Virus record (IMG/VR): IMGVR_UViG_3300042880_000420
Coordinates: 45,033-109,032 of that record
DNA from: a virus
Strand: one strand, 5' to 3'
Length of the DNA stretch: 64,000 bases
Positions 1-64,000 of this stretch are shown here, one piece after another; positions within the stretch are counted from its first letter, which is position 1, and every line of letters begins with the position of its first letter. Made by a program: the position numbers and the translations under genes. The notes below the pieces were generated by a model. It was given only the letters and a program-made list of their open reading frames with translations, made no database searches and was not told the DNA's origin.

Positions 1-3000
1 GGAACCATCAATAATGTGTATCCTTCATATTGCGAAAAATCATAATTAATTTCTGCTAATTTATTAGGGCTAATTTGCTGACCTTTATCAACTTCAATAA
101 AACCATTACGTACTATTCCAAATACACCATGTCTGTTTTCCACTCCACCTTCTGAAACTTTAGGATTAATTCTATCTTTTAATAATCCTGCTGAATTTAC
201 TGTAACAATTATTCCCATTGATTTATCTTCTATATTACCAGATAAAACAAAGGTAGGATTTTTAGCATGATTATCCAACATAAGTTTTCTAAAAGCACGG
301 TTAATCTTTAGCTGATTAACAAGAGTTGGAGGATTATCCATATCTCTTTCATTCTCAGGAATTACAATATTAACATATGTTTTTCCAATCTTTTTAGAAA
401 TCCAGTCTGGAGTGTGAACATTCCCTATTAATGTTTCTTTACCGTTTATTAAAGTGTATATTCCAATATTTGCTTGATCATAATTTACATCAGGTTCAAT
501 CACTTTAAAATAAACTGATTTGCCCGGTAGAAATTCTGGAGTTGCAATATAAAATACATATGAATTATTTACATCGCTTCTCTCATATCTTAATACGTTA
601 GGAGAAACTTCCACCACATTATAATTATGTGTTCTTTGAGCTAAAGATAAAGCGGGTGCAACTTGTTTAAATCCTTCTTGAAATTTAACGTCAGAATTTT
701 TACTTATATCATCAAGTGTTTTCTTTGTTCCAGTAAATACTTGATTAATATCTTCAACAACAAACTCTTCTTCTGTAGTTGTAATTTCTTTACCACCTTC
801 TAAAGCAGCTAGTTCTGCATCATAATTGTCTAGTAAGTTTTTAGAAGCGATATTATACAAAGTAGTAAACTCAGGAAAACTTATTGTTTTTCTATTAATA
901 ACAATACCTGTTCCATTAGAACTAGGGGTTTCCCATTGTCCAATATAAAAAGTTTCTGATTCAGAAATAAGACGTGTATTTGCAACTACATCGTTTAAAG
1001 TTTTTACTCTACTTTCTAAAGATGGAATATCTGCTTTGTTAGCTCTAGGATTAGATTTGATTTCTTCTAATCTTTTTTCAGTATCAGCTAAGTCTTTTTC
1101 AGCTTGTCTAAGCTTTTCACTTGCCTTATTTTTTACATCAGCTCTAGCATCTGTAGAAACAGGAGCTGGTTTTTCTTTTTGAACAACCCTTGTGACTGTT
1201 ATTTGTTCATTAGTTTCTGCATCATAAAATTTACCGTCTTCTTTTTTAAGAAATGAATATATTTCACCGTCAATGTCATCATTAAATTTATAATAAATAA
1301 TATTATTTTCGGCTGTTATTATTGTAATAGGCCTGCCATTTATTTTTAAATCACCTTCTTTTTTAGTTTCCTCTTTCTTTTTTTCTTTCTTAATTTCTTC
1401 TTTTTTGGTTTCTTCTTGTATTACAATTTCTTCTTCTCCTTTATAAATAAGCTTATCTGATTCTTCTTTTATTTCTCTTGCTTTATCTAAATCATCAACA
1501 ATAAAAACCACATTACCCGTCGGAGTGAAAACACCATACATACCATTTGCTTCTACAATAAAATGCTCATCAGATTTAACAAGACCGGCTTTAATCTGTT
1601 CTTGTGCTGAATCATAAAGCATTTGATAATATGCAAGTTGAGAACCAACAATCATTCTTTCATACACCTGATTAAAATATTCAGGATTAGAAAGCATATT
1701 TACAGCATCAACGTGTTGTTGAAATTTGTTATTTAATTTTATATAATCATTAAAGTCAACAAAAAGATCTTCAACTTCATTTATATTAATTACAGATTCT
1801 TTTCCAAATTCTTTATTTTTTAATTCAAGATAGGATTTAAATGCTTCATAAGATTTAGAAACTTTAATTTCATCTATAAGTTCATCTTTGTTATTTAACC
1901 AATCGGTAATTGCTTGTTTTTGTTTTTCTTTTAATTCAATTTCATTTCTTAAATCTTTTTTACTTTCATCAGAAATACCTTCAGATTTAAGTTGTTCTTT
2001 TTTAGTAGATATTTCAATTTCTAATGTCTTTATTTCTTTTTCTATATTAGCATCAGAACCTAAAATATTATATGCAGATGCTAGAGAAGACCCAAGAGTT
2101 TTATGAGAACTTGCTTTACTAAAAAGTTCTCTTGATCTATCAATTGCATTTGTTGCTTTAAATTCATTTCCAGCAAGAACATCAATCATACTATTAAGAG
2201 CTTGTTTTTTATAAAGCTCTTTATTGTATTCTTTTGTTCCAAATTTATATCTATTGGGATTAGAAATAGCTCCGTATTTTTCCTGTAATTTATTATAAGT
2301 TTTTGCATATGACTCCACTGCATTTGCAACTTTATCAGTGTAATCCTGTGCAGATTTTTTATTTTCAGAAGTATAATCAAGACCGACAAATGCTTGTTCA
2401 AATTCTTCTTTAGACATGTTTTTACCATACTCCCTAAGAGTATCTATCAATGCCTCATGTGTATCATTTCTTACAGCTTGTGACACCATGCTGTGTAACA
2501 TATCTGTACGAATGTTTTCATAAGCAAATTTATCTCCAAGTTTAGCTGCTTCATCTAATGCACTTGCTCCTTCTTTTTGTACATTAAAATTTTTAATAGA
2601 TTCTGAAAAAAACTTAGAAGGATCTTTTGCTATTATATTAAATTCATTATAATAATTTTTTAATTTATCTTCAGATTCTTTTTTATTCTTAAAATATTCT
2701 GCTTTTTGTTCTTCTGTAAGTCCGGCTGTTTTATATTTATCAGATACTGTTTCACCAATTTTTTTTAATCCTTTTTGTGTAAGTACAGTGGGACCATGTA
2801 TAATCATACCTGTTAAAGCACCAGATGCAAAAGTTTTTAAACCTTGCATATTCATTTGTGATTTAATAGCCCTATCTAAACTTTCTTCTTCACTTACAGT
2901 AGTATTGGGATCAAAACTTGCTTTATATGAATTTAAATAATAATCTTTATAATATTCATTAGACCCCTCTTGTAATAATTCTTGTATACCTTCTGTAACT

Positions 3001-4484
3001 TCAAATTTTAAAGCTGGTTTCATTATAGATTTAGCAAGAACTGTCCTTGCTTTTCTTGTACCAAAATCAGCTGCAATAGTTTTGTAATTAGAAAGTATAC
3101 CACCAGTATAATACTGTGAAGTTGTTCTACCGTTTATTTTACCTAACACTTTAAAGCCTTTTTCACCAAGATCTTCTCCAAACTGAGAAAGTATTCTTGA
3201 TGTTGCTTTAGAATTCTTAAATACATTATCAAACATTATACGATTTGATACAGCTAATACAGCAGAATTAAAATTAAAATTTTTATCAGCGGCCTGCATT
3301 GCCACATTCTGCATTTTTTGAAGTTGTTCATCTGTTGCATATACACCCTTATTATTAAAATAATCATCTTGCATTTGATTATATAAATCACCAAATGTAC
3401 CAGCAGCTTCCATTCTTGCTTCTGTAAATGCAAAATTTGCTTCAGATAATGTACGCTTTAATCCACTAACTCCCACTTTAGCAATGTCACCAGCAAGCTT
3501 AGTTCCTGACAATCCCGCTAATTTACCTGCTTCATATGTTTTGCCAATATCCATTGCAATATCTACACCTGGAATTTTTTGACCAACAGATGAAAAAAAG
3601 TTTTTTAATACAGCTTCATTTTTCCAAATGTCACCTAACTTTTTAAGAGCTTTAAAGTTTTTTGCAGCATCATAAAATTCTTTACTTTTTTGAAACATTC
3701 TTGCAACTCTTCCAATATTTGCTGCAAGTTTAACATCAGCAGTAGTTTCAATTGCTGCTGCACCAGGCGCACCAACTCCACTAATAACCAAAGCAGCTTC
3801 AATGGCTTTTGTTAATAATTGTTCACTTAACATTTGAGCACCAGCACCAACCGTAAAACCAGCTTGTTGTAAAAAGTTTCCAAAAGTTTGTCTATTCCAA
3901 AACGTATCAGTTCCTTCTTTTGTAGCATAGATTGGATTGGAATTCATAATATCTTTTAATGAATCATCCAGCTCTAACATAGATTGTGCATCACCATGTA
4001 ACCTATCCCAATCCCAATGAATTAAAGCATCTGTCATTCTACCCCAACCTTTCCATCCATCTGTAAATCCATTATAAGCAAGTTTACCCATTCCTGAAAA
4101 ACCGTTAGAAAGTACTTCAGACCAAGATTGATTCTGACCATATCTTTCTTCATTATCACCCGTCAATGATATACCAAGTTTATAATAATCAGGAGATGAA
4201 ACATATCGTGCAGTATTAATTTCATCTGCATTATAAGTTATAGGACTACCCATAAATCTTTCAGTGCCAGCAGAATTAAACAATCTACTGATTTCGCTGG
4301 CTACAGGACTTGTAGTTTGTTTAACACCACTATAAGAATATGGAAAATCAATATTACCATATCCTACTTGTGGAACTTGAAATTTTAATCCATCATTAGA
4401 TATGTTAGGTTTAACAATATCTCCTGTAGGTGCAAGTAATTTTTCAATTGCAAATGGATCAAATGTTGATTGAGGTGCAGCCAT
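1..4484 (-). CDS. Giant virion (cargo/ejected) protein, >1490 aa, 3' end beyond the window; position matches the large virion RNA polymerase-associated genes of crAss-like phages
   Basis: Absent from the ORF track because it runs off the edge. ATG at 4484 (MAAPQSTFDPFAIEKLLAPTG...). Frame spot-checked open at 3-80, 798-824, 1081-1170 and 3950-4484. Follows the cargo genes. No RNAP catalytic motif recognised in this part. Confidence 0.8.
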   Translation of the reverse strand, partial: MAAPQSTFDPFAIEKLLAPTGDIVKPNISNDGLKFQVPQVGYGNIDFPYSYSGVKQTTSPVASEISRLFNSAGTERFMGSPITYNADEINTARYVSSPDYYKLGISLTGDNEERYGQNQSWSEVLSNGFSGMGKLAYNGFTDGWKGWGRMTDALIHWDWDRLHGDAQSMLELDDSLKDIMNSNPIYATKEGTDTFWNRQTFGNFLQQAGFTVGAGAQMLSEQLLTKAIEAALVISGVGAPGAAAIETTADVKLAANIGRVARMFQKSKEFYDAAKNFKALKKLGDIWKNEAVLKNFFSSVGQKIPGVDIAMDIGKTYEAGKLAGLSGTKLAGDIAKVGVSGLKRTLSEANFAFTEARMEAAGTFGDLYNQMQDDYFNNKGVYATDEQLQKMQNVAMQAADKNFNFNSAVLAVSNRIMFDNVFKNSKATSRILSQFGEDLGEKGFKVLGKINGRTTSQYYTGGILSNYKTIAADFGTRKARTVLAKSIMKPALKFEVTEGIQELLQEGSNEYYKDYYLNSYKASFDPNTTVSEEESLDRAIKSQMNMQGLKTFASGALTGMIIHGPTVLTQKGLKKIGETVSDKYKTAGLTEEQKAEYFKNKKESEDKLKNYYNEFNIIAKDPSKFFSESIKNFNVQKEGASALDEAAKLGDKFAYENIRTDMLHSMVSQAVRNDTHEALIDTLREYGKNMSKEEFEQAFVGLDYTSENKKSAQDYTDKVANAVESYAKTYNKLQEKYGAISNPNRYKFGTKEYNKELYKKQALNSMIDVLAGNEFKATNAIDRSRELFSKASSHKTLGSSLASAYNILGSDANIEKEIKTLEIEISTKKEQLKSEGISDESKKDLRNEIELKEKQKQAITDWLNNKDELIDEIKVSKSYEAFKSYLELKNKEFGKESVININEVEDLFVDFNDYIKLNNKFQQHVDAVNMLSNPEYFNQVYERMIVGSQLAYYQMLYDSAQEQIKAGLVKSDEHFIVEANGMYGVFTPTGNVVFIVDDLDKAREIKEESDKLIYKGEEEIVIQEETKKEEIKKEKKKEETKKEGDLKINGRPITIITAENNIIYYKFNDDIDGEIYSFLKKEDGKFYDAETNEQITVTRVVQKEKPAPVSTDARADVKNKASEKLRQAEKDLADTEKRLEEIKSNPRANKADIPSLESRVKTLNDVVANTRLISESETFYIGQWETPSSNGTGIVINRKTISFPEFTTLYNIASKNLLDNYDAELAALEGGKEITTTEEEFVVEDINQVFTGTKKTLDDISKNSDVKFQEGFKQVAPALSLAQRTHNYNVVEVSPNVLRYERSDVNNSYVFYIATPEFLPGKSVYFKVIEPDVNYDQANIGIYTLINGKETLIGNVHTPDWISKKIGKTYVNIVIPENERDMDNPPTLVNQLKINRAFRKLMLDNHAKNPTFVLSGNIEDKSMGIIVTVNSAGLLKDRINPKVSEGGVENRHGVFGIVRNGFIEVDKGQQISPNKLAEINYDFSQYEGYTLLMV

Positions 4485-4490
4485 TATTTT

Positions 4491-7400
4491 TTATTTAGTA
4501 GTATTAAATACACTATTATACTCTTTATCTAATTTATCTCTTAATTGTTTCTGAGCATAATTTAAATCTTGAACAGGTGTATATGTTCTTTTTAAAATAG
4601 TTGAATTTTCATAAGATTGTGTATTAACGCCTTTTCTTAATGCATCAATAAAATCTTCTACAGTGACTGTATTAGGCATATCAACAAATGATGTTTCATC
4701 ATAATTTGTATTTCCAGTATAATCTTTCCAATTATATGTTAAAACATTATTTGTTGGATCTTGCTGTACAATTTTATATCCTGCTTTAAATTTAATATTA
4801 CCAGTTGTAATATCTTTATATATTTCATATTTTAATCCAAAGTCTTCATCTGTCTTTGAAGATTTGACTGTTCCATTACTTAATAATAATGAATAAAAAT
4901 GATCTTGATATGGATTAGGCATTCCAGGAACCATTGCCTCATTTCTAAGTTGAAAAGTTATTTCTCCATTAAAAAAATCATACTTTGATCTATCTTTTTT
5001 ATCAATATTTTTTAATAATTCGTCTTTATTATATGTAAAAGTAATATTTCTTTTTGTAGGATCAGGACTTCCCATATTGTGATATTTAAGAGATGTCAAT
5101 CCAGCAGCAGGATCAGAAACTATTTTTGTGATAAGTTTTTGAAGTTTATCTTGCTGGTCTTCATCATATCCAACAATAACATATTTATCATCTTCTATAT
5201 CTACAATATTATTAATATTTGTAAAAACTTGTTGTGCTATTCTATCTGCGTAATCTGTTCTATCAGTGGGACTAGACATGTATGTAATTGTCTTGCCCAT
5301 TTTACCCGTTTCTTCACTGATTGTTTTTTGTAAATTTTCAGGAATAGCACTTTTAAGTAAACCATATCCTTTATCTAATTTTTTTCTAACTTCCTCAGGC
5401 TTTCCATAATCTCTTACAATACCCGTAATGTCATATGTTTGTCCATTTTTATCTGTTGCAGTATAACCTATAATAACTTTACTTTTTACTGAAATATTTG
5501 TTGTTGGTGATGTATATGTAATTTCTTCTTCATATATAGGTTCTGGCTTTAAGGTTCCATTTACATATGCTTGTGCAATTTCTAAAGGAAGTTTAACGCG
5601 CTTATTATTTACAGTGAATTCACGAATATTACTTAAATTTTCAGCAGTGAATAAAAGACTCTTACCATTTTTATCTTTAATGGTAATGTCTTTATATTTT
5701 TCAGGATTTTTTTCAACCTGTGCTGCAATTCGTTCATCATATTGCTTTCTTAAAGCATATGCATTATTTAGTTTATTTCTTGCAGATTGTAATTTAGTGT
5801 ACGTCTGATAATTTGAATTAATTCTATTTTGTAAACTTGCATCATATTCATTTTTTGCAAGCATATCGTTTAAATTGTTTATATCCTTTTCAACCGTTTG
5901 AGAATAATAATCACTAACTGCTGACAAAGCAACTATTGGACCAGTGAGTTTAACAGGTTTAAGACCTGCTCCTTCTAATTTAGTATTTAATTTGCTTTCA
6001 ACATCTTTTAATGTAGTCTGATAATCCTTACTCATTGTACTTGGGTCATTTGCAATTGCAGAAAAAATGAACCCAACTTCTTGAGGTGAAATAACATCCT
6101 GTAACATATTAATAGGAACACTTTCTAATACAGATTTCATTTCCTGTAATCCAGTGGAATGCATACTAGTTATTGCAGAATTAAAAGTTTCAACATCTGA
6201 CTCAATTTTATTTGCATTTGTTGTAGCAGTTACTGTAGGAATTATATTTTTTAAAGCAATTGGTTTTCCACTTGCATCATATTCTACATTTTCACCACCG
6301 CTTTCAATTGATTTTTTTGTTTCTTCCCAATTTTGTTTTCTAACATTAAGAGAATGTGTTTGTGCAAATTCTGTTGCTTGACGTTGCTCAGATATATTAT
6401 TCCAGTATGACTGATCTGTAGTAATTTCTAAAGATTGTTTACTTGCTGCACTCTTAGCAGCAACTTCCATATCTTTATCCATTTTAAGATTTGCAAAAAA
6501 TGCAGTGGGGCTAGTGCTAATTCTTTTTATTATTTCATCATATTTAATTTTATCTTCTTCATTTCCTACACCTTTTGTTTTTAACAATGAAGTTTCTTTT
6601 TCTAATTCTTTTATTCTTTTATTTATTTCACCACCTTGTGTAATATATTGTGAATATAAATCTTCATTGCTATTTCTTGCGTTATCTGCATTAGTTTGTG
6701 CAATAATACGACTATCTTTTAAATACTTAATTTTATCATCATAACTTTTTATTTGTTGATCAATATGATATTTTGGAAGCATAGATATTGCTTCTTCATC
6801 AGATATTTCAACACCTTTAAATTTTCTTTCATCATCTTTTATATCTTGAATACCTTGAATTTTAAAATATTCACCGTACATACTATATTGATCATTTGCA
6901 GATTCGCCTAAATATGTTTTAAACAAATCAGCAAAAGATTTATATAATCCGTCTCCATTTACTTGTTTATAAATACGACCATTTTGCGACCAACTTAATT
7001 CTTGTTTCCATTCATTTTTTTTAATCCAATCCTGAAATTCTTTTGGATGATTTTGTAACGGTGTTGCTTTTATTAAAGGCACTTGATTAATAATATCAGG
7101 ATCATCTGCTGTTTTAATTTTATTCATATAATAATTCATCACCGTAATAGGTGTATTATTATCATAGTCAGGATGTTCTTTTTTAATTTTTTCTTGTTCT
7201 GCTAATTGAGCATATCTACTTTTTGTATCTGCTATATGAGCTAACATTGTTTTATCCTCCCAAAAAGGAGAATATAAATTTTCAGCAGAATCTACATTTG
7301 ATTGGATGGAAAGATCTGTAGTGCTGATTGTTTTTAATTGATCTTTAATTTGATTCAAATAATCATCTCTTCTTTTGCTATATTTATCATTTAATATTGG

Positions 7401-7559
7401 TGTATTTAATATACTTTTAAATCCTTGTGAAATTTGTTCATAATTAGTTTCATACCTAGCTGTTGCCTTTTGTAAAGCATTTGCTAAGTATGGAAAATTA
7501 GGAGTGTATTGTACAGGATTAAAACCGTTATCTGTAACACCAGGCAAATATGTACTCAT
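4491..7559 (-). CDS. Large virion cargo/internal protein (1022 aa)
   Basis: Long helical/coiled-coil ORF between the GG-motif cargo genes and the giant protein, matching crAss-like gene order. Confidence 0.65.
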   Translation of the reverse strand: MSTYLPGVTDNGFNPVQYTPNFPYLANALQKATARYETNYEQISQGFKSILNTPILNDKYSKRRDDYLNQIKDQLKTISTTDLSIQSNVDSAENLYSPFWEDKTMLAHIADTKSRYAQLAEQEKIKKEHPDYDNNTPITVMNYYMNKIKTADDPDIINQVPLIKATPLQNHPKEFQDWIKKNEWKQELSWSQNGRIYKQVNGDGLYKSFADLFKTYLGESANDQYSMYGEYFKIQGIQDIKDDERKFKGVEISDEEAISMLPKYHIDQQIKSYDDKIKYLKDSRIIAQTNADNARNSNEDLYSQYITQGGEINKRIKELEKETSLLKTKGVGNEEDKIKYDEIIKRISTSPTAFFANLKMDKDMEVAAKSAASKQSLEITTDQSYWNNISEQRQATEFAQTHSLNVRKQNWEETKKSIESGGENVEYDASGKPIALKNIIPTVTATTNANKIESDVETFNSAITSMHSTGLQEMKSVLESVPINMLQDVISPQEVGFIFSAIANDPSTMSKDYQTTLKDVESKLNTKLEGAGLKPVKLTGPIVALSAVSDYYSQTVEKDINNLNDMLAKNEYDASLQNRINSNYQTYTKLQSARNKLNNAYALRKQYDERIAAQVEKNPEKYKDITIKDKNGKSLLFTAENLSNIREFTVNNKRVKLPLEIAQAYVNGTLKPEPIYEEEITYTSPTTNISVKSKVIIGYTATDKNGQTYDITGIVRDYGKPEEVRKKLDKGYGLLKSAIPENLQKTISEETGKMGKTITYMSSPTDRTDYADRIAQQVFTNINNIVDIEDDKYVIVGYDEDQQDKLQKLITKIVSDPAAGLTSLKYHNMGSPDPTKRNITFTYNKDELLKNIDKKDRSKYDFFNGEITFQLRNEAMVPGMPNPYQDHFYSLLLSNGTVKSSKTDEDFGLKYEIYKDITTGNIKFKAGYKIVQQDPTNNVLTYNWKDYTGNTNYDETSFVDMPNTVTVEDFIDALRKGVNTQSYENSTILKRTYTPVQDLNYAQKQLRDKLDKEYNSVFNTTK

Positions 7560-7569
7560 TTCTATGTAT

Positions 7570-7626
7570 TATATTATAAATATACTTTATAAAGTTAAGA
7601 CTAAAAAACCAAACTTATTAAGTTTG
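7570..7626 (-). promoter_or_regulatory. Putative late promoter (GTATATT) with palindrome CAAACTTATTAAGTTTG
   Basis: GTAWATT at 7579-7585 recurs before many late genes; palindrome at 7610-7626. Confidence 0.45.
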
Positions 7627-9681
7627 TTATACTTGATTTCTAGACTTTCTCCTTCTTGTTTGGTCATTCGTCATTCCTTGTTGCATTTTCATATAATCTA
7701 GATAATCACTTACACTCATATCAGCATCTTTTGCTGCTTGTGCAATATCTTTTGCACTCATTTTTTCTGTATCAGATTGACTATTAAAAAATGCCTGCAT
7801 AGATTTAGGACTATGAAAATATATAGTTCCAGTTCCAGGTCTAACACCATAATAAGGACTTTCAGTCAAACTCGTATTATAAAGATTAGCTGCATTTCTT
7901 TGACCTTGTGTATAAGCTTGCAAAACACCTGTACGTGCTTGTCTCATTGCATTTTGATATTGTTGTTCATTAATTACACCAGCATCATATAAACGTTTAG
8001 TACGTTGTGCATCATATGCTATTTGTTTATTAGTAATATCAGCTGCTTGACTAGCTGCTGCATTTCCTAATTGAACATTTAAATTAGATGTTTTTCCAAT
8101 GGCATTTGCTACACTAGCAAGTTCTTGACCAACAGGAACTGTTCCTAAATTTTGTTTTCCTGCAAACATGTTACGTGCTTGTCTATTTGAATTTGCTATT
8201 TCATTAATAGCAGCTAATTCTCTAGCTGAATCATAATATCTTGTTTCAGGTCTTTGAAATTTAACAGTAGGTTCAAAAGGTGTAAATCTTCTTACACCAG
8301 TTAAATTTTTAAGTGAATTTAAAAGAATTGCATTATCAGGATTTGTCCAACCATATTTAATTGGAGATCTATTATATGTCGTTATATCATTATTTTTAAT
8401 TTTACTTTCATTATCAAAATTAAAAGTATAAGGATTATTTTTTAAATAATTATGTAATAATACATTAGAACCAATAAGATTACCATCTTTATCAGTAAAT
8501 TTACTTTTTTGTTTTTCTTCATCTGAAAACAAACTAGCATTTTGAAGTCTATTTATTCCTTGTTGATTTTGTTCTAAAGCCGTTTGATAATCAAAAGATT
8601 TTGTAAAATCAGGAACATCAGATTGTGGAATTGTTAATTCGTATGGATTTTTCTTACTATTAATTTTTGAAGATAGATTAATTCCATTAGTTATGTTATC
8701 ACTTTCCACCTCACTTCCTTCTTCATCACCAATATATCTTTTTAAATTCATACCACCATATTTCATTCTACCACCATACATCATATCACCACCATACATT
8801 GCTTCCTGTGGGTTTTCTTCCATTTGTTCTTGAGATTCAACATCAGAAGCTTGCATCATCTTTGCATAATATTCTTGTGCAATATTGGGAATACCTTGCG
8901 GATATCCTTTCTTACCTTCTTGTACAAGAGCAAGTTGTGCTAATTTCTTATTATAATTTTGAATCATCAGCTCTGCTGTACGTTTCTTAATAGAATCAGC
9001 TCTAGGATCTTCAAGTATAGCTTTATATTTATTAAGATCATATTGTTTAGCTATTTGTGCCGGAGTAAATTTTTTAGATGATTTTTCAGACTTACCAAAT
9101 ACGCTAAGAACAGAACCACCAAGTTTCATCTTCTTTGTATCAGAAAAAATAAATGTACCTTCAGGAACATTTAATGGTACACCACCTTGCGTATGTCTTT
9201 TACCTTTTATATTGTAATGACTTTTAGTTCCATCTTCTTTTGGAATTACAGCAGTTTCACCACCTTCTGCTTCAATATTTGCATGCTCTCTTGGAACAGC
9301 AGACAACGTATTATTAACATCTAACTCTTCATCAGTATCTTGATTCATCCAAAGTCTTCTAGAACCAAGATCTAATCCATATCCCATTTGACCACCATAA
9401 GCAGCAGTTTGCATATCATATCCCATATTAGAATTTTGGTCTTGTGATTCAACACCTTGCAATTCTTGATACATTTGCATAATGGTTTGTTTTTGTTCTT
9501 CTTCTCCCATTTGTTGAAGTTGTTGAACAATTTGTTGTGCATCAACACCATTAGCTTCAGCAAATGCTTGTATAACTTGCATAATTTGCTCTTGAGGATT
9601 ACCACTTTGTTGTTGCATTGTCATATCTCCACCATCTTGATATTTAGCAGGATACTTTTTTATTTTGACTTTGTATTTCAT
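7627..9681 (-). CDS. Virion cargo protein with xxGG repeats (684 aa)
   Basis: ANIEAEGGET...GKRHTQGGVPL segment typical of crAss-like structural/cargo proteins; repeated YQDGG, AYGG, MYGG, KYGG. Confidence 0.7.
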   Translation of the reverse strand: MKYKVKIKKYPAKYQDGGDMTMQQQSGNPQEQIMQVIQAFAEANGVDAQQIVQQLQQMGEEEQKQTIMQMYQELQGVESQDQNSNMGYDMQTAAYGGQMGYGLDLGSRRLWMNQDTDEELDVNNTLSAVPREHANIEAEGGETAVIPKEDGTKSHYNIKGKRHTQGGVPLNVPEGTFIFSDTKKMKLGGSVLSVFGKSEKSSKKFTPAQIAKQYDLNKYKAILEDPRADSIKKRTAELMIQNYNKKLAQLALVQEGKKGYPQGIPNIAQEYYAKMMQASDVESQEQMEENPQEAMYGGDMMYGGRMKYGGMNLKRYIGDEEGSEVESDNITNGINLSSKINSKKNPYELTIPQSDVPDFTKSFDYQTALEQNQQGINRLQNASLFSDEEKQKSKFTDKDGNLIGSNVLLHNYLKNNPYTFNFDNESKIKNNDITTYNRSPIKYGWTNPDNAILLNSLKNLTGVRRFTPFEPTVKFQRPETRYYDSARELAAINEIANSNRQARNMFAGKQNLGTVPVGQELASVANAIGKTSNLNVQLGNAAASQAADITNKQIAYDAQRTKRLYDAGVINEQQYQNAMRQARTGVLQAYTQGQRNAANLYNTSLTESPYYGVRPGTGTIYFHSPKSMQAFFNSQSDTEKMSAKDIAQAAKDADMSVSDYLDYMKMQQGMTNDQTRRRKSRNQV

Positions 9682-9691
9682 TATTGTAAAT

Positions 9692-12175
9692 TTAATCTAA
9701 AAATTCTAACTGACCACCAGCTTTTAAAAATTGTTGAATTTGATCTTCATCCATTTCTACCACCTGTCCACCAAGTTGTTCTCCACCGTTTTTAAAAACA
9801 CCAGCTTGCTGTAGTTTTTTATACATTTTAGCAGATTCACTTTTTACTTGTCTTTTAAGAAGTTCTCTTCTTTGTGCTAAAGTTATTTGTTTTAAAGTTT
9901 TATTTCTTAATTCTGGATATATTTCTACACCATAACCTTTACTATTAATTGTACCATCTTTATTAACACCACCACTCCATTTCTTTAAAGCATAATTTAT
10001 ATCTGTGTTAGGTTCATAATATTTACTATCAAATATTCCATCCACTTCACCAAACATTAAAGTTTCTCTAGCATTAAGTCCTGCTTCCAATGTAGGAAAA
10101 GCTGCAAAATATCCGGGACCATCTGTTTGTTTAATCGGAGATTTTACTGCTCCAAATTTTGAAAACACAGGATTATAAATAATATTACCTGGATTATTAA
10201 GTTTTGTTGCAACATCTTTTTCATTAGGATTGGGAATACTAGGCCCAGCAGAATAATTTCTAGTTGGTCTAACAACTGCTCTTGTATTATCTATAGTTTT
10301 TGTATCATTTACAATTGGTTTAGAAATTTTAACATAATCTTTTAGAGAAACAACAATGGGCATGTTTTTCATAAGTTCAAGTGGACTACTAATTGGAGCA
10401 GCTAATTGTGGACTTGCAAATAAATTGCTAAATCCACCACCAACTTGATAACTAGGAACTTCCATACCATACTTACCGTACATACCTTTATAAGAAAATG
10501 TACCTGTATTATAAGGTTTAAATGCACCATATGTAGAACCTGTTACACCATAATCACCTTTACTAGAACCTTGAGGATTTGTAAACATAGCTGCTGTACT
10601 ACCCATATTCATAGCAGCAGCATCCATATTTCTTTTTCTATTTCTTTCGTTTAATACATTACCAATAGTACCAGCAAGTTCTACACCAGTTTGCATTGTA
10701 TTTGCAATTTTACCAGCAGTTCTACCAAACTTCTGTATATCTGTTTGACCTGTTCTAAATCTAGCACCTTTTCCTTCTTCTTTAAGTTGTTCCCAAAGTT
10801 CAGGATCTTGTTTCTTTATGTTAGTTAATTGTTTATTATCTTTAGACCATGTAGTAAAACCTGTATTTGGATCTACCGCATTACTGTATTGACTTGAATC
10901 AAAAGGTTCAATATTTTGTTGTTCTTCATCATACTGCTCTTCATCCATATTTAATCCACCAAGGTCAGGACTTTCATATAATTCATTTCTTCTATTTCTC
11001 CTACTACCGTTTACTCCGTCACCATATATTCCAGATTCTTGATTTTCATCTTCAATATCATATTGGAAATTTGTATCAATGTTGTACGAACCATCGCCAG
11101 AAGCAGACCAAGATTGTCCAGCAGAAACATCTACAGGACTACCTGATGTGGGAGGTGTAGATGATGTTACTGTAGAACCTTCTTGAAAATAATATCCACT
11201 ACCTGGTACATATGTACCAGAGTCTGTATTTCTATGAAACTTACCATCCATTCCATAATACCCACCTTTTTTAAACATAGTTCTCATTGCGGGAAATATA
11301 GCAGTACCACCTTTTTCATACATGCCTCCACATTCATAACAAGGTTGACCACCTTGTTTCATTTTAGAAACATAATTAATAAGCTCGTTATTTTGTGTAG
11401 CACTACCCGTATAATTTTTTAAACCATATGATTCAGCAAGTTTTTTTCTTTCTGCAAATGAACTGTCTTTACCTTTTGATTTTAATAAATCAACAATGCT
11501 TGAATACTTATTTAATGGTGTAGAATAAGATGCACCAATAGCCCCCACTTCACGCATTGTTTGTGCGGGAGACATTGTAGATTGCAATGTTTTAGCAGCA
11601 CCAAAATCTTTTAAAGGTACAGTTTGTAAATTATTCTTAATTAATTCTTTAGGAAGATTATAATTATTTACAATAGGTGCTAAAACTTTAAGAGGTTGCA
11701 ATGTTTTACTTCTATCTATATAAGGAGTATTAGCTGCCATTCCAGGTCTTGACCACATACCAGTAGATGTTTGCCATCCTGTGGTAGGTTGATTGCTTGC
11801 ATATCCTTCAAAATCAGGATTGATATATCCGCCAGGTTCATTTACAGTAGGTATTTTATCAAAAGTTTCAACCATTGGACCAATAGCTCTACCCATTCTG
11901 TCAAATGATCTAGGTCTTTTAAAAGTACCAGATTCATCACGTACCATTGGTTGTAGTTGTGGAGTATAATTAATCATACCTACATTTCCTTGTGTATTAA
12001 CTCCAACTCTATTACGTAAATTTTCAGGAATTTCTACATTTATTCCATTTTGTGCTTCCATTAATTCACCACACATATCGGGGTAGTCTGAACAAAAAGA
12101 TGCTTGATCAGGATATTGATTATAAAAATCATCTTCTGATAATCCTGTTAATTCTAAAATACTTTGTTTATTCAT
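9692..12175 (-). CDS. Modular virion protein with DUF3597-like module and lysozyme-like (NNPGNI) domain (827 aa)
   Basis: SIVDLLKSKGKDSSFAERKKLAESYGLKNYTGSATQN (DUF3597-like); LNNPGNI...FAAFPTLEAG (lysozyme-like, PM2 P5-type); xxGG motifs between modules. Confidence 0.65.
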   Translation of the reverse strand: MNKQSILELTGLSEDDFYNQYPDQASFCSDYPDMCGELMEAQNGINVEIPENLRNRVGVNTQGNVGMINYTPQLQPMVRDESGTFKRPRSFDRMGRAIGPMVETFDKIPTVNEPGGYINPDFEGYASNQPTTGWQTSTGMWSRPGMAANTPYIDRSKTLQPLKVLAPIVNNYNLPKELIKNNLQTVPLKDFGAAKTLQSTMSPAQTMREVGAIGASYSTPLNKYSSIVDLLKSKGKDSSFAERKKLAESYGLKNYTGSATQNNELINYVSKMKQGGQPCYECGGMYEKGGTAIFPAMRTMFKKGGYYGMDGKFHRNTDSGTYVPGSGYYFQEGSTVTSSTPPTSGSPVDVSAGQSWSASGDGSYNIDTNFQYDIEDENQESGIYGDGVNGSRRNRRNELYESPDLGGLNMDEEQYDEEQQNIEPFDSSQYSNAVDPNTGFTTWSKDNKQLTNIKKQDPELWEQLKEEGKGARFRTGQTDIQKFGRTAGKIANTMQTGVELAGTIGNVLNERNRKRNMDAAAMNMGSTAAMFTNPQGSSKGDYGVTGSTYGAFKPYNTGTFSYKGMYGKYGMEVPSYQVGGGFSNLFASPQLAAPISSPLELMKNMPIVVSLKDYVKISKPIVNDTKTIDNTRAVVRPTRNYSAGPSIPNPNEKDVATKLNNPGNIIYNPVFSKFGAVKSPIKQTDGPGYFAAFPTLEAGLNARETLMFGEVDGIFDSKYYEPNTDINYALKKWSGGVNKDGTINSKGYGVEIYPELRNKTLKQITLAQRRELLKRQVKSESAKMYKKLQQAGVFKNGGEQLGGQVVEMDEDQIQQFLKAGGQLEFLD

Positions 12176-12179
12176 ATTA

Positions 12180-12231
12180 TAAACTTTTAAAGTTTAATTA
12201 TTTTATATTAAACTATATATTATTAATTTAC
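12180..12231 (-). promoter_or_regulatory. Putative late promoter (GTAAATT) with palindrome TAAACTTTTAAAGTTTA
   Basis: Motifs at 12225-12231 and 12180-12196. Confidence 0.45.
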
Positions 12232-12250
12232 TTAATTTTATTGAGATGTC

Positions 12251-15200
12251 CTAATTTTTAAGATATTCTAACCAATTTTTATTATCTTTCTTAACAATAG
12301 GATTTAATGTAGATTGACCACCTATTGCAAACGTTTGTCCACCTTCTTCCCAAGTACCAAATCTTTTATGCCAGTATAAAGGACTAAATGGATCTGTTGC
12401 TTTAGAACTGTTTTTACCACCCATTCTATTCCAGAAGTTTTCTCTTCTTTGTTCAGAATGGTGTTGTTTAAAATCTTGCATTCCTTTATATCCACCATGT
12501 ACTACTTTATAATCATCACCTTTTTTAGCTAACACCATCCATTTTTTACCTGGTCTTGTACTTTGTTTTTTTGCACCTACACTAGTAAAGCCCATGTTTC
12601 TATATCTTTCTGGAATACCACCACCTTCAGCATAATTTGTATCTATAAAACTATTACCTCCTCTTGGTGCATAATGATGCTCACCTATATAATTTTGATC
12701 AACAACCCCTTCACTATCACCCATAAATTCTTGTCTTATAAAATTACCTTTTCTATCATATATATCTACAGGATAAGTTCTTGGCTGTATTAAATTTGTT
12801 AAATTTACAGTTTGTTTTGGAGAAATTGGAAGTAATTCAGCACGTGTTACAATTTTAGGGTTAATTAAAGTAGGTGCTACCATTTCTAATCTTTTTAAAT
12901 TAGTTTTTGGATGCACAAAAGTATTTATATTTGCAAATATAGGTAAATGATTATTATATTTATCTACATGATTAGGATCAATACCTATCATAGTAGGATA
13001 TTTTTTTTTCATATTATTCCAATAATTTATATCCACATCATTTTGTAACCACATTTTAGGTTTAGTTTGTCCTCCTGGTCCATACATAGAAATACCACCA
13101 TATTCCATTTCTTCTATTGGAAGTTCCATCATTCCTTTAGTTTCAGGATTATACATCATATAATCAGATACTGAATTTGCATAATCATCTACCATAGTAA
13201 GTTTAGAACTAACCCATGGTTCTAAATCAGAATTTGGTTGAATAAACTTACGAAGATTAGTTAGTTTATTAATAGCAGCATCAATTTGACCAATAGCCAT
13301 TTCACCATCAGGTTCCCCTCCACTACCATACATAGGAACATTCCCACCATTTTTATAATTCATACCATACATATCATTAGCTGCACGTTTATATCCTTTA
13401 GCCGCAAAATAATCAGCTATATCTTCTGTTGGAGTTTTAATATATTCTTGTCTTTGATCAGGTTGATATATTAGTTGTCCAGGTGCTGTTCTTAACATAG
13501 TTGAATTATTTCTTAATGGATTAGAAAATGTTTCTATAATAGTAGGAGATACATAATTATCTCCAAACCCCATTAATAAAGTAGACATATCATTACTATT
13601 AGGATTTTCTCCATCAATATATTTTGTAGGAATACCATTTTGATTACCAAATCCAGCAGCACGTTGCATAAAATTTTTATCTTGATTTCTTTGTAATAAA
13701 ACTTTAGAAATAGCATCCATGCTTGGATCATTTACCATAGGTTTTTTTGTTCTCCAATAAACTTCTTCTTCACCTCCATCTTGATAATGACTTTTAATTT
13801 TTCTTTCTTGATCCAACATTTGTTTTGTTGGTACTTTACCAGATCCTCTGTTATCCCTGATATTATCCCATAATCCACGTTTAGAATATGAACCATCTGC
13901 ACGTTTAATCATTTCTCCACCTTGTTCTTTTTTAGGATAATATATTCTATTATATATTGAATACGGCATACCTTTTGTTCTTTTTTGAGCAAAATCTTTT
14001 AAATCATATCTATCATAATATGATAAGTAATCCCCTTGTTTATCACGACCTCTACTAACACCAAATCTACCTAATAAACCAGCTCCATCTTTTCCACTTA
14101 TAGGGGTTTCAATTTCTGATTCATCCGTTTGTAAAATTTCTTTAAGTTTTACTTTATCTTTATACGAATTAAATATATCTTGTTCAAGCTGAGGATCTAC
14201 AGTATAATAATTTTTATCTACAGCATTAATTGTTGGTATATATTTAGATTTTTTTAAATACTTTAATTCATCTGGTGTACTTAAACCTAAATAAAATTTA
14301 AATGCTTCTTCACTTCTGGGGTCATAAGATTCCTCCCTTTGTTCATCCGAAACCCATCTTCCATAATTGCGTAAATCAAGATAACTAGAAGGATTAATTG
14401 TACGATAGGCTTTTTGTCTTTGAGGTAATGTTTCAGCAGGAAATGTTCTACTATTATAATTATTATAAGCATCTACATATGCTTTTTTTAAATTAGAAAT
14501 AAACCCTCCTCCTCCTTGCATCATAGGATACTCTGTAACTGGAGCTTGGTTAAATGTATAATCACCTTCAGGTTGCATCATAATTTCTTGACCATCTGCA
14601 CCAACTCCTAACACTGGATAGTTTACATCACGCATTGTAATATTAGGACTATCAATTTGTGTCACTTTACCTGGATGAGCCCATTGTCCTCTGTTGTCTT
14701 TTATTACCCCACCTTCTCTCATCTTAATATCACCACCACATTTATGACATGTCATAGGTTCCATTCCACCATCAGATAATTTCCATGACCAACCACAATT
14801 AGAACATGTTACTTTTCTATTTAGTGAATTTTTTGATACTAATCCACCATTTTTTCTTGAATCAATTATTGTTTCAGCACCTAATGTTCCTAACAATCCT
14901 CTATTAAAATTAACTCCTCTCATTATTACAGGATTTGTAGCTTGATTAACATAAGGAGTTAAATGAATATATTCTCCACTTCTATTTCCTAAATTTGCTA
15001 TTTTATTAGCATATGAACCTGGAGTTGTATTCCACATATCTCTTTTATATCCATAATTTTCAATAACTTTTGGTAAAAAAGCAGATGCAAAATTAATACC
15101 AGCACTTCCATAATTACCTTCTGCTACATCCATACCACCTTGAAATGCATCAATACCAGTACCTAAAACATTTCCCCATTTTCCTACAAGTTGAGCTTGC

Positions 15201-15493
15201 GGGATAGGTATAAAATTACCTACCTGCATTATATCAGTTAATATATCAGCTCCTTTTACTGCTGATTTTACATTTTTTTTTAATGCATATGCTTTTCTAT
15301 CTGCTTCACTAAGTGCTCTTCTTCCTGGAGTATCAGCATATCTATCTTCATTAAAAGAATAATACTTTGGTTGAGGAAGTCTGTTGCGAAACATTTCCTC
15401 TTCTGAAATAACTAAAGGCTTCCTATATGATGTATTATCTGATATAGGTACTACTTGTCTTCCATCTTGATATTTATCTAACCACTTTTTCAT
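12251..15493 (-). CDS. Modular xxGG-punctuated polyprotein-like virion protein (1080 aa)
   Basis: About 12 xxGG motifs separate distinct modules: Zn ribbon CSNC...CHKC, GQWAHPG module, RGLWDNIR module, LEPWVSSKLT module, and a C-terminal basic KKWMV...YWH module. Confidence 0.7.
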   Translation of the reverse strand: MKKWLDKYQDGRQVVPISDNTSYRKPLVISEEEMFRNRLPQPKYYSFNEDRYADTPGRRALSEADRKAYALKKNVKSAVKGADILTDIMQVGNFIPIPQAQLVGKWGNVLGTGIDAFQGGMDVAEGNYGSAGINFASAFLPKVIENYGYKRDMWNTTPGSYANKIANLGNRSGEYIHLTPYVNQATNPVIMRGVNFNRGLLGTLGAETIIDSRKNGGLVSKNSLNRKVTCSNCGWSWKLSDGGMEPMTCHKCGGDIKMREGGVIKDNRGQWAHPGKVTQIDSPNITMRDVNYPVLGVGADGQEIMMQPEGDYTFNQAPVTEYPMMQGGGGFISNLKKAYVDAYNNYNSRTFPAETLPQRQKAYRTINPSSYLDLRNYGRWVSDEQREESYDPRSEEAFKFYLGLSTPDELKYLKKSKYIPTINAVDKNYYTVDPQLEQDIFNSYKDKVKLKEILQTDESEIETPISGKDGAGLLGRFGVSRGRDKQGDYLSYYDRYDLKDFAQKRTKGMPYSIYNRIYYPKKEQGGEMIKRADGSYSKRGLWDNIRDNRGSGKVPTKQMLDQERKIKSHYQDGGEEEVYWRTKKPMVNDPSMDAISKVLLQRNQDKNFMQRAAGFGNQNGIPTKYIDGENPNSNDMSTLLMGFGDNYVSPTIIETFSNPLRNNSTMLRTAPGQLIYQPDQRQEYIKTPTEDIADYFAAKGYKRAANDMYGMNYKNGGNVPMYGSGGEPDGEMAIGQIDAAINKLTNLRKFIQPNSDLEPWVSSKLTMVDDYANSVSDYMMYNPETKGMMELPIEEMEYGGISMYGPGGQTKPKMWLQNDVDINYWNNMKKKYPTMIGIDPNHVDKYNNHLPIFANINTFVHPKTNLKRLEMVAPTLINPKIVTRAELLPISPKQTVNLTNLIQPRTYPVDIYDRKGNFIRQEFMGDSEGVVDQNYIGEHHYAPRGGNSFIDTNYAEGGGIPERYRNMGFTSVGAKKQSTRPGKKWMVLAKKGDDYKVVHGGYKGMQDFKQHHSEQRRENFWNRMGGKNSSKATDPFSPLYWHKRFGTWEEGGQTFAIGGQSTLNPIVKKDNKNWLEYLKN

Positions 15494-15499
15494 TTACTA

Positions 15500-18400
15500 T
15501 TATTTTTGAGATATTTGAAGTTTTGTATTAATAAATTTGAATATCATTTTAATATCCCCTCTTCCATCTACACCTTCTTTTCTTATTTCTGGAGGATTCT
15601 TTCTAAGAAGCACCTTGCTTACATTGTGTCTAAATTTCTTTTTCTGTGTAGACGACTTATAATAATCTACACTAAAAGGATTTACAAACCAGTTATATCC
15701 ATTAGGAAATGTTGTTGTAAGAATATTTTCGACACCACTAAATTCTCCTCTGTCTTTTGTAATATCATTAAACTGATTAAATCTATATTTTTGTTCTTCT
15801 TTAGAGAATAATATTTCTGTAGATCCTGTAGGATTAATTATTGGATAATTAAGATATTGGAAAGGATTAGACTTAGATTTTAAATTAAGATTAAGCAATC
15901 CAGATATTTGTTCTGAGTTATAAACAATAGCTGAATCAAAGTTATAATCTAATAAATGAAACTTATCTTGTCCATTAGCACTATACTTATATGCTTCTAA
16001 ATAATATTCTACATTACGCATTGTAGTAACAGTAGTTCCTGTTGGAAATGCATATTCTATTTCAAATGGATGATAGGTACCATAAAAATTACAAAAATCA
16101 TCCCATCTGTCGTTATGTCTCCACAATCCAGTTTGTGTTTGAAAACAAGTTTTATATGCTGTATAAAAATGTCTCTTAGAAGGAAGCATAAATGTAGGAT
16201 GCCAATCATGAAAACTAATCCATTGTTTATTCTTTACATCATAAGAAATAGTCCAAGATGCATCTTCAAAATATGCAGGGTCACATAATGAAATAGGAAT
16301 TTTAGAAAAAACACTAACAGGAGGAAGTATTTCTGTGTTATATTCTAAAGATTCTGTTAATGTATATACACACACAGGTTCTTCCACACCATATGTATAT
16401 TCTAAAACACCAGCACCTGAACAAGTATATTCATAATCTATAAATTCAGATTTATCATTTGTTGTAAATATTACATTAAGATCAGAAAATGAAGTTGCAT
16501 TTAATATTTCAAATTGTGTATTATCTATTAATGCAGCACCAAATCCTTCATAGGAGCCCTCAAGCTTTAATGTGTTGTTAACTTCAGTTATCTGTATAGG
16601 ATAGATATGAAGATATGTATTAGATACATCATCACCAGATGAACCCGGAAGTCTACTATCAGCATTCATTGCAGCAAGATCTGGATCTAATATTACCTGA
16701 CCATTTAATGTAATTCTAAAATTAGTATATGCTGTAGTAGGGTCTACACTATAAGAACATATTGCAACATAATAAATCTTTTCATTAGGTACATTATTCA
16801 AATAAATATTATATGTAATTGTATCATTAGGAATACCAGATGTAGCTGTTGTCTTAATCATTAGATAGTTTACAGGTCCATCTGAAGATGTTCCTGTATC
16901 ATTAATCCAAAAATTATTAAGTTGTCCAATATTAGTGTATGTACCAACAGCTGAACCATTATATCCAAGATCATACAATGCAGTTCCTAATGTGCCATAT
17001 GTTACACTTCCTAAAGGTTCTGTAGAATAATTAGTTGTAGATATTACAGGTGGCTCTGTTGTAACTTGTTGACATTGACCATTTATATACTGATATCCAG
17101 GAGGACAGTCATATGTATATAATGGCTCTACATTAACATTTATATTTCCATTATTTAAATAAAATCCAAATGCAGGATCGTATTGTATATCATTACGTTT
17201 TGGTATATAGTCTCTTTTAGAAAAATATACCACCTCATTAATATTGTCATATACAGTTGTTATACCAGCACCAATAACAGGATTATCACTTAAATTAAAA
17301 TTAGGAAAATAATTAATAAGTTGTAAAGGAAGATATCTGCTAAACCACCATTTCATATTTGATTTAGAAATTTCTTCAAGTTGTCCCGTGTATGCAAAAA
17401 TCTTACCTTGGTCTTGACTTACATAGAATACACCATAAGGTGTAGATGTAATACCCCATCTGCTTTGACATGAACCATATTCATATATTTGGTCTGAATT
17501 AACAAGACTCTGTAAAGGTTGATTAAATAATCCTCCATCTCCAATTGTTACTTTAATTCCTGTATCTGTTTGTAAACTATCAACACCCATAATTTGCATT
17601 GGGGATTGTCTATCTAACATTATTAAAGCACCTGTTTTATTTATTTGTTTTACAGAAGTAACTTTAGTAGGCATGTCTTTATAGTTATTAACTAAAAAAC
17701 TTTGCCAATTATCACGTTTAAGTTCTTCTTGTTGCGGTAAAGAATATTGAATTCTTCTTGGATAATAAGTGTAACATGTAGCCGCTACAAGTGGATTAAA
17801 TGAACGTGGTAAAACTTGACCCCATGTAACAAATTGATTATACATTCTAGATACAGAAAGAGAATAATCATACTTATAAAATGCTGAAAATTTTACATAA
17901 TCGCTTCTAAATAATGTAACAAGGTCTGTGTATCCATAAGGATCATAAAATCTTTTGCTTGCTTCATCTTCCCAATCTCTATATCCAACATTCACTTCAG
18001 ATTCTACAAAAAAATCTCTTACACCATTGCAAAATAAATAAAAGTTAGCAGCATCTACTTTCCAACCAGGATCGCCATTATAATCTTTACCAACAATAGT
18101 ACCTCCTTTGTTAAGTCTATAATATTTTTTAGGGCTTATTAAAATAGAATTGTCCACATATTGTTTTCTATTATCTACAAAATAATATGTACCGACAATA
18201 TTTTGATATTGTAAATAGTTATATGTAACATCTTCCGGTTGTTCAATAAGCCAATCATTAAAATATAAATAATTATTTTTCTCTGTGTACCGGTTTAAAT
18301 ATATGTCACCACCGAATAATATTGGTACTTCATTTATTGTATATACACAACTAGAAATGGGAATTTGTCTAATAGAATCAATCTGCCCATACTGCGATGC

Positions 18401-20890
18401 AAAATCTACTTTAATTGCACCATAATTAGATGATATTGTTCTTGTAAAACAATCCCCATTTACACCTAATATATTTTTAGAATCATCTACAATACCAGGA
18501 TTAGGCATTGCTGAATTTAATTTCATAATTATATATGGATTTCTATATAAATTATTTACAGAAAGTCCGTCAAATGATTGCACACTATCTTTTATATATC
18601 CATAATCAGATGTTGAAATTGTACTTGTTGTTGGGTTAAATGAGTTGTAAAATCCATGTGAATTAAACTGTGCGGCTAATTGCTCAGGTCCAATTAATGA
18701 TGTAACAAGTTCTGCTAATTTTTGTCCATTTGCTTTTAATCCTACAGCAATTTGCCATGCGGCTGTTATCACTGTATTTGCAAAAATTCTAGCAATATAT
18801 GATGCATTTCCAAATGTGTCTGGAGCTGAACCTATATTTACACCTAGTGTTAAATTATAAGGCATATCTGAATTACCTTGAACAGTAATTGGTTCAGCAC
18901 CTAAAGCAGCACTAAGAGTTTGAAATGCAGCTACTGTAATTGCAAAAATATTAACTAAATCAGCACTACGTTGACCAAGCAATTTAAATTCCGGATGTTT
19001 ATATGGAGCAGAATAACATCCAGACATTTGCCCATATGTATATCCATATATTCTTAAATTAAATGCACCTATGTATGGATTTTGAAATGTTGTGTCTGGT
19101 GAATGAAATGTTGCATAATTTGTTAATGCAGTCATTCCAACAGCACTTTCATAAAATGGATCTATTGTACTAATATCATTATAAGGATAGTTTTGCATTA
19201 AAACTTGTTGTCCTGTAGGATTGCTTGTTTTAGCATCTATAATATTGTATATCTCCATGTTGTTAACCATACCTTTGGCAATAACAGACTTATATCCTTC
19301 TCTTGAACCCCTTAATATTTCATATCCAACTATTGAATCTATTATATTTCCATTAATATCTTTAGGAGCTGTAATACCTTCAAATGATACACCAAGCACT
19401 CTAATCTTACCACCACCATTTGTAAAATGATTATCCAATGCATTATCAGGAAACTTATGATGTCTTATATTTTTTCCACATAAATCAAATGAACCATTAC
19501 CTGTACTGTTAGGTTGATTCCATACAACAGGATTATCATCAGGATATTTTTCTGTAGATTGCCAATATCCCATATATCCTGTTTTAACTAAAATACCACC
19601 ATCGAGTTGTAACAAATTGGGAGATGCAGTAATTGTTGCAGTGTTTTTAGTTTGCCAGTTGGTATCGTTTATACCACTGTAATTAATAGGTCTACCGGGA
19701 ATATGATAAGATGCAGATCTATCCCCAGTATTATATATCCATCTTATAAAAAATGAATACACCTCATCTCTCATGTATCCAACATTAGAACCAGCTTTAT
19801 GATAATAATCTTCAGGATATTCTACGGAATTCCACTTTGAAATAATTTTATTAGCTTGTGGTTGATAGTTAAAATCAGGTTTTGTATATATACCTGTTCT
19901 TAATAAATAATTTTGTAAAGGATAAATTCCATCTGATTTTTCTATAGCAGGTGTTATAAGTGGTAAATTAGCTATTGGTACAGTTACTAAACTAGGATCT
20001 AAACTATCAATATAAATAACAGATTGTCTTGTTGAATATACACCTAATTGTTTTGCTACTGTTTGTGAATTGACAATAGAAATTACAACCACCTCCATTT
20101 CAGTAAAGTCCGGATCTGTATTAGATACACTCAGCTTAATAGCTCCACCTACACCACTATGACTCCATATAGATACAGGATTAGAAACCATAAGATAGTC
20201 CGTCACTTTGATTTGATTAATCATATAAGCAATAGCCACTTGATATGTACCATTTTGTAATGTTCCAGACCCACTTCCTTTTTCAACTCGTAAACATGGT
20301 GTGTTTAATAATGGAGCAAGTCTTAATTGTTCACAATTTAATTGTGTAGTGTCTGTACATGTAACACAACCTGTAGGAGAACCTGCTGGCCAAATTCCTG
20401 GAGGATTTGATATGCTGACATTGTTATCATCAACGCAAACTTGTTTCCAAGGAATATTATTAATATCCATCACTCTATCTGGATTATTTCCATCAGACCA
20501 ATATATTTTTTCTGAACAGTCAAATGTTCTTCTTGAAGCCCCTGTTATTAAATGCTTGGTATTAAAACTTAAACAATCATCATTAACCAATGTTGTATAG
20601 GTGCAAGTTAATTCATTAAAAATACCTATCTCAGAATTAACATCATTTGTAGTAAATATTGCCCATCTATTTTCGTCTAAAGAAATACAACCAATTAATG
20701 TATATGGAAGATTAACACAAAAAAGATTGGAAGGTTCATTACCTACTACGCCAACCTGACCATCATGAGAATTATTAACTAAATTCCTAGCATGTGTCCA
20801 TTGCCCTTCGCCAATAAAAGTATCATTAGGATCTTTAAGCATCCCTTTGGTAAACGAATTCAGTTGATTTGGTGTTTCTTTATTTGCCAT
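15500..20890 (-). CDS. Tail stabilisation / muzzle protein (P22 gp10-like, crAss-type; 1796 aa)
   Basis: N-terminus FTKGMLKD...WTHARN...GNEPSN; GYMRDEVYSFFIRW; WTISYD...WISFHDWHP; size and gene order. Confidence 0.8.
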   Translation of the reverse strand: MANKETPNQLNSFTKGMLKDPNDTFIGEGQWTHARNLVNNSHDGQVGVVGNEPSNLFCVNLPYTLIGCISLDENRWAIFTTNDVNSEIGIFNELTCTYTTLVNDDCLSFNTKHLITGASRRTFDCSEKIYWSDGNNPDRVMDINNIPWKQVCVDDNNVSISNPPGIWPAGSPTGCVTCTDTTQLNCEQLRLAPLLNTPCLRVEKGSGSGTLQNGTYQVAIAYMINQIKVTDYLMVSNPVSIWSHSGVGGAIKLSVSNTDPDFTEMEVVVISIVNSQTVAKQLGVYSTRQSVIYIDSLDPSLVTVPIANLPLITPAIEKSDGIYPLQNYLLRTGIYTKPDFNYQPQANKIISKWNSVEYPEDYYHKAGSNVGYMRDEVYSFFIRWIYNTGDRSASYHIPGRPINYSGINDTNWQTKNTATITASPNLLQLDGGILVKTGYMGYWQSTEKYPDDNPVVWNQPNSTGNGSFDLCGKNIRHHKFPDNALDNHFTNGGGKIRVLGVSFEGITAPKDINGNIIDSIVGYEILRGSREGYKSVIAKGMVNNMEIYNIIDAKTSNPTGQQVLMQNYPYNDISTIDPFYESAVGMTALTNYATFHSPDTTFQNPYIGAFNLRIYGYTYGQMSGCYSAPYKHPEFKLLGQRSADLVNIFAITVAAFQTLSAALGAEPITVQGNSDMPYNLTLGVNIGSAPDTFGNASYIARIFANTVITAAWQIAVGLKANGQKLAELVTSLIGPEQLAAQFNSHGFYNSFNPTTSTISTSDYGYIKDSVQSFDGLSVNNLYRNPYIIMKLNSAMPNPGIVDDSKNILGVNGDCFTRTISSNYGAIKVDFASQYGQIDSIRQIPISSCVYTINEVPILFGGDIYLNRYTEKNNYLYFNDWLIEQPEDVTYNYLQYQNIVGTYYFVDNRKQYVDNSILISPKKYYRLNKGGTIVGKDYNGDPGWKVDAANFYLFCNGVRDFFVESEVNVGYRDWEDEASKRFYDPYGYTDLVTLFRSDYVKFSAFYKYDYSLSVSRMYNQFVTWGQVLPRSFNPLVAATCYTYYPRRIQYSLPQQEELKRDNWQSFLVNNYKDMPTKVTSVKQINKTGALIMLDRQSPMQIMGVDSLQTDTGIKVTIGDGGLFNQPLQSLVNSDQIYEYGSCQSRWGITSTPYGVFYVSQDQGKIFAYTGQLEEISKSNMKWWFSRYLPLQLINYFPNFNLSDNPVIGAGITTVYDNINEVVYFSKRDYIPKRNDIQYDPAFGFYLNNGNINVNVEPLYTYDCPPGYQYINGQCQQVTTEPPVISTTNYSTEPLGSVTYGTLGTALYDLGYNGSAVGTYTNIGQLNNFWINDTGTSSDGPVNYLMIKTTATSGIPNDTITYNIYLNNVPNEKIYYVAICSYSVDPTTAYTNFRITLNGQVILDPDLAAMNADSRLPGSSGDDVSNTYLHIYPIQITEVNNTLKLEGSYEGFGAALIDNTQFEILNATSFSDLNVIFTTNDKSEFIDYEYTCSGAGVLEYTYGVEEPVCVYTLTESLEYNTEILPPVSVFSKIPISLCDPAYFEDASWTISYDVKNKQWISFHDWHPTFMLPSKRHFYTAYKTCFQTQTGLWRHNDRWDDFCNFYGTYHPFEIEYAFPTGTTVTTMRNVEYYLEAYKYSANGQDKFHLLDYNFDSAIVYNSEQISGLLNLNLKSKSNPFQYLNYPIINPTGSTEILFSKEEQKYRFNQFNDITKDRGEFSGVENILTTTFPNGYNWFVNPFSVDYYKSSTQKKKFRHNVSKVLLRKNPPEIRKEGVDGRGDIKMIFKFINTKLQISQK

Positions 20891-20891
20891 C

Positions 20892-21245
20892 TTACTTAAT
20901 TTCTAATTTCTTTTTTTTAATAAAAGAATATGCTTGTTCAGTAAGAAAATCACATAGCCAAGCTTGTGTTTCTTCATCTACAACATCTCTGTCTTCTGTT
21001 ATTCTAACTGCAGCATGATAAATTTCGTGTGCAATTGTGTTATGTGAAAGATATTTCTGTTCTATAATTAAATAATAAGACTCCATTTCAGCACTAATCA
21101 ATATTCCTTCTAATTCATAATCATTATTTGAAGTAACATTATATTTTTTGTAAACCTTATCTACTTCTTTTTTTATATTATCAGAAATAATAAATTGTAA
21201 TTTACAATTAAATGTTTCAATATTTATTATCTTTTTAACTATCAT
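20892..21245 (-). CDS. Small zincin-like metalloprotease (HExxH)
   Basis: TIAHEIYHAA followed by EETQAWL. Confidence 0.7.
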   Translation of the reverse strand: MIVKKIINIETFNCKLQFIISDNIKKEVDKVYKKYNVTSNNDYELEGILISAEMESYYLIIEQKYLSHNTIAHEIYHAAVRITEDRDVVDEETQAWLCDFLTEQAYSFIKKKKLEIK

Positions 21246-22129
21246 TACAAATTTATATAATATGATTTAAACATATTGTAATACTTACCGTACATTGCTT
21301 CTCTGTTCATTTTCCAAACATTATACATTTCTTTAAAGTCAGGAGTATTTACAATAGTGAGAGCATTGTTTCTTGCAGGTCTCATTCTTTGTTCAACCAA
21401 TTGCATTCTTTGTGTAACATCTTCACCATTCATGTATAGATTTTCAAGAATACGTTGTTTAATCGCATATTCATAATATTCATTAATCATAGGATGATCT
21501 AATACAAGAAGATTACCATTCTCATCTTCTAAGTTACCCAAATAGTTTACATACACGGTACCTGTTTCAATTCCTATAACGTATAAATATCCATCTCTGA
21601 GTTCTGCTTCCATCCAATTGTCATATTCTGGTTTCTTAGAACATATAGGATCTACTGCTCTAGCAGGTCTTACCCAAAGTCTCTTAAACTCTCTAAATTC
21701 TCTTGTTAAATAATTTCTTTTTTCTATAACTTTTACATAAGTGTCTTCACACACTACATAAGTACTTTCACAAGCACATGTAGATTCAGGTTCTTTGCAA
21801 GTATTACAACATGTTGCTGTTGGTTCTACTATAACATTTTCTGTATGTCTTCCTTGCATCACTTCTTCTTTTACATGATAGTCAGCACAAAGAACAGCCA
21901 TAGTAAGTACATAAAAATCATCTGGAAGTTTAACTCTACCGTTTATGATTTCTAAAACTTTTTGTTTTTCAGTGTTAATTCTAAGTCCAAGATCATAATT
22001 AATTCTTTGTGCAACTTTAATAAGTTGACCAGGCTCAATCATACCTTCAATTTCATAAGTGAAAAAGTCAGTGCGTACCTCATCCATTAACTCATCAAAT
22101 GTTCTATATTTTACAAATGTGTTTGCCAT
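21245..22129 (-). CDS. Tail ring / tail tubular protein with Cys-rich insertion
   Basis: VKLPDDFY motif, YLGNLEDENGNLLVLDHP, position upstream of the muzzle gene. Confidence 0.65.
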   Translation of the reverse strand: MANTFVKYRTFDELMDEVRTDFFTYEIEGMIEPGQLIKVAQRINYDLGLRINTEKQKVLEIINGRVKLPDDFYVLTMAVLCADYHVKEEVMQGRHTENVIVEPTATCCNTCKEPESTCACESTYVVCEDTYVKVIEKRNYLTREFREFKRLWVRPARAVDPICSKKPEYDNWMEAELRDGYLYVIGIETGTVYVNYLGNLEDENGNLLVLDHPMINEYYEYAIKQRILENLYMNGEDVTQRMQLVEQRMRPARNNALTIVNTPDFKEMYNVWKMNREAMYGKYYNMFKSYYINL

Positions 22130-22131
22130 TT

Positions 22132-22824
22132 TTATCTTGATATATTTTTATTATCTTGGGTGTTATCTGTAGGTATCTGTAGCATAATACCAAGATCTTT
22201 CATAACATTAGACTCTATTTCACCATACAAATAATCAGGAACATTAAATGCAGAATCTTGTCTAGATGCACAATTGTATTCTTGGTTTTCATTACATGTA
22301 ATACATTTATACTTAGATATATCATCTTCAAACACTCCTTCTATTCTTACACTAGGCCATATAATATCTGGAAAATATAAATGATCATTTAAATACCAAT
22401 AATAATTTGTTTTGTTATATTTAAAATTTTTAGAATTAGACATTTGTACATACTGTGTAGGACTAATTGGTTGTAAATCAATTTGACCATCTAAAGAAGT
22501 CACTTGTCTAATAAGTGGTCCCCAGTACCCTTGCATAAAAATTGGAATATTTTCTTTTGTTCTCATAACTGTTATATTAGTTTTTAAACCAGTACAACCT
22601 GCTTCTATCCTATCTACCTCAATTAATTCAACATTATCAAGTGTTTGTATAATTGAATTAAATTTCATAAGATTACTTTTAGAATCTTCTCTTTTCATTA
22701 ACCACTTTGCGTGTTTAGAAACAATGCTATAAAGAAATCTGTCCGTAAGAAATGCATCCTGACGAACTGCTTTTATTTGGTTTCTAACCCTTGATAATAC
22801 TTCTCCAATTGTTGTCTTGCTCAT
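22132..22824 (-). CDS. Tail ring protein (crAss-like structural protein)
   Basis: YYWYLNDHLYF...VRIEGVFED; C-terminal PTDNTQD; gene order. Confidence 0.65.
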   Translation of the reverse strand: MSKTTIGEVLSRVRNQIKAVRQDAFLTDRFLYSIVSKHAKWLMKREDSKSNLMKFNSIIQTLDNVELIEVDRIEAGCTGLKTNITVMRTKENIPIFMQGYWGPLIRQVTSLDGQIDLQPISPTQYVQMSNSKNFKYNKTNYYWYLNDHLYFPDIIWPSVRIEGVFEDDISKYKCITCNENQEYNCASRQDSAFNVPDYLYGEIESNVMKDLGIMLQIPTDNTQDNKNISR

Positions 22825-22834
22825 TTTATTATTA

Positions 22835-23419
22835 TTATGTCATATCAAATTCATCATAGCTTTCCATTAATAATTCAGTTTCTTTATCTTTTTTGTCTGT
22901 AAAGACTTGTTTTCTGAATAATCTTGAAACTCTAGCCATATTGTCAACAACAACATATTTCTTCCATTCGGTAGGATATGTTTTGCTGACAGTTCTTTTA
23001 AAATCTCTTAATGCAGTAAAACCCCACACTTCGTGAAATTTAAATCTGTATTTAGTTTCAAAATTTGTGTAAAATATTTTAGCTAAAAGCTGGTCAGATT
23101 CCCAATTTTGATGCTGCACTTTTACACCGTATTTTAAAGAGCTTTTTACATCGGTGTTTTGTCTTTTTTTCTTTTGACATGTACCAATGAATACATACCC
23201 AAGTTGTTCTAGTAGCTCCAGCCCATCTCTTTTTTCTATCACAGTTTTCCACAAATTTTCATTAAAAGTTTTAACAACTTCTTTAATTTGCTTATCTGTT
23301 AGATTTTTATATTCTTCTTTTTTTTCTCTGATTTTATTACAAAATTCAGCGTTTAGAATATTATATCTTTTAGCCCTATATCTAGGTGCATTAAGATCTG
23401 GCTTATTATAACTAGTCAT
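22835..23419 (-). CDS. IHF/HU-like basic DNA-binding protein (crAss-type)
   Basis: Basic; IKEVVKTFN...GLELLEQLGYVFI helix-plus-beta pattern; usual position before tail ring genes. Confidence 0.55.
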   Translation of the reverse strand: MTSYNKPDLNAPRYRAKRYNILNAEFCNKIREKKEEYKNLTDKQIKEVVKTFNENLWKTVIEKRDGLELLEQLGYVFIGTCQKKKRQNTDVKSSLKYGVKVQHQNWESDQLLAKIFYTNFETKYRFKFHEVWGFTALRDFKRTVSKTYPTEWKKYVVVDNMARVSRLFRKQVFTDKKDKETELLMESYDEFDMT

Positions 23420-23479
23420 TACTGGGTATATTATAATTTACGTAATTTTTAATTATTTTCCTATTTAAACTTTTAATAT

Positions 23480-24772
23480 TTAAAATAATATTTTATGTTC
23501 AAATATTCTATCAGTATTTTTTTCTACAATATCAAATGAACATCCAGCTTTTGTAGGTCCAAAGTTTGTTCCAATCCATTTAGAACCTCCAAACAAAGAC
23601 AATGCATTTCTATATCTGAAGTTATATGATTGTTCTGAAGTGTTTTTATGAAGATCACCTTTTATAAAACTTACATAAGAAACATCTGGATCTATTCTAT
23701 TATACATTAAGTATTTATTAATGTAATTCTCTGTCTTATCATTAAGATGAAGAGGAAGTCCGTGTTTCATATCTTCTGTATCTTTTCCATGAGATAACAA
23801 GAACACGTGTTTACCATAATAAATATGATCTATAAACTTCTCTTGTACAGATGTTTTAACATAGGGATATTTTGCATTAACATAAATCTCAAGTGCTCTA
23901 CTTACCATGTAGTCAAATATGCCACCATGATTAGAACATGCGTTTGATATAATGTGATAGCTTTCTGCATAATCACTTGTAAATACAACATCATAAAAGT
24001 TTTTTTCTACAGTAAGAACATTTTCAAATGCTTCTTTATCTGTCATATTTTGTGGCAGTTTATGCCCACCTCTAGTAGTTTGAGCATTCATACCATCCAT
24101 TCTATCTCCAAGATCTATAATGTATATATCACTAAATCTTTTATAAAGGTTGTGCAGATATTGTATTTCATACAACACATTATACATCCTAGATTTAAAT
24201 GTTAAAAAATTGTAATTGTTCTTGTACATTGCTTCTACATCATCTACATAAGCTGAAATGTGTTTATCTGAAGTGTATACAAATAATGCTTTTTCATTAG
24301 TTATTTTAACAGAATCTGTTCTTTTGTGCACTTGCACATTACTAAAAACTTTATTTAATATTTCATTAAAATCTTCTACATTAAGTTCATTTTCTTGCTT
24401 TTTAGTAATCATTGCAGAAATAACCCAATAGTCATTACCATTGTTTTTATGTTGTTTATTCCAATAGGAAGAAAGCTTCCATTTGGTAATGTCAATCTTT
24501 AAAATTTTTTCTATTTCTTCTGCTGTTTTTGGCTCTTCTAAAGCAATTGCTTTAATTTTTGCTGTACCTTCAGATACATTTTCAGAAAACTCAATAATCT
24601 TTTCTTCTAATACACCTATATAGGAATTTTTTTCTACATCTTCAATTGTTTTATTAATAAAAAACTGTTTTCTACTAAGGTATTCTGCAATATTAATACC
24701 TAATCTTTTAGCGCATTCTTTATTAGATTTTTTAGATTTAATAGCTTTTAAAATGTCATTATCTGAAATCAT
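23480..24772 (-). CDS. Calcineurin-like metallophosphoesterase with N-terminal HTH
   Basis: SDKH, DLGDRMDG, SNHG, HGKD and GDLH motifs; N-terminal NKECAKRLGI. Confidence 0.7.
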   Translation of the reverse strand: MISDNDILKAIKSKKSNKECAKRLGINIAEYLSRKQFFINKTIEDVEKNSYIGVLEEKIIEFSENVSEGTAKIKAIALEEPKTAEEIEKILKIDITKWKLSSYWNKQHKNNGNDYWVISAMITKKQENELNVEDFNEILNKVFSNVQVHKRTDSVKITNEKALFVYTSDKHISAYVDDVEAMYKNNYNFLTFKSRMYNVLYEIQYLHNLYKRFSDIYIIDLGDRMDGMNAQTTRGGHKLPQNMTDKEAFENVLTVEKNFYDVVFTSDYAESYHIISNACSNHGGIFDYMVSRALEIYVNAKYPYVKTSVQEKFIDHIYYGKHVFLLSHGKDTEDMKHGLPLHLNDKTENYINKYLMYNRIDPDVSYVSFIKGDLHKNTSEQSYNFRYRNALSLFGGSKWIGTNFGPTKAGCSFDIVEKNTDRIFEHKILF

Positions 24773-24844
24773 ATATTTATATTTTATATAAAGGTAAATA
24801 ATATTTTTAAAATATCAATACTTCAATGTTTGAAATGTGTTTAT

Positions 24845-24910
24845 AATTAAAGACCCCAGTTAAGAATAACTAGGGTCTTTGCCAGAAAACCAACAAACTG
24901 ACAATTTTTT
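24845..24910 (-). ncRNA. Candidate trans-acting sRNA (or 3'-UTR element) with loop UUUGUUGGUUUU; 5' end unknown, up to about 25060
   Basis: Minus strand GUCAG-UUUGUUGGUUUU-CUGGC hairpin directly before the terminator; loop complementary to start regions of several late genes. Confidence 0.5.
24849..24880 (-). terminator. Intrinsic terminator-like hairpin ending the fibre operon or sRNA
   Basis: Inverted repeat AAAGACCCCAGTTA-AGAA-TAACTAGGGTCTTT with one G-U/mismatch. Confidence 0.65.
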
Positions 24911-25064
24911 AAAAATGATTAAGTTATTTCAATACATGGTTAAGGTGGGTTTTATACTTTCACCATTGTAAATAATGTATAAGCACTTGTTCTCATAGAG
25001 GGTTTTGCTTTAATATTGTTTTAAAATTTATTTTTATAAAATGACGTAATATATTTTTTATAAA

Positions 25065-25328
25065 TTAGGGATATATTACTGTTTGCCAAGACCCGCCAAC
25101 AAACGTATATAATACATTAGTAGAAGTATCAAGTCCAAGTCTTCCTTCAACTATATTAGTTATGGGAAAAATAGATACAGATGCTCCTGTAATCAAAGAA
25201 ATACTATCCAGTGTATTTGATGTGTTTTCTATATCAGCAATAAGTTTATTAACAACAGCAATTCTGTTATTGATATCTTTTGCAGTTGCAAAATATGAAT
25301 TTTTACTTAAATTTTTTATTCCAGACAT
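25065..25328 (-). CDS. Small structural/fibre-associated protein (87 aa)
   Basis: ORF track; C-terminal LDTSTNVLYTFVGGSW resembles fibre-type motifs. Confidence 0.55.
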   Translation of the reverse strand: MSGIKNLSKNSYFATAKDINNRIAVVNKLIADIENTSNTLDSISLITGASVSIFPITNIVEGRLGLDTSTNVLYTFVGGSWQTVIYP

Positions 25329-25340
25329 TTCTTTATATTT

Positions 25341-26858
25341 TTATGTTATTGGAGCACATGGATCGCAAGGGCATGCTGTAACACAAAACTGTGCATTTAA
25401 ATATTGTGTATTTTTAATTGTATTGAGCATGTCTAAAATGTATTGTTTAGAAAAAACACTACATAAAGATGAATTAATATTTTCTAATATTTCTATACTA
25501 TTAGGATTTTCAATTTCTAATTGATTATTATTTGTAACAAATAAATTATTATTTTCACATGTTGCATTTAAATTTCCTACATATACTGCGCATTCAGCAG
25601 GAATATAATAAGCACATCCTTCAGTATCACATTGTACAACAGGATCTTGTGGATTACAATCTTCTGTATAAGGATTACATGGTAAAGTGCTAAATATCTC
25701 TACATCTCCGTATAATGTACTTACGCTATTTGTAGCAAAAGCTCGTATATAATATGTTTTGTCGTTTGTAAGACCAGACAATTTTGTAATAAATGGATTT
25801 GTTTGTGCATAATTAAAATCATTTATTACATTAGAATTACTTGTAGTAGGTAGTATTTGTGTACTACTCCAACATATTCCACGTGCTGTAATTGCTACAC
25901 CACCATTAAAAACAACATCACAACCTGTAATAGCTGTATTACTTGTTATAGAATACGGAGGAACAGTAATTACAGTGGGGCCTCCCAATGTTGCTACACT
26001 AAAAATTTCTCCATAAGTTGTACCATTTGTATTAGTAGCAAATGCTCTAATATAATAAGTTGTACCAGCTGTAAGACCACTAACTGTACCAGTAAATGCA
26101 CCTGTACCAGTTCCCATTGTAGTGTTAGTAGCAGAAGACATATCTATACTAAGACTTCTTTGTATTCCTCTAGAAGTAACAGTAGAGCCACCACTTGCTG
26201 TAACATTACCACCAGCAACAAAAGATGTAGATGTTAAACTTGTTATTGTAGGGCTTGTAGTAACAGAAGGAGTAATAGAACTTGTAGTAAATGTTTTTAC
26301 ATCACCATATGATACTCCAGATATTGTCTCTACATAACATCTTATTTTATATATTGTATTAGGCAATAAACCTAATAAAATACTTGTAAACACTCCACCA
26401 ACAGAAACATCAGTAGTTTTACTATCATTAATATCTGGATCTGGATTTGTTGATATATCCCAACATACACCTACGTTACTAATGGTTCCTACAATTCCTG
26501 TAAAAGAACCTCCGGAAATAGCAGTGCTAGATGTTATAGAACTAGCGGCAGTTGTTACTAAACTAGGTGTAGTGAATGACCACTGATTTCCATAATATAC
26601 ATTAGACAAAGCATCAATAATATATGCTCTAACATAGTATGTAGAACCTGCACTAAGAGATGTTAAATTTAATGAGTAATTAGCTGTACTATTTCCTGCA
26701 ATACTGTTTGTAGAATTAGCAGTGGTAGGATTACCAGTTGTATTCCAACACAAACCTCTAAATGCAACAGTACCACTACCTATAATAGAGTTACCTCCAC
26801 TAGTTGCACTAGTAGAAGTAATTGCTGTAATATTATTAGTGTTAAGACTGTATGCCAT
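25341..26858 (-). CDS. Fibronectin type III repeat protein (about 4 FN3) with C-terminal Cys-rich module
   Basis: Repeated T...TS..SGG...GxCW...L.....YY[VI]RA[YF]...YG....F.T units. Confidence 0.8.
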   Translation of the reverse strand: MAYSLNTNNITAITSTSATSGGNSIIGSGTVAFRGLCWNTTGNPTTANSTNSIAGNSTANYSLNLTSLSAGSTYYVRAYIIDALSNVYYGNQWSFTTPSLVTTAASSITSSTAISGGSFTGIVGTISNVGVCWDISTNPDPDINDSKTTDVSVGGVFTSILLGLLPNTIYKIRCYVETISGVSYGDVKTFTTSSITPSVTTSPTITSLTSTSFVAGGNVTASGGSTVTSRGIQRSLSIDMSSATNTTMGTGTGAFTGTVSGLTAGTTYYIRAFATNTNGTTYGEIFSVATLGGPTVITVPPYSITSNTAITGCDVVFNGGVAITARGICWSSTQILPTTSNSNVINDFNYAQTNPFITKLSGLTNDKTYYIRAFATNSVSTLYGDVEIFSTLPCNPYTEDCNPQDPVVQCDTEGCAYYIPAECAVYVGNLNATCENNNLFVTNNNQLEIENPNSIEILENINSSLCSVFSKQYILDMLNTIKNTQYLNAQFCVTACPCDPCAPIT

Positions 26859-26860
26859 TA

Positions 26861-28336
26861 TTAAAGATTAGTAAATGGTGGAATTAATTCTGGTGTATAA
26901 ATAAATTTATTACAATCTAAATTTTTAATTTCTCGTTCTGTATACGGTGTTCCAAATGTACCATCATCATTTAATGGAAGTCTTGGAGAAAGACCACTAT
27001 AACAGTCAACATGTCCTGTTTCTGCCAGAATTAAAATTAAATAATTAAAATTATAATCAGTTCCTGTTAATGTAGTTGTTAATATAGTTGGTGTTGAACC
27101 ATATGTACCAGTGTGTACATATTCCCATCCATATTGTGCAGTGTATACACCAGCTGGATCTTCTTTATACCAATGTACTGTATATGATGTAATAGGATAA
27201 AACCCAACAGGAATGTTTTCTGTAGTAAATGCAAAGTTAAGAGTTCCATCACCATTTACTGTAAATGTTGGAGTATTACTTTCGTTAATGCATGCTTGTC
27301 TACATGATTCTTCAGTAGGAGCTGTATAAAGTCCTACACCACAGTTTTCACTTACAACATCATAATCAATTGGTTCTAAAGCATTATTAACTAAAAACCC
27401 AGAAGAACATTCTGAATTTAATGCATCTTGTGCTAATACACTAACCATCCAATTTTTATTACCTGTATTGTCATATGGTGAGGTTACACTAACAACAGCT
27501 TCTCCTGTAGTGTCTGATGGAAAAATAATATCAGAACCCCATACAGCAGATGATACATTTCCTACATAATAATAGTTGCCCGTATCTAATCTGTATATAG
27601 CAGCAGTGTATGTAGTTTTTGTTGCTGTAAATACAATAGGACCAACAACACTTTGTGATACGCTGACAGTCCATGAAACTCCTGCACCAGCAGTAATAAA
27701 AGTATTAGGAGCTACACCACTACCTGTAATCTTCATACCTACAGAAATAGAACCTACACCTGGAGGCGTTGTCACTGTAAGAGTTGTACCAACTATACCA
27801 CCGCTAAATGTAATGCTAGAACCACCTATAACTTGATTAAAGTCAATAGTGATAGTATCTACACTAGGATCAGAAATAGAATTGTATGTTGCATCTATTA
27901 CAGATGGACATGTTAATGCACATTCACAATTACAATCAGAAATAATATTACAAAACAAAAGACTTAATTCTTCATCATTTTGAATATTAGTTAATAATTG
28001 TGTAATAAAATCTTTAGAAAATATATAACAAAGTTGCTCATTAATATTTTCTAAAATATTAACAAAGTTTCTTTCTGTTGTAGATGACTCTTCAAGAACT
28101 AAAAAATGAATAACATTAGGATAGAGCATCAATGCTTCTGAACTACATTTAATATCCTCACCAGTATAAATTACACACTGTAATGGATAAAGCTCACTGC
28201 ATGGATTTGGGTCTTCACATGTTACTGTAGGCATAACAATAGGATCTGGAGGACATACACAACTTGTACAGTTGTATCCACAGCTTCCGCAATTTGTAGT
28301 TGTGCTAGTTGTTACTTTATTACAAGGACATCCCAT
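26861..28336 (-). CDS. Cys-rich tail-fibre/hub-associated structural protein (491 aa)
   Basis: CVIYTGEDIKC...LENINEQLC module; Ig-like Thr/Val-rich regions. Confidence 0.6.
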   Translation of the reverse strand: MGCPCNKVTTSTTTNCGSCGYNCTSCVCPPDPIVMPTVTCEDPNPCSELYPLQCVIYTGEDIKCSSEALMLYPNVIHFLVLEESSTTERNFVNILENINEQLCYIFSKDFITQLLTNIQNDEELSLLFCNIISDCNCECALTCPSVIDATYNSISDPSVDTITIDFNQVIGGSSITFSGGIVGTTLTVTTPPGVGSISVGMKITGSGVAPNTFITAGAGVSWTVSVSQSVVGPIVFTATKTTYTAAIYRLDTGNYYYVGNVSSAVWGSDIIFPSDTTGEAVVSVTSPYDNTGNKNWMVSVLAQDALNSECSSGFLVNNALEPIDYDVVSENCGVGLYTAPTEESCRQACINESNTPTFTVNGDGTLNFAFTTENIPVGFYPITSYTVHWYKEDPAGVYTAQYGWEYVHTGTYGSTPTILTTTLTGTDYNFNYLILILAETGHVDCYSGLSPRLPLNDDGTFGTPYTEREIKNLDCNKFIYTPELIPPFTNL

Positions 28337-28346
28337 TTCTTATATT

Positions 28347-29561
28347 TTATAATGTTTTAATAGATTGTGCAGTACAATCAACGTATGAAAGACTACCCAC
28401 ACTTGTAGACATTTTTACATAATATGTTGTAGCTGTAGTTAAACCAGAAATTGTATACGTAATTAAATTAGTTGTTGGATTAATAAATGTCTGCGTACTA
28501 CCTGCTACTAATGTTGTGCATGCAGGATCAGTAAATGTTTGTAATCTATACGTTACTACATATCCGTTTGGTTGAATAAAATAAGTTCCTGTAAATGATG
28601 TAGTAGAAAGTGCATTTAATGAACCCACTGTACATGCTGTAGCAATAGGAGATACACTAACAGTTCGAACAGTATTACATACTAAATCATCATTTGTCAA
28701 ACTATATGTTAATTGTAATGATAAAGGTGTATATAAATTAATATTTGTAGAAGATAAATCTATAATTACACCGTTGGTATTTAAATTTGCTTCTGTAACG
28801 TTTACATTAACAGTAAATGTTTTAGGAACGGCAGAACCATCTGTTATTAATAAGGAACCGCCAACAGAATTAACATCTCTAAATCCACTAGGAATTGTAC
28901 AATTACCTACAAAAAATAATGTTAATCTTTTGTTTAAAACATCCGGTACCACAGTAAATGAAACAGATACAGAACTACAAGATGTTACACCTCTTACAGT
29001 GAGATAATTACTCATTGCAAGTCTCATATCATTTACTGTAATCCATAAATTTTTAATAGTATCAGCTGCGCTTGCAGGACTTACCACCCAATTAGGTACA
29101 TCTGCCATTGTAGCATAAGGTGCAAACAACGGAGGTTGTGATGCTAATGTAGAAGGAGAATAGAGCTCATCTTGAAATGTAGTTGCGGATACTAAACTTG
29201 TTGAATCACCCGTACCATTTTCTAATGTAAGTAATTGATTACCAATAGCTAATGTAATATCTTCTATGGAATGAACAAGACTATCACCCATAATACCTGG
29301 AAATGCAAAATCAGGAACTGGATCAACAGCTGTATACAGGTTATTTACACTTGTATTAATTGCTGTCACTGTACTATAAAGACTATTTAAACTACTAATT
29401 AATTGTGTAATATAATTATCATGTTGTATAACCTTATTACCAATTAATCTTGAATAATCCAATGCTTGATCTGCATCATTCAAAGGAAGTGTAGTAATAG
29501 CTGGATCAGGTTGTAACTGAGCTAATAAATTTACTAATATGTCTACTTTAGGTGTTGGCAT
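28347..29561 (-). CDS. Tail-fibre-associated protein: coiled coil plus C-terminal FN3-like domain (404 aa)
   Basis: IKNLWITVNDMR; C-terminal TISGLTTATTYYVKM. Confidence 0.6.
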   Translation of the reverse strand: MPTPKVDILVNLLAQLQPDPAITTLPLNDADQALDYSRLIGNKVIQHDNYITQLISSLNSLYSTVTAINTSVNNLYTAVDPVPDFAFPGIMGDSLVHSIEDITLAIGNQLLTLENGTGDSTSLVSATTFQDELYSPSTLASQPPLFAPYATMADVPNWVVSPASAADTIKNLWITVNDMRLAMSNYLTVRGVTSCSSVSVSFTVVPDVLNKRLTLFFVGNCTIPSGFRDVNSVGGSLLITDGSAVPKTFTVNVNVTEANLNTNGVIIDLSSTNINLYTPLSLQLTYSLTNDDLVCNTVRTVSVSPIATACTVGSLNALSTTSFTGTYFIQPNGYVVTYRLQTFTDPACTTLVAGSTQTFINPTTNLITYTISGLTTATTYYVKMSTSVGSLSYVDCTAQSIKTL

Positions 29562-29839
29562 TAGGTATTTTGTATTCTATTAATAATAGCTTGCAATACA
29601 TTTGCAAGTGTTCTAGTACCATCTCCAGGTAAAGGAGATAAATCTCCTAAGTTTAATACAGATAAATCAAGTAATGCTTTATGATGACATACTTCTTGAG
29701 AAGTTTTAAACATAACATTACTCATTGTATCACCTGCACATTCTGAAATACAACATAAATCTGGACCATCCCAGATAACACAGTTTGATGCAACTGGTGC
29801 ACAACTGACGTCTCCTAAATTTGATTTAACTGGTTTCAT
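29561..29839 (-). CDS. Cys-rich fibre N-terminal module (92 aa)
   Basis: CAPVASNCVIWDGPDLCC; TAATG overlap with the next gene. Confidence 0.6.
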   Translation of the reverse strand: MKPVKSNLGDVSCAPVASNCVIWDGPDLCCISECAGDTMSNVMFKTSQEVCHHKALLDLSVLNLGDLSPLPGDGTRTLANVLQAIINRIQNT

Positions 29840-29890
29840 ATAATATAATATACACTTTTTTTAAATATTTTCAAAAAAAGTATTATTATA

Positions 29891-30166
29891 TTACTCTGCT
29901 CCCTTATTTAATGTTTCTAATATTGCACCTTTAACAAATAAGAATACAGTATCGTTAGTTTCTATAAAGTTATATAATAATCTTTTATCAGAATCATCTA
30001 AAATCAATTCATCTGAATTTTCTAAAGTAACGTACCACCCATAAGCTTTTATAGGATTTTCTATTTTACTAGCTATTGCTAATATATTTCTTAAAGCTGT
30101 TGATAATTTCATACTTTCAGAATTATCAAATGTTTTAATTAGTCTACTAAAATTATATTTTTTCAT
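29891..30166 (-). CDS. Hypothetical protein, possible fibre chaperone
   Basis: ORF track; downstream of tail fibre. Confidence 0.5.
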   Translation of the reverse strand: MKKYNFSRLIKTFDNSESMKLSTALRNILAIASKIENPIKAYGWYVTLENSDELILDDSDKRLLYNFIETNDTVFLFVKGAILETLNKGAE

Positions 30167-30183
30167 TTTGTAAAAATAAAATA

Positions 30184-30477
30184 TTAAATAAATTCATAAA
30201 TCAAATGTGGATAAGTTTCTAATAATTTACTTATTACATAATTTTGTAATGCGTTAATTAAATTTGTATAAGGATTAACTTCTGATTCTTCATAGATTAA
30301 ATCAGTAATATCAGTATAAGGAATACATCCTTTTACATCACCATTTAAATTTGTAATATTAACATCCATATTTATTTTACCATAAGGTTCTAAATGTGGT
30401 ACCAATACTAAAATAGGATTTTTAAATATTTGTTCATTAGTTGGATTTTCAAACAATCCTGTAATTTTTATTGCCAT
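30184..30477 (-). CDS. Hypothetical protein, possible tail-fibre assembly protein
   Basis: ORF track; directly downstream of tail fibre. Confidence 0.5.
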   Translation of the reverse strand: MAIKITGLFENPTNEQIFKNPILVLVPHLEPYGKINMDVNITNLNGDVKGCIPYTDITDLIYEESEVNPYTNLINALQNYVISKLLETYPHLIYEFI

Positions 30478-30498
30478 TTTATTTTATTTTTATGTTAT

Positions 30499-33400
30499 TT
30501 AAGATAAGATTCCCATATTGCGAAGTTGTGTTATTGCTTGCCCTATTGTATAGCCGTCGAAAGTATCTAAGTCAATTGAGCCATTATTTGTATAAGTTGC
30601 AGCAGCCATAGCAGTAGTTCCTTGTATAGTTGGTACAGCATTGTACAAACCAATTTTGTTATCGCCTTTTACACAAAGTACATCTCTAGAATTATTTGAA
30701 AGTTTTAAAAGCGTGTCATTTGCGTTGTTTCGACTTATAGCTTCAATAGCTCTGTAGTCAGCTGCCGATGTCAAAGTTGGAAGTATATACATACCACGTG
30801 TGATCCCATCAGCGGTTCCTGTTTGATTAATGGTTGTTGTAATTTGTATAGAATTTCTTTGCCAAGACCCTGATGTAGGAGAGTATGACCCTGCGACTGA
30901 AAGTGCTGCTAAATTACTTGCATGCCCAAGCCAATTAGCCCCTCTTATCGTTACTGTTGGATTAACACCATCTTGTACCCAAACTGTATAACCTCTATCA
31001 AATCTAGTTTCGCCGGTAGACCAAGTATATGAAAAGCCACCACCCGTAATATTCCCAAAAGATAGATTTCCATTATTAGCAACTGTAAATAAACTAGTTG
31101 GTGTAGCGTTTTGTAACAAAAATACATTCCCAGTAGATGCTGAATTTCCTTTACCATGAATAGTAGCTGTAGGAACCGAATATTCAAAGTCACCAACTGC
31201 AAACATATCACCATGAAATTTACCTGCAAAAGTTGGATTTACAGCACCTCTGTTTGTAGAAAATTCTAAAGTAGCATTTGTGGTATCGTAGTAACGACTT
31301 CTTACTCTCACAGTTAAAGCAGCTCCAAGAGTACTGTGAGTTACCAAAAATCCCATACCTGCGTAGTTAGTAGTAGCATAAGTACCACTATTTGAGGTAA
31401 GCATTAAATTATTTAGATTTCCGTTGGACACTATATAAAAAGCTCCATTATTACTATTAGCTGCGCCTGCATAAGTCGTAGCAAATGAATAAGGACTTAT
31501 ACTTGTATCTGTAGCAATTATTCTACCACTAGTACTTTCCCACGCATTATGAGTTCCTAATACTGATGTTAAAGTTGGATTATAGTAAATTCCACGTACA
31601 GTACCATTTGCTGTACCTGTTTGGTTGATGATACCTGAAACGCGCAAGCTTGTAAAATTTGCATTGCCACTTGTAGGCTGCCATATAGCATTCCCAGTAC
31701 TTACATGTAGTCCATTAATTGTTCCTGAAGTTGGATTCGAATTAGTCCAAATTGTAGCAGCAGTAACATTATCTCCTGAAACCATTACTCGACCAATTAA
31801 ACTTAAACCTTGTTCTCCTATTCCTGTTTCAATTCTCCAAGTCCTAAATCTTCCATCTGATGTAATAATAGCGACCCCCAGGGAAGAGTGATAAATATTT
31901 TGGTCATTATCTATTTTAAATATATTAGTAGGTGTACTATTTTGTACTAAAAATGCAGTGCCTGTACTAGCGCTATCACCTCTAACGTGTAAACGAGCAG
32001 ATGGAGTAGTTGAAAATCCTATACCCCAACCATTATCTCTAGAAAAAGTACCTATTGCTTGATTATTTGTAAGAACGACTATCTTATCGTAAGTTGCAAA
32101 TGAAGCTTGAAACCCTGTAGTTCTACTGCTACCTTGGTCTCCGGCTAAGTTTAAATAATTAGCTGCTTTTAGTCCTATATCACCATCCGCATATAATTTT
32201 TGAGTTGGGTTAGTAGTTCCTATACTTACATTCCCATTTTCAATAATTCGCATAGCTTCTACAGAATTTGTAGTATTATTTGAGCTAGTATGAAAACGTA
32301 TATTGGTATAACCTAAAGAGCCAATACCACCTAAGTATAAAATATTTTGCGATAGATTAATCACAGAAGTTAAGGTGTTTATAAAACCAACTGAATTAGT
32401 ATACGATTGAGTAGTAAGGTAAAATTCTTTAACCGTATTATCAGATAGTGTAGTTTGGGCTAACATGTTTCCAACTAAATGCAAAGCTTGTGAAGGTGTA
32501 GTAGTACCTATACCTACTTTTGTAGCCAAAAGGGTATCTAAAGCAAGGTTTCCTAAAGTAGTACTAATCTGGCCTTGATATATTCCCCAAGTATTTGCTG
32601 CGTGTCTGCCGAAAGCAACATCAGAACTTGCACTGTTATAAAAACCACTGCCAGAGTTACCTGCAAATATTCTACCATTACCGTTCATCCAGATATTAGC
32701 ACCAAATCCAGGACCACTACCTGATGTGCTTGAATCAGATATAAGAAGTCCAATACTTGTAGCTCCTGTATTACCAATTTTAAGTCCTTTAAATATGCTA
32801 ACACTACCACCACCTCTAAATTCAGCTTCTCCATTATTGAACTGCTCAAATAAAGTTGTAGGTGTAGAGTTTCTAAATACTACAGCAGAACCAGTACTAG
32901 CAGATGCACCTTGTACAGCTAACCTAGCCAAATCAGATGTAGTACCTATAGAAACATTACCACCACTACCAAACATTCTCATTCTCTCTACACCACCAGC
33001 CATAAGTAAGTAATTCATACCACCCATGTCGCCTGAATATGTATTAGGTGTCGAACCGCTAGTTATTCCAAATTCACCGTATGTATTCCCATTAGCTCCA
33101 ATATACCGTATCATAGTTCCAAAAGAAACATCGTTTTGTCGTATAGCTACAGGAACAGTACTTGCTCCTGTTTTTACAATATGTAATTGGTATAACGGAT
33201 TAGATGTGCCTATACCTATTCTATTAGCAAATAAATTATTAGCTCCTAAATCTACATTAGCAGTTGCACCTGTATACGGTACATATCCAGTTAAATTAGA
33301 TGTTAATGCTATAGTTCCAGCAGTATCAGGTAATGTATATATTCTATCTGCTGTATTAGTATTAGTAAAAGATGCGTTAAACGTATTCGCTACGTTTCTT

Positions 33401-33585
33401 AATAAAAATGTTGTATCTAAAAATGTTTTAGCTCCTAAATTAGTTTGTACAAAGGCTAACTTCATATCTCCTTTTGTATCAGCATATGCTTTAACTGCTT
33501 TTTGTGAAGGTACAAGTAAATCACTATCAGCAGATAATAGTGGATCAGTATCTATAGGTACCCCTCTTGTAGTTCCTTGTGCCAA
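30499..33585 (-). CDS. Tail fibre / receptor-binding protein (1028 aa, TTG start)
   Basis: VPSQKAVKAY, VPYTGATANVDLG, repeated [VI]GIGTxxP and SASTG...NSTPT units. Confidence 0.8.
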   Translation of the reverse strand: MAQGTTRGVPIDTDPLLSADSDLLVPSQKAVKAYADTKGDMKLAFVQTNLGAKTFLDTTFLLRNVANTFNASFTNTNTADRIYTLPDTAGTIALTSNLTGYVPYTGATANVDLGANNLFANRIGIGTSNPLYQLHIVKTGASTVPVAIRQNDVSFGTMIRYIGANGNTYGEFGITSGSTPNTYSGDMGGMNYLLMAGGVERMRMFGSGGNVSIGTTSDLARLAVQGASASTGSAVVFRNSTPTTLFEQFNNGEAEFRGGGSVSIFKGLKIGNTGATSIGLLISDSSTSGSGPGFGANIWMNGNGRIFAGNSGSGFYNSASSDVAFGRHAANTWGIYQGQISTTLGNLALDTLLATKVGIGTTTPSQALHLVGNMLAQTTLSDNTVKEFYLTTQSYTNSVGFINTLTSVINLSQNILYLGGIGSLGYTNIRFHTSSNNTTNSVEAMRIIENGNVSIGTTNPTQKLYADGDIGLKAANYLNLAGDQGSSRTTGFQASFATYDKIVVLTNNQAIGTFSRDNGWGIGFSTTPSARLHVRGDSASTGTAFLVQNSTPTNIFKIDNDQNIYHSSLGVAIITSDGRFRTWRIETGIGEQGLSLIGRVMVSGDNVTAATIWTNSNPTSGTINGLHVSTGNAIWQPTSGNANFTSLRVSGIINQTGTANGTVRGIYYNPTLTSVLGTHNAWESTSGRIIATDTSISPYSFATTYAGAANSNNGAFYIVSNGNLNNLMLTSNSGTYATTNYAGMGFLVTHSTLGAALTVRVRSRYYDTTNATLEFSTNRGAVNPTFAGKFHGDMFAVGDFEYSVPTATIHGKGNSASTGNVFLLQNATPTSLFTVANNGNLSFGNITGGGFSYTWSTGETRFDRGYTVWVQDGVNPTVTIRGANWLGHASNLAALSVAGSYSPTSGSWQRNSIQITTTINQTGTADGITRGMYILPTLTSAADYRAIEAISRNNANDTLLKLSNNSRDVLCVKGDNKIGLYNAVPTIQGTTAMAAATYTNNGSIDLDTFDGYTIGQAITQLRNMGILS

Positions 33586-33591
33586 AATATT

Positions 33592-34218
33592 TTAATTTAA
33601 GTTGTTAATAATCTGCTGAAATGTTGATATTAAATTTATTTCTTCGTTTCTTTTTTTTGGATGATGTTTTTTGCACAAACATATTCCATTATTTATATCA
33701 TATCTTAATTCAGGGTAATCTTTCCATGATAATATATGATGAGATTCTAATCTTCCTTCACAATCTAAATTATTAATCTTACATTTCCAATCATCTCTTT
33801 TCTTTACTGAAATACTCCATTCTCCATGTAATTGACCTCCACGTTCTTTAATATCATCTTTTAATTTTGTTCTATCTTCTATCCATTGATATGCTTTTTC
33901 TTTTGTGTATTTACCTGTTAATGTTTTAGATATTTTTTCTTTAACATGATTAGGAACAGAAAATCCTTTTCTAACTTTTCTTGATTTTGCAGTACAACTT
34001 CTAGAACAATATTTAGGATTTTTATTTGATGAAGTGTAATTATTTCCACAACAAATACAAATATATTCTTTAGTAAAATAAGCTCCTTTATTTTTTACAT
34101 TTTTGTTAGAATTACTTATTTTTTGTTTATGCTCTTCAGTTAATTTATGTCCTTTGGTATGAGTGTTTCCATTCAACCAATAATATTTTTTAATAAATTC
34201 TGCTGTTCCTTGTGCCAT
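33592..34218 (-). mobile_element. Free-standing HNH homing endonuclease gene with NUMOD3-like motifs
   Basis: HKLTEEHKQKIS and HVKEKISKTL (NUMOD3-like); CxxC Zn motifs; KRDDWKC...LESHHI...NGICLCKKHH; flanked by a 13-bp direct repeat. Confidence 0.85.
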
Positions 34219-34229
34219 GTTTTTTTTTA

Positions 34230-35471
34230 TTATCTACTTACTTCTTCCCAATCCATTGATGCAACAAGAGTATCATTAGCACCATCAGATGCTACTATTA
34301 ATGTTAACTCATAAGGTGTTGATGATAAACTATTTCTTTCTAATTGAAATTTAAAAAGTGCATCTTTTAAAATGTCTACTTGATTTTTTGATTGGTTACT
34401 TTCACTAAAAAATCCACTTCCAAGTATTCTTCCTCCTGAAAAACTAGTTCCTGTTATATTATATTCTACAGAAGAATTTGTTCCTGCACTTACCCAAGAA
34501 CCACCTGTAGTAGCTCCTGTTCCTACAAGTTGCCAATTATAATTACCTGTAGTAATTGGTAATATAGATAATGCAGAAGGAATTACTACAGCGTCTAATC
34601 TTGTAGATTTAAGACGTAAACTTATTATAGGATAAAATGTTCCTGATGTTCCTAATGTTCTTGGTGTATTAACAGGAATTCCAATAGCTTGTTGTGATCC
34701 ATTAAGTTCATACCCCCCTTCAGATAATACAGTAGAACATATTTGTTTTAATGTACTTGCCCCACTTGTAATTCCTGTATTTGTTATTTCATATCTTAAT
34801 GGTAAAGAAGCTGTAGTAATATATGTAGATGCAATTATGTTAGCATGATGAAAGTTATGACAAACATAAAAATTACCATTTATAACAAAACCTATTCTAA
34901 CTGTTCCCACTCCTAACCACTCAAGATCCATAAATAAAATCTGAGATTTTGTTAAATCAAGTGTTATTCCACTAGGACCTGTTCCATTCATAGGATCAAC
35001 ATTCCAACTTGATTGAGCAACAGGTGTATTTACTAATGCACCTGAAACTGAAGTTCTTTCAACAAAACTAACTGTACTATCATTTTGTTCTAAATAATAA
35101 CCATTAGCTGCTCCATAATATCCAATTCTTTGTCTAAGGTTAGTTTTAGCAGGGCTCATTACAAAAGTACTAAGTACTAACAAACTTTTACCAGGTTGGT
35201 ATGAAAATACTTTAAAAGTCTCTCTAACAACTTCAGAACCTGATGCTGTTGTTACAGCAAGGTCAACTAATCCTTGAGCAGAATTAAATGTTGCTGTTCC
35301 ACTTGTAGCAGTGGCTGTAGCCCACAACCCATTATCTGCATATCTATGACTAGAGTCAAACAATGTAAATGGTTCACTAACTCTTAATCTACCAAATGCA
35401 TCTATGTTAGGAGAGTTTGCATATGAGATAGCTGGACTTATTATACTATATCCTGAATAATTCTGTGCCAT
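34230..35471 (-). CDS. Conserved phage virion protein (DAFGRLRVS family, 413 aa)
   Basis: DAFGRLRVSEPFTLFDS; YQPGKS; EWLGVGTVRIGF. Confidence 0.7.
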   Translation of the reverse strand: MAQNYSGYSIISPAISYANSPNIDAFGRLRVSEPFTLFDSSHRYADNGLWATATATSGTATFNSAQGLVDLAVTTASGSEVVRETFKVFSYQPGKSLLVLSTFVMSPAKTNLRQRIGYYGAANGYYLEQNDSTVSFVERTSVSGALVNTPVAQSSWNVDPMNGTGPSGITLDLTKSQILFMDLEWLGVGTVRIGFVINGNFYVCHNFHHANIIASTYITTASLPLRYEITNTGITSGASTLKQICSTVLSEGGYELNGSQQAIGIPVNTPRTLGTSGTFYPIISLRLKSTRLDAVVIPSALSILPITTGNYNWQLVGTGATTGGSWVSAGTNSSVEYNITGTSFSGGRILGSGFFSESNQSKNQVDILKDALFKFQLERNSLSSTPYELTLIVASDGANDTLVASMDWEEVSR

Positions 35472-35473
35472 AA

Positions 35474-35803
35474 TTAACTAATTTCTGTACCCCAAACTTG
35501 AAATGATAGGCTACTGTTTCCTGAATAAATTCTTATTTTATCTGTAGTTGCAAGTGTTACACCTATTGTAGCAATGAATGTATCATTACCAGCTAACGTT
35601 ACATCATAGTAAAGATAGTCTTTATTAGATGTTGCTGCGCCTGCTTCTGATATAGAAATTCTAAATGTTGTTTGTGAACTTCCTCTATTACATACGGATA
35701 AAGAACTACATACAGTTGATGTAGCAGAAGGAACAGTATACAAATCTGTTTCCGTTGTTGCTGATGGACTACTTTGTCCTAATATTTTATATACGTTACC
35801 CAT
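35474..35803 (-). CDS. Small virion beta-sandwich protein (109 aa)
   Basis: YKILGQSSPSATTETDLYTVP...CNR...SFQVWGTEI pattern common in phage structural clusters. Confidence 0.6.
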   Translation of the reverse strand: MGNVYKILGQSSPSATTETDLYTVPSATSTVCSSLSVCNRGSSQTTFRISISEAGAATSNKDYLYYDVTLAGNDTFIATIGVTLATTDKIRIYSGNSSLSFQVWGTEIS

Positions 35804-35807
35804 AATT

Positions 35808-36053
35808 TTATGCTCCCATTAATAAAAAGTTTTGTTCAAAACCTGCTGCATTGCTTCCTGCTGAAATCCAAGCTGTACCATTCCATATAAATAATGCTAA
35901 TAATGTTGTATCAAAAACTATATATCCTTTATCAGATGTAGTTAAACTTAATGCATTTCTTTGTGTAGTAGTTAAATTATATATTCTACCTGCTTTGATT
36001 TCATTTGAATCAAGGTCAAGATTATGATAATATTTTTTGTCTATATTTGGCAT
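35808..36053 (-). CDS. Small fibre-like protein (81 aa)
   Basis: LTTTQRNAL...GYIVFDTT...IWNGTAW; C-terminal FLLMGA. Confidence 0.6.
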   Translation of the reverse strand: MPNIDKKYYHNLDLDSNEIKAGRIYNLTTTQRNALSLTTSDKGYIVFDTTLLALFIWNGTAWISAGSNAAGFEQNFLLMGA

Positions 36054-36661
36054 TATGATAAATAAGCATAACCTGAAACAGGTTCTGAAAAAGTTATTTG
36101 TAAAATAGATGTAGTTGCATCTGTAACCACTCCAGAAATTTCATTACCAGATACATCAGTAATAAGAACATTAGGTACAAACCCAAGATTATGAGAAATA
36201 TTCCACACAGCAGAAGCAGTAGGAATATAGTACTGATACGAACCATTATTTATTGTTATATTAGGATTTATGTTAATTCTTGTACAGCATCCACCAACAT
36301 TAACATCTACAATATTTACATTTCCATCTCCTGTTGGATAAGAAAAACCTAAATCACAACATGGTATAATTGGACCACCAGAACATGTTTGACCAGCTGT
36401 TGTAAATCCACCAATATATGCTGCGGGATTTCCATTAAATGTAACAGGCAACCAAGACATATATGCTACACTAACTTGTGTAAGTGCACCTGCATCTTCG
36501 TTTTCAGCCCATTTTAAAATTTCATACCTAAGATTAGCCAAATCACAATCAATAGGAGATTTTGCACATTGAATTCCATACTGGTCATATTTATATTTTT
36601 CAACCATGCATTCTGCAAAATTTTCTTTGTAGACATCTTTATATAAAAGTACATTGCTCAT
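36053..36661 (-). CDS. Tail hub/fibre-associated structural protein (202 aa)
   Basis: C-terminal WNISHNLGFVPNV...ITFSEPVSGYAYLS (H-type lectin-like fibre motif). Confidence 0.6.
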   Translation of the reverse strand: MSNVLLYKDVYKENFAECMVEKYKYDQYGIQCAKSPIDCDLANLRYEILKWAENEDAGALTQVSVAYMSWLPVTFNGNPAAYIGGFTTAGQTCSGGPIIPCCDLGFSYPTGDGNVNIVDVNVGGCCTRININPNITINNGSYQYYIPTASAVWNISHNLGFVPNVLITDVSGNEISGVVTDATTSILQITFSEPVSGYAYLS

Positions 36662-36663
36662 TA

Positions 36664-36804
36664 TTAGTTTGAATTATTTGTTTGTACAGCCAAGTTTTGT
36701 TCGTAAGAAGTAACACATGTGCTGCACACTTGTTTTCCATCTGATGCTGTTCTAACTTGACAAGAACAATTAATTGATGTACCGCAGTTTTGACATGTTC
36801 TCAT
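36664..36804 (-). CDS. 46-aa Cys-rich (CxxC-CxC-CxxC) protein, absent from the ORF track
   Basis: MRTCQNCGTSINCSCQVRTASDGKQVCSTCVTSYEQNLAVQTNNSN; exactly fills the gap between two genes. Confidence 0.75.
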   Translation of the reverse strand: MRTCQNCGTSINCSCQVRTASDGKQVCSTCVTSYEQNLAVQTNNSN

Positions 36805-36805
36805 A

Positions 36806-37393
36806 TTAATATTGGTTTTTGTGACAATCTTTACATCCTCCTATATATTTATCAAGTCGTTTTTTAGCATATGTTAATAATTCCATAGCTAAATTAGGAT
36901 CGTGACAATCTTCTGCTTTTACTTTTGCCGCATCAAAATAAGATTTAATTAACCTTAATTCGTTTAATCTTGCTCTTATTTCTACAGGGGGTTCACACGT
37001 TGCTAATTCAAGTTTACATAATTGTTGATTATAAACATTATAAGTTTGTGTCAATCTTAAATGATAATATTCAACATAAACTTGATCGTTAGGACTTACA
37101 GAATATTTAATTTTATAAATACCATCAGGTAATGCAGGTGCTTGTGGAGTACAATTACCAGAAATAATTCCTAAAGTACAAGCATTTAACACCAAATTAA
37201 ATGATGCCATACCGCTACTAGCATATGTTGTAACATCTATTTCAGCTGGTTCTGTAAATCCAGGAGAAGTAATTTGTAATGTAGCACATTTAACATCAAG
37301 TCCTTGTTGGTAAATACTTGCATCAACAACTCTAAAAATGCTTACATTATTAGTTTCGGGAATATCTAAATACAATTGATGTTGTGCTGGCAT
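36806..37393 (-). CDS. Tail hub-like structural protein (195 aa)
   Basis: LQITSPGF...LPDGIYKIKYSVSPN; gene order. Confidence 0.55.
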   Translation of the reverse strand: MPAQHQLYLDIPETNNVSIFRVVDASIYQQGLDVKCATLQITSPGFTEPAEIDVTTYASSGMASFNLVLNACTLGIISGNCTPQAPALPDGIYKIKYSVSPNDQVYVEYYHLRLTQTYNVYNQQLCKLELATCEPPVEIRARLNELRLIKSYFDAAKVKAEDCHDPNLAMELLTYAKKRLDKYIGGCKDCHKNQY

Positions 37394-37446
37394 ATATTAC
37401 TAAGTTTACATTTAAAATATACTGATTTTTTTTGTATTCTGCAAAT

Positions 37447-37486
37447 AAAAAAAAAGAGAGGAATAAATCCTCTCTTTTTTATTTTT
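37447..37486. terminator. Bidirectional intrinsic terminator
   Basis: AAAAAGAGAGGA-ATAAA-TCCTCTCTTTTT with A/T tails on both sides. Confidence 0.85.
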
Positions 37487-37496
37487 TAAGATATTA

Positions 37497-39407
37497 TTAA
37501 TAAACCTCAACAGGAACTACAGCAGCAGCAGCTGATATTGTAGCACCAGAAGCACCATTTGCAATATTTGCAGCAGAAGCGATATAGTCACCAATAAGAG
37601 ATGAACCACTATTAGTAATTGTTGAAAGCTTACCAGCACTAGTCGTTGTACTTGCAAAGAAAGAACTTAATCCAACTGCTTGTGGAACAGCAATTTCAAT
37701 TAAGTATTGATCATTATCAAATACACCAGTAGGATTATTCCAACGAGGTACATTGTGAAGTATGCAAAGCTTGTTGTACAAACCATTTCTGTTTGCAACG
37801 CTTAACATATTAAGTACACCAGGATTTGCTTCAATTTCTCTCATACGGAAAGTATCAATGTTGATACCATCACCAAATGCTTCTTGACGATATCTACCAG
37901 TAAGAATCAAATCACGAAGTACAGTTTCACCAACACCTTGAGCTTGTTGAGCAGCTTGTACTTCAGTAGCAATACCTGCAACACCAATGTTCGGAGAAGA
38001 ACCAATACAAGTAGTTAAACAAGGATCACCAGCATCATCCATAACAGAAGCAATAATCTTAAGAGGCTCAAGATCATAGTTATCAGTTACAGTGAAAGTG
38101 CTGTTACCAAACTTAGTTTCTACATAAGCAGCAGTTAATTCCAAGAAACAATCAGTAGTAAATGTAGCAGCATCAGCATCTGCAACATAAACATGAGCAG
38201 CACTAGTAGAAGCTAAAGTAGTAGCAAGAGCACCTATAGTAGCACCAGTAGCAGTACCTGTAGGAAGAGCTTGAGTATTAGTAGCAGGAATATAAGTAGC
38301 TTGACCTACATAAGTAGGTTGTACACCAGTGCCTACAACTGTATTAAAGAAAGTGGTAGTACCACCGTTAGCACCATACAAATCATTATATGATTTAAAT
38401 GTACCAGTAACTAATGATGGAGCAGTAGATTGAGTAGGCCATGAAATTGTACAAGTAGCAGAAACAGTAAGAACACCAGATAATGCAGGAGCTACAATTT
38501 GTGTAGGATATGTAATTGTATAAGATGTTGTAGAACTATAAGCAGATATATAAGAACCTACTGGAAAACCAGCACCAGTAACAGCAGAACCCAATGTAAC
38601 AGCACCTGATAATGTATTACCAGAAGTTACAGTATATGTAGATGTTGTTGCAGTACCGCCCGCACCTACTGTAGCAGTAGCAGTAGCAGTAACAGCAGTA
38701 ACAAAACTATTTATAGGCATGTTTGTACCAGTAATTCTTTGACCTACAGCAACACCAGAGGTATTGGTAGTATTAAAGGTAAATGTAGTACCTGTTGTAG
38801 TAGGAGAGCCTATACCAGAAATAATAACATTTCCTTTAAATTTGTAAGCTCTAGCTTGCACCATTTGATTAAAATAAGCAGAAGTATTAATTTGCTCTTT
38901 CCAATCAACAATAGTAGCAACAGGATCTTTTACAAAAGTAGGATTTGTAGTGTTGCAACAACCAGTGTAGCTATCAAGCACACGATAGATGTTGTGAGAC
39001 AAGAAACGTAAAGCAGGACTACCTTTAACATCTACACGAAGACGATAAGTAGTATCGCAAGTTAAACCACAACTTACAGGAATCTGAACAACCTGTTGTA
39101 CAGGAGCTTTAGCACCAACCCAAAAAATACGGCTAATATATTTTGGATTAATAAGCTTTGATTTTACAGATTCTTGATAACCACCATGGCTTCCAATAGT
39201 ATCAGAATATCCACTAGATTTGTAATAAGAACCTTGTACAATGTAGAAAGGTTGTGTAGTTGCAGCAGCAGCATAAGTAACTGCGGCATAACTACTATTA
39301 TACAATCCAATTTGACCAGCTGTTAATCCAGATGTTGCTGTAGCAGTGCTTGGTGAAAAAGGACTAGTCCCTAAAAGAGACATTTTAAAGGCGTGACTAA
39401 AATACAT
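37497..39407 (-). CDS. Abundant structural protein (auxiliary capsid-like) with Thr/Ala-rich insertion (636 aa)
   Basis: ESVKSKLINPKYI; YRLRVDVKGSP; LHNVPRWNNPTGVFDNDQY; strongly biased codon usage; own promoter and terminator. Confidence 0.65.
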   Translation of the reverse strand: MYFSHAFKMSLLGTSPFSPSTATATSGLTAGQIGLYNSSYAAVTYAAAATTQPFYIVQGSYYKSSGYSDTIGSHGGYQESVKSKLINPKYISRIFWVGAKAPVQQVVQIPVSCGLTCDTTYRLRVDVKGSPALRFLSHNIYRVLDSYTGCCNTTNPTFVKDPVATIVDWKEQINTSAYFNQMVQARAYKFKGNVIISGIGSPTTTGTTFTFNTTNTSGVAVGQRITGTNMPINSFVTAVTATATATVGAGGTATTSTYTVTSGNTLSGAVTLGSAVTGAGFPVGSYISAYSSTTSYTITYPTQIVAPALSGVLTVSATCTISWPTQSTAPSLVTGTFKSYNDLYGANGGTTTFFNTVVGTGVQPTYVGQATYIPATNTQALPTGTATGATIGALATTLASTSAAHVYVADADAATFTTDCFLELTAAYVETKFGNSTFTVTDNYDLEPLKIIASVMDDAGDPCLTTCIGSSPNIGVAGIATEVQAAQQAQGVGETVLRDLILTGRYRQEAFGDGINIDTFRMREIEANPGVLNMLSVANRNGLYNKLCILHNVPRWNNPTGVFDNDQYLIEIAVPQAVGLSSFFASTTTSAGKLSTITNSGSSLIGDYIASAANIANGASGATISAAAAVVPVEVY

Positions 39408-39485
39408 AGTTTTAAATTTTAATTGTTAATAAATAAATAAATGTTTATAAGAATAATATATGAAATTGATTTAAATTTTCCAAAT

Positions 39486-39947
39486 TTATTTTAGGAAAAT
39501 AAGTTTATATTTAATTGAGTTAATTGTACTCTTAATATTATCAAGGTCATTGATAATTTCAGAATATGGCATTTTAGATTGAAGACCGTTTACCATACTG
39601 TAGATTTCTCTAAGATAATTAATACCATCATTTACAGATTCAAGCATTCTAGGCGCAGAATCTGTACATTCTAATAGTTTTTCAGCTGCACCTTGAAATC
39701 CTTCAGCAATAGTATCAGCATGGTCAGGAAGCGCATCATATAGTTCATTAAGAGCTGTATGAGAAGCATGAGAACCAATACCTGTCACTTTAAGATGAAG
39801 TTTATGAAAACTAACAGCAGCGTTCATAAGTTCAGATACACATGCAGCTGCCATCTTTTCTAAAGAAGAACCGGTAGGTGCTCCAGAATATTCAGCAGTT
39901 TTACTAGGACTACTACTAAAAATGTTTGTTCTAGATATTTTTTGCAT
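39486..39947 (-). CDS. Ferritin/Dps-like protein (DUF5856-like)
   Basis: HKLHL...SHASHTALNELYD...DTIAEGFQG; C-terminal KYKLIFLK. Confidence 0.75.
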   Translation of the reverse strand: MQKISRTNIFSSSPSKTAEYSGAPTGSSLEKMAAACVSELMNAAVSFHKLHLKVTGIGSHASHTALNELYDALPDHADTIAEGFQGAAEKLLECTDSAPRMLESVNDGINYLREIYSMVNGLQSKMPYSEIINDLDNIKSTINSIKYKLIFLK

Positions 39948-39967
39948 TTTATTATGTTTTATATATA

Positions 39968-40675
39968 TTAATTATTTCGTTCAGCCGATTTTTCATTTCT
40001 TTGATATTGCGTCATTGCTTCTATATCACCAGCTAATATAGATGCAGCTTCATCACAAATAAGTTCTACAATATCATCTTTAAGTTCACTGGTAACATCT
40101 GTTGTAACAGTGGAACCTGTGTTTAAATCTATACATCCGACAAACTCTACATCTACCGGTTTTCTATAATAGTTTAATTTAGGATTTACTACGCTAAATT
40201 CACCATTAGTATAAATTCTAATTTTATTATTTACTAATGTACAAAAAGTTTCGGCCCAACTAAATGATGGTTTTGAAAACATATCTACTAATAAAAGATC
40301 TACATCAGCCTCTTCTGCAAGGTAGACAACAAAAGGTCTTGGATCTTTACAGCTATCTGTTACACCTTGAATAGAAACTCTTTTAAATTCTAAATAATTA
40401 GTAGGTAGGGAATCCACTTGAAAGTATGTAGGATCTACCAAGTTTCCAGAAAGATTAATGGTTGTCAATAATTTCTGAAGATCATCAATCCTTCTTTTTG
40501 AAGCTTCATCCCCTTCCTTGTAATTATTTGTACCATGGAGTTGTCTTCTAACCCATTCAATTTGTGCTTTATTAAAAGCTTCAGCAATTTGCCAACATTC
40601 TAAATTGTCATAATCAAAAGAAGAAAGTTTATTCAACCTCTCCTTAATTTTTATTTGTAATAGATTGTTGTTCAT
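39968..40675 (-). CDS. Tail ring / head-tail connector protein (235 aa)
   Basis: FNKAQIEW...RRIDDLQKLL...YYRKP; gene order after MCP. Confidence 0.65.
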   Translation of the reverse strand: MNNNLLQIKIKERLNKLSSFDYDNLECWQIAEAFNKAQIEWVRRQLHGTNNYKEGDEASKRRIDDLQKLLTTINLSGNLVDPTYFQVDSLPTNYLEFKRVSIQGVTDSCKDPRPFVVYLAEEADVDLLLVDMFSKPSFSWAETFCTLVNNKIRIYTNGEFSVVNPKLNYYRKPVDVEFVGCIDLNTGSTVTTDVTSELKDDIVELICDEAASILAGDIEAMTQYQRNEKSAERNN

Positions 40676-40731
40676 TTTTTTATTATTTTGTCAGCTTATA
40701 GCCTTACTATTGAATAGAAAATGTCAGTTTA

Positions 40732-40896
40732 TTACTTGACTTTTTTTAATTTTGGATTAGCTTTTTTAGCAGCAGGAGATGCGTTTCTAGTTGCAGAAGC
40801 TAAAATAGCTCCAGCGGCTTCTTTACTTACTCCTTGTTTTTTTGCAATTTGAGATTGCACTGCTTTAAATCCAGGATGTGCTTTAGACTTTGCCAT
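40732..40896 (-). CDS. 54-aa basic Ala/Lys-rich protein, absent from the ORF track
   Basis: MAKSKAHPGFKAVQSQIAKKQGVSKEAAGAILASATRNASPAAKKANPKLKKVK; A-rich leader. Confidence 0.75.
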   Translation of the reverse strand: MAKSKAHPGFKAVQSQIAKKQGVSKEAAGAILASATRNASPAAKKANPKLKKVK

Positions 40897-40918
40897 TTTG
40901 TATTTAATTTATTAGTTA

Positions 40919-41932
40919 TTAATTCCAGAATTTTTCTACTTCAGTTTGTACTTGAATTAAGATTTGTTCATTTAAAGGGTTTTTCAAGAATTCCACTGCA
41001 TCGGTTGAATTTCTACCCATCATAACTGAACTAGGAAGATGGTATACAAACCCATCAGCTTTCGTTGCTATAATTTTATAATAAATAGCATCCTTCACTA
41101 TAGCTTTGAGTTTTAATGTTTCCATATCTAATCTAGAAACATCTAAAAACATTTGTGCTGTTTTTCTTTTATCCTTATCTACAAGTTCTCCAGAAATGTA
41201 TTTATCCATATTATCATAGACAACATCATTAGGAGTTGACTTCTTATATTGTGCACTGTTAATATCTAACACTTTAGCAACATAAAGAAGCTTGTTTTGA
41301 TTTTTATCAAAGAGTTTTTGTAATTCAGCTGCTGCTTTATTACGCAACTTTTTAAGTTCTGTATTAGTAGATGCTGTTTCTTCCAGTCTATCTAAATAAA
41401 ACTTAGGTGGTTTATTCATTGTTTTTGCACCATCAAGAGATTTTGCAATCATACTAAATCCACCATTTTCAATAGCATAAAGTTTAATAAGATCATAAGG
41501 ATCTCTTTCTGGATCAAGAAATACAGGTTCATTACCACATCTTAATTTAATTTTGTCCCAAAAATCAGAATTATCAGGACGCAACAATTTGATTTTGTTC
41601 CAAAATTCAGAATCATTAGGATCTACTACATTAGAATTCAATTGTCTTTCTAATTGACTAACAATCATTCTAATTTGTTTAATTTTAGCCTCTTTTTCTT
41701 CTGTAGAATAATCAAGAAGTTCTGGAGCAAACTCATTAAGACCTGTTACATATCTTTTAATTCCATTAATTTCAAGACAAGCTATTTGTTCTTCATGAAA
41801 AACATTGTCAAAAAGAGCTAGTCCGTAATTTTGCAATCCCATGTTGTCAACCTTAGAATCAAAATAAGGTTTAATTGCAATTTTAGATTTTTTGTTTTGT
41901 GGATACTTTTCCACAATAGTCATTGTACTCAT
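40919..41932 (-). CDS. Conserved crAss-like structural protein downstream of MCP (portal-vertex auxiliary-like, 337 aa)
   Basis: RYVTGL...FW...FLKNPLNEQIL; gene order. Confidence 0.6.
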   Translation of the reverse strand: MSTMTIVEKYPQNKKSKIAIKPYFDSKVDNMGLQNYGLALFDNVFHEEQIACLEINGIKRYVTGLNEFAPELLDYSTEEKEAKIKQIRMIVSQLERQLNSNVVDPNDSEFWNKIKLLRPDNSDFWDKIKLRCGNEPVFLDPERDPYDLIKLYAIENGGFSMIAKSLDGAKTMNKPPKFYLDRLEETASTNTELKKLRNKAAAELQKLFDKNQNKLLYVAKVLDINSAQYKKSTPNDVVYDNMDKYISGELVDKDKRKTAQMFLDVSRLDMETLKLKAIVKDAIYYKIIATKADGFVYHLPSSVMMGRNSTDAVEFLKNPLNEQILIQVQTEVEKFWN

Positions 41933-41956
41933 GTTTGGTTTTGGTTTGGTGAGTTG

Positions 41957-42003
41957 TTCCCAACGAAGGCTGCCAGACTTCTAAAATAGGCGTATGTTGG
42001 GAA
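41957..42003 (-). promoter_or_regulatory. Structured 5'-UTR element
   Basis: TTCCCAAC/GTTGGGAA outer stem enclosing a GAAG/CTTC inner hairpin. Confidence 0.45.
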
Positions 42004-42092
42004 GTTCGAAGATAAATCTTTAAACTGTTAAATTATTGCAAATTAAATTGTAAATGTTTCATTGTAAAATTTTATTTGCAGTTAATAGAAAA

Positions 42093-42629
42093 TTAAGAAA
42101 CTCTAGTTACTGTAAAACTAGCATTAGCTAATACCACAGAAGCAGTTGCGTTTGATACTTGTTGTGCAAACATAACTGTTAAAGTACCAGGATTTGCTAC
42201 AACTACAGTTCCTTCAATAACAATTAAAGTATGTGCAGCAGCAGCTCCACCAATTGTAGTACCTGGTGTAGCAGTTGTAGAAGATGAAACAGCAACAGCA
42301 GATGCGATATAATATAAAGCTGTAGCATTAATACTTGTCCAAGTACTTGTTCCTCCAATAGCAACCTTTGAACCAGGAGTTGCATTAACTGTTACAGGTA
42401 ATACAGCTCTAAAACTATACACACCACCTGCTTCTACATTTTTAGAAAGCTCAGTTACATTTGCAAATACAGTGTTACTAGTTACACTAAATGCAGATGT
42501 TGTAGACATTGTATCTGGTATATACTTAAGAAGATAATTTAAATGACCAAATTTAGCCAATGCCATGTCTTCTTCTTTTTTCAAAAACGGATCGTCTGAT
42601 TTAGGAAAAAATTTATTTAAAAGTATCAT
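42093..42629 (-). CDS. Putative head decoration/fibre protein (178 aa)
   Basis: N-terminal LAKFGHLN plus C-terminal beta-sandwich (GTLTVMFAQ); directly after MCP. Confidence 0.5.
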   Translation of the reverse strand: MILLNKFFPKSDDPFLKKEEDMALAKFGHLNYLLKYIPDTMSTTSAFSVTSNTVFANVTELSKNVEAGGVYSFRAVLPVTVNATPGSKVAIGGTSTWTSINATALYYIASAVAVSSSTTATPGTTIGGAAAAHTLIVIEGTVVVANPGTLTVMFAQQVSNATASVVLANASFTVTRVS

Positions 42630-42674
42630 TTTATTTTTTATTTATTATGTTATTAAAAATTGTTTATGGTTATT

Positions 42675-42706
42675 AGAAAGATGTTAGCTAAAACTAACAT
42701 CTTTCT
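42675..42706. terminator. Hairpin downstream of MCP
   Basis: AGAAAGATGTTAG-CTAAAA-CTAACATCTTTCT, perfect 13-bp stem. Confidence 0.7.
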
Positions 42707-42760
42707 GTTTAAACCTATCATTTAATTTAGATTTTTATTAAAATCCAAATATATTTATAA

Positions 42761-44404
42761 TTAGAACGATGATCCAGTAATTGGATTACGCATCACAATT
42801 TTCAACACTTTTGTAGGATCTTTCACCCAAATTGCTGGCATTGTCTGAGACATCATTACACGGTATCCATTAAAGTTACCAGAACTTTGGAATCCTTGTG
42901 TACGACCCATATAATCCATGGTACCATTTTGATAGAACCATTTCAATTGATTATCCCAGCTTAATTTCAACAAGAAGATGTTGTCATTAGTGTTATCTGT
43001 AATATCAAAGATGATAAAGTTATAAGATGATAATGGGAAACCGTCAATTAATGGATTCTCAATATCATTTGTGTGTACATTATCAAAAGCAGGATTCAAC
43101 ACAAACTTAACATTTGCTAAGAAAGGAATTACATACTGAGTGTAAGCAAATCCAAAGTTAAGATCCATACCTTGACCGGTAATAGCACCAACCTCACGTG
43201 CATTAATAACCATACCAGATGCAACAGCTTCTTTCTTAATAGCTTCATTAATCATCTTCATACCACCCATACCAGTTTGTACTACAAGACTGCGTTGAGG
43301 ATCAGGTCCTTTAAATTCAACCTTACCATTAAAGAAGTTAAATATTTCAGCACGGAACAAATCAAGTGTAAAGCTAGATTTATTGTAAATGCGTTTATAA
43401 GAATTATCAAGTTGTTTCCAAAGACCTACAGACAAACGAATATCATCTGGACCATCTTGTTTCAAACGACCACCTTGACCCCACATAAGGTAAGTTTCAA
43501 TGTCATTAGCAATCTTAGAAAGATGTGCAGCTTCCAAAGTTGTTAAGAATGTACGAGAAAGTTGACCATTTTGGTATGCTTTTTTAACATAATCAGGTCC
43601 CATTTTCTCAGCCATTTTTTCAAGAGAAGTGATTGATGGATCCATTGACTTGTCAAAGTTGCGCCACAATTCAATTACTGGAACTGTACCATCAGCTTTC
43701 ATACCACCTTTCATCATCATGTCAGCTTTAGAGCTAATAGAATAATGAACGTGAGCTTCAGCACCTCCTACAAAGTTGTAGAATTCACGGAAACCACTGC
43801 GAACTTCTCCAATATCAGAGAATCTTTCTCCATATTCTCCACGTGCAGAACCTTTACGAAACACTTTAGATCCAATTTTAAAAGGATTAGCAGTGTTGCA
43901 AATAATAGCTTTAGTGCTATCATTGTTTACAATTTGTACAGTGTAAACAAAAGAATCACCAGCTGGAACAATATCATCAGCAGTGATATAAAGTTCTACA
44001 CCATTATATTTGTCATAAGTGATAATATCACCGTGACCAAATACACGTCTGTTAAGACGAATTTTAAATGTAGTACCATCAACACCATAAGCAGTGCTTG
44101 CGCTACCACCATTGGTAATGTTTACTTCTTCAGTAAGGTAAGGCAAATCTTGAGCTACAGGAACTTGCCACTTATACTCACCGCGAGCATTATCTACCAT
44201 AATTACATTTTTACCACCAAATGAAGACATTTGATAGAGGGGCATTTCTACTTTTTGTGTCATTGCCCAAAGGTCTACTGGACCAAGGTCCATAGGTTCT
44301 GCTGATTTCAGCATGTTAGTCATATGGTATGAATCTACATGAGAACTAGTTTTGTAGTTATTATCACGCAGGAATATACCATTGTTTAAAACTGGTGTTG
44401 CCAT
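42761..44404 (-). CDS. Major capsid protein (crAss-like, 547 aa)
   Basis: Gene order portal-scaffold-MCP; LMWGQGG, GLWKQL, VQTGMGG, IWVKDPT; high-expression codon bias. Confidence 0.88.
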   Translation of the reverse strand: MATPVLNNGIFLRDNNYKTSSHVDSYHMTNMLKSAEPMDLGPVDLWAMTQKVEMPLYQMSSFGGKNVIMVDNARGEYKWQVPVAQDLPYLTEEVNITNGGSASTAYGVDGTTFKIRLNRRVFGHGDIITYDKYNGVELYITADDIVPAGDSFVYTVQIVNNDSTKAIICNTANPFKIGSKVFRKGSARGEYGERFSDIGEVRSGFREFYNFVGGAEAHVHYSISSKADMMMKGGMKADGTVPVIELWRNFDKSMDPSITSLEKMAEKMGPDYVKKAYQNGQLSRTFLTTLEAAHLSKIANDIETYLMWGQGGRLKQDGPDDIRLSVGLWKQLDNSYKRIYNKSSFTLDLFRAEIFNFFNGKVEFKGPDPQRSLVVQTGMGGMKMINEAIKKEAVASGMVINAREVGAITGQGMDLNFGFAYTQYVIPFLANVKFVLNPAFDNVHTNDIENPLIDGFPLSSYNFIIFDITDNTNDNIFLLKLSWDNQLKWFYQNGTMDYMGRTQGFQSSGNFNGYRVMMSQTMPAIWVKDPTKVLKIVMRNPITGSSF

Positions 44405-44449
44405 TGTTTTTTAAATTTAGAGTTAATAATTATTGATTAAAAATTTTTA

Positions 44450-45682
44450 TTATCGTTTAAAAATATTTGTTTGTCTAGGAATTTTTCTAACCTGTTCACT
44501 TTGCGATGTATTCACAGAAGATGTAGCTTTGTTTCTTGATTGTTCAGTTTTAAGTTGTCGTACAGTTTGTTCTACCGCTTGGTTCTTACCTTGCTTCATC
44601 AATGAAGATCTATAATCATCAGGATTAGAAAGTAACCACAAAGCTTCTGCTATAAGATCGTATCTTGGTTCCACATATTGGTATTTTTCCAATAAGTGTC
44701 CTAAAAGATTTGTAGGATTACCATTTATAGAAGGATATTGAGGTTGTGTTAATCCGTTATATAAGAATGACTGCACCTTTTTATCAAGTTTTACGCCCCC
44801 CAATTCACCTTGTCTTAATGTTTCAAAAACATTTTGTACATAAGCATCAGCGGCTTGTTCTTGCTGTTTTCTCATTATTTCTTGCTCTGCAAGTTTAGAC
44901 TGAATCATCTCTTCTTGCATAGCATCCAACTTAGGTTTAAATTGCTTTGCTTTCTTTTCCAGTTGACCAAGATCTTTCCAGTTGTTTACTTCTTCTTCAA
45001 TTTCATCATTGTCACCAAAGTTGGTTGCTTGAAGATAAGAGCGTACAATTGATTCTTGATCACCGTCTGATTCAGGATTTAATTCTCTCACCTGCTCTAC
45101 TTTAGCTAATGCTTGAAATAATCCTTTAAGATCTTGTCCTCCATCTGCTACATATTTAGCAGCATACTGAAGTTCTTCCGGAAGACTTTCAAAAAACTCA
45201 GCAGGTGTGTGAGAAGCTATTTCATTTTTTATATTAGAAATATTAGCTTGCCAAAGCTCATCCAAATCTTTTTCATTCAAAGAACTAATATAGTCGTCTA
45301 AAGTTTGTTTCTCTTCATCATAGTCGTCAAAAGCAAACATTTCCTTAGACTCAATTCTTTTTTTAAGAAAGCCTACAAGAGATGATTTTTCTGTTTTAGG
45401 TCTTCCTCTCTGTACTGTTTCTTCTTCTGAAGAACTATCATTTACAATTTCTTCATCTACAATACTTTCAATTACATCTGTTTGGCTAGGTTGTTCTGGT
45501 TCGTCCAAAAAAGAAACATCTGTTTGTGAACTAGCAAAAATATTAGGTTTTTCCTCTGTTTCTTTTGTAGAAGAAGCTGAGGTCATGACACTATCCGCTC
45601 CAGGTGCACCAATCCAGCTGTCTATATCAAGATCTACTTGGTTAACAGATGTTATATCTGTTGGGTTGTTGTTGGTTTCCAT
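44450..45682 (-). CDS. Acidic scaffold-like protein (410 aa)
   Basis: Acidic N-terminus and coiled coil; between portal and MCP. Confidence 0.65.
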   Translation of the reverse strand: METNNNPTDITSVNQVDLDIDSWIGAPGADSVMTSASSTKETEEKPNIFASSQTDVSFLDEPEQPSQTDVIESIVDEEIVNDSSSEEETVQRGRPKTEKSSLVGFLKKRIESKEMFAFDDYDEEKQTLDDYISSLNEKDLDELWQANISNIKNEIASHTPAEFFESLPEELQYAAKYVADGGQDLKGLFQALAKVEQVRELNPESDGDQESIVRSYLQATNFGDNDEIEEEVNNWKDLGQLEKKAKQFKPKLDAMQEEMIQSKLAEQEIMRKQQEQAADAYVQNVFETLRQGELGGVKLDKKVQSFLYNGLTQPQYPSINGNPTNLLGHLLEKYQYVEPRYDLIAEALWLLSNPDDYRSSLMKQGKNQAVEQTVRQLKTEQSRNKATSSVNTSQSEQVRKIPRQTNIFKR

Positions 45683-45862
45683 GTTAATTATTGGTTTTAA
45701 TTACATTATTAATATACGAATTAAACTCTAAAGATTTATAACAAAATGTTTTTGTCATATTTTGTTTCGGATAATAAGGCTATAATTTTTAAATGTTGTT
45801 TAATACTTTTAATATATCTTTTAAAACAAGAACGTAATTTACTTTACAAATAATTAAAAGCA

Positions 45863-48607
45863 TTATTTTTTATTTTTATCTGCTTTAATTTCAAATTGTG
45901 TTCTATTTGTTCGAGCTATTTCTAATTGTTTATTAGCAATATCCTGTTGAGTTTGAATTTTTTCTCTCTCAATATCTAGCTTTTGTTCATTAAATCTTGT
46001 TTTATTTACTTCTTGTTCACGTTTAAGATTGCTAGTATCTGTATAATTTTGTTGTTGTTGAATTTTAGCAAGAGCATCTTGATAATCAGACATAGCATTT
46101 TGGTTAATGTCTTGTGTTGCACCATATCCAGCAGCTCTAATTTCAGCTTCAACAATTCTTGCTTGTCTATCCTTGTCTTTTTCTTCAGCAATAAATTGTT
46201 GTTTCATCATCTCTTGTTGTTGAAGAGCTTCTTGTTGTTTTTGCTGCATTTCTTGCTCATGTTGCTGCTGTTGTTGTCTGATGCTATTAGCTTTCTCTTC
46301 AGTTTTTTTCAAAACATTTGTAAGTTCTGCAATAGATTCAGATTTAATAACGTTTCCAAGATCATAAATACTAGCACCTGTAGTGTTATTATTTAATGCT
46401 AAAGATTTAAGCTGTTCCATTACAGCTCTAGAATTAGTTTTAGTAGTGCAAAATATGTTAAGATCACGCATCAAAAGATCTGTACCATTAATTTGAAAAT
46501 TAACCTTTTCATCCGCAGATGTAACATATTGAAGACGCACCGAGGGTTTTGTAGAATTATAATATTGAGCTAGTTCTGTTCTCATCTGATGTACTCTAGG
46601 CATCAAATTGTCACTATGCTGTACAAAATACACTTCTGTTTGATTGTAAGAAGCATTTAAAGCTTGTTCTACACCTGTTGCAGTTTGTTGTGCAATTTGT
46701 TGTCCCATTCGCTGAGGATTAACACCAATTACCTCAAATGCTTGAGTTTTAAAATAGTTAGCTAAATTAATCCTAGACATTAAACGCTGTGTTTGTTCTA
46801 AATTTAACACCTGATAGTGTTGAAAATTAAGAGCATTTTCAGTGTTAGTTATAGATGTATCTAAAGGTAACATCTGGAAGTTTTTCATAGCAACATATGC
46901 ATTTGCTAAATTGTTCTTTCCCCAATCTTCTCCCATTGAATGTCTGGGTAGGGCGTTCTGATCAAACATAATAACTGTACCTAACTCATCTATTAATATA
47001 TCAGCTATTTGATTGTTAACTATATTATAACCTATTTGAAAAGGTTTCATAAGATCCACCATAGATACAGAACGTGTATTTCTATCTGAAAATACAGCTC
47101 CCTCTACAGGAGGTTTGCAACCATAAAGAGTTGTATCTCCTTTAAATTGGAATGGAATTTTACCCGGTTTACCACCATTTAGTCCAAGATATATTGGATT
47201 AAAACCACCTGGATTATTCATACCCCAAAAAGAAGGTCTATTTGGTCCTATTTTTATACCACCCCAAACTTCATTAATCCAAATCCAATCTATATGTTCT
47301 CCAAATACTAAATTGTCTTTTGTTTTTTCTTTATATAAGCTAGTATCATACAGAGGTTTGTCAGTAATTTTGTAGTTTTCAGCTACAATATCTTGTATCA
47401 TTTCACCTAATTCTGTAATCTTTGTAAGGTGTCCCACTCTACGTTGTGACTTCCAATATACAGTAGTGCAACGCAACAAATGTGCATTACCCCAATCAAA
47501 AAGATCTTCTGACTCATTTAATATAGATTGAATAACATCACCACTCCATTTTGTATTGTCATATGTACTCATAAACTGTCTATATGCAAGACCTGGCATC
47601 TGAGTATTCCAATCATGAGATCTTGTTGGATCATAATAAGATCCATCATTTTGCATACCTGGAAGTGCATATCCAGCAGATCTTACAGGATAAATAACCT
47701 CTAAAGCTTTAAGTTGCTCTTCATTCATCATCCACCCAAACTTATCTATAACATCTGCTACAGTAAGTAAATCAAGCATTCCTATCCAATGAGCTTCAGA
47801 TATGTAACGAGCAGAAGCAGACTTATGATAGAAAACTTGTACAGGATTCCAAAGCTCAATTTCATAATCATCATCCATCATTCTAAAATGCCAAAATTCT
47901 CTATCTGTAATTAACATGTCACGAAATGCTCTTTCTTCCAATTCATCCATGTGAAATCTTTCTACATCTACTTGATGTTGGTGCGTAGCCCAACTTTCAT
48001 ATAGATTTCTGTAGTCTTTTTTAAAAAAGCTTTCAATTTCTGGTAATGATTTTAATTTATCAGGAGACATTTCTTGTTGAAATTCTTCAGATTGAGGGTC
48101 CATTCCCATATTAATAAGCTTGTTCATCATTTTAGCTTGTGCTTTTTGCATAAGCACTTCTTCAATCATGTTCTTTTTTTCTTCTAACATTTCATTATAT
48201 GAAAGCTCATCCACCGTTCTAAACATAATTTTAGAAGCTCTCTTACTAAATTCAGAACATAAGACATTAATTACATTAGGTATAATAGGGTAGAATTTAA
48301 GTTCTAATGCTGTCTTATCTTCTTTAGTTAGCATATCAATAAGCTCACCATTAGGGTTATCTTCTTCAACTATATAATCTGTTTTATCGATAATACCCTT
48401 TGCTAATTTATAATTTTTAAGTAAACGTACAGCATTACGTCTAAGTTGACGCATACCCTGCCACTCTAACCAGTCTAAATTCCATGCTCTCCACTCATCA
48501 TCCTTTTCAGCTTCTGGTAGAAATTGTACAGGTTGCATAAGGCTCCCCATTTTATTGTACTCAACTTTCTTGCCTGCCTTGAGGTCAAGTGCATTATATA
48601 TTTGCAT
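45863..48607 (-). CDS. Portal protein (914 aa)
   Basis: YPIIPNVINVL.SEF.KR; SMVDLMKPFQI.YNIVNNQ; IGVNPQRMGQ; Gln-rich C-terminal coiled coil; adjacent to terL. Confidence 0.88.
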   Translation of the reverse strand: MQIYNALDLKAGKKVEYNKMGSLMQPVQFLPEAEKDDEWRAWNLDWLEWQGMRQLRRNAVRLLKNYKLAKGIIDKTDYIVEEDNPNGELIDMLTKEDKTALELKFYPIIPNVINVLCSEFSKRASKIMFRTVDELSYNEMLEEKKNMIEEVLMQKAQAKMMNKLINMGMDPQSEEFQQEMSPDKLKSLPEIESFFKKDYRNLYESWATHQHQVDVERFHMDELEERAFRDMLITDREFWHFRMMDDDYEIELWNPVQVFYHKSASARYISEAHWIGMLDLLTVADVIDKFGWMMNEEQLKALEVIYPVRSAGYALPGMQNDGSYYDPTRSHDWNTQMPGLAYRQFMSTYDNTKWSGDVIQSILNESEDLFDWGNAHLLRCTTVYWKSQRRVGHLTKITELGEMIQDIVAENYKITDKPLYDTSLYKEKTKDNLVFGEHIDWIWINEVWGGIKIGPNRPSFWGMNNPGGFNPIYLGLNGGKPGKIPFQFKGDTTLYGCKPPVEGAVFSDRNTRSVSMVDLMKPFQIGYNIVNNQIADILIDELGTVIMFDQNALPRHSMGEDWGKNNLANAYVAMKNFQMLPLDTSITNTENALNFQHYQVLNLEQTQRLMSRINLANYFKTQAFEVIGVNPQRMGQQIAQQTATGVEQALNASYNQTEVYFVQHSDNLMPRVHQMRTELAQYYNSTKPSVRLQYVTSADEKVNFQINGTDLLMRDLNIFCTTKTNSRAVMEQLKSLALNNNTTGASIYDLGNVIKSESIAELTNVLKKTEEKANSIRQQQQQHEQEMQQKQQEALQQQEMMKQQFIAEEKDKDRQARIVEAEIRAAGYGATQDINQNAMSDYQDALAKIQQQQNYTDTSNLKREQEVNKTRFNEQKLDIEREKIQTQQDIANKQLEIARTNRTQFEIKADKNKK

Positions 48608-48618
48608 TTTTTATATAT

Positions 48619-48882
48619 TTAAATTATATTACTAACAGTTGTTCCTTTTGGATAAAAAGCTGTTGTTGTTCCTGTTGTTGTAAATGAATCTCTTCCACAA
48701 TAAATTTCATATGGTTTTCTCCAATGAGGATCTACCCGTGGATTTGTATACGGAAGTTGAGAAGGAATGCGTTGTATTACAATCTTTTCTTCATTTTCTC
48801 CAATTAAAACCAAAGCTTCTTTTAAAGAAATTTTATTTTTTTTAATTAATTTCTCTAATAATTCTATTTTCTTATCTTCCAT
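48619..48882 (-). CDS. Hypothetical protein (87 aa)
   Basis: ORF track; fills the terL-portal gap. Confidence 0.55.
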   Translation of the reverse strand: MEDKKIELLEKLIKKNKISLKEALVLIGENEEKIVIQRIPSQLPYTNPRVDPHWRKPYEIYCGRDSFTTTGTTTAFYPKGTTVSNII

Positions 48883-48887
48883 TTTAT

Positions 48888-51113
48888 CTATCTTATGTTT
48901 TTAAAAGCATTTCTAGGGGGAGTATTTAAAGCATTTTTATTTAAACTTCCTGAGTTTATACCCATATGTCTAAATGGAGTCCTTACTGATAATTTACTTA
49001 ATTTTTGTGTATTTTCCAATTTATCATTTGCTATTTCTACTCTTGTAGCTTTACCCCTATTGTTTTGCTGTATTTGAGCAAATGCTACAAGGGAACAAAA
49101 TGAAACCAAACGGTCTACGTTTAAACCCGGTTGGTATTGTTTCATTTCTTCTAATAACATTATGTCGGGTATTCTTTCTACACCATAATGTATTTTTGTT
49201 ATTTCACCATCTTTATTTGTGTGAACATCTAATTCTTCTTGTAAGAATTGTATGCCATAACTTATAAGATGGGTTTTAAAAAGTGTTCCTGTATTTTTCC
49301 AGCCGTATGTAGCAAATACATTAGCATTACTGGACAATTCTTTAAGAAAAGGTATTTGATCTTTAGGAACCAAATATTTTTGTTTCCTTTTACTAATCAT
49401 ATACTGTATAAAAAGACTAACATTATTTTCAACTAATGTCCACGCATTATACCATTCGATGAGCATTTCTAGACGTTCATGTGTTTTTTGCAAATCATCA
49501 AATCTTCCACACCATGAAGCAACAATACCATCTCGCTCAAAATGTGAATTTACTTTACCATTTCCCTCATCCTTAATTACTTCAGTTGGATTTTTATAGA
49601 TAAATATGCTACATAATGAATCTGATGTGGTGGTCCTACCTTCCCCGACTGGATCTATAGAAGCATAATATGTTCCCCAAGGAACATTAGGAATTGGTCT
49701 TTCGTACACGCATATAACTCCAGATTTGTCTTCCATAGTTTTATCTATAGGAAATTTTTTAATAGGTTGTCTATTAGATTTTTTGGCTACAATTTTATTT
49801 TCCTCATTTATACTTAATTCGACATATTCTATAGGATAGTCTCCATCTTCTATACGTTTTATTTGATGTGAAATAAGATGGGGTGGAAATACAGATTCTT
49901 TTCTTGTAGCAAATGCCTCTTCAATATTAGTGGGTTTTTGAGAAATACGTAACTGGTATTGTTCAGGAGATAAGTCTTTTTTCCATTGTTTACGTTCTTC
50001 ATAAATAGCTTCAAGTGCATCATTAACTAAAGAGTTACCAGCTTTATCTATATAAGGAGGCATTGACCATTGTTCAGGAATAAATAATCCAGTTTCCCCT
50101 ATTGTACCATTGTTATCTATTAAATTGGATGTTATAGCAAACATACCATATTTATGAGGATAGAGTATCATTTCTTTAAGAGGTTGACATTGATCTAAAT
50201 CACCCACTGAACCAGCAGCTATAAATGTACCTGTTGTCACCATACCAGATTGCATTGCAGGACGCATAAACTCATAAGTGTCCATCATCTTGGGAGCAAT
50301 TCCAGCTTCTTCATGAAAGAAGTACGATACGGGTCCTCCCACGCCATTAGTTGGGTCTTTTTCAAATGATGTACCTGTAATAATAGACTTGTTACCCTTG
50401 TAAGTGTCTCTACCACCTGTTCTCACTTTAATACGTTGTTGCCAAGAAAACACCTTATCAGGTTCAGAAGGTCTATACCAAGCAGTGTGTTCATTAAGAA
50501 AGTTACGATATTCATTAAGCATCCTCCAAGAACCTTTCTCTGATATATAGTCTTTAAGACTAGCTCCTATTTTATTTACAGAACCTTCTTCAAACCAATA
50601 TTGATTAATCAATTTTCCCATATGAAAATATGAAGATGCTATCTGACGTTTCTTTAATATTGGGACATGTTTATAACTTAATTCTGCTAAAATCTCATAC
50701 AATGCCATATGATATTGAGCATCTCTCACTTTAGCAAAATCAAATCTTTTTTCTTCCTTATCATAAATAGGAAGAAAGTTAAGCCACATATAATAATCAC
50801 GTGTTAAATACCATGTTAATCCATCCTCTTTATAAATAACACCATTGCGACATTTTGCTTTTTCTTCATCCCAATAATTCATAAAGTCTTTTGACTTTAT
50901 TGGAGCATTACAGTAATATCCATCTTTTTGAAACTTTCTAGCTTGAGAATTAAATTCTATAGAAATATTTACGGTAAAATTATAACCTTCATTTGGACCA
51001 GCGTCTTTAAAAACAGAACGTACAAAATCTCTAATTTCTATTCTGTCTTTAAATTCTGTTGTTGTCCAAACACCATTTTCGTAAGTGGGTATTATGTAAT
51101 TAGTTTGATACAT
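48888..51113 (-). CDS. terL: Terminase large subunit
   Basis: LKKRQIASSY Walker A variant; FFHEEAG Walker B; nuclease YYASIDPV...SDSL; LVENN; NVDRLVS. Confidence 0.93.
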   Translation of the reverse strand: MYQTNYIIPTYENGVWTTTEFKDRIEIRDFVRSVFKDAGPNEGYNFTVNISIEFNSQARKFQKDGYYCNAPIKSKDFMNYWDEEKAKCRNGVIYKEDGLTWYLTRDYYMWLNFLPIYDKEEKRFDFAKVRDAQYHMALYEILAELSYKHVPILKKRQIASSYFHMGKLINQYWFEEGSVNKIGASLKDYISEKGSWRMLNEYRNFLNEHTAWYRPSEPDKVFSWQQRIKVRTGGRDTYKGNKSIITGTSFEKDPTNGVGGPVSYFFHEEAGIAPKMMDTYEFMRPAMQSGMVTTGTFIAAGSVGDLDQCQPLKEMILYPHKYGMFAITSNLIDNNGTIGETGLFIPEQWSMPPYIDKAGNSLVNDALEAIYEERKQWKKDLSPEQYQLRISQKPTNIEEAFATRKESVFPPHLISHQIKRIEDGDYPIEYVELSINEENKIVAKKSNRQPIKKFPIDKTMEDKSGVICVYERPIPNVPWGTYYASIDPVGEGRTTTSDSLCSIFIYKNPTEVIKDEGNGKVNSHFERDGIVASWCGRFDDLQKTHERLEMLIEWYNAWTLVENNVSLFIQYMISKRKQKYLVPKDQIPFLKELSSNANVFATYGWKNTGTLFKTHLISYGIQFLQEELDVHTNKDGEITKIHYGVERIPDIMLLEEMKQYQPGLNVDRLVSFCSLVAFAQIQQNNRGKATRVEIANDKLENTQKLSKLSVRTPFRHMGINSGSLNKNALNTPPRNAFKNIR

Positions 51114-51273
51114 TTTTAAGTTTAACTATTAGCTTTGAAATACTGGCATCGGTGTATACGTTGTCATATACTCCGTTAAAATATTCAATGTAGTGCTCAC
51201 GTAAAAAACCATTCCACTCTCTAGTGTAAGGGTTGAAGTTGAATACATATTGCTGTAAAAATTCATCTTTCAT
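51100..51273 (-). CDS. 57-aa hypothetical protein, absent from the ORF track
   Basis: MKDEFLQQYVFNFNPYTREWNGFLREHYIEYFNG...; overlaps the terL start. Confidence 0.65.
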   Translation of the reverse strand: MKDEFLQQYVFNFNPYTREWNGFLREHYIEYFNGVYDNVYTDASISKLIVKLKNVSN

Positions 51274-51386
51274 TTTTTAAAGTTTATTTTGTCTTTTGCA
51301 TACTAAATACGTAATGGTTATGTTGTTTTATTTAACAATCTGCAAATAGTTTCTATCATTAAACGCTTTATAGTTTTTACAATTCA

Positions 51387-51899
51387 TTACTGATCGTATG
51401 CTAATCTTTGATTTCCTCTAACTGTAGTAGATTGTTCTTCTTGAAGATCACGAAGTGTACCTTTAAATGATTGTCTAATAGCTTCATATTTAGAAGCAGC
51501 ATTAATAAGAGCTGTAATGTTTCCATCTCTACCATGCTCTATTTCTGTTGTTTCCATGTACTTAGCTAGTCTATCCAACATTGCTTTAATTCCCATATAC
51601 GCTCTCACTGTAGGAGTTTCATATAATTTTTTTGCTACTTCAAGAGCATTTGTAATTAATTCATCATCAGAATCAAATTCTCCACCCACTTCTCTTCTTA
51701 CTAATTCTTCTTTGTCTACTTCCGGTACATCAAAAAATGGATTTAAATCTGGATTAGGACATGATAGATAAAATATATAAGCAAATATATTAGAAGACTC
51801 TTCTGGATAAGTATCTATAATTTGCTTAAAAGAAACAATTGTATAACAATGTTCAGAAGGAATCACCTTATTATTACTAATATCAAATAATCTTATCAT
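51387..51899 (-). CDS. Conserved protein upstream of terL, candidate terminase small subunit
   Basis: Helical, 170 aa, C-terminal VRGNQRLAYDQ; position. Confidence 0.45.
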   Translation of the reverse strand: MIRLFDISNNKVIPSEHCYTIVSFKQIIDTYPEESSNIFAYIFYLSCPNPDLNPFFDVPEVDKEELVRREVGGEFDSDDELITNALEVAKKLYETPTVRAYMGIKAMLDRLAKYMETTEIEHGRDGNITALINAASKYEAIRQSFKGTLRDLQEEQSTTVRGNQRLAYDQ

Positions 51900-52090
51900 A
51901 GCGTAATTAATTGATTTTTATCTAATGAAAGTTCATAATCATAAAACCTATCGGTGTTATTATCTCTACCAACAAAATAAAGTATATCATTTTTTGTAAG
52001 CATTATTCCATTAATAATTCCCACTTGTTGTTCTTTATCGGTAATGACATAGACATGTTCACCAATGTTAAATTTATTTTCTATTCTCAT
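51896..52090 (-). CDS. Small SH3-like hypothetical protein
   Basis: NKFNIGEHVYV; ATGA overlaps. Confidence 0.6.
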   Translation of the reverse strand: MRIENKFNIGEHVYVITDKEQQVGIINGIMLTKNDILYFVGRDNNTDRFYDYELSLDKNQLITL

Positions 52091-52326
52091 AATTGTAAAA
52101 ATTTAGAAGCATCTTGTTCATCATCAATTAATTCTACAAGATAATCAAATTTGTTAAATTCTGTAGGAACAAATCGCATTGCTGTTACATGTAACGTGTC
52201 TTTTCCATCTGTAACAAACTTATGAAGATATTTATTTTTTACATCATGAAGATTACATCCTTTGCAAGATGTAATAGTCCAACTATTATCATCTTTAATT
52301 AATGGTGTTACATTAATTTTTTCCAT
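52087..52326 (-). CDS. Hypothetical protein (79 aa)
   Basis: ORF track; overlaps neighbours. Confidence 0.55.
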   Translation of the reverse strand: MEKINVTPLIKDDNSWTITSCKGCNLHDVKNKYLHKFVTDGKDTLHVTAMRFVPTEFNKFDYLVELIDDEQDASKFLQL

Positions 52327-53140
52327 TTTTTAAATCTTTTAAATAATTAATAAGTAATATTACTTCTTGTTTTAAATATGGTACATTATATTGTACAATC
52401 TCTTGTACAATAGGATTACCATCTCTGTCTATCTCCACAATTGGATTACCGAATTTATCCTTGTCTACTTGTTTAAATATAATGTGATGAAGATTCATCT
52501 CTCCAGGTTTATATAAAGGATTGTGCTTAATAATCATATACATGTACATACTAAGTTGTAATGCATAATGATTAAAATTAGAATCATCTAAATGATTAAC
52601 AGGAGCTGACATCTTTTGACTCTTTCCTGAATAATCTCTAAATGATTCTTTTTTAATTTCTTTGTTAGTTTTAAAATCTATGATATTCACTTTTTTATTG
52701 ACCACCTCTACAAGATCAGATTGACCACAAAGTCCTACAGATTTTAAATACACCATATGTTCTGGATAAATACCCTCTGTAAGTTTTTGTTCTGGTGCAT
52801 TCTTACTGCCATCTATATTTGTGTTGGGAGCATAAATAGGAATATTAACACCTTCTCTGCCAATATATTCAAGACCGCATATATCAGCTTCTCTTTGATT
52901 GTGATACCATGTGCCAAGATCCGTTGCTCTTTTAGCCTCAGTTTTCCAAGTATCTTTGATATCTTCTGGATTCATCCCATACCACTTTGATTTTTTAGAC
53001 CTACTCACTTTTAAAGCTGTAGCATCTGCATCAAATGGTTGTTTAAATTTAGATATAAAACTTGTTACAGAAGTCCATTCTATATCTGCTCCATCTATAG
53101 AGACATATTTATGTAATTCTGGTATAAATTGTAAAGCCAT
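52313..53140 (-). CDS. PD-(D/E)XK (Cas4/RecB-like) nuclease
   Basis: SVTSFI, GTWYH, EHMV, GQSDL, IIDFKT, YALQLSMY; start reassigned to MALQF at 53140. Confidence 0.82.
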   Translation of the reverse strand: MALQFIPELHKYVSIDGADIEWTSVTSFISKFKQPFDADATALKVSRSKKSKWYGMNPEDIKDTWKTEAKRATDLGTWYHNQREADICGLEYIGREGVNIPIYAPNTNIDGSKNAPEQKLTEGIYPEHMVYLKSVGLCGQSDLVEVVNKKVNIIDFKTNKEIKKESFRDYSGKSQKMSAPVNHLDDSNFNHYALQLSMYMYMIIKHNPLYKPGEMNLHHIIFKQVDKDKFGNPIVEIDRDGNPIVQEIVQYNVPYLKQEVILLINYLKDLKNGKN

Positions 53141-53142
53141 AA

Positions 53143-53457
53143 TTATAATTGTTGGTTTAACATATCCTCTTCTTTTTCTGTTAAAATAGCTTTCCATTTA
53201 GGAATAGGAAGAGGACATCCTGAACTTAATGCTCTTGTTTTCAATGACAAACTACATCCACAACCTCCAGTATTCTTATTGCAACATGGTGCTGTACCAG
53301 GTACCAAGCACCCTGTACCCTCATCATCATAATTAATACATTTTTTACATAAATTTAATCTAGCATATGCAATTTCTTCAACATGTTCTTTCTTAAATAT
53401 GTTGTTTCTTATACCTTCAAGAATTGACTTTCTATTATTAAATATTTGTTTTAGCAT
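53143..53457 (-). CDS. Cys-rich Zn-binding protein
   Basis: RLNLCKKC...CC...CGC...K.R...CP...KW. Confidence 0.65.
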   Translation of the reverse strand: MLKQIFNNRKSILEGIRNNIFKKEHVEEIAYARLNLCKKCINYDDEGTGCLVPGTAPCCNKNTGGCGCSLSLKTRALSSGCPLPIPKWKAILTEKEEDMLNQQL

Positions 53458-53824
53458 AATTTCTTTTTCGATGTATTTTTATAAATTCTTTTCGTTGCAT
53501 TTCACTTTTACACATATCCATCATTTTTTCAATGTAAGTTAATTTATTACGTAATTGTTCTATAATCAACTCACTGCGTTTAGACCCACGTTGTGCTATA
53601 CTATCTATCATAAAAAGATATTTCTCCTTTTCTTTTTCTAATATCCAATGCTTTATAGTAAAATTACCAAAAGCACTGACATGTACAATAGGAGCTTTTA
53701 ATTCTGAAAGAGCACCTCGTACATCTTTCCAATATGTTGTTACAATATCGTTAACAATATTTACAGGTAGATTTAACTCCATTGCTGTAGATACAATAAG
53801 GTCTTTAGCTTTTGTTGGTTTCAA
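53438..53824 (-). CDS. HU/IHF-like DNA-binding protein (TTG start)
   Basis: KDLIVSTAMELNLP...VHVSAFGNFTIK. Confidence 0.7.
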   Translation of the reverse strand: MKPTKAKDLIVSTAMELNLPVNIVNDIVTTYWKDVRGALSELKAPIVHVSAFGNFTIKHWILEKEKEKYLFMIDSIAQRGSKRSELIIEQLRNKLTYIEKMMDMCKSEMQRKEFIKIHRKRNYAKTNI

Positions 53825-54179
53825 CAGAAAGAAAATTATAGTTTAATAATACGTTACCATCCTTAACAACTCCTATAGCATCATCAATAGAAAGTTTCTT
53901 TCTATTCTTTCCTTTCTTTGTGACAATACCCTTTTTTTCTAATTTATTTAAAGAGTTTCTTACACTTTGAGGTGTTTTGAAAATGTTCATTTCACATGCT
54001 TTTTTACAAAGAACATTAAGTTCATTGACATTATCATCTGTAGCAAGAAGTACAAGACATTCTATTTCAGCATCAGATAGATGAAGTTTATTAAAAAAGC
54101 AATAAGTGAGTAGTTGATATTTCACAACTTCCCACTTAGTCATAACACATTTTTTCAACACTTGGTTTACTTGTGTCAT
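53805..54179 (-). CDS. Winged-HTH protein
   Basis: TPQSVRNSLNKLEKKGIVTKKG. Confidence 0.65.
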   Translation of the reverse strand: MTQVNQVLKKCVMTKWEVVKYQLLTYCFFNKLHLSDAEIECLVLLATDDNVNELNVLCKKACEMNIFKTPQSVRNSLNKLEKKGIVTKKGKNRKKLSIDDAIGVVKDGNVLLNYNFLSVETNKS

Positions 54180-54183
54180 TCTA

Positions 54184-54537
54184 TTACTTTTTTAATGCTC
54201 TATTAGATATAGGTGCTTTTTTCTCCTCTTTATCAGCAATCTCTGTTGGAATGCCTATTACATCACCCACCTTTAAACCTTGTTCCTTTAATTCTGGGTT
54301 GGCTTCAAGATCTTCTTCTGTAAGGGTGTGTTCTGCAACAGCATTAGAACCTTCATGTGGGGTAGAAATTTGAGCAATTGTATACATTGCTTTTACATAT
54401 TCTGCACGTGCAACAGCAATCCTTGTATCAAGCTCTTGTAATTCAGCTTGTACTTTCTTAAATTCAATTTGCTCTTGCATCCATGTAAGCATTTGCTCCT
54501 TTGTAGGAGCTGCATCTTGTTTTTGTTGGTTTTCCAT
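54184..54537 (-). CDS. Hypothetical protein (117 aa), first gene of the packaging operon
   Basis: Coiled coil plus HTLTEEDLEANPELKEQGLKVGDVI module. Confidence 0.65.
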   Translation of the reverse strand: MENQQKQDAAPTKEQMLTWMQEQIEFKKVQAELQELDTRIAVARAEYVKAMYTIAQISTPHEGSNAVAEHTLTEEDLEANPELKEQGLKVGDVIGIPTEIADKEEKKAPISNRALKK

Positions 54538-54557
54538 TATGTTTTGTTTTTAAAGTA

Positions 54558-54589
54558 CAAATATATATAGAAAGTTTAAACTTTCCAAA
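54558..54589 (-). promoter_or_regulatory. Bacteroidota-type sigma promoter with operator palindrome in the spacer
   Basis: TTTG-N20-TATATTTG on the minus strand; GAAAGTTTAAACTTTC at 54570-54585. Confidence 0.7.
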
Positions 54590-54755
54590 TTTATTTGAAT
54601 ATTAAACAACACCTTAATTACAGAGGCATATATAACCTTCACATTCAGGGCAGCAAATTGGGGAGCAAATTATTTCTTTCATATAATTAATATAACAACA
54701 TTATAGAAGAAACACAAATAATTTATACCTTTTTATATTATAAAAAACCATTATA

Positions 54756-54793
54756 TGTCCCAAAACGGGACAAAACTGTCCCAAAACGGGACA
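54756..54793. repeat. Two tandem palindromic iteron-like units
   Basis: TGTCCC-AAAAC-GGGACA at 54756 and 54777 (21-bp period). Confidence 0.85.
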
Positions 54794-54799
54794 AGAGTG

Positions 54800-54822
54800 T
54801 ATTGATAATCAATGAGTTATGA
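54800..54822 (+). repeat. 23-bp direct repeat, copy 1
   Basis: TATTGATAATCAATGAGTTATGA; 21/23 identical to 56002-56024. Confidence 0.75.
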
Positions 54823-54854
54823 CACTTCTCTATTTAATATTTCTAAGAATAATC

Positions 54855-55349
54855 TTAACTTAATAATTTAGAAATCTTTGTATTAGCAAATTGTACAAAT
54901 ATACTATCTGATTTAAGCTTTCCTTTCCAAGAAATATATGGATTTAAAATCCAATATTCAGAAATTTCTGTTTCGTGTATTCTGATATGAGCATAAACCC
55001 CCCATTCAAATAACTTCTTAAATATCCCCCCCACCTTATTCTTACCAATATTAAATTCCTCAGCTAACACCCTAATAGAAGTTTCATCAGAAAATGGTTT
55101 AAGACTATTTGTATTAAAACAAGCTTTCTCTATCATCTTATAAACAATACCAAGTTCTTCATTACTAAGAACTGTAGATAGCACTCTAATAGCATCATTG
55201 TTTACTAATGAAAAATTATTATAATTTAATAAAGACTTATCCTTAGGTATATTACTATATCCCTTTTTTACAAAAGATATTTCTCCGGTTTGTGCGTTAA
55301 CTTTAGCAGCCAACTCATCATCTTTCAATTTAACATTTATATTATACAT
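54855..55349 (-). CDS. RepL-like winged-helix replication/DNA-binding protein
   Basis: SIRVLAEEFNIGKNKVGGIFKKLFEWGV wHTH; YWILNPYISWKG RepL-type motif; start at 55349 lies just after a TATCTTTG -7 box. Confidence 0.65.
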   Translation of the reverse strand: MYNINVKLKDDELAAKVNAQTGEISFVKKGYSNIPKDKSLLNYNNFSLVNNDAIRVLSTVLSNEELGIVYKMIEKACFNTNSLKPFSDETSIRVLAEEFNIGKNKVGGIFKKLFEWGVYAHIRIHETEISEYWILNPYISWKGKLKSDSIFVQFANTKISKLLS

Positions 55350-55353
55350 ACAA

Positions 55354-55361
55354 CAAAGATA
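55354..55361 (-). promoter_or_regulatory. Bacteroidota -7 element (TATCTTTG), implying a near-leaderless RepL transcript
   Basis: TAnnTTTG 4 nt upstream of ATG 55349. Confidence 0.55.
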
Positions 55362-55608
55362 TAACAAAAACTATTATAATTATTTTTTATAAAATTTAAT
55401 TAATTGTAAATGATATATCCCCCATATGATAACACACAATATAACTCCCCCAGGCATGCTTATGTTTGGAGATTTTTATAAAGTTTTAAAATATAAGATT
55501 TTGACATGTAATTTATTTTGTAATAGAGGGTGTAATGGGTATTTCCAAAAAATACCCCTACTCTGTTTTGGTGGTGATATTACCCCCATAATCTTAAATT
55601 CTTATTTT

Positions 55609-55893
55609 ATGAATCCTATCCAAGCCGTAATTGTTTCAATCAATGACGTTGTTAAAACCAAAACCAATGGTAAGTCCTATGTGACTTGCAAGGTGGAATT
55701 CCCTAACGGAAAAACTTGGTTTGCTCAGCGGACGCTGGGTGAAAACAAGGCAGTCATTCATGTCGGTCAAACAGTCACGTGTATTCCAAGTGTCATCGTA
55801 GATGCGGAAGGTAAAAACCAACCTTTCTTGGAAATCTCCACGGGAGTTTCAGTGAGCAGTAAGGAGGAAATCCTTGCAATGCTTGGACTGTAA
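55609..55893 (+). CDS. OB-fold-like protein (94 aa), possible SSB
   Basis: MNPIQAVIVSIN...KTNGKSYVTCKVEF...VGQTVTC all-beta pattern; start reassigned from 55426. Confidence 0.55.
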   Translation: MNPIQAVIVSINDVVKTKTNGKSYVTCKVEFPNGKTWFAQRTLGENKAVIHVGQTVTCIPSVIVDAEGKNQPFLEISTGVSVSSKEEILAMLGL

Positions 55894-55904
55894 TAGTCCA
55901 ACAT

Positions 55905-55942
55905 AAAACACACACAGCAGAAATGTTGTGTGTGTTTTTTTT
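55905..55942 (+). terminator. Intrinsic terminator
   Basis: AAAACACACACAGCA-GAAA-TGTTGTGTGTGTTTT followed by a T run. Confidence 0.85.
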
Positions 55943-55952
55943 ATTTGTTTAT

Positions 55953-55981
55953 ATATTCCTACGAATATTCCTACGAATATT
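55953..55981. repeat. 12-bp tandem repeat, 2.4 copies
   Basis: ATATTCCTACGA ATATTCCTACGA ATATT. Confidence 0.8.
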
Positions 55982-56001
55982 TTTAATAAAACATTACAAC
56001 T

Positions 56002-56024
56002 TATTGATTATCAATTAGTTATGA
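56002..56024 (+). repeat. 23-bp direct repeat, copy 2, part of an imperfect palindrome
   Basis: TATTGATTATCAATTAGTTATGA; overlaps AACTTATTGAT-T-ATCAATTAGTT. Confidence 0.75.
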
Positions 56025-56028
56025 TGTA

Positions 56029-56044
56029 TGTTCCACGTGAAACA
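56029..56044. promoter_or_regulatory. parS: parS centromere-like site
   Basis: TGTTCCACGTGAAACA, exact match to the bacterial consensus TGTTNCACGTGAAACA; intergenic. Confidence 0.85.
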
Positions 56045-56702
56045 TTTGTTTTTTTGTTAGTTGTGTGAGTGTGTTTATAAGTGGTAAACAACTCACACAC
56101 TGTTTCTTAATATAAACGAATACTTAGATTCCACAAAAAACTTGCGGCATTAAATAGCTATAGACTGAAATGTTCCTTTACACAGTCTTTAAATAAATGT
56201 ATAAATACAATTGCTGCATGGTAGCTCAAAGCAAGTTGTTAATTCAACCAACATTCTTTTTAGTATTATTTTTCTTATATGGGATAAAGCATAGAAAAAA
56301 TATACACCTTTTACAATAAGCACTACAAAGGAAGGCATTCCTAGTAGTAAAAGAAAACAATAGTATATCACTGCATACTGTTGTTTCTGCTTTTATTAAA
56401 AATTAGTCATAAAAAAAGACTAATACTACTATGTAAAAAAAATTATTAAATTCCTGAAAGTATTTCCAAATGTAGTGATTAGGAAAAAGGATAGGGGCTT
56501 GTGGTTAAACTGTAGACTACGAGCAAGAGCAGTGGTGTTGATATCTTCCTTATAGATATTATTATAACAAATAATAGAGAAGTACGAATTACAACCTCAA
56601 TTGTAATTAAAAGAAAAAGTAAGTGTGAGAAGCTTATAAATATCTTTTGTATTATATATAGATGTACACTATATGTAAGATTTTATCTATTATTTGTTAT
56701 AA

Positions 56703-56762
56703 TTTCTGTCCATAAACTGTTGTTTATGCTGATGATGACCTAATTGAGGGTCGAAACAGAAA
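56703..56762 (+). ncRNA. Type III hammerhead ribozyme
   Basis: Stem III UUUCUGU/ACAGAAA; GUC cleavage triplet (cut after 56710); stem I CAUAAAC/GUUUAUG; core CUGAUGA(U); stem II GACC/GGUC; GAAA. Confidence 0.9.
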
Positions 56763-56781
56763 CCTTTTTAAATTTAAAACA

Positions 56782-57117
56782 ATGGAAACAATCAATGTTT
56801 ATTCCGCATTTAGTCATGTATTTAGTACTTCAAAAGAAAATACAGATATTCATTACTATGAATCAAAATATGTTAAAGCTCCTAACAATCATGTTATATG
56901 TATTGATAGTGCAAGAGAAGAAGCTCATAGTGCTAAATTTAATTCTATTATAGGTAAAACATTTCAACCTGAATATAGAATTGAATTATGGGCTACTAAA
57001 ACATTTGAAGAAAGAAAAAAACAAGATTTTATTAATCTTCAAATGAAACGTCAGATAATTCATTATTGTGATGGTACTCATAAAATTGTTGAACTTAAAG
57101 ATTTGCAATTAATATGA
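56782..57117 (+). CDS. Hypothetical early protein (111 aa)
   Basis: ORF track; A-rich leader. Confidence 0.65.
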   Translation: METINVYSAFSHVFSTSKENTDIHYYESKYVKAPNNHVICIDSAREEAHSAKFNSIIGKTFQPEYRIELWATKTFEERKKQDFINLQMKRQIIHYCDGTHKIVELKDLQLI

Positions 57118-57371
57118 GTAAAGAAATAGTTTACTGAAAACAACGTAATGGTGTATTAATATCTATATATGATATGGATATTAATCACCTTCGTAATGTG
57201 TTAAAACTAATCATCAAAAATAAAAACAGATTAAAAGCTACTTTAAATGAAAAACTTGAAAAAGAAAAACATATAAAAGCAGCTAATAACTTTGTTTTAC
57301 ATGGTGATATGGCTCAAGAATTTCATGAATCTTATTTATCTGATGAAGATGATGATAGATTTGATGATTAA
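57114..57371 (+). pseudogene. Small phage gene with in-frame TGA at codon 8 (alternatively a 65-aa CDS from 57174)
   Basis: ATG overlapping the upstream stop (ATGA): MSKEIVY*KQRNGVLISIYDMDINHLRN... Confidence 0.5.
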
Positions 57372-57794
57372 TTTATTCCCAATGTAAACATTTTGTAATA
57401 CATAGGCATAAGACTACAGTTGTGGTTATAAATCCATACAGAGTTTAATTAACTCCAAGGTGGTATATTTATGTCTGGTATGCTAACACTTCAATCATTT
57501 AGCTAATGATTTGTGGAAACCACTATACATTTTAAGCTTGTTAACGGAAATCCTGTTATGGGTATTCTTACTGAACCTTCATGATAAAAAAGTCCATAGA
57601 CTTGTAGGTTGTGTAAAGGTAACAATGTATGTGTATTACAACTGAGTGCAGAGGGATACATGTTTACATATTGTAATAAGTTTGTACAGACTTCTTTAGG
57701 GCCACAATCCTTAGAATGCAAAATAACTACGGGGGTTTTGTGTTACAATTATGTAAATAAAAATTTTTTAAACTCAAAAAACAATATATATATT

Positions 57795-58067
57795 ATGACA
57801 AACACATTACAAATTAGTCAGTTGACAAAACATTCTTTATCATCTACTGATAATATGTATAATTTTCTATTAGGTATTACATCTGATGGATTATATATAT
57901 TAAATATGGATAAGACATTATTATTAGAAGTAATAGTTGATGGTAATTCTAATGATTGTACAGTATGTTCTGCTCCTAATGAAGATGCTTTCTTAGATGC
58001 TATTCTTTTTATTAAGAAAGTTCTTAAAGATGGTTATAATCCTTTGGAGGTTATTAAATTTCATTAA
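57795..58067 (+). CDS. Hypothetical protein (90 aa)
   Basis: Start reassigned to MTNTLQ after an A-rich leader. Confidence 0.55.
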   Translation: MTNTLQISQLTKHSLSSTDNMYNFLLGITSDGLYILNMDKTLLLEVIVDGNSNDCTVCSAPNEDAFLDAILFIKKVLKDGYNPLEVIKFH

Positions 58068-58115
58068 ACATTTCTTTGATTCAAAGGGGAGGGATGACCC
58101 ACCCTTTGAATTTTT
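58065..58115 (+). terminator. Repeated post-stop hairpin, copy 1
   Basis: TAAACATTT then ATTCAAAGGG/CCCTTTGAAT and a T run. Confidence 0.55.
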
Positions 58116-58315
58116 CATAACAGGTTTGTAGATGGACTACAAACTTTAAACCCAACATAAAAACACAGATGATAATGTGTATAATAATGTAAACAAAACT
58201 CAACAGTGTCATACCAGGATTATTCTTATCAATTAATCTGTAGACCAAAACTTAAAAACAAGGTGCATTGGTAGTGCTATACCTTGTTTATTTTTAAACT
58301 TAAAAACTCAAAAAA

Positions 58316-58627
58316 ATGAACTTTAAAAACAACGATACTTATGACATGTATTGGTTATTTAATTCAAATAATTCTGAAGATGAAACAACTAGTATTTTTA
58401 ATATAGATGATTTCTACAAAGAAGTTAAATTTGAAATTGGTAAAACATACACTTTTAAAGTTAATGACTTATCAAATATAAATGACAATTCAGATGAAAC
58501 CAAAGATGATTATATACAATACATCAAAGACAAAAATAAAATTACAATTTTAATTAATTGGATGGAAGTTTGTAGTTCAGATGAAGATGGTATAGACTGC
58601 AACGTAGGATTTTCTTTTGTAAACTAA
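58316..58627 (+). CDS. Hypothetical acidic protein (103 aa)
   Basis: ORF track. Confidence 0.6.
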   Translation: MNFKNNDTYDMYWLFNSNNSEDETTSIFNIDDFYKEVKFEIGKTYTFKVNDLSNINDNSDETKDDYIQYIKDKNKITILINWMEVCSSDEDGIDCNVGFSFVN

Positions 58628-58640
58628 TAAATATTTAATT

Positions 58641-59153
58641 ATGGAAACAAAATTCATTGAAGAAACTAATGAACAATATTCTATTAGAGAAGATGGTGTT
58701 GTAATACAACATTATAAATTTACTTGGGCAGGTAACATTACGTATAAAGAAAGTTTTCTTAAAAAACATGTTAAAAATCATTGTGTATTTTTAAGAAAAA
58801 ATAAAAAAAATATAAGTTTGAGTATAAATACTTTATTGTTAAAGTATTTTAATTACAAATTATGTATAAGATGTTTTAATAAAATACATAATGAAAAAGA
58901 AATTTATTGTATTCCTTGTAAAAAAGAAGCCACAAAAATATCTAATGCAAAATCTCGTCATAAATTTTTATATAGAAAACCTATTTATGATAAAAAAATG
59001 AGAGAGAATATAACAAGAGCTTATGCATCAACTATGTTAAAAATACCAACACATGATATACCTGATGATATGTACAATCTTTATAAAGCAAATTTAAATA
59101 ACAAACGTTTGTTATCAAAAAAAACAGGATTACATTTTAATAATTTTAAATAA
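58641..59153 (+). CDS. Basic protein with NUMOD4-like N-terminus and CxxC...CxxC Zn finger
   Basis: FIEETNEQYSIREDGVV; CIRC...CIPC. Confidence 0.55.
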   Translation: METKFIEETNEQYSIREDGVVIQHYKFTWAGNITYKESFLKKHVKNHCVFLRKNKKNISLSINTLLLKYFNYKLCIRCFNKIHNEKEIYCIPCKKEATKISNAKSRHKFLYRKPIYDKKMRENITRAYASTMLKIPTHDIPDDMYNLYKANLNNKRLLSKKTGLHFNNFK

Positions 59154-59171
59154 AAACAAAAATTCAAAAAC

Positions 59172-59369
59172 ATGGTAGCACCTAAAAATTACAAAGAATT
59201 AACTGACAAAATGTTACAGTTATTTACAGACATTTTAGAAGAAAAAATCTCCATTGATAAAGCAAATGCAATGGTTAAAACATCTAATGGTATTGTAAAC
59301 ATTCAAAGAACTAAAATATTATCTACTAGAGTAACTGGTGATAAAGAAATTAAATTTTTTAAAGACTAA
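59172..59369 (+). CDS. Hypothetical helical protein (65 aa)
   Basis: ORF track. Confidence 0.6.
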   Translation: MVAPKNYKELTDKMLQLFTDILEEKISIDKANAMVKTSNGIVNIQRTKILSTRVTGDKEIKFFKD

Positions 59370-59373
59370 AATC

Positions 59374-59604
59374 ATGAAAACAAAATATTCAAGCACAAGA
59401 TTTCTTTTAGAATACATTACAATATTGTTACTTACTTACTTATTAGCATCAGGTATTGTTGCTTTTATAGGTAATATATCATACAGGGAAATATTATGTT
59501 CTCCTGGACAAATGTATGCACTTATGTTATTATACTGGTGGATACCAATATTTAGAATGTCTGATATGCAAGACCACAATAACAGTTGTCCTGAAAGATA
59601 TTAA
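59374..59604 (+). CDS. Small membrane protein
   Basis: Two hydrophobic segments; start reassigned to MKTKYSS. Confidence 0.6.
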   Translation: MKTKYSSTRFLLEYITILLLTYLLASGIVAFIGNISYREILCSPGQMYALMLLYWWIPIFRMSDMQDHNNSCPERY

Positions 59605-59651
59605 ACATTTTTTTGAGTTAAGGGGGGAGATTACATCAAACCCTTTAACTT
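59602..59651 (+). terminator. Repeated post-stop hairpin, copy 2
   Basis: TAAACATTT then GAGTTAAGGGG/CCCTTTAACTT. Confidence 0.5.
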
Positions 59652-59679
59652 ATTATTAACAATTTAAAAAATAATTAAT

Positions 59680-59847
59680 ATGCAAATAGTTAATACAACA
59701 ATTGTTACATCTGTAACAGAAATTAAAGAACTAATACAACATTGTATTGTATATAATCTTGAAGGGCAGATTAATCTTACATTTGAAGATGGTAAAATAT
59801 TGGTATCAGAACCATCAAAACAACCAGCTCCTGATGATATAGGATAA
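59680..59847 (+). CDS. 55-aa hypothetical protein, absent from the ORF track
   Basis: [55 protein letters not shown]. Confidence 0.6.
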
Positions 59848-59852
59848 TTAAT

Positions 59853-60170
59853 AAATTAAATAAAAAAGTAATTGATGCTCATAGAGTATCATACATGATT
59901 CATAAAGGAGAAATACCAAGTGGAGTATATGTGTGTCATACTTGCGATAATAGGAAATGTGTAAATCCTGATCACTTATTTTTAGGAACAGCAAAAGAAA
60001 ATCATCAAGATGCTGTTAATAAAGGTAGAGTTATATTTGGATGGAACACTGAAAAATTAAAAAAACATCCAAGTAGAGGTGCTTATCTTAGAGGTTGTAG
60101 ATGTGAAGAATGTAAAGCTATCAATAATATGATGGTTAAAAGATATAGGGAAGGGTTAAAAAATAAATAA
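59853..60170 (+). pseudogene. 5'-truncated HNH endonuclease (HNH_3-like)
   Basis: In-frame [14 protein letters not shown] upstream of the called ATG, then [21 protein letters not shown]; C-terminal [10 protein letters not shown]; N-terminus missing. Confidence 0.65.
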
Positions 60171-60222
60171 TCCTGTCCTGACTACAATAAAAAAACAAAA
60201 CTAAACAAACTAAACAAAAGAC

Positions 60223-60444
60223 ATGAAAAAGTTAATTGCAATTTTCAGCATAGGTGTATTATTGGTAAGCTGTAATGCCACCACTGTTTCTCAAGATAAA
60301 GAGATGCTTCAAAAGAAATACCCAAAAGGTATTGTGTATAGTGTTGACAAATGTCGATACATAGTGGTGGATTCTACAAATGTGTTAGATATTAGGGTAG
60401 AGCTAAATGGAACCATTATTAGGTCTACCGTGAAAATAAAATAA
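60223..60444 (+). CDS. Small lipoprotein
   Basis: MKKLIAIFSIGVLLVS-C lipobox. Confidence 0.7.
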   Translation: MKKLIAIFSIGVLLVSCNATTVSQDKEMLQKKYPKGIVYSVDKCRYIVVDSTNVLDIRVELNGTIIRSTVKIK

Positions 60445-60481
60445 TAAAACCAAATAAAACTAAAATAAAAACAAAAAAAAC

Positions 60482-60697
60482 ATGAACACAATAAAACAAT
60501 CAATGTATATGTTTAGTTTAACTTTCAGTGTAATAATGTTTATTATATTGATAGATTATAGTATAGCATTTACAAAACATTTATCGCATACTAATATGTT
60601 AGGTTTAGAAGTTAACATTAATAACTTTTTATGGATAATAGTTATTTTTATTATAAATTTAACACAAAATATAATCATGTTAAATGACAAAAATTAA
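60482..60697 (+). CDS. Small two-TM membrane protein
   Basis: Two hydrophobic segments. Confidence 0.55.
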   Translation: MNTIKQSMYMFSLTFSVIMFIILIDYSIAFTKHLSHTNMLGLEVNINNFLWIIVIFIINLTQNIIMLNDKN

Positions 60698-60719
60698 ATA
60701 AAAATCTAAATAAAAAACA

Positions 60720-60884
60720 ATGAAAAAACAAAAATTCTCATTCAAATCATTGCTATTTAAATCAGCAACTGAATTCAAATCTTGGTATAATTATATTATC
60801 AGGAAATTTACAGATATAAAAATTGTGTCTGTTCGTAGTTTTGGTAAACTAATTGTATATAAAATTAAATATTCTATTAGTTAA
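60720..60884 (+). CDS. 54-aa basic hypothetical protein, absent from the ORF track
   Basis: MKKQKFSFKSLLFKSATEFKSWYNYIIRKF...; A-rich leader. Confidence 0.5.
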   Translation: MKKQKFSFKSLLFKSATEFKSWYNYIIRKFTDIKIVSVRSFGKLIVYKIKYSIS

Positions 60885-60907
60885 ATTATTAAGAAAAACA
60901 ATAAAAC

Positions 60908-61026
60908 AGTTAGGTGGTGTAATAAAAACATATGTAATGCTGCTGTCAGTATGCCAAAATGGTAAAAGACACTTAGCAAAAGTATGCTATAAAACACAGC
61001 TACAGGGTCGTAATCTATCCTAATTT
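60908..61026 (+). ncRNA. Degenerate tRNA-like element
   Basis: Acceptor-like AGTTAGG/CCTAATT; TGGTGTAAT D-arm start; degenerate T-arm ACAGGGTCGTAATCTAT; no clean anticodon arm. Confidence 0.35.
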
Positions 61027-61045
61027 CTAAAATAAAAATAAAAAT

Positions 61046-61300
61046 ATGAAAAAACAAACTTTATTAAAAGGAGAAGGTGCTAATCAGCACACATTGTATG
61101 GTGATTTTCAAATTGAAGACACTGAAATTGATTTTATGGATATTGAAGTGAGGAAAGAAAGCTTACTTAAACATGAAACACCTGCTGGAACATTTTCTAA
61201 TGAACATCAAGCACTTGCTGTTGATGAAGGAGAATGGAGTATGGGTAAACAAGTGGAATATAATCCATTTGAGCGTAGAATTACACAAATTTGGGACTAA
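61046..61300 (+). CDS. Small His-containing protein of the DUF6745-associated type
   Basis: LLKGEGANQHTL...LLKHE...EHQAL...G.W...QVEYNP. Confidence 0.6.
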   Translation: MKKQTLLKGEGANQHTLYGDFQIEDTEIDFMDIEVRKESLLKHETPAGTFSNEHQALAVDEGEWSMGKQVEYNPFERRITQIWD

Positions 61301-61704
61301 TGGCTAATCCATTAATACATTCAAAATCCAGTGTAAAAAGGTGGGGTGGAAAAGTAGAAGACTACATATCCATTCACGAGTTAATTGATAGTCCGAAAGC
61401 GACTATGAATAATAACTCATCAAGATTATTAACACATAATACTTGGTTTGCGTATCATATATGTCCGAAGATTTTTGGATATAACATTACGAACTCTGAT
61501 GGTAAGAGTGTTGATGTAGTTGATATTGCTATGTTACATATCGCGGAAGATTTCCGTATGAAATTCGTTCCAACACCACAGGATTACTTACAACATTTAC
61601 AAGTCCAACCCTGGATGAATAATGGTGTGAAGGTTTTGGATAGTGTGGAAGCCCAAAACATTGTTAAACAATTAAACGAAAAATTACATTATGAAATCAG
61701 TTAA
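61300..61704 (+). CDS. DUF6915-like protein
   Basis: MANPLIHSKSSVKRWGGKVEDYISIH...HIAEDF...PTPQDYL...PWM; TAATG overlap. Confidence 0.7.
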   Translation: MANPLIHSKSSVKRWGGKVEDYISIHELIDSPKATMNNNSSRLLTHNTWFAYHICPKIFGYNITNSDGKSVDVVDIAMLHIAEDFRMKFVPTPQDYLQHLQVQPWMNNGVKVLDSVEAQNIVKQLNEKLHYEIS

Positions 61705-62344
61705 TGAACAAATGATTGACAAGTGGAAAGAACTCAATATCAAAAGTTGTAGTATGGAGTTCTCTTGTGGTGGTGATAGTATGAACGACTACACATTTAC
61801 CTTTTACACCAACGACAACAAAGAAGTTGATGGTGAAGAACTTACTGACTACGTTGAAACCGAAGTATTCAATGAGGTTAAGTTTTATGAAGTTTCTGAT
61901 GGACACTACATTGGTGAGTCTGGTGTTGTGGAAATTAAATTGGAAGAAGAAGATGATGAAGAACCATACTTTTCGTATTACAAAGATGCGAGTTCTGAAT
62001 GGTCAGATAGATTTTTCGGACAAATGAACGTACCATTGACCGATACCGAACTTTCTTTTATCAAAGAAAAGGTATTGAATATGAATGGTGGTGATTGGGG
62101 TGAACCAAATATCAACTACAAAGTAGATTGTATCGTTACAGATGAAGAAGAAAAAATGATGAATGATTTAATTCAGAAAATTTGTGATGAGAGTGAAGAC
62201 TTTGAAATAGAGGATGCGAGTGGTGAACCAGAAGAAGGTTTCAGATGGACAACCAATGAAGATGAAGATGAGATTAAATTTGAAGGAAACTCTCTCAAAG
62301 TACAAGTTGAGAGAAATTATATGACAACAACTCCAAGCGAATAA
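61691..62344 (+). CDS. DUF6878-like acidic protein
   Basis: EFSCGGDSM motif; very acidic, with an apparent internal duplication. Confidence 0.55.
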   Translation: MKSVNEQMIDKWKELNIKSCSMEFSCGGDSMNDYTFTFYTNDNKEVDGEELTDYVETEVFNEVKFYEVSDGHYIGESGVVEIKLEEEDDEEPYFSYYKDASSEWSDRFFGQMNVPLTDTELSFIKEKVLNMNGGDWGEPNINYKVDCIVTDEEEKMMNDLIQKICDESEDFEIEDASGEPEEGFRWTTNEDEDEIKFEGNSLKVQVERNYMTTTPSE

Positions 62345-62345
62345 T

Positions 62346-63035
62346 ATGAAAATAATAATCAACAACGTAGAATTTCCTTTTAATGAAGGGTGTCGTTTAC
62401 TTAAATTGAAGTATGACAAATGTCCAATGAAGGAAATAGAAGATTTTTGGGAAGACATAGTACCAATGAACTTCAAAGATATTGCGGTAAGTTTTACTAA
62501 TACCGAACAACGTAGAGTAGGCATCTTATGTTTAGGTTTAGAAAAGTTGGTGAGTGAAGTAAACCCAAGACTGATTAAATCTGAAACCATAAAAAAAGAA
62601 ACCACTTGGGTTGATGAGAATGGTGTACTACAAAATCATAAGTTCAATGACATTTATGAACTATACGAAGTAGATGGTAGTATATGGGGTGAAAATGAAA
62701 GAGGTTGGAATATCCGAAATGTTCATTATGTAAAATGTAAGGACACCTCAACTGACAGAGAGTATTTCCTTTGGGTAAATGCCCAAGATGTGTATAGTGC
62801 AAATGATACAAGAGAGAGTAGATGGTATAGTAGTAATGAAAACTATGGTAATCTTATTACACCAATCCAATCAATCGCTTGGACAATTCAAACTGACATC
62901 AAAGAAGGTGGTATTGAAAAAATTATTCGTCAAGGTGATTGTATTATGATTAAGAAGAAACCAAATGCCAAAAAAGGAGATGTAAGACATTTAACAGAAA
63001 AAGAATACTTAACATTATTAAAAGAAGAAAGTTGA
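62346..63035 (+). CDS. DUF6745-like protein with C-terminal RQGD segment
   Basis: NTEQRRV, YELYEV, YVKCKDTSTDREYFLWV, IAWT, IIRQGDCI. Confidence 0.6.
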   Translation: MKIIINNVEFPFNEGCRLLKLKYDKCPMKEIEDFWEDIVPMNFKDIAVSFTNTEQRRVGILCLGLEKLVSEVNPRLIKSETIKKETTWVDENGVLQNHKFNDIYELYEVDGSIWGENERGWNIRNVHYVKCKDTSTDREYFLWVNAQDVYSANDTRESRWYSSNENYGNLITPIQSIAWTIQTDIKEGGIEKIIRQGDCIMIKKKPNAKKGDVRHLTEKEYLTLLKEES

Positions 63036-63172
63036 AAACATATAAAATACAAATAGAAAAAAATCAACAATATACAACAGTGTATATTAATGCTAGAGAT
63101 CGTGCTGAAGCAGAAAAACTTGCTAAAGCAAATTATAGTGGATATAGAATTGCTATTATTACAGAAGAGTGA
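63032..63172 (+). CDS. 46-aa hypothetical protein (TTG start), absent from the ORF track
   Basis: MKTYKIQIEKNQQYTTVYINARDRAEAEKLAKANYSGYRIAIITEE; V.A....A...A pattern; overlaps the upstream stop. Confidence 0.55.
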   Translation: MKTYKIQIEKNQQYTTVYINARDRAEAEKLAKANYSGYRIAIITEE

Positions 63173-63176
63173 TAAT

Positions 63177-63416
63177 ATGAACGAATTTAATTTTACTTAT
63201 AAAACAGATGAAGAATTTCAAAAAGCAAAAGAACGCGGATATATTGAGTCTTATAATATTGTAAGAATTAATATTTCAGATAATAAAGGTTTTTTTAATT
63301 ATCCAATACATTCTGAAGAAGAATTTAATAAAGTAATCAATTTTTTAGAAACAATAAATATTAATTATAACATACATCCTGATATTCATAGTTATGATAT
63401 TCAAGATTATGTTTAA
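63177..63416 (+). CDS. Hypothetical protein (79 aa)
   Basis: Start reassigned to MNEFNF. Confidence 0.55.
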   Translation: MNEFNFTYKTDEEFQKAKERGYIESYNIVRINISDNKGFFNYPIHSEEEFNKVINFLETININYNIHPDIHSYDIQDYV

Positions 63417-63431
63417 AACAATTTAAAAAAA

Positions 63432-63941
63432 ATGAATATAACATTTAACCATGAAGCAGAGACACTTCCAAATTCTATAAACATTAATACTGAAGAGCTT
63501 ATTTACACTAAAAAAGCTCTTATTTTTAGTATTTTAAGTCCTAGAGTGATGTCTGAAATGTATTATGATGATCCAGATGATGCTCCATCTAACATGACAA
63601 CTACTAGTGGAAGATTAGAATTAGGCCTTTCATTATTAAATAAGGATAATATGAAGTTTTATTATCTTTATAATTATAAAGATATTTATACTAAGCTTAC
63701 TGGAATGTATATGGCTTATAAAAATCCAGATATTTTAAAAAATCTAATAAAAGAAGATTTAGATGATATTAATATTGCATTAAAAAATCTAATAATGCAT
63801 ATTAAAATTAAACCTGTTAAAGATATTGTAGAAAGTATTGAGAAATCTAATGGTAATTTTTTAAATTTTTTAGAAAATACAAAAAATCTTTTAATATTTG
63901 ATGAAGATGGAGATTTATTAAACAAAGAAGAAGAAGAATAA
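63432..63941 (+). CDS. Hypothetical protein (169 aa)
   Basis: ORF track; A-rich leader. Confidence 0.6.
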   Translation: MNITFNHEAETLPNSININTEELIYTKKALIFSILSPRVMSEMYYDDPDDAPSNMTTTSGRLELGLSLLNKDNMKFYYLYNYKDIYTKLTGMYMAYKNPDILKNLIKEDLDDINIALKNLIMHIKIKPVKDIVESIEKSNGNFLNFLENTKNLLIFDEDGDLLNKEEEE

Positions 63942-64000
63942 TATGTTAGAATTTTTAATTTTAAACATTCCTTGTATTAGAAAAAAAATCATTTATTTAA

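Follow-up and report, generated by a model that had tools for sequence, protein, structure and literature searches.

A conserved hairpin loop and a complementary start-region tag in crAss-like phages: a candidate antisense regulator of phage translation

Results

Genomic setting of the hairpin

The phage studied here is an uncultured freshwater crAss-like phage. What we call the window is the whole stretch of DNA that was analysed, 64 kb forming the right-hand part of a 109-kb virus record, in which all genes from 55367 down to 3 are carried by the minus strand. The sequencing runs in which the phage is found are all DNA, mostly from lake water, and a search for named relatives at the DNA level gave no match in the phage collection. 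The locus under study contains the following features:

25065 to 26858, minus strand: gene for a 505-aa protein with an FN3 domain, then an 87-aa ORF; final genes of the upstream (tail-side) operon
24880 to 24903, minus strand: proposed seed hairpin, a 6-bp stem (UGUCAG/CUGGCA) closing a 12-nt loop
24886 to 24897, minus strand: the loop, UUUGUUGGUUUU, as proposed seed (minus strand UGUCAG-UUUGUUGGUUUU-CUGGCA)
24841 to 24879, minus strand: terminator-like hairpin with a short U/A tail; 13-bp stem, loop within AUUCUU
23480 to 24772, minus strand: 430-aa gene downstream of the hairpin (ATG at 24772), with metallophosphoesterase-like motifs

In the window, 160 nt separate the final stop of the tail-side operon (25065) from the hairpin. 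Several intergenic gaps of 130-240 nt lie between the start of the capsid operon and the hairpin, which are about 21 kb apart. On the other side, the 430-aa gene is the first of a block encoding virion-internal proteins and the virion RNA polymerase. Its product carries the motifs GD.MDG, NH and GDLH together with an N-terminal extension of about 120 aa, and found no match in Pfam. In phage phi14:2 the counterpart, g075, bears the annotation calcineurin-like phosphoesterase and is served by a middle promoter. If phi14:2 is a guide, the 430-aa gene probably heads a middle operon with its own promoter, the genes upstream being late. No promoter-like site scoring above shuffles was found upstream of the hairpin in the window.

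The original prediction for this locus, made from the letters of the DNA, was that of a 5-bp hairpin directly before a terminator hairpin, with a loop complementary to a motif found at gene starts. We confirmed both the hairpin and the complementary motif, the sequence being as described, with a stem of 6 bp rather than 5. A 78-nt stretch folds as two hairpins (-25.3 kcal/mol, z = -5.4 against shuffles), of which the second, a 13-bp GC-containing hairpin at 24850-24879, stands directly 3' of the seed hairpin. As to its reading as a terminator, the stem is strong and the homologous hairpins of relatives combine a GC-rich stem with a T-run of 5-10, but the U-tract in the window is weak and a consensus terminator scan makes no call there. 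No upstream segment complementary to the 5' arm of the terminator, which would allow an alternative antiterminator pairing, was visible. Comparison of the whole 64-kb window with Rfam release 15 gave no match at the gathering threshold, and over 24780-25080 the best weak matches reached 12-32 bits against thresholds of 36-81. Elsewhere in the window, a candidate type III hammerhead ribozyme stretch (56703-56762) likewise had no Rfam match at gathering.

Conservation of the hairpin in relatives

Relatives were collected with a search by the 430-aa protein and then a profile search, which yielded 77 viral contigs with protein identities of 24-60%. At 76 of the 77 loci, within the roughly 130 nt upstream of the gene, we found a hairpin with the same loop followed by a GC-rich hairpin with a T-run. 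It is present in one copy per genome and, in every relative, upstream of the homologue of the 430-aa gene. Judged by its capsid proteins, which are 74-95% identical, the clade is shallower than the divergence of the 430-aa protein would imply. It is large: a capsid-protein relative is encoded on at least 589 IMG/VR contigs, with identities of at least 78% among the 80 matches listed.

The hairpin was found in 45 distinct versions, in which stems of 5-9 bp with unrelated sequences close a loop of the form UUU(U)GUUGGUUU(U), 10-15 nt long and mostly 12. These versions were folded with the core held unpaired. All 45 distinct sequences have the same loop core, UUGGUU, and conservation of UUUGUUGGUUU among them is at least 90%. 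In a model-based alignment, which was itself fitted to the model, all 8 model pairs are changed on both sides and 84% of the cells pair, compared with 56% in shuffles and 26-41% with a slid partner; the covariation of the stem is also evident by eye in the versions folded separately. The recurrence of loop, terminator and covarying stem in relatives, which had been put forward as a check, is borne out, and a conserved core held single-stranded by covarying stems is what would be looked for in the seed of a base-pairing sRNA. The inner five pairs comprise 18 G.U and no A.C, which assigns the structure to the mRNA-sense strand. Among relatives, variation in the stem is independent of variation in the terminator.

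At most of the 76 loci the stem lies 5-15 nt behind the stop of a long ORF on the same strand, which makes the element the 3' UTR of the upstream operon; as in sRNAs derived from 3' UTRs, it lies on the same strand right behind a stop codon, with no room for a promoter of its own. The 160-nt gap of the window is atypical.

Two further features of the region were observed. The loop of the terminator hairpin, AUUCUU (24863-24868 in the window), is shared by this phage, Leptolyngbya phage Lbo-JY46 (L412:1478-1500) and locus L422 (870-895), with a covarying stem; it reads UUUCUA in one large subclade and a reverse-complement-like AGAAAU in others, and may be a second recognition site. In a marine subclade (L074-L096, about 1365-1410), the seed hairpin sits within an outer 4-bp helix, CAAC...GUUG, and the terminator is preceded by a conserved spacer, AAACGUUGG(G/A)AG, which is purine-rich and SD-like in some members.

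Complementary tags at translation starts

Words complementary to the loop, hereafter tags, were found at the following gene starts of the window:

54522 to 54533, minus strand: AAAACCAACAAA at +4 of a 117-aa gene (ATG at 54537); 12 of 12 bases complementary to the loop, duplex -13.4 kcal/mol
53810 to 53821, minus strand: AAACCAACAAAA right after the TTG start of a 128-aa gene (53824); duplex -13.6 kcal/mol
53149 to 53158, minus strand: AAACCAACAA, 9 nt before ATG 53140 of a PD-(D/E)XK exonuclease gene; duplex -11.7 kcal/mol
45669 to 45698, minus strand: AAAACCAATAA at -16 and AAACCAACAA at +4 of the 410-aa gene that precedes the capsid gene (ATG at 45682), two tags in all
41933 to 41952, minus strand: complementary site in the leader ACCAAACCAAAACCAAAC, just 5' of ATG 41932 of a 337-aa gene
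36810 to 36819, minus strand: AAAACCAATA at -15 of a 46-aa gene (ATG 36804); duplex -9.6 kcal/mol

The perfect or near-perfect sites of the window give duplexes of -11.7 to -13.6 kcal/mol; the capsid gene and the 914-aa and 741-aa genes had no good site in a duplex scan of the window. All the complementary sites listed in the original prediction exist (54522-54533, 53811-53821, 53149-53158, 45669-45678, 45688-45698, about 41933-41952 and 36810-36819). The first of them had been counted as a perfect 13-nt match at 54522-54534; the 12 loop bases do match, and the 13th is a base of the stem. As for the genes, the nuclease label is backed by a PHROG exonuclease match, which begins at residue 20 of the longer ORF and so favours the start at 53140, and the labels 'HU-like' and 'scaffold' drew no support from Pfam or PHROGs.

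Several of these sites are kept in orthologues. Considering 80 capsid-centred loci, the gene before the capsid gene bears the tag in 60 of 66 distinct leaders; where the upstream tag is damaged, a copy often stands at +3 (ATG-GAAAACCAA), in another reading frame. Orthologues of the 337-aa gene, which follows the capsid gene, have AAAACCAA at about -13 in 10 genomes, and the orthologue of the 128-aa gene in relative genome G001 keeps AAACCAA at the same place. Complementary sites conserved at several mRNA starts are a hallmark of base-pairing sRNAs, and the occurrence of the motif both in leaders and, in other frames, in first codons agrees with the RNA-level selection that had been proposed. 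Judged from these sequences, the targets would number roughly 6-10 genes of mixed class per genome, including the gene before the capsid gene, the 337-aa gene after it, the PD-(D/E)XK exonuclease gene and small genes with no assigned function, rather than the many late, packaging and capsid genes originally envisaged.

Upstream of the tag by 8-12 nt, and about 45 nt before the start of the gene preceding the capsid gene, dozens of relatives (L331-L410; window 45700-45740) also have a promoter-like block, GTATATT-N4-6-(A)TGTAGA. This block may be the late promoter of the capsid operon.

Enrichment and position of the tag

The start regions are A-rich and G-poor (G 5-6%) and have no SD. Among the windows from -30 to +25 of 46 genes, AAACCAACAA is the commonest 10-mer. 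Its four minus-strand copies in the window all lie within about 20 nt of a start codon, with none elsewhere on the strand. Over the 109-kb genome, six of six sense copies are found at -22 to +39 of a same-strand start, the starts of two plus-strand genes outside the window among them, and the seventh copy is the loop. To place these counts on a composition-matched footing, words of identical base content were compared at the starts of 1430 genes from 12 genomes: among the 84 arrangements of A6C3, the four subwords of AAAACCAACAAA occupy ranks 1-4, being present in 14-23 genes each against a mean of 3.6. Composition is thus not the explanation for the enrichment. Likewise, in 15 hairpin-bearing genomes (this one excluded), AAACCAA stands upstream of 72 genes, compared with 5.2 expected from gene bodies. 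It is the only 7-mer not made purely of A and T among the 13 most enriched, with AAAACCA at rank 14, and it comes top among 21 words of the same composition, of which the non-overlapping ones reach 7-23 genes. Comparing the motif near starts with its occurrence elsewhere, another check named in the original prediction, therefore shows an enrichment that persists once composition is controlled.

Duplex energies were less informative. When windows were counted against shuffled loops at -8 kcal/mol, phi14:2, which is devoid of the hairpin, appeared 'enriched' and hairpin-bearing genome G009 did not; a stricter test at -9 kcal/mol gave 12 windows against 4.7 +/- 3.0 for genome G000. Since such counts do not discriminate, we relied on exact-word statistics.

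The start of the tag word peaks sharply at -13 to -11, with the CC at about -9. The distance from tag to ATG is tight (-10 to -14), and that from tag to the TAnnTTTG box ranges over 5-35 nt. This indicates that the tag is a start-region signal and not part of a promoter. A role as a promoter or initiator element was ruled out by this variable box distance and by the copies found between cistrons and within coding sequence.

Hairpin-less phages, hosts and a sister lineage

The hairpin was absent from phi14:2, crAss001 and MT835492; a weak 17-bit match in phi14:2 was discarded, as it is without the loop. These three hairpin-less Crassvirales have 0-2 tagged genes each, against 1-12, or 2.8-14% of genes, in 16 genomes with the hairpin; all of the latter rank above all of the former (Mann-Whitney p = 0.001). 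In three Bacteroidota genomes no match to the hairpin scored above 26 bits. The tag peak was absent in two Bacteroidota genome samples with equally A-rich starts, and a general Bacteroidota start signal is thereby ruled out for the two sampled genomes. The idea that the loop mimics 16S rRNA was also set aside: UUUGUUGGU is found in a few Bacteroidota 16S genes, in some taxa only, and inside an internal helix. A related observation is that UUUGUUGGUGAGG, which has 9 nt in common with the loop, is present on the 5' side of an internal 16S helix in a few Bacteroidota taxa (L193, L198, L215); we judged this a coincidence.

No close relative is in culture; by capsid protein, the nearest cultured one is Leptolyngbya phage Lbo-JY46 (PP438436.1), at 28.6% identity. 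It has the element at the same place (91612-91642, minus strand), upstream of a 428-aa homologue of the 430-aa protein: an A/T-only 7-bp stem, the loop UUUGUUGGUUG and then a terminator. A second member of this lineage, contig G022, also bears the hairpin element. No tag enrichment was found in either Lbo-JY46 or contig G022. These results indicate that the hairpin predates the tags, and that something other than a large regulon keeps the loop unchanged in the tag-less lineage; candidates are a small number of key targets, a protein and another RNA.

The lineage has other particularities. About 50 nt upstream of the hairpin, within a non-coding gap of 300-400 nt, it has a conserved block of about 35 nt, ACTCAAAGTTACGA..TTTTTTTCG.ACATTTCCAAATTT (L412:1540-1610, L422:760-800), and L422 has a second copy of TTTGTTGGTT 130 nt upstream. 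As far as these sequences tell, the RNA of the Lbo-JY46 lineage may be an independent gene. Moreover, Lbo-JY46 has a cyanobacterial host on record, yet shows Bacteroidota-style TAnnTTTG boxes and SD-less A-rich starts as this clade does; it would be worth re-examining which host the group as a whole is assigned to.

Discussion

The two most conspicuous short conserved motifs of these genomes are exact complements of each other, and the tags are found only together with the hairpin, which makes pairing the most economical reading. We propose a phage regulatory RNA in which the hairpin does the work and which would be either the 3' end of the tail-side operon transcript or a fragment of about 60-70 nt cut from it and containing both hairpins. 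Its exposed G/U-rich loop would pair with a phage-private C/A-rich tag, (A)AAACCAA(CAA), which some 6-10 phage genes have within the stretch covered by the ribosome, from about -20 to +15. Owing to this position, pairing would alter the translation of the tagged messages. The likeliest effect would be repression through an occluded start region, comparable to the action of GcvB on C/A-rich enhancers and of GibS in Bacteroides. Occlusion is favoured because only the loop is universally conserved, because tags may stand anywhere in the footprint, coding sequence included, and because the leaders are already unstructured. That loop and tag pair functionally in this clade, whatever the sign of the effect, seems to us slightly better than an even bet given the sequence comparisons; the more specific proposal of a GcvB-like antisense seed hairpin acting on the translation starts of phage genes is one on which we are evenly divided. 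We infer that the RNA accumulates and that the pairing takes place in the cell, and the sign of the effect is inferred in the same way. With regard to timing, and again by analogy with phi14:2, the RNA would be made with the late tail messages and would act on a mixed set of genes. Because the hairpin came first, genes were probably brought under an RNA already in place by the later acquisition of tags; the pair of C's within a leader otherwise rich in A gives the impression of being there for G-C pairing with the seed.

The main rival to this proposal is a 3'-end or boundary element with a loop that a conserved protein or a host factor recognises, for instance in transcript stability, in processing or in the control of read-through into the downstream virion-protein operon, with the AAACCAA tags being an unrelated, phage-specific start signal. 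The element keeps the same place, an operon boundary next to the terminator and ahead of the 430-aa gene, in the tag-less Lbo-JY46 lineage as well; this favours the rival, and so does the partial conservation of the terminator loop (AUUCUU / UUUCUA), which hints at protein contacts. The behaviour of the loop variants points the same way. No compensatory loop and target changes were found across the relatives: the variants UUUA, UUUUC and UUUUAUU before UUGG have no mirror in the base after AACCAA, and a genome with the loop UUUA|UUGG still has AACCAAC at its targets. Many standard-loop genomes have an A after AACCAA, unable to pair with the loop G, so that most sites offer a core of 7-8 bp only; the case of G001 as loop/target compensation is anecdotal at best. 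A 12-nt hairpin loop, in addition, could not form a full 12-bp helix without strain, a further point against our proposal. On the other hand, a protein-read element gives no account of the exact reverse complementarity between the invariant core and the most enriched non-A/T start word, or of the confinement of the tags to hairpin-bearing genomes; nor is the alternative pairing with the terminator arm that an antiterminator would use visible in the sequence. We consider this explanation rather unlikely, though it deserves to be taken seriously. Plain coincidence between a U-rich loop and A-rich starts could be invoked as well, both motifs being of low complexity and energy-based counts being unspecific. 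It would have to account for AAACCAA topping the 21 words of its composition at starts and for a tag that tracks the hairpin-bearing clade, and we find it hardly credible.

Pairing could also act in other ways than by occlusion. The loop-tag helix might replace the SD/anti-SD helix or protect the leader, and so favour phage messages in a non-SD host. The tag does sit exactly at the SD position, the start regions have no SD of their own, and structural genes beside the capsid gene, presumably highly expressed, are among those marked. Against activation, only the loop is conserved across clades, leaving no candidate module for docking to the 30S subunit, the tags at +3 to +15 in coding sequence are where an SD-like helix would fail, and the A-rich, unstructured leaders have no inhibitory fold to open. 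This makes activation improbable in our view, and its stronger form, a trans-acting 'portable anti-SD' that steers SD-blind host ribosomes to chosen phage messages, very improbable; for the anti-SD-like guide of the original prediction, the SD-like position of the tag is the one argument. Alternatively, the 3'-terminal loop might fold back in cis on the tagged 5' leader of the same late transcript of about 21 kb and, as in the fold-back inhibition of hok mRNA, set the stability or translatability of the full-length message. Of all tags, the best conserved is indeed the one in the leader of the gene that opens the capsid operon, and the hairpin ends this same-strand train of genes. The two are nevertheless some 21 kb apart, the 130-240-nt gaps between them may hold terminators or promoters, and opposite-strand genes elsewhere in the genome are tagged too, and we hold a cis fold-back of this kind to be most unlikely. 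A function in single-stranded DNA, as an N4-early-type hairpin promoter for the virion RNA polymerase or as a priming or replication signal, finds an argument in the giant RNA polymerase that these phages package: the homologue that has been characterised shows a preference for single-stranded templates, and is not known to have an early promoter motif. DNA hairpins, too, tolerate G.T pairs. N4-type promoters come as several copies before early genes, with a stem of 5-7 bp and a 3-nt loop, whereas here a single copy with a loop of 11-13 nt stands at a late/middle operon boundary, a same-strand terminator follows immediately, and the complementary tags would have no reason to exist. We therefore hold a DNA function to be most unlikely.

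For an antisense seed hairpin acting by occlusion, the closest known system is GcvB. Sharma and colleagues are said to have described in 2007 how its G/U-rich R1 silences through ACA-type C/A-rich enhancing elements. As in GcvB, a single regulator with a G/U-rich single-stranded seed, the most conserved part of the RNA, would address C/A-rich words in or just upstream of the ribosome-binding region of many mRNAs. This enterobacterial sRNA silences through C/A-rich translation-enhancing elements recognised by its G/U-rich seed R1 (PMC3879156). GcvB is nonetheless an RNA of about 200 nt, Hfq-dependent and chromosomal, with its own promoter and a linear seed; the phage element is a minimal hairpin loop with a terminator in a phage 3' UTR, without sequence or Rfam relationship to GcvB, and the phage hosts probably lack both Hfq and SD pairing. 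A precedent for repression by an sRNA at SD-less Bacteroidota starts is GibS of Bacteroides thetaiotaomicron, which, like other trans-acting sRNAs of that species, shows that SD-less mRNAs can be repressed by pairing across the translation start with neither Hfq nor ProQ (PMC7366714). GibS differs in being a host RNA with a 30-50-nt unstructured 5' seed, two known targets and no loop seed (PMC7366714).

The arrangement of the element resembles that of 3'-UTR-derived sRNAs, in which the seed and the mRNA's own terminator come right after the stop codon and are produced along with the parent mRNA, although the hairpin in the window is 160 nt from the stop. Such sRNAs, for instance CpxQ, DapZ, SroC and MicL, are released by RNase E and act with Hfq. 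Phages also encode antisense RNAs that act on their own genome, such as the c4 RNA of P1/P7, the CI RNA of P4 and VpdS of vibriophage VP882. In c4 and CI RNAs, as proposed here, hairpin loops pair with repeated complementary boxes over phage ribosome-binding sites. These three RNAs are immunity or lysis-lysogeny switches of temperate phages with one to few targets, whereas the present phage is a crAss-like phage of virulent type whose tag is spread over structural and DNA-metabolism genes. T4 RegA, finally, is a protein translational repressor that reads a short A-rich word at the start of many phage mRNAs; here, too, one phage factor would read a short A-rich start word, the candidate reader being an RNA loop and not a protein.

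Our literature search found no description of this element or of any Crassvirales regulatory RNA, and nothing on Lbo-JY46. If the pairing is real, it would, as far as this search shows, be the first regulatory RNA in crAss-like phages, and it would offer a compact and readily testable model for the control of translation in non-SD hosts. Tag and hairpin are also practical markers, in annotating these genomes, for start codons and for operon ends. An 11-nt loop frozen across phages with capsid proteins only 29% identical would, should it prove to bind a protein, still mark a strongly selected interaction. If it pairs with the tags, a large and abundant environmental clade of crAss-like phages would run a private post-transcriptional code, in which one tiny RNA hairpin reads the short tag that selected genes have where the ribosome binds.

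Follow-up and report, generated by a model that had tools for sequence, protein, structure and literature searches.

A probable host ParB loading site in a clade of uncultured crAss-like phages, and an accessory winged-helix cassette beside it

An uncultured crAss-like phage from lake water (IMGVR_UViG_3300042880_000420; whole record 109,032 bp) carries an exact copy of parS, the site at which bacterial chromosomes are loaded with ParB. We analysed a window of 64,000 nucleotides of this record (its positions 45,033 to 109,032), in whose coordinates all features below are given. Our preferred reading, to which we assign a probability of roughly 0.65, is that this parS is a loading site for the host's ParB on the phage and that, separately, a winged-helix (wHTH) protein encoded nearby binds a pair of palindromes as an accessory cassette. 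Because the site appears to be selected within the clade and no ParB was found in the phage genome by profile search, these phages most likely load host ParB onto their own DNA, and the sequence comparisons thus favour the original prediction that the phage borrows this protein.

The parS site, TGTTCCACGTGAAACA (56029-56044), is a 16-bp palindrome that fits the chromosomal-type consensus TGTTNCACGTGAAACA exactly, all 15 of the 15 specified positions agreeing with a consensus that is conserved across bacterial phyla. The perfect match that had been noted at this position was confirmed, and it proved to be the sole copy both in the window and in the entire record; the chance expectation for a genome of such composition is about 1.8e-4 exact matches. 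Contigs from lake metagenomes, whose cover of the locus was patchy and which were used for junctions and for the state of parS only, showed the site intact in two other lake populations (two runs). It is adjoined by a GT-rich hairpin (56058-56102) with RNA folding energies of -19.8 kcal/mol on the plus strand and -16.8 kcal/mol on the minus strand (z -3.2 and -4.3, respectively); a comparable GTGTG...CACAC hairpin of different sequence lies beside parS in the related loci L003-6, L018, L083 and L224.

Relatives were scanned for parS, as the original prediction had proposed, using 80 TerL-anchored related loci (0.93 Mb); TerL relatives number roughly 420 in all. A site within one mismatch was present in 29 of the 80, in slots that vary, and the exact sequence TGTTNCACGTGNAACA was present in 13. 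By comparison, 840 composition-matched control palindromes occurred in a mean of 0.04 loci and a maximum of 4, against 15 for parS. Amid unrelated flanking sequence, the identical 16-mer recurs in the homologous spacer of L003-L006 (two copies), L018/20, L059, L083 and L224. At least five slots were distinguished, namely the strand-switch spacer, a position just upstream of TerL, two positions inside a structural gene and another spacer. Twelve site-bearing loci cover all slots, and each of them (12/12) has a single slot occupied; at least 11 changes of slot are needed on the TerL tree. Among relatives the site shifts by more than 15 kb, also into coding DNA, and its orientation flips, while positions 3 and 6-8 of the half-site are invariant and the flanks are unrelated between lineages. 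Site-bearing genomes hold one site per 110-125 kb, or two in some relatives.

In gene p410 the site encodes VSRET within a hypervariable acidic linker. In L054 this peptide has become VPRGT and the DNA is still a perfect parS-type palindrome; in L058 and L060, conversely, the VSRET peptide is kept and a synonymous change breaks parS, a pattern that hints at some peptide-level constraint in this slot. The sites upstream of TerL lie 137-146 nt from the gene, within a small ORF, and in one of their half-sites the G at position 2 is replaced by A or T, so these variants may bind ParB weakly. The strand-switch slot of L008/9/11/56 holds a symmetric variant, TTTTGCACGTGCAATA. Two near-complete relatives, G002 and G004, have no site within one mismatch, and parS is therefore dispensable. 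Taken together, the enrichment over controls, the turnover among five slots and the DNA-level conservation inside coding sequence indicate that parS is kept by selection in this clade rather than by chance. No parS within one mismatch occurs in eight reference genomes of crAss-like or related phages (0.82 Mb). Across all viral contigs, at least 119 stretches carry an exact parS, which is not clearly above the roughly 100 expected by chance on an assumed collection of about 58 Gb. Of 24 large parS-bearing sequences among the matches listed there, 2 have a ParB_N domain above cut-off and none is related by TerL. A literature search on parS in crAss-like phages, or on hijacked chromosomal parS, returned nothing specific.

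That the window lacks parA and parB had been noted from its sequence, and profile searches, for which Bacteroides thetaiotaomicron served as positive control in the case of ParB, extended this to the whole genome: ParB_N, HTH_ParB, ParA (AAA_31, CbiA) and tyrosine integrase were all absent. Nor did a parB turn up in near-complete relatives: ParB_N was missing from five relatives of 96-100% completeness and HTH_ParB had no significant match in four of these five (best E 0.011 over 20 positions). A cis site without plasmid replication or partition genes, with neither RepL nor ParA nor ParB, is not what defines a phage-plasmid. The host is probably a member of the Bacteroidota, the group infected by all cultured phages matched by TerL. 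Bacteroidota possess ParABS and consensus parS sites (PMC10197239). A TerL search of species-representative bacterial genomes was discarded as a guide to the host, since it returned only two MAG contigs, from a Campylobacteraceae bin and a Clostridium bin, most likely binned by their low GC content.

At this locus transcription switches strand, as had been noted, with minus-strand genes running up to 55349/55367 and plus-strand genes starting from about 55609. At the DNA level the locus matched no GenBank phage. The cumulative GC-skew minimum, a further proposed check, does fall in the 54-56 kb bin, but it coincides with the switch of gene strand and so cannot discriminate for or against an origin. 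The first plus-strand gene (55609-55893), previously described as encoding an OB fold, specifies an orphan all-beta protein of 94 aa with no homologue beyond its own cluster and no Pfam or PHROG match; its single-sequence model (pLDDT 49) has five strands and a helix, a protein atlas leads from it to G5P/ssDBP families only (scores 0.84-0.85), and no convincing homology emerged when it was aligned with the small divergent genes of relatives. The gene is replaceable, one lake contig having 422 other bases in place of 55537-55997, and it is followed by an intrinsic terminator (55905-55938, plus strand; 15-bp stem and T run). On the other side of the switch, a conserved micro-ORF (54614-54682, minus strand) encoding 22 aa with a Cys-rich motif (..CCPECE..C.C..) opens the backbone operon that runs to TerL; it is also found in L083 and, without the cassette, in L005/6. 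The 'direct terminal repeat' that IMG/VR lists for relative G005 turned out to be an 87-bp overlap inside TerL, reflecting a circular assembly and no real genome end.

The wHTH gene (54855-55349, minus strand, with an alternative TTG start at 55367) encodes a protein of 164 aa modelled by AlphaFold2 at pLDDT 81 as a generic winged helix to which a beta-hairpin and C-terminal helices are added. A TAnnTTTG motif precedes its ATG at 55349, ending 4 nt short of it, and in L083, L089 and L224 the motif is found 5-21 nt upstream of the homologue, placements that fit the host-type promoter proposed for this gene. Genome-wide, 21 of 191 occurrences of the motif are intergenic, compared with 6.9% of bases, a mild enrichment that is not decisive for the host. 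Just downstream of the gene, two copies of TGTCCCAAAACGGGACA (54756-54772 and 54777-54793) form palindromes of the type TGTCCC-N5-GGGACA that are unique in the genome and spaced 21 bp from start to start, in agreement with the arrangement first reported. In at least 11 lineages the wHTH homologue is closely followed by two palindromes that are spaced by 21-22 bp and whose sequence changes between lineages, with arms such as GTCCC, GTATC, GTCAC, GCACG and TCCCT and homologues at 39-94% identity, and the palindromes are present only where the gene is present. Because this two-unit layout recurs after the gene in so many lineages, the palindromes are probably binding sites of the wHTH protein. 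Both can also fold together as one long RNA hairpin (-22.4 kcal/mol), so the changing arms fit RNA structure as well as protein-DNA co-evolution. A terminator as their sole role was rejected: the spacers in L083 are flipped relative to the gene, L088 and L089 lack T runs, and L088 has a separate canonical terminator further on.

Gene and palindromes constitute an accessory, mobile cassette that is independent of parS. It is bracketed by 22-bp direct repeats, at which metagenome contigs break, and behaves as a mosaic insert. The left copy, ATTGATAATCAATGAGTTATGA (54801-54822, plus strand), coincides with contig break points at 54800-54820; at the right copy, ATTGATTATCAATTAGTTATGA (56003-56024, plus strand), which includes the palindrome ATTGAT-N-ATCAAT, metagenome contigs diverge. 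The right-copy repeat occurs singly beside parS in L004-6 and L224. Most parS-bearing relatives lack the cassette and, conversely, parS is missing from a complete 103-kb phage that has it, so the single 'plasmid-like maintenance module' of the original prediction is better described as two elements that occur independently.

The same prediction had regarded the wHTH gene as RepL-like and the palindromes as iteron-like. An initiator of the RepL or DnaD kind, acting on an origin made of the palindromes and the adjacent AT-rich DNA and possibly used in a plasmid mode like that proposed for the prototypic crAssphage, is an alternative for the cassette that we consider distinctly less probable than not. 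The gene lies at the strand switch and GC-skew minimum, where Carjivirus communis has RepL and a predicted origin (10.1101/2024.03.20.585998), and the weak sequence matches of the family, all below family thresholds, lean towards initiator-type winged helices: Lin1244_N was matched in 4 of 27 members (best E 0.033) and RepL in 1 of 27 (E 5e-4), with Phage_rep_O, HTH_36 and MCM_WH among the others, and in one relative a RepL-scoring domain is fused to the wHTH domain. However, Pfam RepL (PF05732; family cut-off 20.3 bits) had no match at E<=1 in the protein or the genome, while the same model found the crAssphage LMMB RepL at E 1e-9; hhalign of the wHTH protein against that RepL gave a probability of 1.2%, so membership of the family fails, and Lin1244_N scored 15 bits against a cut-off of 25. 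The best VIA match was the DnaD N-domain (Z 8.2 over 104 residues, rmsd 5.7), a Z of 8 being the noise level of that search, and a RepA_N-type 'MDR initiator' followed at Z 5.8. In an iteron-type origin, at least three direct repeats, each about 17-22 bp long and all oriented alike, lie beside the initiator gene; the term iteron-like is misleading for two units that are each an inverted repeat. Moreover, most relatives lack the cassette, which cannot therefore be the clade's essential origin. The protein may share its winged helix, beta-hairpin and C-terminal helices with DnaD N-terminal, Lin1244_N and RepA_N-type domains. The same domain also serves as a DNA-binding arm of nucleases, some of the 340 clusters of the wHTH family being fused to GIY-YIG, T5orf172 or HNH domains in the manner of free-standing GIY-YIG/HNH homing endonucleases; unlike DnaD-type or homing endonuclease proteins, the protein studied here has no nuclease or helicase-loader part. 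On balance, we judge an additional replication origin slightly less likely than a transcriptional switch or roadblock on the TerL operon.

According to the preferred model, the 16-mer at 56029-56044 would be a loading site for the ParB of the (probably Bacteroidota) host. Following DNA entry and circularisation, host ParB-CTP would engage the 16-mer and close as a clamp around flanking phage DNA, and the resulting complex could then be transported by host ParA, load host SMC, or both. Phage genomes could thereby be positioned and shared among daughter cells in a non-lytic (carrier or episomal) phase. Independently, a wHTH dimer most likely recognises the two palindromes, two helical turns apart and just past the stop codon, gene and sites having presumably been inserted between the 22-bp direct repeats, upstream of the operon leading to TerL. 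The furthest extension of this model, that the freshwater crAss-like clade lives part-time as a low-copy episome partitioned by host ParABS through one borrowed centromere, is one that we advance tentatively and regard as rather doubtful; to our knowledge no episomal phase of a lytic crAss-like phage has been demonstrated in this clade.

It is also conceivable, if unlikely, that host ParB binds and the benefit lies elsewhere than in partition: in SMC loading, by which replicating phage DNA would be folded or resolved, in silencing of neighbouring early or late promoters by ParB spreading, as a dormancy switch, or in titration of ParB from the host origin. The slot that looks ancestral is a divergent promoter region, ParB-parS loads SMC in bacteria (PMC10197239), and one site per 110-125 kb genome is enough for loading; on the other hand, a single site on few genome copies draws little ParB, and sites in a structural gene or upstream of TerL are ill-placed to silence early promoters. 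Quite improbable is a palindrome read by a phage protein, as an operator or packaging signal that merely resembles parS. The slot upstream of TerL lies where pac sites often lie, the L008/9/11/56 variant keeps its symmetry, and conserved small DNA-binding candidates exist (p124, wHTH; p128, HU-like; both weak matches), yet every specified parS position is matched, no ParB-type HTH is encoded, and the long moves, coding-DNA sites and flipped orientations suit neither an operator nor a fixed packaging start. Finally, some tens of chance matches to a 16-mer are expected in a scan this large and G002 and G004 lack the site, but a chance match or neutral remnant, such as a scrap of host DNA, is strongly disfavoured by the clade-wide enrichment, the five slots, the conservation amid unrelated flanks and the lack of host genes near parS.

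The closest known precedent is phi29, whose five host-type parS sites act through Spo0J (PMC2731898). As described there, the virulent Bacillus phages phi29 and Nf carry host-type parS and show Spo0J-dependent entrapment of their genomes in the spore (Meijer et al. 2005 via PMC2731898), and by that account the use of host ParB by a phage is, in principle, already shown. Like phi29 as portrayed in that article, the lake phage has no ParB or integrase of its own and carries the ParB-binding consensus of the host chromosome, and the proposed use is again host-driven segregation of a dormant phage genome. Several sites and a sporulating host set phi29 apart: its protein-primed linear genome of 19 kb bears five sites and it gains entrapment in spores, whereas a crAss-like genome of 110-125 kb from lake water bears a single site here (two in some relatives), which moves between relatives, and the likely host is a Bacteroidota member that does not sporulate. 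ParB binding has been demonstrated for phi29, according to the same source, whereas parS is known from sequence here. A chromosomal par operon with one parS stabilises unstable plasmids (PMC7022226; PMC4368675). The 16-bp consensus is identical to that of chromosomal ParABS, in which a single site is known to suffice; unlike in those systems, it is a virus that carries the site, remote from oriC and from any parAB operon. Phage-plasmids such as P1 (parABS) and N15 (sopAB) carry their own partition systems, in contrast to the cis site alone found here, with no ParA, ParB or RepL detectable. A phage-plasmid lifestyle has been proposed for Carjivirus communis, which has two RepL genes (10.1101/2024.03.20.585998); that paper makes no mention of parS or ParB. 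Common ground with phage-plasmids and Carjivirus communis is that a tailed phage may pass through an episomal phase and, in the latter, that a DNA-binding gene lies at a crAss-type strand switch. CrAssphage LMMB has no parS site within one mismatch.

CrAss-like phages persist for long periods with their hosts without integrating, and the mode is debated between a carrier state, phase variation and life as a phage-plasmid, as has been proposed. A host-type centromere that is under selection, together with a lack of phage ParAB, offers direct sequence evidence that at least one crAss-like clade engages the host's chromosome-segregation machinery, and parS supplies a 16-bp experimental handle on this engagement. 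The positional turnover of the site, including its occurrence in coding DNA, gives a picture of selection on a bare cis site in a virus, and the wHTH gene with its two palindromes (340 clusters) presents a compact, uncharacterised pairing of a protein with its probable binding sites. If these phages do persist as episomes through a borrowed centromere, the repeated re-invention of parS, even as VSRET in a structural gene, would signify strong selection, and the Crassvirales would have a concrete, testable mechanism of persistence without lysogeny.

The original observation held up in part, and so did its interpretation. The exact parS site of the original prediction was confirmed: TGTTCCACGTGAAACA lies at 56029-56044 and is the sole copy in the IMG/VR genome record (109,032 bp, of which the window is the final 64 kb; CheckV completeness 91%, GC ~30%), where ~1.8e-4 exact sites would be expected by chance per genome of the same composition. 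Because chance 16-mers are expected in a scan of such size, it is the relatives that decide whether parS exceeds chance. Among 80 TerL-anchored loci (0.93 Mb, TerL 68-100% identical), 13 carried the exact TGTTNCACGTGNAACA and 29 a site within one mismatch. Control palindromes (840, with half-sites permuted at unchanged composition) were found in a mean of 0.04 loci and the next best in 4, compared with 15 for parS on the same measure. Eight reference genomes (crAss001, DAC15, FpV4, FPSV-D1, phi14:2, phi17:2, crAssphage LMMB and cr130_1; 0.82 Mb in total) contained no site within one mismatch, and their two-mismatch matches occurred at a rate equal to that of a reversed-pattern control. Enriched in relatives and absent from the references, parS is thus a feature of this freshwater clade rather than of crAss-like phages generally. 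In contigs from two other lake populations the 16-mer is intact amid nearby substitutions. We consider the parS finding solid and, judging from these sequence comparisons, the site to be under selection.

The site was present at the same locus in several relatives and elsewhere in others, occupying at least five places (slots A, B, C, C' and D). Slot A is the spacer at the strand switch, occupied in the window and in related loci L018/20, L059, L079, L083, L224 and L003-L005, the last group with two copies 125-154 bp apart; in L006, where the contig boundary lies 161 bp before the site, one slot A copy is visible. Slot B lies inside a small ORF 137-146 nt upstream of TerL, slots C and C' are ~200 and ~640 nt inside the gene homologous to 44450-45682, and slot D is another spacer. 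Slots A, B and C were all covered in 20 loci, 12 of which had the site, each in exactly one slot. Mapping the slot label onto the TerL tree required at least 11 changes (minimum possible 5), a count that phage mosaicism may have inflated; slot A appears in four separate places of the tree, which fits it being the ancestral position. Around slot A the flanks vary among lineages and the orientation flips, while half-site positions 3 and 6-8 are invariant.

The peptide encoded by the slot C site, VSRET, falls in an acidic linker that is hypervariable. L054 has VPRGT in its place, and its DNA is still fully palindromic and of parS type, suggesting that selection acts on the DNA; counting against this, L058/L060 keep VSRET and have parS broken by a synonymous change. 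Among whole genomes, four have one parS (G000, G001, G003, G005) and two have none (G002, G004), indicating that the site is favoured but dispensable. A symmetric variant, TTTTGCACGTGCAATA, fills the strand-switch slot of one subclade (L008, L009, L011, L056) and may be a decaying site or reflect a host ParB of relaxed specificity; L009 additionally has TGTCCCACGTGGAACA within the structural gene p410.

It is unlikely that the parS-like 16-mer is a phage operator or pac signal, since it fits the pan-bacterial consensus at all specified bases yet is found at positions spread over more than 15 kb, some of them in coding DNA. ParB_N, ParB-type HTH, ParA-type ATPase and tyrosine integrase were all absent from the whole genome, so that the lack of parA and parB claimed for the window holds genome-wide. 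ParB_N was also absent from five relatives of 96-100% completeness, and the ParB HTH gave no significant match in the genome and four relatives (best E 0.011 over 20 positions, in G001); B. thetaiotaomicron served as the positive control for the ParB searches. ParABS and consensus parS are present in Bacteroidota (PMC10197239), and cultured phages matched by TerL (48888-51113, minus strand; ~25% identity to Crassvirales terminases) all infect members of this phylum (Bacteroides, Flavobacterium psychrophilum or Cellulophaga). Host ParB would be the economical reader of the phage 16-mer. Two MAG bins with related contigs were rejected as host evidence, as they are mutually contradictory and have the appearance of composition artefacts. 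Near-identical DNA was found in ~20 metagenome studies of lake water and other freshwater.

The proposal that parS and the neighbouring winged-helix (wHTH) cassette form a single maintenance module was not upheld: they are two separate things. The cassette is absent from most parS-bearing relatives, and the complete 103-kb phage G006 carries the cassette but lacks parS. Direct repeats of 22 bp (ATTGATAATCAATGAGTTATGA; 54801-54822 and 56003-56024) bracket the wHTH gene and a small plus-strand gene (55609-55893), and a single copy of the motif lies next to parS in L004-6 and L224, including relatives that lack the cassette. Lake contigs break or switch sequence exactly at these repeats, and in one the small plus-strand gene is replaced by 422 other bases. 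The repeats and contig breaks thus mark the cassette as a mosaic insert beside a backbone parS, with the repeats as a candidate recombination or mosaic boundary. On the other side of parS, 56058-56260 holds a GT-rich hairpin and a ~150-nt non-coding block (..GAGCTACCATGCA..AAGGAACA..TAGCTATTTAAT..CCGCAA-T run), recognisably conserved beside parS in L003/4, L083 and L224, that could be a small RNA or early-promoter region. An Rfam search of 54300-57300 at E<=1, which takes in 56703-56762, gave no match to a hammerhead ribozyme.

The wHTH ORF (54855-55349, minus strand) most likely starts at an ATG, 4 nt upstream of which a TAnnTTTG motif ends. Its designation as RepL is not justified: the RepL model found nothing in the genome at E<=1 while detecting crAssphage LMMB RepL at E 1e-9 as a positive control, and hhalign of the wHTH family against that protein gave a probability of 1.2%. 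The protein had no Pfam match above threshold. Its AlphaFold2 model is a winged helix (pLDDT 81) for which Foldseek returned only generic matches (MarR, ArsR, TFE), none of them reaching E<=0.001, and VIA ranked the DnaD N-domain first (Z 8.2, the noise level of that search). Among 27 family members, the weak Pfam matches tend to be to winged helices of initiator type (Lin1244_N in four members; RepL, Phage_rep_O, HTH_36 and MCM_WH in one or two each). An exhaustive profile search yielded 340 clusters. In the long members the domain is joined to a nuclease domain of GIY-YIG, T5orf172/MUG113 or HNH type (relatives P0136, P0143, P0144, P0146, P0149, P0175), and in one member to a domain that scores as RepL. 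Fusion to such varied domains argues for a portable sequence-specific DNA-binding module; the family thus appears to double as the targeting arm of homing-endonuclease-like proteins.

The two predicted palindromic units (TGTCCCAAAACGGGACA, 54756-54793), 21 bp apart, are real and unique in the genome. They are found only where the wHTH gene is present. At least 11 lineages share the layout: the two centres stand 21-22 bp apart, 45-100 nt beyond the stop of homologues of 39-94% identity, with arms that differ by lineage (GTCCC, GTATC, GTCAC, GCACG or TCCCT). The L089 units are perfect palindromes of 14-16 bp, centres included; in L083 the arms are kept and the spacers flipped relative to the gene; and in L088 a separate canonical terminator follows the palindromes. 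Because two identical dimer sites stand two helical turns apart and their arms change along with the protein, the palindromes are best read as predicted binding sites of the wHTH protein itself. An RNA hairpin, with a predicted fold of -22.4 kcal/mol, is a possible alternative.

A Cys-rich micro-ORF of 22 aa (MKEIICSPICCPECEGYICLCN; 54614-54682, minus strand) follows 72 nt downstream of the palindromes; its core CCPECE..C.C is conserved in L005/L006 and L083, and it may encode a zinc- or disulfide-binding micropeptide. Since this micro-ORF opens the operon running to TerL, we slightly favour a switch or roadblock on that operon over an accessory origin, though neither is more likely than not. 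The predicted strand switch is present: a 72-kb minus-strand block encoding giant virion proteins, portal and TerL has plus-strand blocks on both sides. The cumulative GC skew does reach its minimum in the same bin, although this is uninformative on an origin because any gene-strand switch produces such a minimum. In G005 (L221/L222; 125.9 kb) the recorded 'direct terminal repeat' is an 87-bp overlap within TerL, indicative of a circular assembly rather than of a real genome terminus.

Two conserved minus-strand backbone genes are, on weak DNA-binding matches, candidates for the initiator or regulator that the clade really uses: 53805-54179 (TrmB/LexA-type wHTH; PHROG 'replication initiation O-like', E 0.005) and 53438-53824 (HU-like Bac_DNA_binding, E 0.08). 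The perfect palindrome GAAAGTTTAAACTTTC at 54571-54586, just upstream of gene 54184-54537, recurs in 4 loci and AAACCAATATTGGTTT in 9; both are candidate operators. The 94-aa product of the small plus-strand gene is an orphan without homologues outside its own cluster. Its putative OB fold is unverified, the poor model (pLDDT 49) having five strands and a helix and the protein atlas giving only leads, to ssDNA-binding families.

We found no literature report of parS on crAss-like phages. Phage phi29 has host-type parS sites, five in all, and its genome enters the prespore with the help of Spo0J (PMC2731898); the present case would be a variant of that principle, in a phage and host that differ greatly from those of phi29. 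Unstable plasmids are stabilised by a chromosomal par operon and one parS (PMC7022226). Persistent coexistence without lysogeny is documented for crAss001 (PMC6235969, PMC8375218), and the paper that proposes a phage-plasmid life for the prototypic crAssphage (10.1101/2024.03.20.585998) makes no mention of parS or ParB. Of the suggestion that the phage borrows host ParB, the cis site and its selection stand on the comparisons, and we infer ParB loading and all later steps. Phage DNA would enter and circularise, host ParB-CTP would load at the 16-mer, and ParB clamps would spread from it; ParA-driven positioning and/or SMC loading would follow, and phage genomes would thereby be inherited during a non-lytic phase.

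Follow-up and report, generated by a model that had tools for sequence, protein, structure and literature searches.

Phages and bacteria are known to carry self-cleaving ribozymes by the thousand, hammerheads and twisters among them. In the synthetic insulator RiboJ, a hammerhead set between an upstream transcript and a leader gives the mRNA a constant 5′-OH start, and the theta ribozymes of phages define the end of a tRNA. These minimal HDV-like ribozymes adjoin phage tRNA genes (PMC10879173), and the function of bacterial and phage ribozymes at large has been called largely elusive in a review (PMC6765202). Phage hammerheads have been described flanking transcript units (Perreault et al. 2011, PMC3088659); in the haloviruses HF1/HF2, the HHphage hammerhead lies 13 nt before the start of an early gene and is associated with a mapped 5′ end (PMC3088659). 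RNA viruses of fungi and plants carry ribozymes in their UTRs, either singly in the 5′ UTR or as tandem pairs that enclose RNAs of 186–399 nt, and in these viruses self-cleavage, by any ribozyme class, is needed for translation initiation (PMC13725137).

The hammerhead described here lies in a DNA stretch of 64,000 nucleotides, called the window below, which comprises bases 45033–109032 of an IMG/VR record of 109,032 bp (29% G+C, estimated 91% complete). PHROG families are matched by its terminase, its portal and its major head protein, and we take these proteins and the genome layout to be of the crAss type, the tool output itself carrying no such label. Since the phage DNA is also present in many lake and freshwater metagenomes, we read the genome as that of an uncultured freshwater crAss-like phage. 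A blastn search of the INPHARED phages with 56000–58000 gave no match. The minus-strand arm of the genome encodes giant proteins, whereas the plus-strand arm runs from about 55.4 kb of the window through the contig end into its start. The hammerhead unit is located 1.3 kb into the plus arm, and it is this place at the start of the arm that suggests that the downstream gene may be an early one.

Upstream of the unit stands a terminator-like hairpin (Table 1), 91% conserved in the related contig L032, which implies that the non-coding RNA (ncRNA), hammerhead and ORF have a promoter of their own. No Bacteroidota-type −7 motif (TAnnTTTG) occurs between the terminator and the ncRNA, and a sigma-70 scan did not rise above shuffles. 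The same interval holds a 12-bp tandem repeat (ATTCCTACGAAT twice, 55961–55984) and a palindrome, TGTTCCACGTGAAACA (56029–56044), which we take to be parS-like.

Table 1. Features of the hammerhead unit, in window coordinates.
Feature	Position	Strand	Basis
Strong intrinsic-terminator-like hairpin	55905–55938	+	15-pair stem and T run, after ORF 55426–55893
Decayed type III hammerhead at the 5′ side of the ncRNA	about 56255–56303	+	Aligns with intact 5′ copies in L087/L016, L077 and L036
Conserved, ORF-free structured ncRNA, about 390 nt	56318–56710	+	Homology and covariation; 3′ end at the predicted hammerhead cut
Long closing helix of the ncRNA 3′ domain, about 23 bp	56561–56583 with 56680–56703	+	Folds; compensatory changes at several pairs
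Type III hammerhead ribozyme	56703–56762	+	All core residues, three stems, extra U at 56736
Predicted scissile bond	56710–56711	+	Position of C17 in the motif
A/U-rich 19-nt leader (CCUUUUUAAAUUUAAAACA)	56763–56781	+	Similar in relatives behind hammerhead or twister
First ORF after the ribozyme, 111 aa	56782–57117	+	No family match

The hammerhead reads UUUCUG-U-C and, past the predicted cleavage site, CAUAAAC-UGUU-GUUUAUG-CUGAUGA-U-GACCU-AAUUGA-GGGUC-GAAA-CAGAAA. Stem I (56711–56717 with 56722–56728) contains seven perfect pairs and the loop UGUU; stem II (56737–56741 with 56748–56752) contains four Watson–Crick pairs, a closing U·G pair and the loop AAUUGA; and stem III (56703–56708 with 56757–56762) contains six pairs, flanked by the pair A15.1 (56756):U16.1 (56709). 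Loops cap stems I and II and stem III is left open, which is the type III topology. The conserved core C3-U4-G5-A6-N7-G8-A9 is present as CUGAUGA at 56729–56735 and is invariant across 30 aligned members of the class, GAAA occupies 56753–56756, and the cleavage triplet is GUC, with C17 at 56710 and U56709 conforming to the N-U-H rule. The core carries a single insertion, the extra U between A9 and G10.1. The minimum-free-energy fold of the 60-mer is the three-way junction itself (z = −3.25). Loop 2 ends in a 3′-terminal A that is at least 90% conserved in the class; loop 1 starts with U and, at only 4 nt, is shorter than the UNmYN motif of PMC2632901. We make no claim of Watson–Crick pairing between loops 1 and 2, which was traced only by visual inspection. 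Altogether, the motif bears out the original prediction, made on this DNA before the present analysis, which had listed all core nucleotides (CUGAUGA, GAAA and GUC), three perfect stems, one extra U between A9 and G10.1 and an end about 20 nt upstream of the ATG at 56782, a distance measured here as 19 nt.

A descriptor scan returns this element as the sole hammerhead-like motif in the 109-kb genome, and first-order Markov simulations yield 0.24 chance motifs per genome with stems of at least 3 bp and 0.03 with stems of at least 4 bp. This rate is suggestive; taken per genome, it would not on its own exclude chance across the whole scan of many thousand windows. The decisive evidence is comparative. 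A covariance model (R1) that rests on 27 other type III hammerheads of phages, the window's element and its nearest copy being excluded, scores the hammerhead at 74.4 bits (E = 7e-17), the next-best match in the 64-kb window reaching 13 bits. In the alignment of these 27 members, 91% of cells are paired and double changes are seen at 15 of the 18 pairs; none of 500 shuffles reached as high a value and slid controls were 34–44% paired. The U·G pair that closes stem II recurs in 13 of the 27 and, being strand-specific, points to an RNA on the plus strand. The changes in the hammerheads of L171, L077 and L036 are compensatory. We are highly confident that the hammerhead is real.

Rfam does not recognize the element. 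At gathering thresholds no hammerhead was reported in the window; at E ≤ 10, neither a hammerhead nor an ncRNA family was reported in 56500–56900 (401 nt) or 55900–56790; and RF00008 alone, whose gathering threshold of 48.5 bits the element does not reach, gave no match on the whole genome at E ≤ 10. The original prediction had proposed Infernal with the Hammerhead_3 model as its check, and that check fails, as it does for the relatives tested. The negative result says little, since a search with Rfam 15 at gathering thresholds also misses all eight loci tested within L009–L122 that carry obvious hammerheads. The class with the inserted U seems to be invisible to current Rfam models.

The extra U had been put down as a known tolerated variant, and it proves to be a common natural one. 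The pattern CUGAUGA-U-GACC-N(4-12)-GGUC-GAAAC has exact matches at more than 114 loci in IMG/VR, with fewer than one estimated by chance, and many of the matches are complete type III or type II hammerheads with covarying stems. The form lacking the extra U is about equally common in IMG/VR. An extra nucleotide has reportedly been found in the catalytic core of the CChMVd hammerhead (De la Pena and Flores 2001). It is said to lie, likewise, between A9 and G10.1. Phage hammerheads thus commonly vary in this way in nature, which agrees with what is reported for the viroid. As a separate observation, dozens of type II hammerheads with the same extra U occur in IMG/VR sample 3300045988 (contigs among L011–L120); many of them are followed by the constant sequence CACCCGGCAGCCAGC, and the whole looks like a very abundant, near-identical cassette.

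The RNA that precedes the hammerhead had been described in the original prediction as hairpin-rich, which it is, but that description missed both a discrete family of about 390 nt and a decayed hammerhead at its 5′ end. The segment 56318–56764 is 87% identical to its counterpart in L087/L016 and about 75% identical to that in L077/L036, with flanks that are not alignable (nhmmer E = 1e-110 for the ncRNA), and L171 and L178/L180 match the 3′ domain. No ORF of at least 60 aa is found on the plus strand between 55893 and the ribozyme, and the homologues share no common open frame under any stop reassignment and show no 3-nt periodicity of substitutions. No Rfam family matches the ncRNA. The precursor folds far better than shuffled sequences (z = −7.5). 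RNAalifold finds 107 pairs, 19 of them compensatory, in four sequences, and 72 pairs, 24 of them compensatory, in six sequences of the core and 3′ domain; several conserved G·U pairs make the structure specific to the plus strand. The closing helix of the 3′ domain encloses three hairpins and ends at the start of hammerhead stem III. Conservation, lack of coding potential, covariation and fold z-score establish this RNA as a discrete non-coding family.

Searches for further members were of limited yield. A 19-base ncRNA motif returned six matches in a metagenome scan, all of them in unrelated coding sequence, and the motif AACAANTANTAGAGAAGTA returned 70 loci in IMG/VR, among which the only new true relatives are L171, L178 and L180. 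Contigs from RNA libraries of four studies fall only within 56256–56629 and stop short of the ribozyme; at low depth, from runs chosen with this stretch, unable to show ends and possibly including carried-over DNA, they are a weak hint that the ncRNA is expressed. This phage alone has a 13–14-nt insertion, ACACCUUUUACAAU (56304–56317), which separates the relic from the point where the conserved RNA begins; it contains TACAAT and might be the −10 element of a replacement promoter.

Comparison of the relatives reveals how ribozymes are distributed around the ncRNA. In L087/L016, L077 and L036 (four contigs), the ncRNA is bracketed by two intact type III hammerheads of the same sense. In the window, the 5′ copy is a relic that keeps UUCU, AUGGGAUAA and GAAA and has lost C15.2, the GUC triplet and the 3′ strand of stem II, as well as CUGA, which a 4-nt deletion removed; it is 43–49% identical to the intact 5′ hammerheads over the aligned block, and R1 at E ≤ 10 finds no match at 56255–56303. 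L171 has only the 3′ hammerhead, whose differences in stems I and II are compensatory. In L178, the place of the window's hammerhead, between the ncRNA core and a similar leader, is taken by a type-P1 twister (RF03160; L178:8798–8863 (−), 53.7 bits, E = 4e-11, below the Rfam gathering threshold of 67.2), and the same twister is assigned to L180 from the near-identity of the two contigs. Neither L171 nor L178/L180 yielded a ribozyme on the 5′ side. Every ncRNA-carrying contig thus has a 3′ ribozyme, be it a hammerhead (window, L087/L016, L077, L036 and L171) or a twister-P1 (L178/L180), whereas the 5′ ribozyme is intact in three lineages and decayed in this one. As the 3′ cut is kept by two unrelated ribozymes while the 5′ ribozyme is decayed in the window and was not found in L171 or L178/L180, the predicted 3′ cut is the conserved feature and the 5′ cut is dispensable; the cut itself, rather than the hammerhead fold, appears to be what selection keeps.

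Two other RNA features of these contigs deserve mention. A phage tmRNA (92.8 bits; L178:6020–6400 (−)) adjoins a tRNA (5934–6015 (−)) about 2.5 kb from the ncRNA–twister unit. In L077, tRNA matches of 107 and 132 nt (6570–6676 and 7632–7763 (−)) are far over tRNA length, which suggests intron-containing or interrupted phage tRNA genes.

On the downstream side, the hammerhead is followed by the A/U-rich leader and the 111-aa ORF. A protein-guided IMG/VR search with this ORF retrieved no relatives, and the downstream ORFs of the related contigs are not homologous to it. The leader and ORF start behind the L178 twister, ACCUUUUAAAAACUUAACAAA AUG GAA ACA AUU, nevertheless resemble those of the window, CCUUUUUAAAUUUAAAACA AUG GAA ACA AUC, although the two proteins are unrelated. 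The leaders share a motif, (A)CYUUUUAA and then an A-rich run, that is seen before unrelated small ORFs in the window (56763–56781), in L178 (8765–8797 (−)) and in L118, L038, L096 and L032, and may be a group-specific translation or regulatory signal.

The hammerhead also persists where the ncRNA is missing. L032 shares the terminator and neighbouring genes with the window phage and has an identical hammerhead, a similar leader and an ORF, with unrelated sequence where the window has the ncRNA; L096, L038 and L118 likewise have a hammerhead before a start codon and no ncRNA. In these relatives, the hammerhead stands 19–30 nt before the start codon. Proteins of the minus-arm end (53805–54537) have homologues of only 47–61% identity beside the hammerhead in L096, L032, L171 and L036, so that the ribozyme keeps its syntenic place at the start of the plus arm in diverged phages; the hammerhead itself is 85–100% identical among the relatives compared, a set that leaves L171 aside. 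What is new here, as read from these alignments, is a lineage with a decayed 5′ and an intact 3′ hammerhead, and the persistence of hammerhead and leader in phages lacking the ncRNA.

A wider set of type III hammerheads shows the same spacing. The next ORF starts 15–45 nt after GAAA in 18 of 37 distinct, though not phylogenetically independent, loci (49%), compared with 7% of random positions. The leader role is not universal, since in L077 and L036 the 3′ hammerhead is separated from the next ORF by 71 and 646 nt, respectively. Immediately 5′ of the cut, about 30% of type III hammerheads show a strong hairpin (dG ≤ −8 kcal/mol), against 10% of random positions; given its position directly before stem III, a stem-loop would protect the end of the upstream cleavage product. 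A G+C-rich hairpin just before stem III is seen in L021, L036, L066, L067, L075, L077, L095 and L121.

We consider it likely that the hammerhead, one of a class common in phages, is functional and that its cut, an obligatory one, both frees the 3′ end of the ncRNA and makes a 5′-OH leader, with selection acting on the cut at the ncRNA/leader junction and not on the hammerhead fold as such. Both halves of this reading had been proposed in the original prediction and gain comparative support: production of an mRNA 5′ end is favoured by the start-codon spacing and by the syntenic relatives with a similar leader, and release of the upstream RNA by the ncRNA 3′ end that abuts the ribozyme and by the substitution of a twister in L178/L180.

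The sequences show the motif, its covariation, the synteny, the ncRNA family, the relic and the twister swap; we infer that the unit is transcribed, that it is cut in vivo and that the cut influences stability and translation, as follows. A plus-strand transcript would carry the ncRNA and hammerhead together with the leader and the small genes that follow. On emerging, the hammerhead would fold beside the closing helix of the ncRNA and cut after C56710 by internal transesterification, leaving a 2′,3′-cyclic phosphate on C56710 and a 5′-OH on C56711, by analogy with the chemistry established for hammerheads. The upstream product would be an ncRNA with a defined, helix-protected 3′ end (...UUUCUGUC), consisting of an 8-nt tail past the closing helix and the cyclic phosphate. 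The downstream product would be a 5′-OH mRNA that begins with two stable hairpins (stems I and II), stem III coming apart when the upstream product takes its 5′ strand away, and continues with a single-stranded A/U-rich leader up to the ATG. Both products would thereby gain structured ends, and the cut would separate a large folded RNA from the translation start, uncoupling translation of the first gene from the upstream RNA.

Each half of this proposal could be imagined to stand by itself. If the hammerhead only matured the 3′ end of the ncRNA, its nearness to the ATG being incidental, then a 3′ ribozyme, hammerhead or twister, would be expected in every ncRNA-carrying contig, as is observed, and neither its abutting the closing helix nor the lack of a close downstream ORF in L077 and L036 would call for comment. 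We regard this as improbable: near-identical hammerheads, with the same synteny and start-codon distance, are present in the relatives that have no ncRNA (L032, L096, L038 and L118), and the leader is conserved behind both ribozyme classes. Retention of the hammerhead where there is no ncRNA (L032), the enrichment of start codons 15–45 nt downstream and the HF1/HF2 precedent (PMC3088659) could in turn be taken to mean that the hammerhead is purely an mRNA leader device, a 5′-end maker or insulator like RiboJ, and that release of the upstream RNA is functionless. There is little chance, in our estimate, that this is the whole account, as the upstream RNA is under strong structural selection and as four relatives have ribozymes at both of its ends, an arrangement that makes sense only if the ncRNA itself needs defined ends.

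The dual role of the cut is preferred over either half. Another reading is that cleavage is regulated and not constitutive: the conserved segment GGAUAGGG (56489–56496), for instance, could compete with stem III for UUCUGUCC, leaving some transcripts uncut. RNAalifold on four sequences does pair the two segments, but both are invariant in these sequences and so lend the pairing no covariation support; moreover, a single-sequence fold prefers the hammerhead and the twister-bearing relative has no complementary tail. Regulated cutting has at best a slim chance, and the alternative helix, in the absence of covariation, was not adopted.

Formation of a circular RNA by two-ribozyme excision and ligation, as in retrozymes and viroid-like RNAs, is suggested by the bracketed relatives, where the two type III hammerheads of L087/L016, L077 and L036 run in the same sense and their stem III strands are compatible. 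For this window a retrozyme- or viroid-like circle was rejected, its 5′ hammerhead having no catalytic core (CUGA, GUC and the 3′ strand of stem II are gone); L171 and L178/L180 have no 5′ ribozyme, and no joined (permuted) contig occurs among the RNA-library contigs, of low depth, from the four studies. We hold it to be extremely improbable. That the motif is a chance or decaying inactive one, as the silence of Rfam, the insertion in the core and the short-stem chance motifs expected in a scan this large might suggest, is scarcely credible given its score of 74 bits (E = 7e-17) with an independent model, its perfect conservation across syntenic relatives that have diverged, at a time when the 5′ hammerhead next to it decayed, and the compensatory nature of the changes in L171, L077 and L036.

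A bolder form of the dual-role proposal is that the first gene of the plus arm can be expressed only from a self-made 5′-OH end before the conserved leader, whichever ribozyme makes that end, and that the same cut frees an RNA that acts in infection. This strikes us as possible, if on the unlikely side. If true, such 5′-OH-dependent expression would give phage ribozymes a concrete, testable job. The locus amounts to a natural experiment, in which the same junction is occupied by a hammerhead (the window and five contigs) or a twister (two near-identical contigs). This swap, together with the decayed 5′ partner, points to selection for the 3′ cut and to circle formation being dispensable, and makes the function of a phage ribozyme directly testable. 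In practical terms, Rfam hammerhead models miss the tested members with the inserted U, a variant that is abundant in viral metagenomes.

A literature search found no paper linking hammerheads with crAss-like phages. The hammerhead itself belongs to a known class, and its setting is a variation on known ribozyme punctuation. Like the phage and prophage hammerheads of PMC3088659, it is intergenic, in gene sense and close to a start codon, at 19 nt compared with 13 nt in HF1/HF2, and in both cases hammerhead pairs delimit transcript units. The present case differs in that a large conserved ncRNA, where the others have a small ORF, is the unit delimited upstream, that a freshwater crAss-like phage is the host, that an extra U after A9 marks the class, and that in a related phage a twister replaces the hammerhead between the same ncRNA and a similar leader. 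With type III hammerheads of viroids and satellites (RF00008), the element shares topology, core residues and the GUC site, and with the loop–loop motif of natural hammerheads (PMC2632901) it shares the A at the 3′ end of loop 2; unlike the viroid and satellite ribozymes, it is encoded in double-stranded DNA, outside a rolling-circle replicon, and obtains no RF00008 score.

Theta ribozymes (PMC10879173) are similar in that a small self-cleaving class adjoins a phage ncRNA; they differ in ribozyme class and in cargo, a tRNA there and an RNA of about 390 nt here, and they are not reported to be coupled to a leader downstream. RiboJ, too, stands between a leader and the transcript sequence that precedes it, but the window's element is natural and would also mature the RNA upstream of it. 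As in the eukaryotic RNA viruses of PMC13725137, a ribozyme is found either alone before a gene or as one of a pair enclosing a small RNA. Those viruses use cap-independent translation, whereas the present case is a DNA phage with bacterial translation; if 5′-OH-dependent expression holds true, it would constitute a bacterial parallel to their ribozyme-dependent translation (PMC13725137).
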